From Candidatus Sulfobium sp. (GTDB taxonomy: Bacteria; Nitrospirota; Thermodesulfovibrionia; Thermodesulfovibrionales; UBA6898), in contig JARRRI010000071.1 in NCBI GenBank assembly GCA_037380845.1, positions 1 to 15,504 on the forward strand: 15,504 nucleotides of DNA, written 5' to 3'. Under the pieces are notes generated by a model. The model saw nothing but the letters and a program-made list of their open reading frames with translations. It was not told where the DNA came from and searched no databases. Within the stretch, counting starts at the first letter, position 1. Each line of letters opens with the position of its first letter. Shown in pieces: positions 1 through 15,504 of the stretch. The position numbers and the translations under genes were made by a program.

Positions 1-90
1 CTCTTTTAAGCAGCCCCCCTCCAGAACCGGAGAAGCAGTCATCGGTGCTTCGTGGAAAGGGAAGAGACCTCAGGGGCAGGCTTCGGGTAA

Positions 91-498
91 GACGACCCGG
101 CGGAATACGGCGAAAATGAATTCTTTCTCATACCGGTTGAGCCCCGCGTGGTCTATGCGAGCTGGGAAATTACGAAAGAATCCCTGCCCGGAAAGATAGG
201 GGGACTGAAAGTTCGTTTTTTTGAGGTGACACGGGGGGAAGACAGAAGACCGAACAGCCGATCTTTCCTGGACATATCCATATCGGAGAGGGTGGGTGAA
301 GCTTTTTTCAAAATAGGCATACATGGCAGGGAAATTATTGCCGAAATCGGCCATCTCGGGCCGGACGGCCATTTCAGGCCTCTCCTTAAGTCCCGCAAGG
401 TCCTCATACCGAGTTCGCTGACTCCGGATGAGATTGGTCCGGCGGAGAAAGAACTGCTCGAAACAGGCGGTTACGGGTCCAGGCCTCCCGAGAAGTAG
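91..498 (+). pseudogene. DUF4912-like protein, C-terminal part, apparently frameshifted near 88-99 (5' part lies upstream/outside the window)
   Basis: Frame 1 reads DDPAEYGENEFFLIPVEPRVVYASWEI, matching the DUF4912-type P-x-x-YG...P-x-[DE]P...Y-x-x-WE pattern as I recall it. It is preceded by in-frame TAA at 88-90 with no start codon before the motif. Frames 2 and 3 are open from the window start. Confidence 0.5.
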
Positions 499-635
499 AA
501 GCAGGCGTATGGTGTCTTCACCAGTGTCTCCTATTGCCTTTGAGAGTTCTCCGCGTCATTCCCCTTCTTCCCGCGCCCCGACTCTCCCGCCAGGGGCGAG
601 GGACTAAAGGAGAGTGAAATTTGCGGCGCCGACGT

Positions 636-709
636 GTCATGCCGGCTATACTCCGGACAAGTTTACGCGCCTTTGGCGGCACCGAAGGCGACCGGGGCCG
701 GCGTATGAC
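636..709. repeat. REP/REPIN-like palindromic element (GTCAT...ATGAC ends)
   Basis: GTCATGCCGGC (636-646) ... GCCGGCGTATGAC (697-709) encloses the hairpin GCCTTTGG-CGGCA-CCGAAGGC. The core 669-693 matches 8693-8717 at 21/25 nt. Confidence 0.65.
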
Positions 710-730
710 GGTATTGAAAATGATGACCTG

Positions 731-758
731 TTGACACCTACCGGATTCCCGGGACAAT
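731..758 (+). promoter_or_regulatory. Candidate sigma70 promoter for the ccsA-hem cluster
   Basis: TTGACA (731-736), 16-nt spacer, GACAAT (753-758). Confidence 0.35.
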
Positions 759-876
759 TGTGTTTTTAAATCCTGATAATGTAAAATTAAACGATATTTT
801 CCGGGAAAAATCCGTTTTATCGTGGTGCCGGGAACGCCCCTCAGGGGCATCCTGTTTTTCGAGCTCCGGTTTCGCA

Positions 877-1047
877 ATGAAGGAAGAACTCAAGAAAGAG
901 ATGCTAAAAAAAGCTGTTGACGGCAAGCTTTCCTGCGCGGCCGCCATGAAGATTGCCCAGTCCCTGGACCTGCAGTTCAGGGAAGTCGGCGAGGCGGCGA
1001 ACGAGCTCGGTATCAAGATCAAAAACTGTCAGCTCGGTTGCTTCTAA
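877..1047 (+). CDS. Small conserved hypothetical protein (56 aa, C...CQLGCF, 3 Cys)
   Basis: ATG at 877 (alternative ATG at 901). MKEELKKEMLKKAVDGKLSCAAAMKIA...ELGIKIKNCQLGCF resembles a small protein family I recall from anaerobes. Its TAA overlaps the next ATG (TAATG, 1045-1049). Confidence 0.75.
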   Translation: MKEELKKEMLKKAVDGKLSCAAAMKIAQSLDLQFREVGEAANELGIKIKNCQLGCF

Positions 1048-1859
1048 TGGAAGTGATGCTTTTTGAGATCGCCCTTACCTTCTACTTCGCCTCCGCGATC
1101 GTCTGCGTGATGGAGCTTTTCAAGGGGACAAAGACAACTTCGACCATAATGCTCGTCCTCGCGGGGGTCGGTTTTCTCTTCCATACATCCAACATTATAG
1201 CAAGATATGTCATTTCCGGACATATCCCCATAGCGAATCTGCATGAAGCGACATCCTTTTTCGCGTGGTGCATAGTGCTTATTTTCTTCTTTCTGGAGTA
1301 CCGTTACAAGCTTGGTCTGCTGGGTTCCTTTATCATGCCGGTGGTATTTGTACTGATGTTTTCTTCTTCTGTGCTGCCCCGCAAGATTGAACCGCTCAGC
1401 CCGGTGCTTCAGAGCTACTGGCTGGGCATACATACCGTGCTGGCCTTTTTGGGGGACGCGGCCTTTGCCCTCGCCTTCGGCGTCGGGATCATGTATCTCA
1501 TACAGGAGCACCACGTCAAATCCAAGCACCTGGGTGGGCTGTTCGAGAGGCTGCCCAGCCTCCAGATACTTGACGAAATAAACTACAGGCTGATTACTCT
1601 GGGCTTTCCCCTCCTTACGCTGGCGATAATCACGGGGGCCATATGGGCGGAAAACGCCTGGGGTAAATACTGGCAGTGGGATCCAAAGGAGGTCTGGTCG
1701 CTGATCACCTGGTTAATATATGCAGTTGTCCTCCACCTCAGGCTCACGGCCGGATGGAGGGGGAGACGAGCTGCGATACTGGCCATTGTTGGTTTTGTAG
1801 TCGTGCTGTTCACCTTCTTCGGCGTCAACTTCATTCTTAAGAGTATGCATACGTTCTGA
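1047..1859 (+). CDS. ccsA: Cytochrome c assembly protein, CcsA/ResC family (HemX-like position)
   Basis: Multiple TM segments, WWD motif WAENAWGKYWQWDPKEVWS, conserved His (GIHT, VLHL). Start taken at ATG 1047 because of the TAATG coupling. Confidence 0.9.
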   Translation: MEVMLFEIALTFYFASAIVCVMELFKGTKTTSTIMLVLAGVGFLFHTSNIIARYVISGHIPIANLHEATSFFAWCIVLIFFFLEYRYKLGLLGSFIMPVVFVLMFSSSVLPRKIEPLSPVLQSYWLGIHTVLAFLGDAAFALAFGVGIMYLIQEHHVKSKHLGGLFERLPSLQILDEINYRLITLGFPLLTLAIITGAIWAENAWGKYWQWDPKEVWSLITWLIYAVVLHLRLTAGWRGRRAAILAIVGFVVVLFTFFGVNFILKSMHTF

Positions 1860-3124
1860 TGAAAGTTCTTGTCATAGGATTAAACCACAAGACAGCCAGC
1901 GTAGATATAAGGGAGAGGCTGGCCTTTAACGGCCCTAAACTGGAGCAGGGGGTCTTCGGCCTGCACAAGCTGGCCGGTGTGAGAGAAGTCGCGGTGCTCT
2001 CCACATGCAACAGGGTGGAAATCTATTCGTGCGTGAACAACAAGGGGGCTTCAAGCAGCATTATGGATTTTCTTGCCGAACTCCACGGAACGAAGAGGGC
2101 GGATTTTGAAAAATCCCTTTATGTCCTGACTGATTACGACGCGGTGAGGCATGTCTTCAGGGTCTCTTCAAGCCTCGATTCGATGGTGCTTGGAGAACCG
2201 CAGATTCTCGGTCAGATCAAGGACGCCTTTGAGTTCGCCCTCGAAAAGAAAACGACCGGCGTTCTCCTGAACAAACTGATGAAAAAGGCTATTTCCACCG
2301 CGAAGAGGGTAAGGACGGAGACCCGGATTGCAGAGAACGCCGTATCCATAAGCTTCGCCGCGGTCGAGCTCGCCAGGAAGATATTTACGGAACTGGCAGG
2401 CAAATCCTTCATGCTCCTCGGTGCCGGGGAGATGGCCGAACTCGCCGCCCGTCATCTGGTAAACAACGGGGTAAAAGACGTGATGGTGGTTAACCGGACG
2501 TATGAGAGAGGGTGCGAACTTGCACAGGAATTCGACGGCAAACCGGTCCGTTTTGAAAATTTCCTGCAGGAGCTCGTGCATGCCGATATCATCATCTGTT
2601 CTACGGGGGCCCCTTCATATGTGCTGCATAAGGACCAGATGCAGAAGGTTATGAAGGAGCGGAAACACCGGCCGGTCTTCATCATTGACATTTCGGTGCC
2701 CAGGAACATAGATCCCGAGATAAACAAGATTGACGACGTCTATCTCTACGATGTAGACGACCTTCAGGAGGTGGTCGACGCCAATATCCATGGAAGGGAA
2801 AAAGAGGCAGAGAGGGCAGAAAAGATCATAGACGAAGAAGTTCAGAAATTCGGCAAATGGATTTCTTCTCTGGATTCGGTGCCCACCATAGTCGCCCTGA
2901 GGCAGAAAGCCGAAGAAATAAAGAGGGAAGAGGTGGAGAAGTTCAGGAACAAATACCCCGGCCTGAACGCGGAACAGGCCAGGGCAGTGGAATATCTGGC
3001 AACTGCGGTGGTCAACAAACTCATTCATCCGCCCACCGTCGCCCTGAAGGAAGACACGGAAGACAGAGACGAATTGATCGCCACCATAAAGAAACTGTAC
3101 GGGATAAACGGCGATGAGGACTAA
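1859..3124 (+). CDS. hemA: Glutamyl-tRNA reductase
   Basis: GLNHKTA, STCNRVE (catalytic Cys), SLDSMVLGEPQILGQ, GAGEMA, DISVPRNI. TGATG overlap with ccsA. Confidence 0.98.
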   Translation: MKVLVIGLNHKTASVDIRERLAFNGPKLEQGVFGLHKLAGVREVAVLSTCNRVEIYSCVNNKGASSSIMDFLAELHGTKRADFEKSLYVLTDYDAVRHVFRVSSSLDSMVLGEPQILGQIKDAFEFALEKKTTGVLLNKLMKKAISTAKRVRTETRIAENAVSISFAAVELARKIFTELAGKSFMLLGAGEMAELAARHLVNNGVKDVMVVNRTYERGCELAQEFDGKPVRFENFLQELVHADIIICSTGAPSYVLHKDQMQKVMKERKHRPVFIIDISVPRNIDPEINKIDDVYLYDVDDLQEVVDANIHGREKEAERAEKIIDEEVQKFGKWISSLDSVPTIVALRQKAEEIKREEVEKFRNKYPGLNAEQARAVEYLATAVVNKLIHPPTVALKEDTEDRDELIATIKKLYGINGDED

Positions 3125-3159
3125 AGTAAAGCGTAAAACAGCCCGGAGGCAACAGTCAT

Positions 3160-4143
3160 ATGAAAAATAAAGTAGTAATAGGTACTCGCGGCAGCAAACT
3201 CGCACTGTGGCAGGCCGAGTGGATCAAGTCCGAGATTCAAAGGGTTAACCCCGGACTGGCCGTGGAGCTGAACAAGATTAAAACGACCGGGGACAAGATA
3301 CTCGATGTTCCTCTCGCGAAAGTCGGCGGCAAAGGGCTTTTCGTAAAAGAGATAGAAGAGGCCTTGCTGAGCGGGAAAGCCGACCTGGCTGTCCACAGTA
3401 TGAAAGACGTGCCGACCGATTTTCCTGCGGGGCTCCATCTCGCGGTCATCTGCGAGAGAGAGGACCCCAGGGATGCCTTTATTTCCGGGGTTCGAGGCTC
3501 AGAATTCAAAATTCCGGATTTCAATAACCTTCCCGACGGAGCTACGGTGGGTACCAGCAGTTTGAGACGGTCATGCCAACTCCTGCATATTAGGCCGGAC
3601 CTCAAGATAGAACAACTGCGGGGCAATCTGGATACGCGGCTCCGGAAGCTCGAGGAGGGCCAGTTCGATGCCATCATCCTCGCGGCAGCGGGTGTAAAAA
3701 GGCTCGGATGGTCGAAAAGGATTACAGAAATCCTTCCCCCTGAAACAAGTCTTCCGGCCATAGGGCAGGGGGCCATCGGCATTGAATGCAGGAAAGAAGA
3801 TGCCTTCATTAATGAACTTATAGCGCCGCTGAACCATAAGGAGACATCGGTATGCGTGAGGGCGGAGAGAGCCTGCCTGAAGAAACTCGAAGGCGGCTGC
3901 CAGGTGCCGATCGCGGCGCACGCCAGGCTAACCGCCGGTAAGGGAAACGAAAGATTATTGGTAATTGACGGTCTGGTAGGGAGCGTGTCGGGGGACAGGC
4001 TCATAAAGAGTCACGTGGAAGGGAAACCGGAAGACGCCGGGAGCCTTGGCACGAGGCTCGGGGAAAACCTGCTGGCGAAGGGGGCCGACAAAATACTGGC
4101 CGAAGTCTACAACAGGGAGTTCAACAGGGTCGACCTGCCCTAG
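3160..4143 (+). CDS. hemC: Hydroxymethylbilane synthase (porphobilinogen deaminase)
   Basis: GTRGSKLALWQ, GGKGLFVKEIE, AVHSMKDVP, GTSSLRR, LRGNLDTRL, GGCQVPI. SD GGAGG upstream. Confidence 0.98.
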   Translation: MKNKVVIGTRGSKLALWQAEWIKSEIQRVNPGLAVELNKIKTTGDKILDVPLAKVGGKGLFVKEIEEALLSGKADLAVHSMKDVPTDFPAGLHLAVICEREDPRDAFISGVRGSEFKIPDFNNLPDGATVGTSSLRRSCQLLHIRPDLKIEQLRGNLDTRLRKLEEGQFDAIILAAAGVKRLGWSKRITEILPPETSLPAIGQGAIGIECRKEDAFINELIAPLNHKETSVCVRAERACLKKLEGGCQVPIAAHARLTAGKGNERLLVIDGLVGSVSGDRLIKSHVEGKPEDAGSLGTRLGENLLAKGADKILAEVYNREFNRVDLP

Positions 4144-4192
4144 CAGATATTCCAACTATATAAACCATTAAGAATTGTAAAGACGGTATTGG

Positions 4193-4801
4193 CTACAGTC
4201 CCGGCTGCCCCTTTTCGATCGCTTCCAGCTTTTCCTTCTTCTCCTGGCAGTTCCTGCAGAGCGTCGCAGTGGGCAGGACATTCAGCCTCTTTTCCCCGAT
4301 TTCTTCACCGCAGTCCTCGCAAGTGCCGTAACTGCCGTCGTCTATCTTGCGCAGGGTTTCATCGATATCGAGCAGGTTTTGTCTGTGGGACGCAAGTCTC
4401 ATGAGGTTGACATCCTCCGAGATGTCGACGACGGCAAGGTCCCCTTCGTCCAGGGCGGTTTCGACGAGCTGACGGTTTTCGCCGCTTATATATTTTGCGA
4501 TTTCTTCCTTGGCTTCCCTGATTATGGACTCTCTCTTCTTCAGTAAAGACCGTCTCAGTTCCTGCAACCGGTCGGTTTTTGCGGTTTCTTTTCCTTTCGC
4601 AGTCTTGCGAGCGGCGGCCTTCTTTCCGGCGGGACCGGCTTTAGCGCGAACTTTCTTATTTCCTGTTGTGGTCACGTTTCTGCCTCTGGAGGTAACTTTA
4701 TCACGTGAGACTGCCTTTGGACTCTTCCCGGCGGTTTTCTTCGCCGAACCCGGAGTCCCGGTCTTCCTGCCCGCAGTTTTTTCCTTTTTTACGGCCGCCA
4801 T
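4193..4801 (-). CDS. dksA: DksA/TraR family C4 zinc-finger transcription factor with a Lys/Ala-rich N-terminal extension
   Basis: Coiled-coil tip DEGDLA (DxxDxA), GSYGTCEDCGEEIGEKRL..P...LCRNCQ. Confidence 0.85.
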   Translation of the reverse strand: MAAVKKEKTAGRKTGTPGSAKKTAGKSPKAVSRDKVTSRGRNVTTTGNKKVRAKAGPAGKKAAARKTAKGKETAKTDRLQELRRSLLKKRESIIREAKEEIAKYISGENRQLVETALDEGDLAVVDISEDVNLMRLASHRQNLLDIDETLRKIDDGSYGTCEDCGEEIGEKRLNVLPTATLCRNCQEKKEKLEAIEKGQPGL

Positions 4802-4941
4802 TATTTTTCCGGTTCTTCTTTTTTGATCTCTTCCTTGAAGACCTCAATGATACTTCTCACCTTTATGCCGGCCTGCTGCAGCGCCTTCTGGACATCAGGG
4901 AGTTTTGCGTCCTCTACCTTGACCATGAAATTGCTGTTCAC
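4801..4941 (-). CDS. Unannotated small protein, 46 aa (MNSNFMVKVEDAKLPDVQKALQQAGIKVRSIIEVFKEEIKKEEPEK)
   Basis: GTG directly after the frr TAA, SD GGAGG 5 nt upstream (inside the frr 3' end), stop overlaps the dksA ATG (TAATG). It fills the gap exactly and has protein-like composition. Absent from the ORF track. Confidence 0.8.
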   Translation of the reverse strand: MNSNFMVKVEDAKLPDVQKALQQAGIKVRSIIEVFKEEIKKEEPEK

Positions 4942-5499
4942 TTACACCTCCATGATTTCTTTTTCCTTGTGTTCCAGGATCTCATCAGCCTTCTTCACAA
5001 AGGAATCCGTGATTTTTTGTATCTCTTCCTGCTCCCTCTTTACGTCGTCTTCGCTCAAGTGCTCGTCCTTCTCCATTTTCTTGAGCTCATCGTTTGCATC
5101 CCTTCTTATATTACGAACCGCCACCTTGGCCTCTTCGGTTCTCTTCCTTACCACCTTGACGAGCTGTTTTCTTCTTTCCTCGGTCAGGTCGGGTATATTG
5201 ATCCTTATGATTTTGCCATCATTCATGGGGGTGAGCCCGAGATCAGACTTCATGATGGCCTTTTCGATGTCGGGGATTATACGCTGTTCCCAGGGCTGTA
5301 TGGCAATCTGCCTGCTTTCCGGGATGCTGAGACTGGCAAGCTGCTGAAGGGGCGTGATCGTTCCGTAATAATTTACCGAGATCCCTTCGAGAAGTGACAG
5401 GCTGGCCCTTCCCGTCCTGATAGAACCGAACTCCTTCTTCAGCGCCTCTATGGCCCCGTTCATCCTTTCACTTGTTCTTTTTCTTAGCTCCGGCTCCAT
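4942..5499 (-). CDS. frr: Ribosome recycling factor
   Basis: IRTGRA, P.NDG.IIR...[21 protein letters not shown]; 185 aa; follows pyrH. Confidence 0.98.
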
Positions 5500-6214
5500 T
5501 TTCCCCCCTGACGATCGTACCTATGTTTTTTCCCTCTATTACTTTCCGTATATTTCCTTTCCCTTTTAAATTAAATACCACAATAGGCAGGTCATTGTCC
5601 ATACATAAAGACACGGCGGTGGAATCCATGACCCGGAGGCCCTTCTTCAATACTTCCAGATAAGTGAGTTGTTTGTATTTCTTCGCCTCTGGGTCTTTAA
5701 CCGGGTCCGATGAATATACACCATCTACCTTCGTCCCCTTCAGAATAACATCCGCGCCTATCTCCATCGCCCTCAGTGCCGCTGCAGTGTCCGTTGTAAA
5801 ATAGGGGTTGCCCGTCCCTGCCGCGAAAATGACGATCCTCCCCTTCTCCAGATGTCTCACAGCCCTGCGCCGTATGTAAGGCTCGGCGAGCTCCCTCATC
5901 TCTATTGCGGACTGTACCCTGGTCGGAAGCCCATATTTTTCCAGGGCATTCTGCAATGCGAGTGAGTTGATGACCGTGGCGAGCATCCCCATATAGTCAG
6001 CGGAAGCCCTTTCCATTCCTTCGAGGCTTGCCTGCACTCCCCGGAAAATATTTCCTCCTCCTATGACCATCGAGAGATGAACCCCCATGGAGGCGACATC
6101 TTTTATCTCTCTCGCCAGAAAATCCACGGTGCCGGCGTCGATGCCGTACCCCTTGTCGCCCATAAGGGCCTCCCCGCTGAGCTTCAAAAGGACTCTTTTA
6201 TAGCGCAAGGGCAT
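5468..6214 (-). CDS. pyrH: UMP kinase
   Basis: [43 protein letters not shown]. Confidence 0.98.
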
Positions 6215-6222
6215 TATTTATC

Positions 6223-6843
6223 CTAGCAACTCACGGGTTGAGAAGGCTGGGTCTCGCCCAGCTGGTAGCGGACAAATCTTCTGACCACGATATTCTCCCC
6301 GAGCTTGGCCACCTTTTCAGTGATAAGGTCTCCTATTTTCTTTTTCTGATCAGGGTCCTTGACGAAGAGCTGATCCAGTAGACAGGTCTCGCCGAAAAAC
6401 TTTTCAAGTTTTCCCTCTATGATCTTCTCGACTACCTGGGGAGGCTTGTTTGTTACCTGTCCCCGGTAAATCTCTTTTTCTCTTTCAATTATGTCCCCGG
6501 GCACTTCTTCCCTCACAACATAGGCAGGCGAGGCAGCCGCAATATGCATGGCGATATCCTTGACAAGTTCCCTGAAATCGTCCGTCCTCGCCACAAAATC
6601 GGTCTCGCAGTTGACTTCCACCATCACCCCGATCTTGTCCATGTGGATATAGCATCCCACCGCCCCCTCGGATGCCGAACGCCCGGCCTTCTTGGCGGCA
6701 CTGGCAAGCCCTTTCTGCCTCAGGACGTCAACAGCCTTTTCGAAGTCGCCGTTGCTCTCCACAAGGGCCTTCTTGCACTCCATCATGCCGGCGCCGGTCT
6801 TTTCCCGGAGGTCTTTAACCATCTCAGCAGAAATCGCCGCCAT
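6223..6843 (-). CDS. tsf: Elongation factor Ts (short, about 200-aa type)
   Basis: [43 protein letters not shown] overlap with rpsB. Confidence 0.98.
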
Positions 6844-7619
6844 TATTCGTTCACCTCCTGCGTCTCGGTCGCCGCCTCTTCCGCCTCGACTTTCTCTTCT
6901 ATCTGCGCCTTTTCAGCCTCTTTTTCGGCCTCCTTGGCAAGAAAGTCGCTGCCTTCAATGACAGCACTGGCCATTTTCCCGGTCAGAAGCTTTATGGCAC
7001 GTATGGCGTCGTCGTTGCCAGGTACTACATAATCCACTTCATCGGGGTCACAGTTGGTGTCGACGACAGCAACTATCGGTATCGATAATTTCCTTGCCTC
7101 CGCAATCGCTATCCTCTCTTTTTTCGGGTCGATTACGAATATCACACCGGGCAACTCCTTCATATCCTTGATGCCGGAGAGGTTCTTTTCAAGTTTTACC
7201 CTTTCCTTTTCGAGGCCGGACGCCTCCTTCTTCGGAAGAAGGGCCATCGTCCCATCTTCTTTCATGGCCTCTATTTTCTTCAGCCTCTCTATGCTCTTCT
7301 TTACCGTAAGAAAGTTGGTAAGCATTCCGCCGAGCCAACGCTGGTTAACGTAAAAGGCGGAAGCCCTCTGGGATTCCTCCACAATCGCGTCCTGGGCCTG
7401 CTTCTTGGTACCGACAAAGAGCACCCCCGCGCCGGAAGCCGCCATAGTCCTTACGAAATTATAGGCTTCCTCAAGCCCCTTCAGTGTCTTCTGAAGGTCG
7501 ATGATATAGATGCCGTTCCTCTCCCCGAAGATGTATCTTTTCATCTTGGGGTTCCAGCGTTTTACCTGATGGCCGAAATGTACACCTGCCTCAAGCAGTT
7601 CTTTCATTGTAGCTACCAT
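6843..7619 (-). CDS. rpsB: 30S ribosomal protein S2
   Basis: [42 protein letters not shown]. True start is ATG 7619 with SD GGAGG; the longer ORF-track extension is non-coding. Confidence 0.98.
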
Positions 7620-7625
7620 GATGCT

Positions 7626-7728
7626 TTCCTCCGTTGGTTTTTTCCTCCGCCTGTTCTGCCACCCCCGGTTAAGGGACCAAAGGCAGAACTGTAGCCGGCG
7701 TGTGAATTTGGACCCGTAAAGACAGGTC
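7626..7728 (-). ncRNA. rpsB 5' leader, S2 autoregulatory / t44-like RNA
   Basis: On the minus strand: hairpin GACCUGU-CUUU-ACGGGUC, then CACACGCC...GGCGGAGG enclosing the stem GUUCUGCC/GGCAGAAC. CACAC and GGAGG elements upstream of rpsB are t44 (RF00127) hallmarks as I recall them. Confidence 0.7.
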
Positions 7729-7733
7729 GCATA

Positions 7734-7739
7734 AGTATA
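7734..7739 (-). promoter_or_regulatory. -10 box of the rpsB operon promoter
   Basis: TATACT on the minus strand just upstream of the structured leader; -35 is poor. Confidence 0.5.
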
Positions 7740-7781
7740 AAAGACTATCACATAAGGTATTTTTTTTGCCCCGGCAAGAAC

Positions 7782-8537
7782 GTGTGTGTCGGCCTGATAA
7801 CGGCTGTGCCTTCGGAGGGCTTTTACTTTGCAAAAAGACTGAGGGAGGTCAGGACATCCCCGGGCTTCCGCCCTTCGTTTTACAGAGGAAAGTTGGAGGG
7901 GAAGGAAGTAATCTATTCCGTCTCGGGGATGGGAAAGACCAACGCTGCCCATGCTGCCACCGTCCTTATACGGGACTATTCGCCGGAACTTCTGATAAAT
8001 TTTGGTGCCGGAGGAGCTTACCCTTCGGCGGGACTGGCTGTCGGGGATGTTGCGGTGGCCGAGGCAGAAATCTATGGGGACGAAGGTGTTTTGGACAGTA
8101 AGGGTTTCCACGGAGCAGATTATATCGGCATCCCTCTTCTGGAGAGAGGCAGAAAAAAGTTCTACAACGAGTTTGCGCTCGAAGGAAGTCTGGCGGAAGC
8201 AGCGGTCCGGTCCGCCGGGAGGGCCATCGAGGAGATGGCGGGCTCGCCAAAGGTCAGGTCAGGCAGATTTGTGACCGTCTCAACCTGTACGGGTACGCGT
8301 AAAAGGGCTGCAGAAGTCCGGGAGTTGTGGGACGCCATTTGCGAGAATATGGAAGGAGCTGCAATAGCTCACATATGTGCACTTTACAAGATACCTTTTT
8401 TAGAGTTGAGAGGCGTCAGCAATATTGTCGAGGACAGAGATACCGGCAAATGGAATCTCAAACTAGCCTCCGAAAACTGCTGCAAGGCTGTCGTTCAGCT
8501 GCTGAAAGAGCTGGCAGACCGTTCTACAGGTCAGTAA
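7782..8537 (+). CDS. mqnB: Futalosine hydrolase (PNP/UDP phosphorylase fold)
   Basis: [52 protein letters not shown]...W; near mqnD; GTG start. Confidence 0.88.
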
Positions 8538-8603
8538 GTGTCGCTGCAAGAATTTTTCGACGCCCCTTCCGCGCTTTCCGAATAGTTTTTTGCAACTGCA
8601 ACG

Positions 8604-8632
8604 TTTATTTATTCCCCCGTGATATTTATACT
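8604..8632 (+). promoter_or_regulatory. Candidate sigma70 promoter for the Zn-ribbon gene and mqnD
   Basis: TTTATT-N17-TATACT in an AT-rich tract. Confidence 0.35.
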
Positions 8633-8670
8633 ATTATTAGAGGCTCTTAAGAGTCTTCACTTATCCGGAC

Positions 8671-8790
8671 GTCATTTCCGCAAGGTTTAGAAGCCTTTGG
8701 CTGTGCCGGAGGCGACCAGGGGCGGAAATCTACTTTAGCCGGACAGGATGCCTGCCGGCAGGCAGGCCCTGACAAGTCCGCGGGCATGAC
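8671..8790. repeat. Composite REPIN-like palindromic element with nested hairpins
   Basis: GTCATTTCCGC...GCGGAAATC left arm, GATG...CCC...GCGGGCATGAC right arm, internal GCCTTTGGC-TGT-GCCGGAGGC hairpin, and CCTGCCGGCAGGCAGG (8751-8766). Confidence 0.7.
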
Positions 8791-8858
8791 AGAGAAAGAA
8801 ATCGACGAAAGGGCACCCTGGTAAGAGATAATCAGCAGATAAGGAACGTGGGAAACCG

Positions 8859-9068
8859 ATGAGCGACTCAATTTATATTTATAGCTCGGACAAAGGATTC
8901 GGGGAGTTCTTCTGGAATTTATGCCCGGTGTGCGGCAACGCCTCTGTCAAAACCACCTTCTGGGAAGGCGGGACTGTCGAACACGGCGAGTGCCTCGTAT
9001 GCCTGAGGATGTCGGAGATAATGGAACTGGAAGAATTGTACTCCAGGGGCCCGGAGGAACGAGGATGA
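8859..9068 (+). CDS. Small hypothetical protein with CxxC...CxxC (zinc-ribbon-like), 69 aa
   Basis: CPVC and CLVC pairs; stop overlaps the mqnD start (ATGA, 9065-9068). Confidence 0.7.
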   Translation: MSDSIYIYSSDKGFGEFFWNLCPVCGNASVKTTFWEGGTVEHGECLVCLRMSEIMELEELYSRGPEERG

Positions 9069-9886
9069 AGACCATATCGCTCGGATATTCTCCCTGCCCG
9101 AATGACACATTTATCTTTTACGGCCTTGTCCATAGGGCGGTTGACACAGAAGACATTGTTTTCAATGAAATTCTCGATGATGTGGAAACCCTCAACCGGA
9201 AGGCACTGGAAGGGGCACTCGATATGACAAAGGTCTCTTACCACGCCTTCGGCCATCTGAGAGACAAATATTACCTGCTTCGGTCGGGCGGCGCTCTCGG
9301 CAAGGGCTGCGGTCCCCTGGTGGTCGCCCGTGAAGAGTGCACTATGGAACAGTTGAGGGACAGAAAAATCGCCGTACCGGGGTTGCTGACGACAGCCTTT
9401 CTTCTCCTGCAGATATTTGATCCCTCACTGAAAACCCGGGCTGTTGCAATGCCTTTTGACCGGATAATAGATGCCGTTGAAAGCGGGGCAGCAGACGCCG
9501 GCCTGATCATTCATGAGAGCCGTTTCACGTATCAAAGGGCGGGCCTGAAGAAGGTTATGGACCTCGGCGAATGGTGGGAAGAGGAAACCGGCCTCCTCAT
9601 TCCTCTGGGGGGCATTCTTGCCCGGAAGGACCTGGGCGGAGCCCTCGTTGACAAGATAGACGGCATGCTGAAAAAGAGCATCGAATACTCTTTTTCCCAC
9701 AGGGAGGAAACCAGGTCATATATCAGGAGGCACGCCCGGGAACTAGAAGATGATGTCATGGAGCAGCATATCGGCCTCTATGTGAACGATTATTCGCTCG
9801 ATATCGGCGACTTGGGTGAAGAGTCCGTTGAGGAACTCCTGAGAAGGGCTGAATCAAGGGGAATAATCGGGAAATCGACCTACTGA
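9065..9886 (+). CDS. mqnD: 1,4-dihydroxy-6-naphthoate synthase
   Basis: LGYSPCPNDTFIF, DVETLN, GGALGKGCGP, IIHESRFTY, DLGEWWE, PLGGI, HIGLYVN. Start at ATG 9065. Confidence 0.95.
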   Translation: MKTISLGYSPCPNDTFIFYGLVHRAVDTEDIVFNEILDDVETLNRKALEGALDMTKVSYHAFGHLRDKYYLLRSGGALGKGCGPLVVAREECTMEQLRDRKIAVPGLLTTAFLLLQIFDPSLKTRAVAMPFDRIIDAVESGAADAGLIIHESRFTYQRAGLKKVMDLGEWWEEETGLLIPLGGILARKDLGGALVDKIDGMLKKSIEYSFSHREETRSYIRRHARELEDDVMEQHIGLYVNDYSLDIGDLGEESVEELLRRAESRGIIGKSTY

Positions 9887-9887
9887 T

Positions 9888-9967
9888 CGGGAATGACGAA
9901 CCCGTAAGGCATGTCCATTATTCAACATTAGAGTAAAATTGTTCAAGGTTCTTTGTTGTCATTCCCG
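9888..9967. repeat. Outward-facing REP-like half sites (10-bp perfect inverted repeat)
   Basis: CGGGAATGAC (9888-9897) and GTCATTCCCG (9958-9967) flank an AT-rich 60-nt spacer. Confidence 0.55.
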
Positions 9968-10003
9968 CGCAGGAAGAAACGGGGAACTCCTGCGGAGGTT
10001 TGC

Positions 10004-10033
10004 TTGACAATCCCCGATTTCACGGATTATACT
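10004..10033 (+). promoter_or_regulatory. sigma70 promoter of the rpmH operon
   Basis: TTGACA (10004-10009), 18-nt spacer, TATACT (10028-10033), about 20 nt before the rpmH ATG. Confidence 0.75.
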
Positions 10034-10052
10034 TTTTGCTCAGGTAAAAATT

Positions 10053-10193
10053 ATGGGAACTTATACTACATTCCACCCACACAAGAGAAAGAAAAAGAGG
10101 ACGCACGGTTTTCTCGAAAGAATGAGCACCGTTGGCGGACGCAATATCATCAAGAGGAGAAGGAAAAAGGGACGGAAAAGACTGAGCGCCTGA
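10053..10193 (+). CDS. rpmH: 50S ribosomal protein L34
   Basis: Manual translation [46 protein letters not shown] (46 aa) carries the L34 signature; not in the ORF track. Confidence 0.97.
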
Positions 10194-10561
10194 ACAGCGG
10201 GAAAACGCTGTATCCTCTTAGCAGACGAGGGGATTTCAAAAAAGTCTTTGAATCCGGTCCCAAATTTTCTTCAAAATATCTTGTAGTATATGCGAGGCCC
10301 AATGGTCTCCCTTTCAGCAGGCTCGGACTTTCCGTCAGCAAAAAAATCGGCAAGGCTGTTGTAAGGAACAGGATAAGGCGACTCCTGAGAGAGGCCTTAA
10401 GAAAACATTTAATGGAAAAATCTGTTCGTTACGATTTTGTGCTTGTGGCCAGGAGCTCTTCCGTTCAGGCCTCTTTCGCGGACTTCAGCAGGGAGATGTC
10501 AAGGGTCTTTGCAGATCTCGGCAATGAAAAAGATATTGATAGCAATAATAAGGTTGTATAA
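10190..10561 (+). CDS. rnpA: Ribonuclease P protein component (start uncertain, probably CTG)
   Basis: [25 protein letters not shown] (RNR motif); located between rpmH and yidD. CTG 10190 overlaps the rpmH TGA. Confidence 0.93.
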
Positions 10562-10733
10562 ATACCTCATATCCCCCGTCCTGCCGGGAAGCTGCAGGTT
10601 TTTCCCTACCTGCTCGGATTATTCCATAGATGCACTGTCGAAATACGGTGTAATCAAAGGATCATACCTTTCAGTGCGGCGCATATTGAAATGCCATCCC
10701 TTTCACCCCGGCGGGTTCGATCCCGTTAAATAG
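10524..10733 (+). CDS. yidD: Membrane protein insertion efficiency factor YidD
   Basis: YKYLISP...[10 protein letters not shown]...[20 protein letters not shown] 10524. Confidence 0.96.
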
Positions 10734-10735
10734 CC

Positions 10736-12268
10736 ATGGATAACAAAACCCTCCTCGCCATAGTCCTGTCCATAGCAGTCATCATAGGATACCAGTACTT
10801 CGCGGCAAGGCAGCAACCGCCTGTGCCGCAGAAAGAGGCGCAGCAAACTGCACAGGAGGCAGTGAAAAAGGAAGAAGCGGCGAAGCCCGCTCCTCCGCCT
10901 CCCGTGAAGGCATTGCCGGCCGCGCCGGCGGAAGAAAAGGCGGTCAGGGTTGAGACCGGACTTTATTCCGCTGTCCTTTCTTCTAACGGAGCTACCATAA
11001 GGTTCTGGGAGATGAAGGATTATCACGACAAGGCTGGCAAACCGGTAATCCTTCTTCAAAAACCGGGGGTAGTGCCGGCTATGGCGATCGGGGCAAACAC
11101 CGATTTCGATCTCTCTCATGCCAATTTCAGAGTGTCGGGCGGGGACCTCAGACTGGATGAACACAACAGGACCGGGAGCATTGTATTTGAATATGCCGGA
11201 AGCGGCGTCTCAGTAAAGAGGACCTATACGTTCCATGCCGATAAGTACACTGTTGACATAACCGACCAGGTCTCCGGGTTGCCCAACTACTGGATTACCG
11301 TCGGTTCAGACTTCGGCATCGTCGACAAGGAGGCGAGCTATGCCCACGTCGGTCCCGTCCTTCTCCAGGGTACGGACCTCGATGAACTGAAGGCCAAGAA
11401 GCTGAAGGAACCGAAGACCTATAAAGGCGACCTGAGATGGATCGCCCAGGAAGATAAATATTTCTGTGCCGCCCTGGTGCCGGAAACGAAGGTGCAGGAG
11501 GCGCGGGCCTGGCTGGACAAGGATTCCCCCGTAATCGCCTTCGAGGGCAACAAGTCCGTGAACAAGTTCCATCTCTACGCAGGGCCGAAGGTACAGGAAA
11601 GACTTGAAGAATTAGGTCTCCAGGACATAATCAATTACGGCTTTTTTTCCGTTATCGCCCGGCCCCTGTTCTGGATCCTGAAGTTCTTCTACGGCTTCCT
11701 CGGCAATTACGGATGGGCGATCATCCTTCTCACGCTCGTTGTGAGGATACCCTTCCTTCCGCTGGTGAGCAAGGGCCAGAAATCAATGAAGAAACTGCAG
11801 GACCTCCAGCCGAAGATGAACGAAATAAAGGAAAAGTACAAGAAAGACCCGCAGAAGATGCAGAAGGAGATGATGGAGCTTTACAAAAAGCACAAGGTCA
11901 ACCCGATGGGAGGATGTCTTCCCATGGTAGCCCAGATACCGGTCTTTTTCGCGCTTTACAAGGTACTTCTGATATCCATCGAACTCAGGGGAGCGCCTTT
12001 CATGCTCTGGATCACCGACCTTTCGGCAAAAGACCCTTATTACATACTTCCGGTTGTTATGGGAATTTCGATGGTCATCCAGCAGAAGATGACTCCTTCG
12101 AGCATGGACCCGAAACAGCAAAAAATGATGATGCTCATGCCGGTGGTTTTCACTTTTATGTTCCTGAACTTCGCTTCGGGCCTGGTGCTTTACTGGCTCG
12201 TCAACAACCTGCTCAGTATCATCCAGCAGATATTCATAAACAAAAAGGTCGCAAAGCAGAAGGCTTAG
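10736..12268 (+). CDS. yidC: Membrane protein insertase YidC
   Basis: N-terminal TM, periplasmic domain, YAGPK, GNYGWAIILLT, NPMGGCLP, QIPVFFALY, WITDLS..DPYYILP, GLVLYW. Confidence 0.98.
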   Translation: MDNKTLLAIVLSIAVIIGYQYFAARQQPPVPQKEAQQTAQEAVKKEEAAKPAPPPPVKALPAAPAEEKAVRVETGLYSAVLSSNGATIRFWEMKDYHDKAGKPVILLQKPGVVPAMAIGANTDFDLSHANFRVSGGDLRLDEHNRTGSIVFEYAGSGVSVKRTYTFHADKYTVDITDQVSGLPNYWITVGSDFGIVDKEASYAHVGPVLLQGTDLDELKAKKLKEPKTYKGDLRWIAQEDKYFCAALVPETKVQEARAWLDKDSPVIAFEGNKSVNKFHLYAGPKVQERLEELGLQDIINYGFFSVIARPLFWILKFFYGFLGNYGWAIILLTLVVRIPFLPLVSKGQKSMKKLQDLQPKMNEIKEKYKKDPQKMQKEMMELYKKHKVNPMGGCLPMVAQIPVFFALYKVLLISIELRGAPFMLWITDLSAKDPYYILPVVMGISMVIQQKMTPSSMDPKQQKMMMLMPVVFTFMFLNFASGLVLYWLVNNLLSIIQQIFINKKVAKQKA

Positions 12269-12336
12269 CACTGTTATCTCATCTGCCCCGATCCGTTCGC
12301 TGAATCCGCATATAAGTTAATATATCCATACAGGAC

Positions 12337-13719
12337 ATGTACCATCTCGATGACACGATAGCAGCCATATCCACACCCGTGGGGCAGGGAGGGATCGGTA
12401 TTGTGCGCATGAGCGGGCCGTCCGCTGTGGCGATAGCCGACCGGGTTTTTCTTTCTCACAAAGGAGACCGTCCTGGTGCTGCAAAGTCTCATTCTCTCCT
12501 GTACGGCCATGCAATAGACCCTTCGGACGGCAGCACCATCGATGAGGTGCTGGTCTCGGTAATGCGGGCGCCTTGCTCCTATACGAGGGAAGACGTGGTG
12601 GAATTCAACTGCCACGGCGGGGCGGCGCCGGTGCGGGTGCTGCTTGAACTCGTGCTCGCACAGGGGGCACGGATCGCAGGTCCCGGGGAATTTACAAAAA
12701 GGGCCTTTCTCAACGGCAGGATAAGTCTGGCCCAGGCGGAGGCTGTAATGGATCTGATTTCCGCGCGGACTGAGGAGGGCTTGAGGGTTGCTGTTGAGCA
12801 GCTGAGGGGAGGACTGTCGGAGAGACTTTCCATCATCAGGGGATCTCTCGTTGAACTCTGCGCTTTTGCTGAAGCACATATTGATTTTCCGGAAGAAGAG
12901 ATCGGGACGGAAGGCTCTGAACGCATAAGTAGAGAACTACTGGATATCAGGCAAAGACTGGAAGGGCTTTCGGCCACGTTCCGGGAGGCACATTTTTTTC
13001 GCGAGGGCCTGGCGGTGGCGATCGTAGGGAAACCGAACGTCGGCAAGTCATCTCTCCTGAATGCGCTCCTTCAAAGAGACAGGGCTATCGTTGCCGAACT
13101 CCCCGGTACCACGAGGGACCTGATTGAGGACTATCTTAACATCAGGGGACTTCCGGTAAGGGTCCTGGACACAGCCGGCATCAGGAATGCTTCTGAAACG
13201 GTCGAAAGAGAAGGCGTGCGGAGGAGTGTCGATGCCATGGAAACGGCAGATTTCATAATCGCCGTATTTGACGGCAGCCGTCCGGCGGAGGAAGAAGACC
13301 TGGAAATCATGGGAAGGATCAAAGGGAAAAACGCGGTGATTGCCGTAAACAAATCCGACCTGCCGGGAAAGTTCCGGCTTGAAGACAGGGAGGCCGGGGA
13401 AGGACAATATCTGCATATCTCGGCCCTCACCGGGCAGGGGCTCGAAGAGCTGAAGTCTGCAATATTCGAATCGGCCATCGGGGGCCCGCCCCGGGAACAC
13501 GACGGGATAGTGGTGAGCAACATCAGGCACAAGCTGGCATTGGACAGGGCCTGTACCGCTATTCAAAAGGCATCGGACGTCATGGTCCGGGGTATGCCAC
13601 TCGAAATATTTTCAATCGAACTGAGGGAGGCCATGGACAGCATCGGCGAGATCACGGGCGCAGTTACCACGGAGGAGATACTGGACAGGATATTCTCGGA
13701 TTTTTGTATAGGGAAATAG
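12337..13719 (+). CDS. mnmE: tRNA modification GTPase MnmE (TrmE)
   Basis: DTIAAISTP, GKPNVGKSSLLN, GTTRD, DTAGIR, NKSD, C-terminal FCIGK. Confidence 0.98.
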   Translation: MYHLDDTIAAISTPVGQGGIGIVRMSGPSAVAIADRVFLSHKGDRPGAAKSHSLLYGHAIDPSDGSTIDEVLVSVMRAPCSYTREDVVEFNCHGGAAPVRVLLELVLAQGARIAGPGEFTKRAFLNGRISLAQAEAVMDLISARTEEGLRVAVEQLRGGLSERLSIIRGSLVELCAFAEAHIDFPEEEIGTEGSERISRELLDIRQRLEGLSATFREAHFFREGLAVAIVGKPNVGKSSLLNALLQRDRAIVAELPGTTRDLIEDYLNIRGLPVRVLDTAGIRNASETVEREGVRRSVDAMETADFIIAVFDGSRPAEEEDLEIMGRIKGKNAVIAVNKSDLPGKFRLEDREAGEGQYLHISALTGQGLEELKSAIFESAIGGPPREHDGIVVSNIRHKLALDRACTAIQKASDVMVRGMPLEIFSIELREAMDSIGEITGAVTTEEILDRIFSDFCIGK

Positions 13720-13720
13720 G

Positions 13721-13807
13721 CAGTGTCAGTGATTAGTGTCAGTGTCAGTTATCCGTGACAGTTTTTTGAAGACTGATTATCCTGGCAGACACTAATCACT
13801 GACACTG
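13721..13807. repeat. 20-bp perfect inverted repeat made of CAGTGT-like units; may also act as the mnmE terminator
   Basis: CAGTGTCAGTGATTAGTGTC (13721-13740) / GACACTAATCACTGACACTG (13788-13807), followed shortly by a T6 run. Confidence 0.8.
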
Positions 13808-13839
13808 AGACTGCATTTTTTAAAAACAGGAGGAAAAGC

Positions 13840-14034
13840 ATGGAATGTATTTCGGAAAAGAACAAGGCTGTGTGCAACTGCACGTACGACAGCTGCCCGC
13901 GGAAATTCAAGTGCTGCGAGTGCCTGCACTACCACCGGAGAAGCGGGGAACTCCCTGCCTGCTTCTTTAACAGTGAATATGAACGCACTTATGACCGTTC
14001 CATAGGCAATTTCATCCGGATGCACACCCGGTAG
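13840..14034 (+). CDS. Small Cys-rich protein, DUF6485-like
   Basis: CNCTY..CPRK..CCEC..YH....ELPACFF....ERTYDRS pattern; strong SD AGGAGG upstream. Confidence 0.82.
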   Translation: MECISEKNKAVCNCTYDSCPRKFKCCECLHYHRRSGELPACFFNSEYERTYDRSIGNFIRMHTR

Positions 14035-14039
14035 CGGCG

Positions 14040-15504
14040 GTGAATGCGAGTCCCTCAAAGATAGTCTATGTTATCGGACACAAGAACCCGGACACGGACT
14101 CCGTCTGCTCGGCGATCGGTTACGGTCATTTCAAGAACCTGACGGACAAAAGGTTCCTTTTCTTCCCGGCCAGGGCGGGTAAGATCAATGAAGAAACACG
14201 GTTCGTATTGGAGAGGTTTGGGGTACCGGTCCCCAACGAGATAGAAAGCCTGGCGGCGACCGTAAGCGACCTGGAACTTAAAAGGCCCATATGCGTTCGC
14301 ACTGGTGATTCTGTCCAGGCGCTGGTACGCCTTATGCGTGAAACGGGTGTCAGGACCGTGCCGGTTGTCGACGGAACCGGACGCCTGGCAGGGATCTCCG
14401 GCCTCAAGGACGTTGCCAGCCACTATATGGAGAGCGTCGGCTTTTCCGACCTCGGCCGGGCACCCATAGACCTCAATATCCTGGTGCGCACTCTTGAAGG
14501 ACGGGTCGTAAGCAACACGGGAAAGGTGGAGTTTCTGACCGGCAGGGTCTACGTCGCATCGATGCAGAAAGGAACAATCCTCAACAAGGCACGCCCGGGT
14601 GAGGTAGTGGTCATCGGAGACCAGCACGATATCCAGGCGGAACTTATCCAGATGGGCTGCGGCGCCCTGATCGTGGTTGACGGGATGCCGGTCGGCGGCG
14701 ACGTGATCCGGGCGGCCGAAGCACATGGCACGTTGCTTTTGTCATCTCCCCAGCCGGCCTTTGCGACCGTCCAGTTGATGACGATGTCCGAGCCCGTGGA
14801 GGCCATTATGGATACTGAAAGTCCTATCGTGAGCCTCTACACCCCCGTATCTGAGTTGAGGAAGAAAATAGTCGAATCAGAGTATCGTTCGGCCGTTGTG
14901 ACGGACAGCGAAAACAGGGTGATAGGGTTTGTTACCAGAACCGACCTTCTCAGTCCGGTGAGGAAGCGGGCCATACTGGTGGACCATAATGAGATTTCCC
15001 AGGCGGTCGACAACGTCGAGGAGGCTGAGATCATAGAGATTATCGACCACCACCGGGTGGGGGATATCTCCACGGTGGCGCCCATCTATGTGTACAACGA
15101 TCCGGTCGGCAGTACCTGCACCGTGGTGGCCGGAATGATGTTCCTTCACCAGGTGAAGATCCCACCCGAGATAGCCGGGCTTCTCCTTTCAGGGATCCTT
15201 TCGGATACCCTGATACTCACCCTTTCCACGACTACGCAGCGAGACCGCGAAGCAGCAGGGCGTCTCGCCGGACTGGCAGGGGTGTCGATTGAGGAATACG
15301 GGAGGGAACTCCTGCGGGCAAGCATAAACATCCAGGGCAAGACTGCCTCCGAGCTCATCGGCGCCGACTTCAAGGAATTTCTGATTGCGGATAAGAAACT
15401 CGGGGTGAGCCAGATGATGGTGCTGGACTGTGAAGACATAGACCTGAGGGAGGAAGAGCTCCTGGAGGAACTGGACCGCATAAGAAAGGCGAACGCGTAT
15501 GACC
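14040..15504 (+). CDS. ppaC: Mn-dependent family II inorganic pyrophosphatase with CBS-DRTGG-CBS insert (CBS-PPase), 3'-truncated by the window
   Basis: Manual translation from GTG 14040: VIGHKNPDTDSVCSAI, a long insert with two CBS-like repeats (VRTVPVVD..GRLAG; YRSAVVTD..NRVIGFVTRTDL) around a DRTGG-like domain, then LVDHNE, IIDHHR, PVGSTCT, ILSDT, DFKEF. Open to the window end. Confidence 0.93.
   Translation, partial: MNASPSKIVYVIGHKNPDTDSVCSAIGYGHFKNLTDKRFLFFPARAGKINEETRFVLERFGVPVPNEIESLAATVSDLELKRPICVRTGDSVQALVRLMRETGVRTVPVVDGTGRLAGISGLKDVASHYMESVGFSDLGRAPIDLNILVRTLEGRVVSNTGKVEFLTGRVYVASMQKGTILNKARPGEVVVIGDQHDIQAELIQMGCGALIVVDGMPVGGDVIRAAEAHGTLLLSSPQPAFATVQLMTMSEPVEAIMDTESPIVSLYTPVSELRKKIVESEYRSAVVTDSENRVIGFVTRTDLLSPVRKRAILVDHNEISQAVDNVEEAEIIEIIDHHRVGDISTVAPIYVYNDPVGSTCTVVAGMMFLHQVKIPPEIAGLLLSGILSDTLILTLSTTTQRDREAAGRLAGLAGVSIEEYGRELLRASINIQGKTASELIGADFKEFLIADKKLGVSQMMVLDCEDIDLREEELLEELDRIRKANAYD

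Follow-up and report, generated by a model that had tools for sequence, protein, structure and literature searches.

The window analysed here, a 15,504-nucleotide stretch of DNA from Candidatus Sulfobium sp., carries on its minus strand a tightly packed operon with the gene order rpsB-tsf-pyrH-frr-sORF-dksA. The rpsB gene (Pfam Ribosomal_S2) extends from 6843 to about 7619, its start inferred at MVATMKELL, and is followed by tsf (6223-6843; Pfam EF_TS), pyrH (5468-6214; Pfam AA_kinase) and frr (4942..5499). The frr product is a ribosome recycling factor (RRF) of 185 aa (Pfam RRF, E 7.5e-70; TIGR00496 of NCBIfam, E 6e-71). The last gene, dksA-like, lies at 4193..4801 and encodes a protein of 202 aa (PF01258, E 1.4e-16) in which a Lys/Ala-rich N-terminal extension of ~75 aa precedes a coiled-coil and C4 zinc-finger core. 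The NCBIfam DksA models matched this protein with scores under their cut-offs. Between frr and dksA, at 4801..4941 of the minus strand, lies a small open reading frame (sORF) of 46 codons with a GTG start and a TAA stop. Its product has a core at about residues 3-38, followed by a short tail of mixed charge with Glu and Lys.

On the minus strand the frr-sORF junction reads ...ATC ATG GAG GTG TAA GTG AAC AGC AAT TTC ATG GTC AAG... The frr stop (TAA, 4944-4942) is followed by the GTG of the sORF (4941-4939) as the very next codon and in the same frame. A GGAGG Shine-Dalgarno sequence for the sORF (4947..4951) falls within the last frr codons (Met-Glu-Val), with a spacing of 5 nt to the GTG. At its other end the sORF finishes ...GAA AAA TAA (4803-4801) and the dksA ATG occupies 4801-4799, giving a 1-nt overlap in which the two genes have one base of the pentamer TAATG (4799..4803) in common. 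The first-pass annotation had described a GTG directly after the frr stop, in frame and behind a well-placed GGAGG, and a TAATG that ends the sORF and opens dksA, with zero intergenic bases on both sides; the letters at 4951-4939 and at the dksA junction read as it claimed. The other junctions of the operon are close as well: rpsB shares 1 nt with tsf, an 8-nt gap lies between tsf and pyrH, and pyrH shares 32 nt with frr. Close spacing is thus a rule of the whole operon and is not specific to the sORF. No promoter-like or terminator-like site above shuffle expectation was found on the minus strand inside the operon, and an Rfam search of the whole window returned no family.

The sORF is conserved as a coding sequence. 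A six-frame search of 61 related genomes found its peptide in 59 (E <= 4e-10, 58-93% identity) with no internal stops; one of the other two genomes gave a chance-level match (E 0.49) and one gave none. In an even sample of the phylum, relatives of the sORF were present in 96 of 201 genomes (E <= 0.001). Over core codons 4-38 of 20 loci from the same genome family (190 pairs), dN was 0.053 against a saturated synonymous proportion pS of 0.82, indicating selection on the amino-acid sequence in the sORF frame. The conserved ORF in relatives that the first-pass annotation had proposed to look for is therefore present. Conservation without internal stops, together with strong purifying selection, places the ORF far beyond chance. 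Judged on this conservation, 4801-4941 of the minus strand is a genuine gene for a cytoplasmic mini-protein of 46 residues. It had also been called a hidden ORF, a description that did not survive: homologues in public assemblies are already annotated as genes, under the name 'hypothetical protein' in several records and 'ribosomal protein L11' in two JGI records, so the sORF is not hidden from gene callers.

An alignment of 54 sequences (A1) showed seven invariant residues (N4, K8, D11, K13, A20, L21 and S30) and 8 more columns conserved at 90% or above. The family core of ~36 residues follows the pattern N-[FY]-x-[LV]-K-V-x-D-A-K-...-K-A-L-x-x-A-[GN]-I-x-V-x-S-I-x-E-V-x-K-E-E. Beyond about residue 38 the tails of the family diverge, being acidic or proline-rich and 3 to about 70 residues long. 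Homologues from other classes share 43-64% identity with the sORF peptide and are there unlinked to frr and dksA.

Searches for a named family gave no assignment. No Pfam, NCBIfam or PHROG model scored above threshold for the sORF of the window or for any of the 54 members of A1, and the A1 profile found nothing significant among PDB sequences. The first-pass annotation had recognised no named family in the peptide, in agreement with the blank Pfam and NCBIfam results. The name ribosomal protein L11 carried by the two JGI records was compared with the L11 N-terminal domain (PF03946), which matched 4 of 54 members under its cut-off (best E 0.021). Membership of the DksA/TraR family found no support either: the sORF has no cysteine and no PF01258 match, and hhalign against a DksA alignment gave a probability of 0.3%. 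For a possible resemblance to ribbon-helix-helix (RHH; Arc/CopG) repressors, which have a strand and then two helices, the Pfam listing for the 54 members names 25 families, none of them RHH, and the AlphaFold2 (AF2) model has a single helix at 14-23, with residues 26-38 non-helical. By eye, the stretch L-P-D-V-Q-K-A-L of the sORF looks like I-P-D-I-E-K-A-I of RRF, which suggested an origin from RRF domain II; with an hhalign probability of 1.1%, this origin was rejected.

The family was followed through larger collections. An exhaustive HMMER profile search of 1.84 billion representative proteins, run without a length filter, returned 100 matches at E <= 1e-3, all of them under 180 aa except one of 1638 aa. 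This exception (P0193, with 10 matched stretches) is a FliK-repeat protein and was rejected as a false positive; the other matches inspected are free-standing small proteins whose N-termini are miscalled or whose tails are of low complexity. From 5.8 billion protein clusters, a word-indexed search picked out 291 small proteins, and a scan of species-representative genomes identified 315 loci that encode an sORF relative. Among the best 80 of these 315 loci, the labels are almost all Nitrospirae/Nitrospirota or Thermodesulfovibrionales, including UBA6898, Candidatus Sulfobium and Dissulfurispiraceae, and the public names on homologues likewise point to the phylum Nitrospirota/Nitrospirae. Matches in the ESM Atlas (scores 0.83-0.86) were limited to clusters of hypothetical proteins, unnamed and 46-52 aa long, none with a structure, and a full-text literature search found no description of the family. 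By these searches the sORF family is small, undescribed and, as far as sampled, restricted to Nitrospirota. The 'lineage-specific small translation/transcription factor' of the first-pass annotation stands in its first half, as a lineage-restricted small protein of no named family; the role in translation or transcription stays a proposal and is weighed below.

Gene neighbourhood was compared at 108 distinct loci, combining 47 from the genome searches with the best 80 of the 315 and removing duplicates. The 108 are best matches to the window protein and are thereby biased toward its own, Thermodesulfovibrionales-type order; counts of loci across relatives are phylogenetically non-independent, and statements about orders, classes and genera rest on the kinship labels of the genome collection. 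The sORF starts with ATG at 90 of these loci, GTG at 12 and TTG at 5. An frr gene lies upstream on the same strand at 103 of 108 (at three of the remaining five, a contig end truncates the locus), and dksA lies downstream on the same strand at 102 of 108. The frr-sORF-dksA synteny proposed as a check is therefore kept. From the frr stop to the sORF start the distance is 0 nt at 4 of 103 loci, 1 nt at 31 and 2 nt at 30; it is 12 nt or less at 88, with a maximum of 154 nt. The sORF is in frame with frr at 15 of these 103 loci and out of frame at 88. RRF ends in EIMEV at 99 of 103, and GGAGG occurs within the final 9 nt of frr at 93 of 103 and no more than 20 nt from the sORF start at 106 of 108. 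A pentamer TAATG or TGATG marks the sORF stop at 67 of the 102 loci with dksA downstream, and dksA starts at a 1-nt overlap in 62.

In these sequences the kept features are the gene order, the Shine-Dalgarno sequence inside the RRF C-terminus and the 1-nt overlap with dksA. A conserved junction between the frr stop and the sORF start, as the first-pass annotation had expected, was not seen: the gap runs from 0 to 154 nt, with 0 nt at 4 of 103 loci, and the frame varies. Compared across loci, the zero gap and the frr frame of the sORF are a peculiarity of this genus, seen in a few close relatives, and are accidental, carrying no meaning alone. The idea that the sORF goes with the Lys-rich N-terminal extension of DksA was also considered and rejected, as 26 loci have the sORF alongside a short DksA (<= 160 aa). 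The lengths of sORF and DksA were anticorrelated (Spearman -0.57, n=99, kinship ignored), which we read as a clade effect.

Other arrangements were found outside this pattern. Twenty further loci were fetched, one from the order, which has frr, and 19 from other classes. Within about 2.5 kb of the sORF at the 19 other-class loci, tblastn found neither frr nor dksA (0/19). Neighbours there included HU, Slp lipoproteins, cytochrome c assembly genes, a helix-hairpin-helix protein with groES, Hsp20 with ThiS/ThiF, GGDEF/GAF proteins and ahcY. Long frames of 229, 268 and 191 aa at other-class loci were considered as RRF fusions and rejected as GC-rich untranslated upstream sequence. Four loci have frr and the sORF without dksA (L046, from another order of the class, L108, L113 and L140), so that the support for a link with RRF is about as good as that for a link with DksA. 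At L143, where 3 kb contain no frr, an sORF-dksA pair follows a pyruvate phosphate dikinase gene, and at L047 a NusG-family gene comes immediately after the sORF.

Two genera of the same order have no sORF. In genus g25 (0/10 genomes) the dksA ATG directly follows the frr stop and DksA is short, at 130 aa; in genus g37 (0/2 genomes) frr and dksA are apart by a 65-nt spacer. Searched with the A1 profile, five sORF-less genomes of the g25/g37 type, 99-100% complete, gave only chance-level partial matches inside large ORFs. Both genera retain frr and dksA without the sORF, indicating that DksA does not require the mini-protein. Proteins of the DksA/TraR family were found in 193 of the 201 phylum genomes, every sORF-less family included, and with a family so nearly ubiquitous, phyletic co-occurrence with the sORF is uninformative. 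Several points count against a link with DksA: the sORF is retained equally often with frr alone, its linkage to dksA is limited to one order and is missing from other classes, g25 and g37 have lost the sORF but kept DksA, and nearly every genome of the phylum has DksA/TraR proteins.

To assess the fold, an AF2 model was built from A1 (mean pLDDT 76). It shows a helix at residues 14-23 between extended segments, and a low-confidence tail; DSSP on this model found no strand pairing into a sheet. The beta-alpha-beta look that the first-pass annotation gave to the peptide agrees with the prediction. Foldseek of the monomer model against the PDB returned a single match (E 9.6), and a structural search against representatives gave no Z above 3.2. 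The best structural rows were the first beta-alpha-beta of RRM/ferredoxin-like domains, dodecins, uL23, PurS and ACT-type subunits. Superposed on residues 434-469 of the Hera RRM, 36 residues of the model fit at 1.4-1.5 A (Z 3.0-3.1); on dodecins, 43-44 residues fit at 2.6-3.7 A (Z 2.9-3.1). Sequence identity in the RRM/ferredoxin-like and dodecin matches is 2-17%, and values of Z <= 3.2 are typical of common arrangements and are no proof of fold. Both kinds of domain complete their sheet with extra strands that are absent from the sORF. From the model we infer that the core may be a split beta-alpha-beta unit, half of a ferredoxin-like, RRM or PII-type fold. The first two strands are non-adjacent in such folds and other strands complete the sheet, so the mini-protein would need a second copy or partner strands. 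A two-copy complex prediction with A1 scored 0.39, where the mark is 0.42 and controls reached 0.00-0.04; it counts neither for nor against a homodimer.

Comparison with PII proteins (GlnB/GlnK, PF00543), chosen post hoc from a weak PDB match (E 0.76), gave the one profile result that stands out among known families. When A1 was aligned by hhalign to 31 PII proteins, taken from the genome of the window and its relatives, the probability was 73.6% (P 2.9e-5), with sORF residues 11-36 placed on PII residues 10-35. The score of 28.4 was reached by none of 200 column shuffles (mean 10.4, maximum 17.2), and the reversed alignment scored 13.5. Control comparisons of A1 with RRF, DksA and PyrH gave 1.1%, 0.3% and 4.5%. 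With a family alignment of 143 sequences the probability for PII was 73.4%, and the same controls gave 0.6%, 0.4% and 3.3%. In several genomes the second-best six-frame match to the sORF falls in PII genes. The likeness covers beta1-alpha1-beta2 of PII in 24-26 ungapped columns with 35-38% identity. Both follow the pattern K-L-x-[DE]-V-x-x-A-L-x-x-x-G-I ... [ST]-[IV]-x-E-V, and their predicted secondary-structure order is alike. PII differs in having ~112 aa against ~40 residues for the sORF, which is without the T-loop, the second beta-alpha-beta and the C-terminal nucleotide-binding residues. The Pfam P-II model (cut-off 25 bits) matched 3 of the 54 members of A1, under its cut-off (best E 0.024). 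Column shuffles erase secondary-structure periodicity, so convergence on a common beta-alpha-beta pattern may explain the score. The profile comparison is suggestive of a relationship between sORF and PII, at a level below that for claiming homology.

The arrangement of the locus suggests how the gene would be expressed. The mini-protein would be translated by its own initiation, from a start ~5-7 nt past the GGAGG encoded in the last three codons of frr. At both the frr-sORF and the sORF-dksA junction, most of the 108 loci have same-strand genes that overlap or lie very close together. Given the Shine-Dalgarno sequence embedded in the RRF gene and the base shared with dksA, a translationally coupled chain probably yields RRF, the mini-protein and DksA in fixed proportions. 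One study states that termination-reinitiation coupling requires very short distances and that coupled overlapping pairs are enriched for subunits of heteromeric complexes (PMC10666635). The coupled overlapping gene pairs described in that study and in a second one (PMC7538156) resemble the sORF in their 1-nt overlap or few-nt gap and in a Shine-Dalgarno sequence within the upstream gene. This likeness bears on the expression of the sORF and not on the function of its product.

We propose, with low confidence, that the mini-protein would be a small oligomer that binds to the housekeeping transcription/translation machinery or serves it as an accessory subunit. In the order of the window its most likely partner may be DksA or RNA polymerase, a guess made tentatively because of the conserved dksA overlap, the sORF-dksA pair at L143 and the NusG-family neighbour at L047. 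The delta and epsilon subunits of Firmicutes are small lineage-specific RNA polymerase accessory proteins. A further analogy for a possible mode of action is SutA of Pseudomonas, reported to be an RNA polymerase accessory protein (bioRxiv 10.1101/423384), which is like the sORF product small and lineage-restricted, with a short structured element and a charged disordered tail, and has its gene among housekeeping genes. Proteins of the SutA type have no sequence relation to the sORF. For the explanation as a whole, comprising a genuine sORF gene, coupled expression, a split fold and an accessory subunit likely acting with DksA or RNA polymerase, we estimate a probability of about 0.5.

Other explanations of the locus place less, or a different, function in the product. 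An ORF in frame with frr from the next codon, as in the window, could be a chance ORF in a spacer or a readthrough C-terminal extension of RRF, leaving no independent gene. Conservation and dN/dS rule out chance, and the ORF has its own start codon and Shine-Dalgarno sequence in 106-107 of 108 loci, lies out of frame with frr in 88 of 103, stands as a free-standing gene in other classes, and shows no RRF fusion in the length-unrestricted search of 1.84 billion proteins; a chance ORF or RRF extension is refuted by these results and we give it practically no credence. A second view, raised by the first-pass annotation, is that the act of translating the sORF as a leader passes ribosomes from frr to dksA, so that DksA reports on ribosome recycling. 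Both junctions are tight and widely kept (<= 12 nt in 88/103; 1-nt dksA overlap in 62), and such short distances are what termination-reinitiation coupling needs (PMC10666635). As a main function such a relay is very unlikely, because the peptide itself is under strong purifying selection and is kept at loci away from both frr and dksA (0/19 linked), the gap and the frame to frr vary (15/103 in frame), and g25 has dksA directly after the frr stop with no sORF. In E. coli, moreover, coupling efficiency was unchanged by RRF depletion (PMC7538156). The variation in spacing and frame is the outcome that the first-pass annotation had itself named as contradicting its relay. The coupling itself is probably real, as a side property common to the whole operon.

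The mini-protein could also work on the translation side, as a partner of RRF or the ribosome and not of DksA. The gene lies within the rpsB-tsf-pyrH-frr operon, directly after frr in 103 of 108 loci, and the frr-sORF pair persists without dksA at L046, L108, L113 and L140. Such a role is nevertheless rather unlikely, given a gene unlinked to frr in 19 of 19 other-class loci and at L143 and L047, a protein of about neutral net charge (by hand count from the sequence), unlike typical basic ribosomal proteins, and a profile comparison with RRF at background (1.1%). A further idea, which would fit with DksA or with RRF/ribosome as the partner, is a minimal PII/ACT-like ligand sensor, whose half-ferredoxin units would form an oligomer that binds a nucleotide or metabolite and controls some target. 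The hhalign probabilities of 73.4-73.6%, above the shuffles and the RRF, DksA and PyrH controls, are consistent with it, as are the second-best six-frame matches in PII genes; the conserved polar residues N4, K8, D11, K13, S30, E33, K36 and E37 may form a binding surface. Against this, PII was picked after a weak PDB match (E 0.76), Pfam P-II stayed under its cut-off, the likeness spans 24-26 columns only with the T-loop and second half of the PII fold missing, and convergence on a common beta-alpha-beta pattern could produce it. We regard a ligand sensor of this kind as unlikely. A combination of the two ideas, a phylum-specific half-PII accessory subunit whose oligomer binds a nucleotide or metabolite and docks on DksA/RNA polymerase or a recycling ribosome, is a long shot.

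Under the preferred reading, an accessory subunit of the transcription/translation machinery, the sORF product belongs to a familiar kind, the conserved microprotein inside a coupled operon; the family itself is undescribed. Unusual are its strong conservation for so tiny a size, its restriction to one phylum, and its place between global regulators of ribosome use and synthesis. The locus is also a clean example of coding sequence with a double use, as the Met-Glu-Val codons of RRF double as the ribosome-binding site of the next gene. The likeness to PII, if real, would make the protein an unusually small natural half of a ferredoxin-type fold; if not real, the protein would be one more conserved protein of unknown function, as is common among microproteins. 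Nitrospirota include nitrite oxidisers, sulfate reducers and magnetotactic bacteria, few of them genetically tractable. Were the half-PII subunit true, it would give Nitrospirota an extra input to stringent-type control, held by coupling in fixed proportion with RRF and DksA. As a protein of ~40 residues with 43-64% identity across classes, encoded in a core translation-factor operon beside dksA, the sORF product is a good candidate for an unrecognised housekeeping component.

The open frame listed for rpsB (window 6843-8111, minus strand) comprises 422 codons, and its S2 domain begins only at residue 172. The frame extends upstream of the real rpsB gene, whose start is likely at MVATMKELL, near 7619. 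At the other end, the rpsB protein carries an acidic, Glu-rich C-terminal tail.

The first ~75 residues of the DksA-like protein (window 4577-4801, minus strand) form a low-complexity extension at the N-terminus, ahead of the coiled-coil and zinc-finger core. The extension is rich in Lys, Ala and Gly and is reminiscent of histone H1 tails. Among relatives, DksA length ranged from 107 to 286 aa. The TAATG overlap was seen in 61 of 73 loci with long DksA forms and in 1 of 26 loci with short DksA (≤ 160 aa).

Outside the frr-dksA context, the mini-protein gene was found with other neighbours. One GC-rich family within the phylum has it after a same-strand gene for a helix-hairpin-helix protein (HHH_8/HHH_5; ~170-200 aa; locus L048, 1961-2479; locus L053, 1783-2376), and there groES lies 0.5-1 kb downstream of the mini-protein gene. 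The order in Nitrospira-type genomes is the mini-protein gene, a small ORF of 87-116 aa (L056, 2830-3093; L064, 2175-2525; L051, 612-902) and Slp lipoprotein genes, with HU encoded divergently. The small ORF gives a weak match of the IrrE/Peptidase_M78 type (E 3e-6 to 6e-3).

PII, a family to which the mini-protein shows weak likeness, is represented by three genes in the window's own genome, G000 (contigs C5, C13 and C10; loci L073-L075). Relatives carry 2-7 PII genes each, some of them in tandem with a partner of 130 aa or more, in pairs resembling the NifI type.

In loci with a long frr-sORF gap, such as L029 (44 nt) and L031, the sequence immediately preceding the sORF, gaaataatggaggta, at ~30 nt before its start codon, resembles a second copy of the frr 3' end. 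This resemblance suggests a small duplication or insertion there with the SD retained.

The GGAGG ribosome-binding site for the next gene, whichever gene that is, comes from the EIMEV codons of frr (ATG GAG GTN; window 4942-4953, minus strand; also L070, 2040-2055). In the window this site serves the sORF, and in the genus without the sORF it serves dksA itself. EIMEV was kept at the RRF C-terminus in 99 of 103 loci. The last residues of RRF appear to be constrained by the SD of the following gene.
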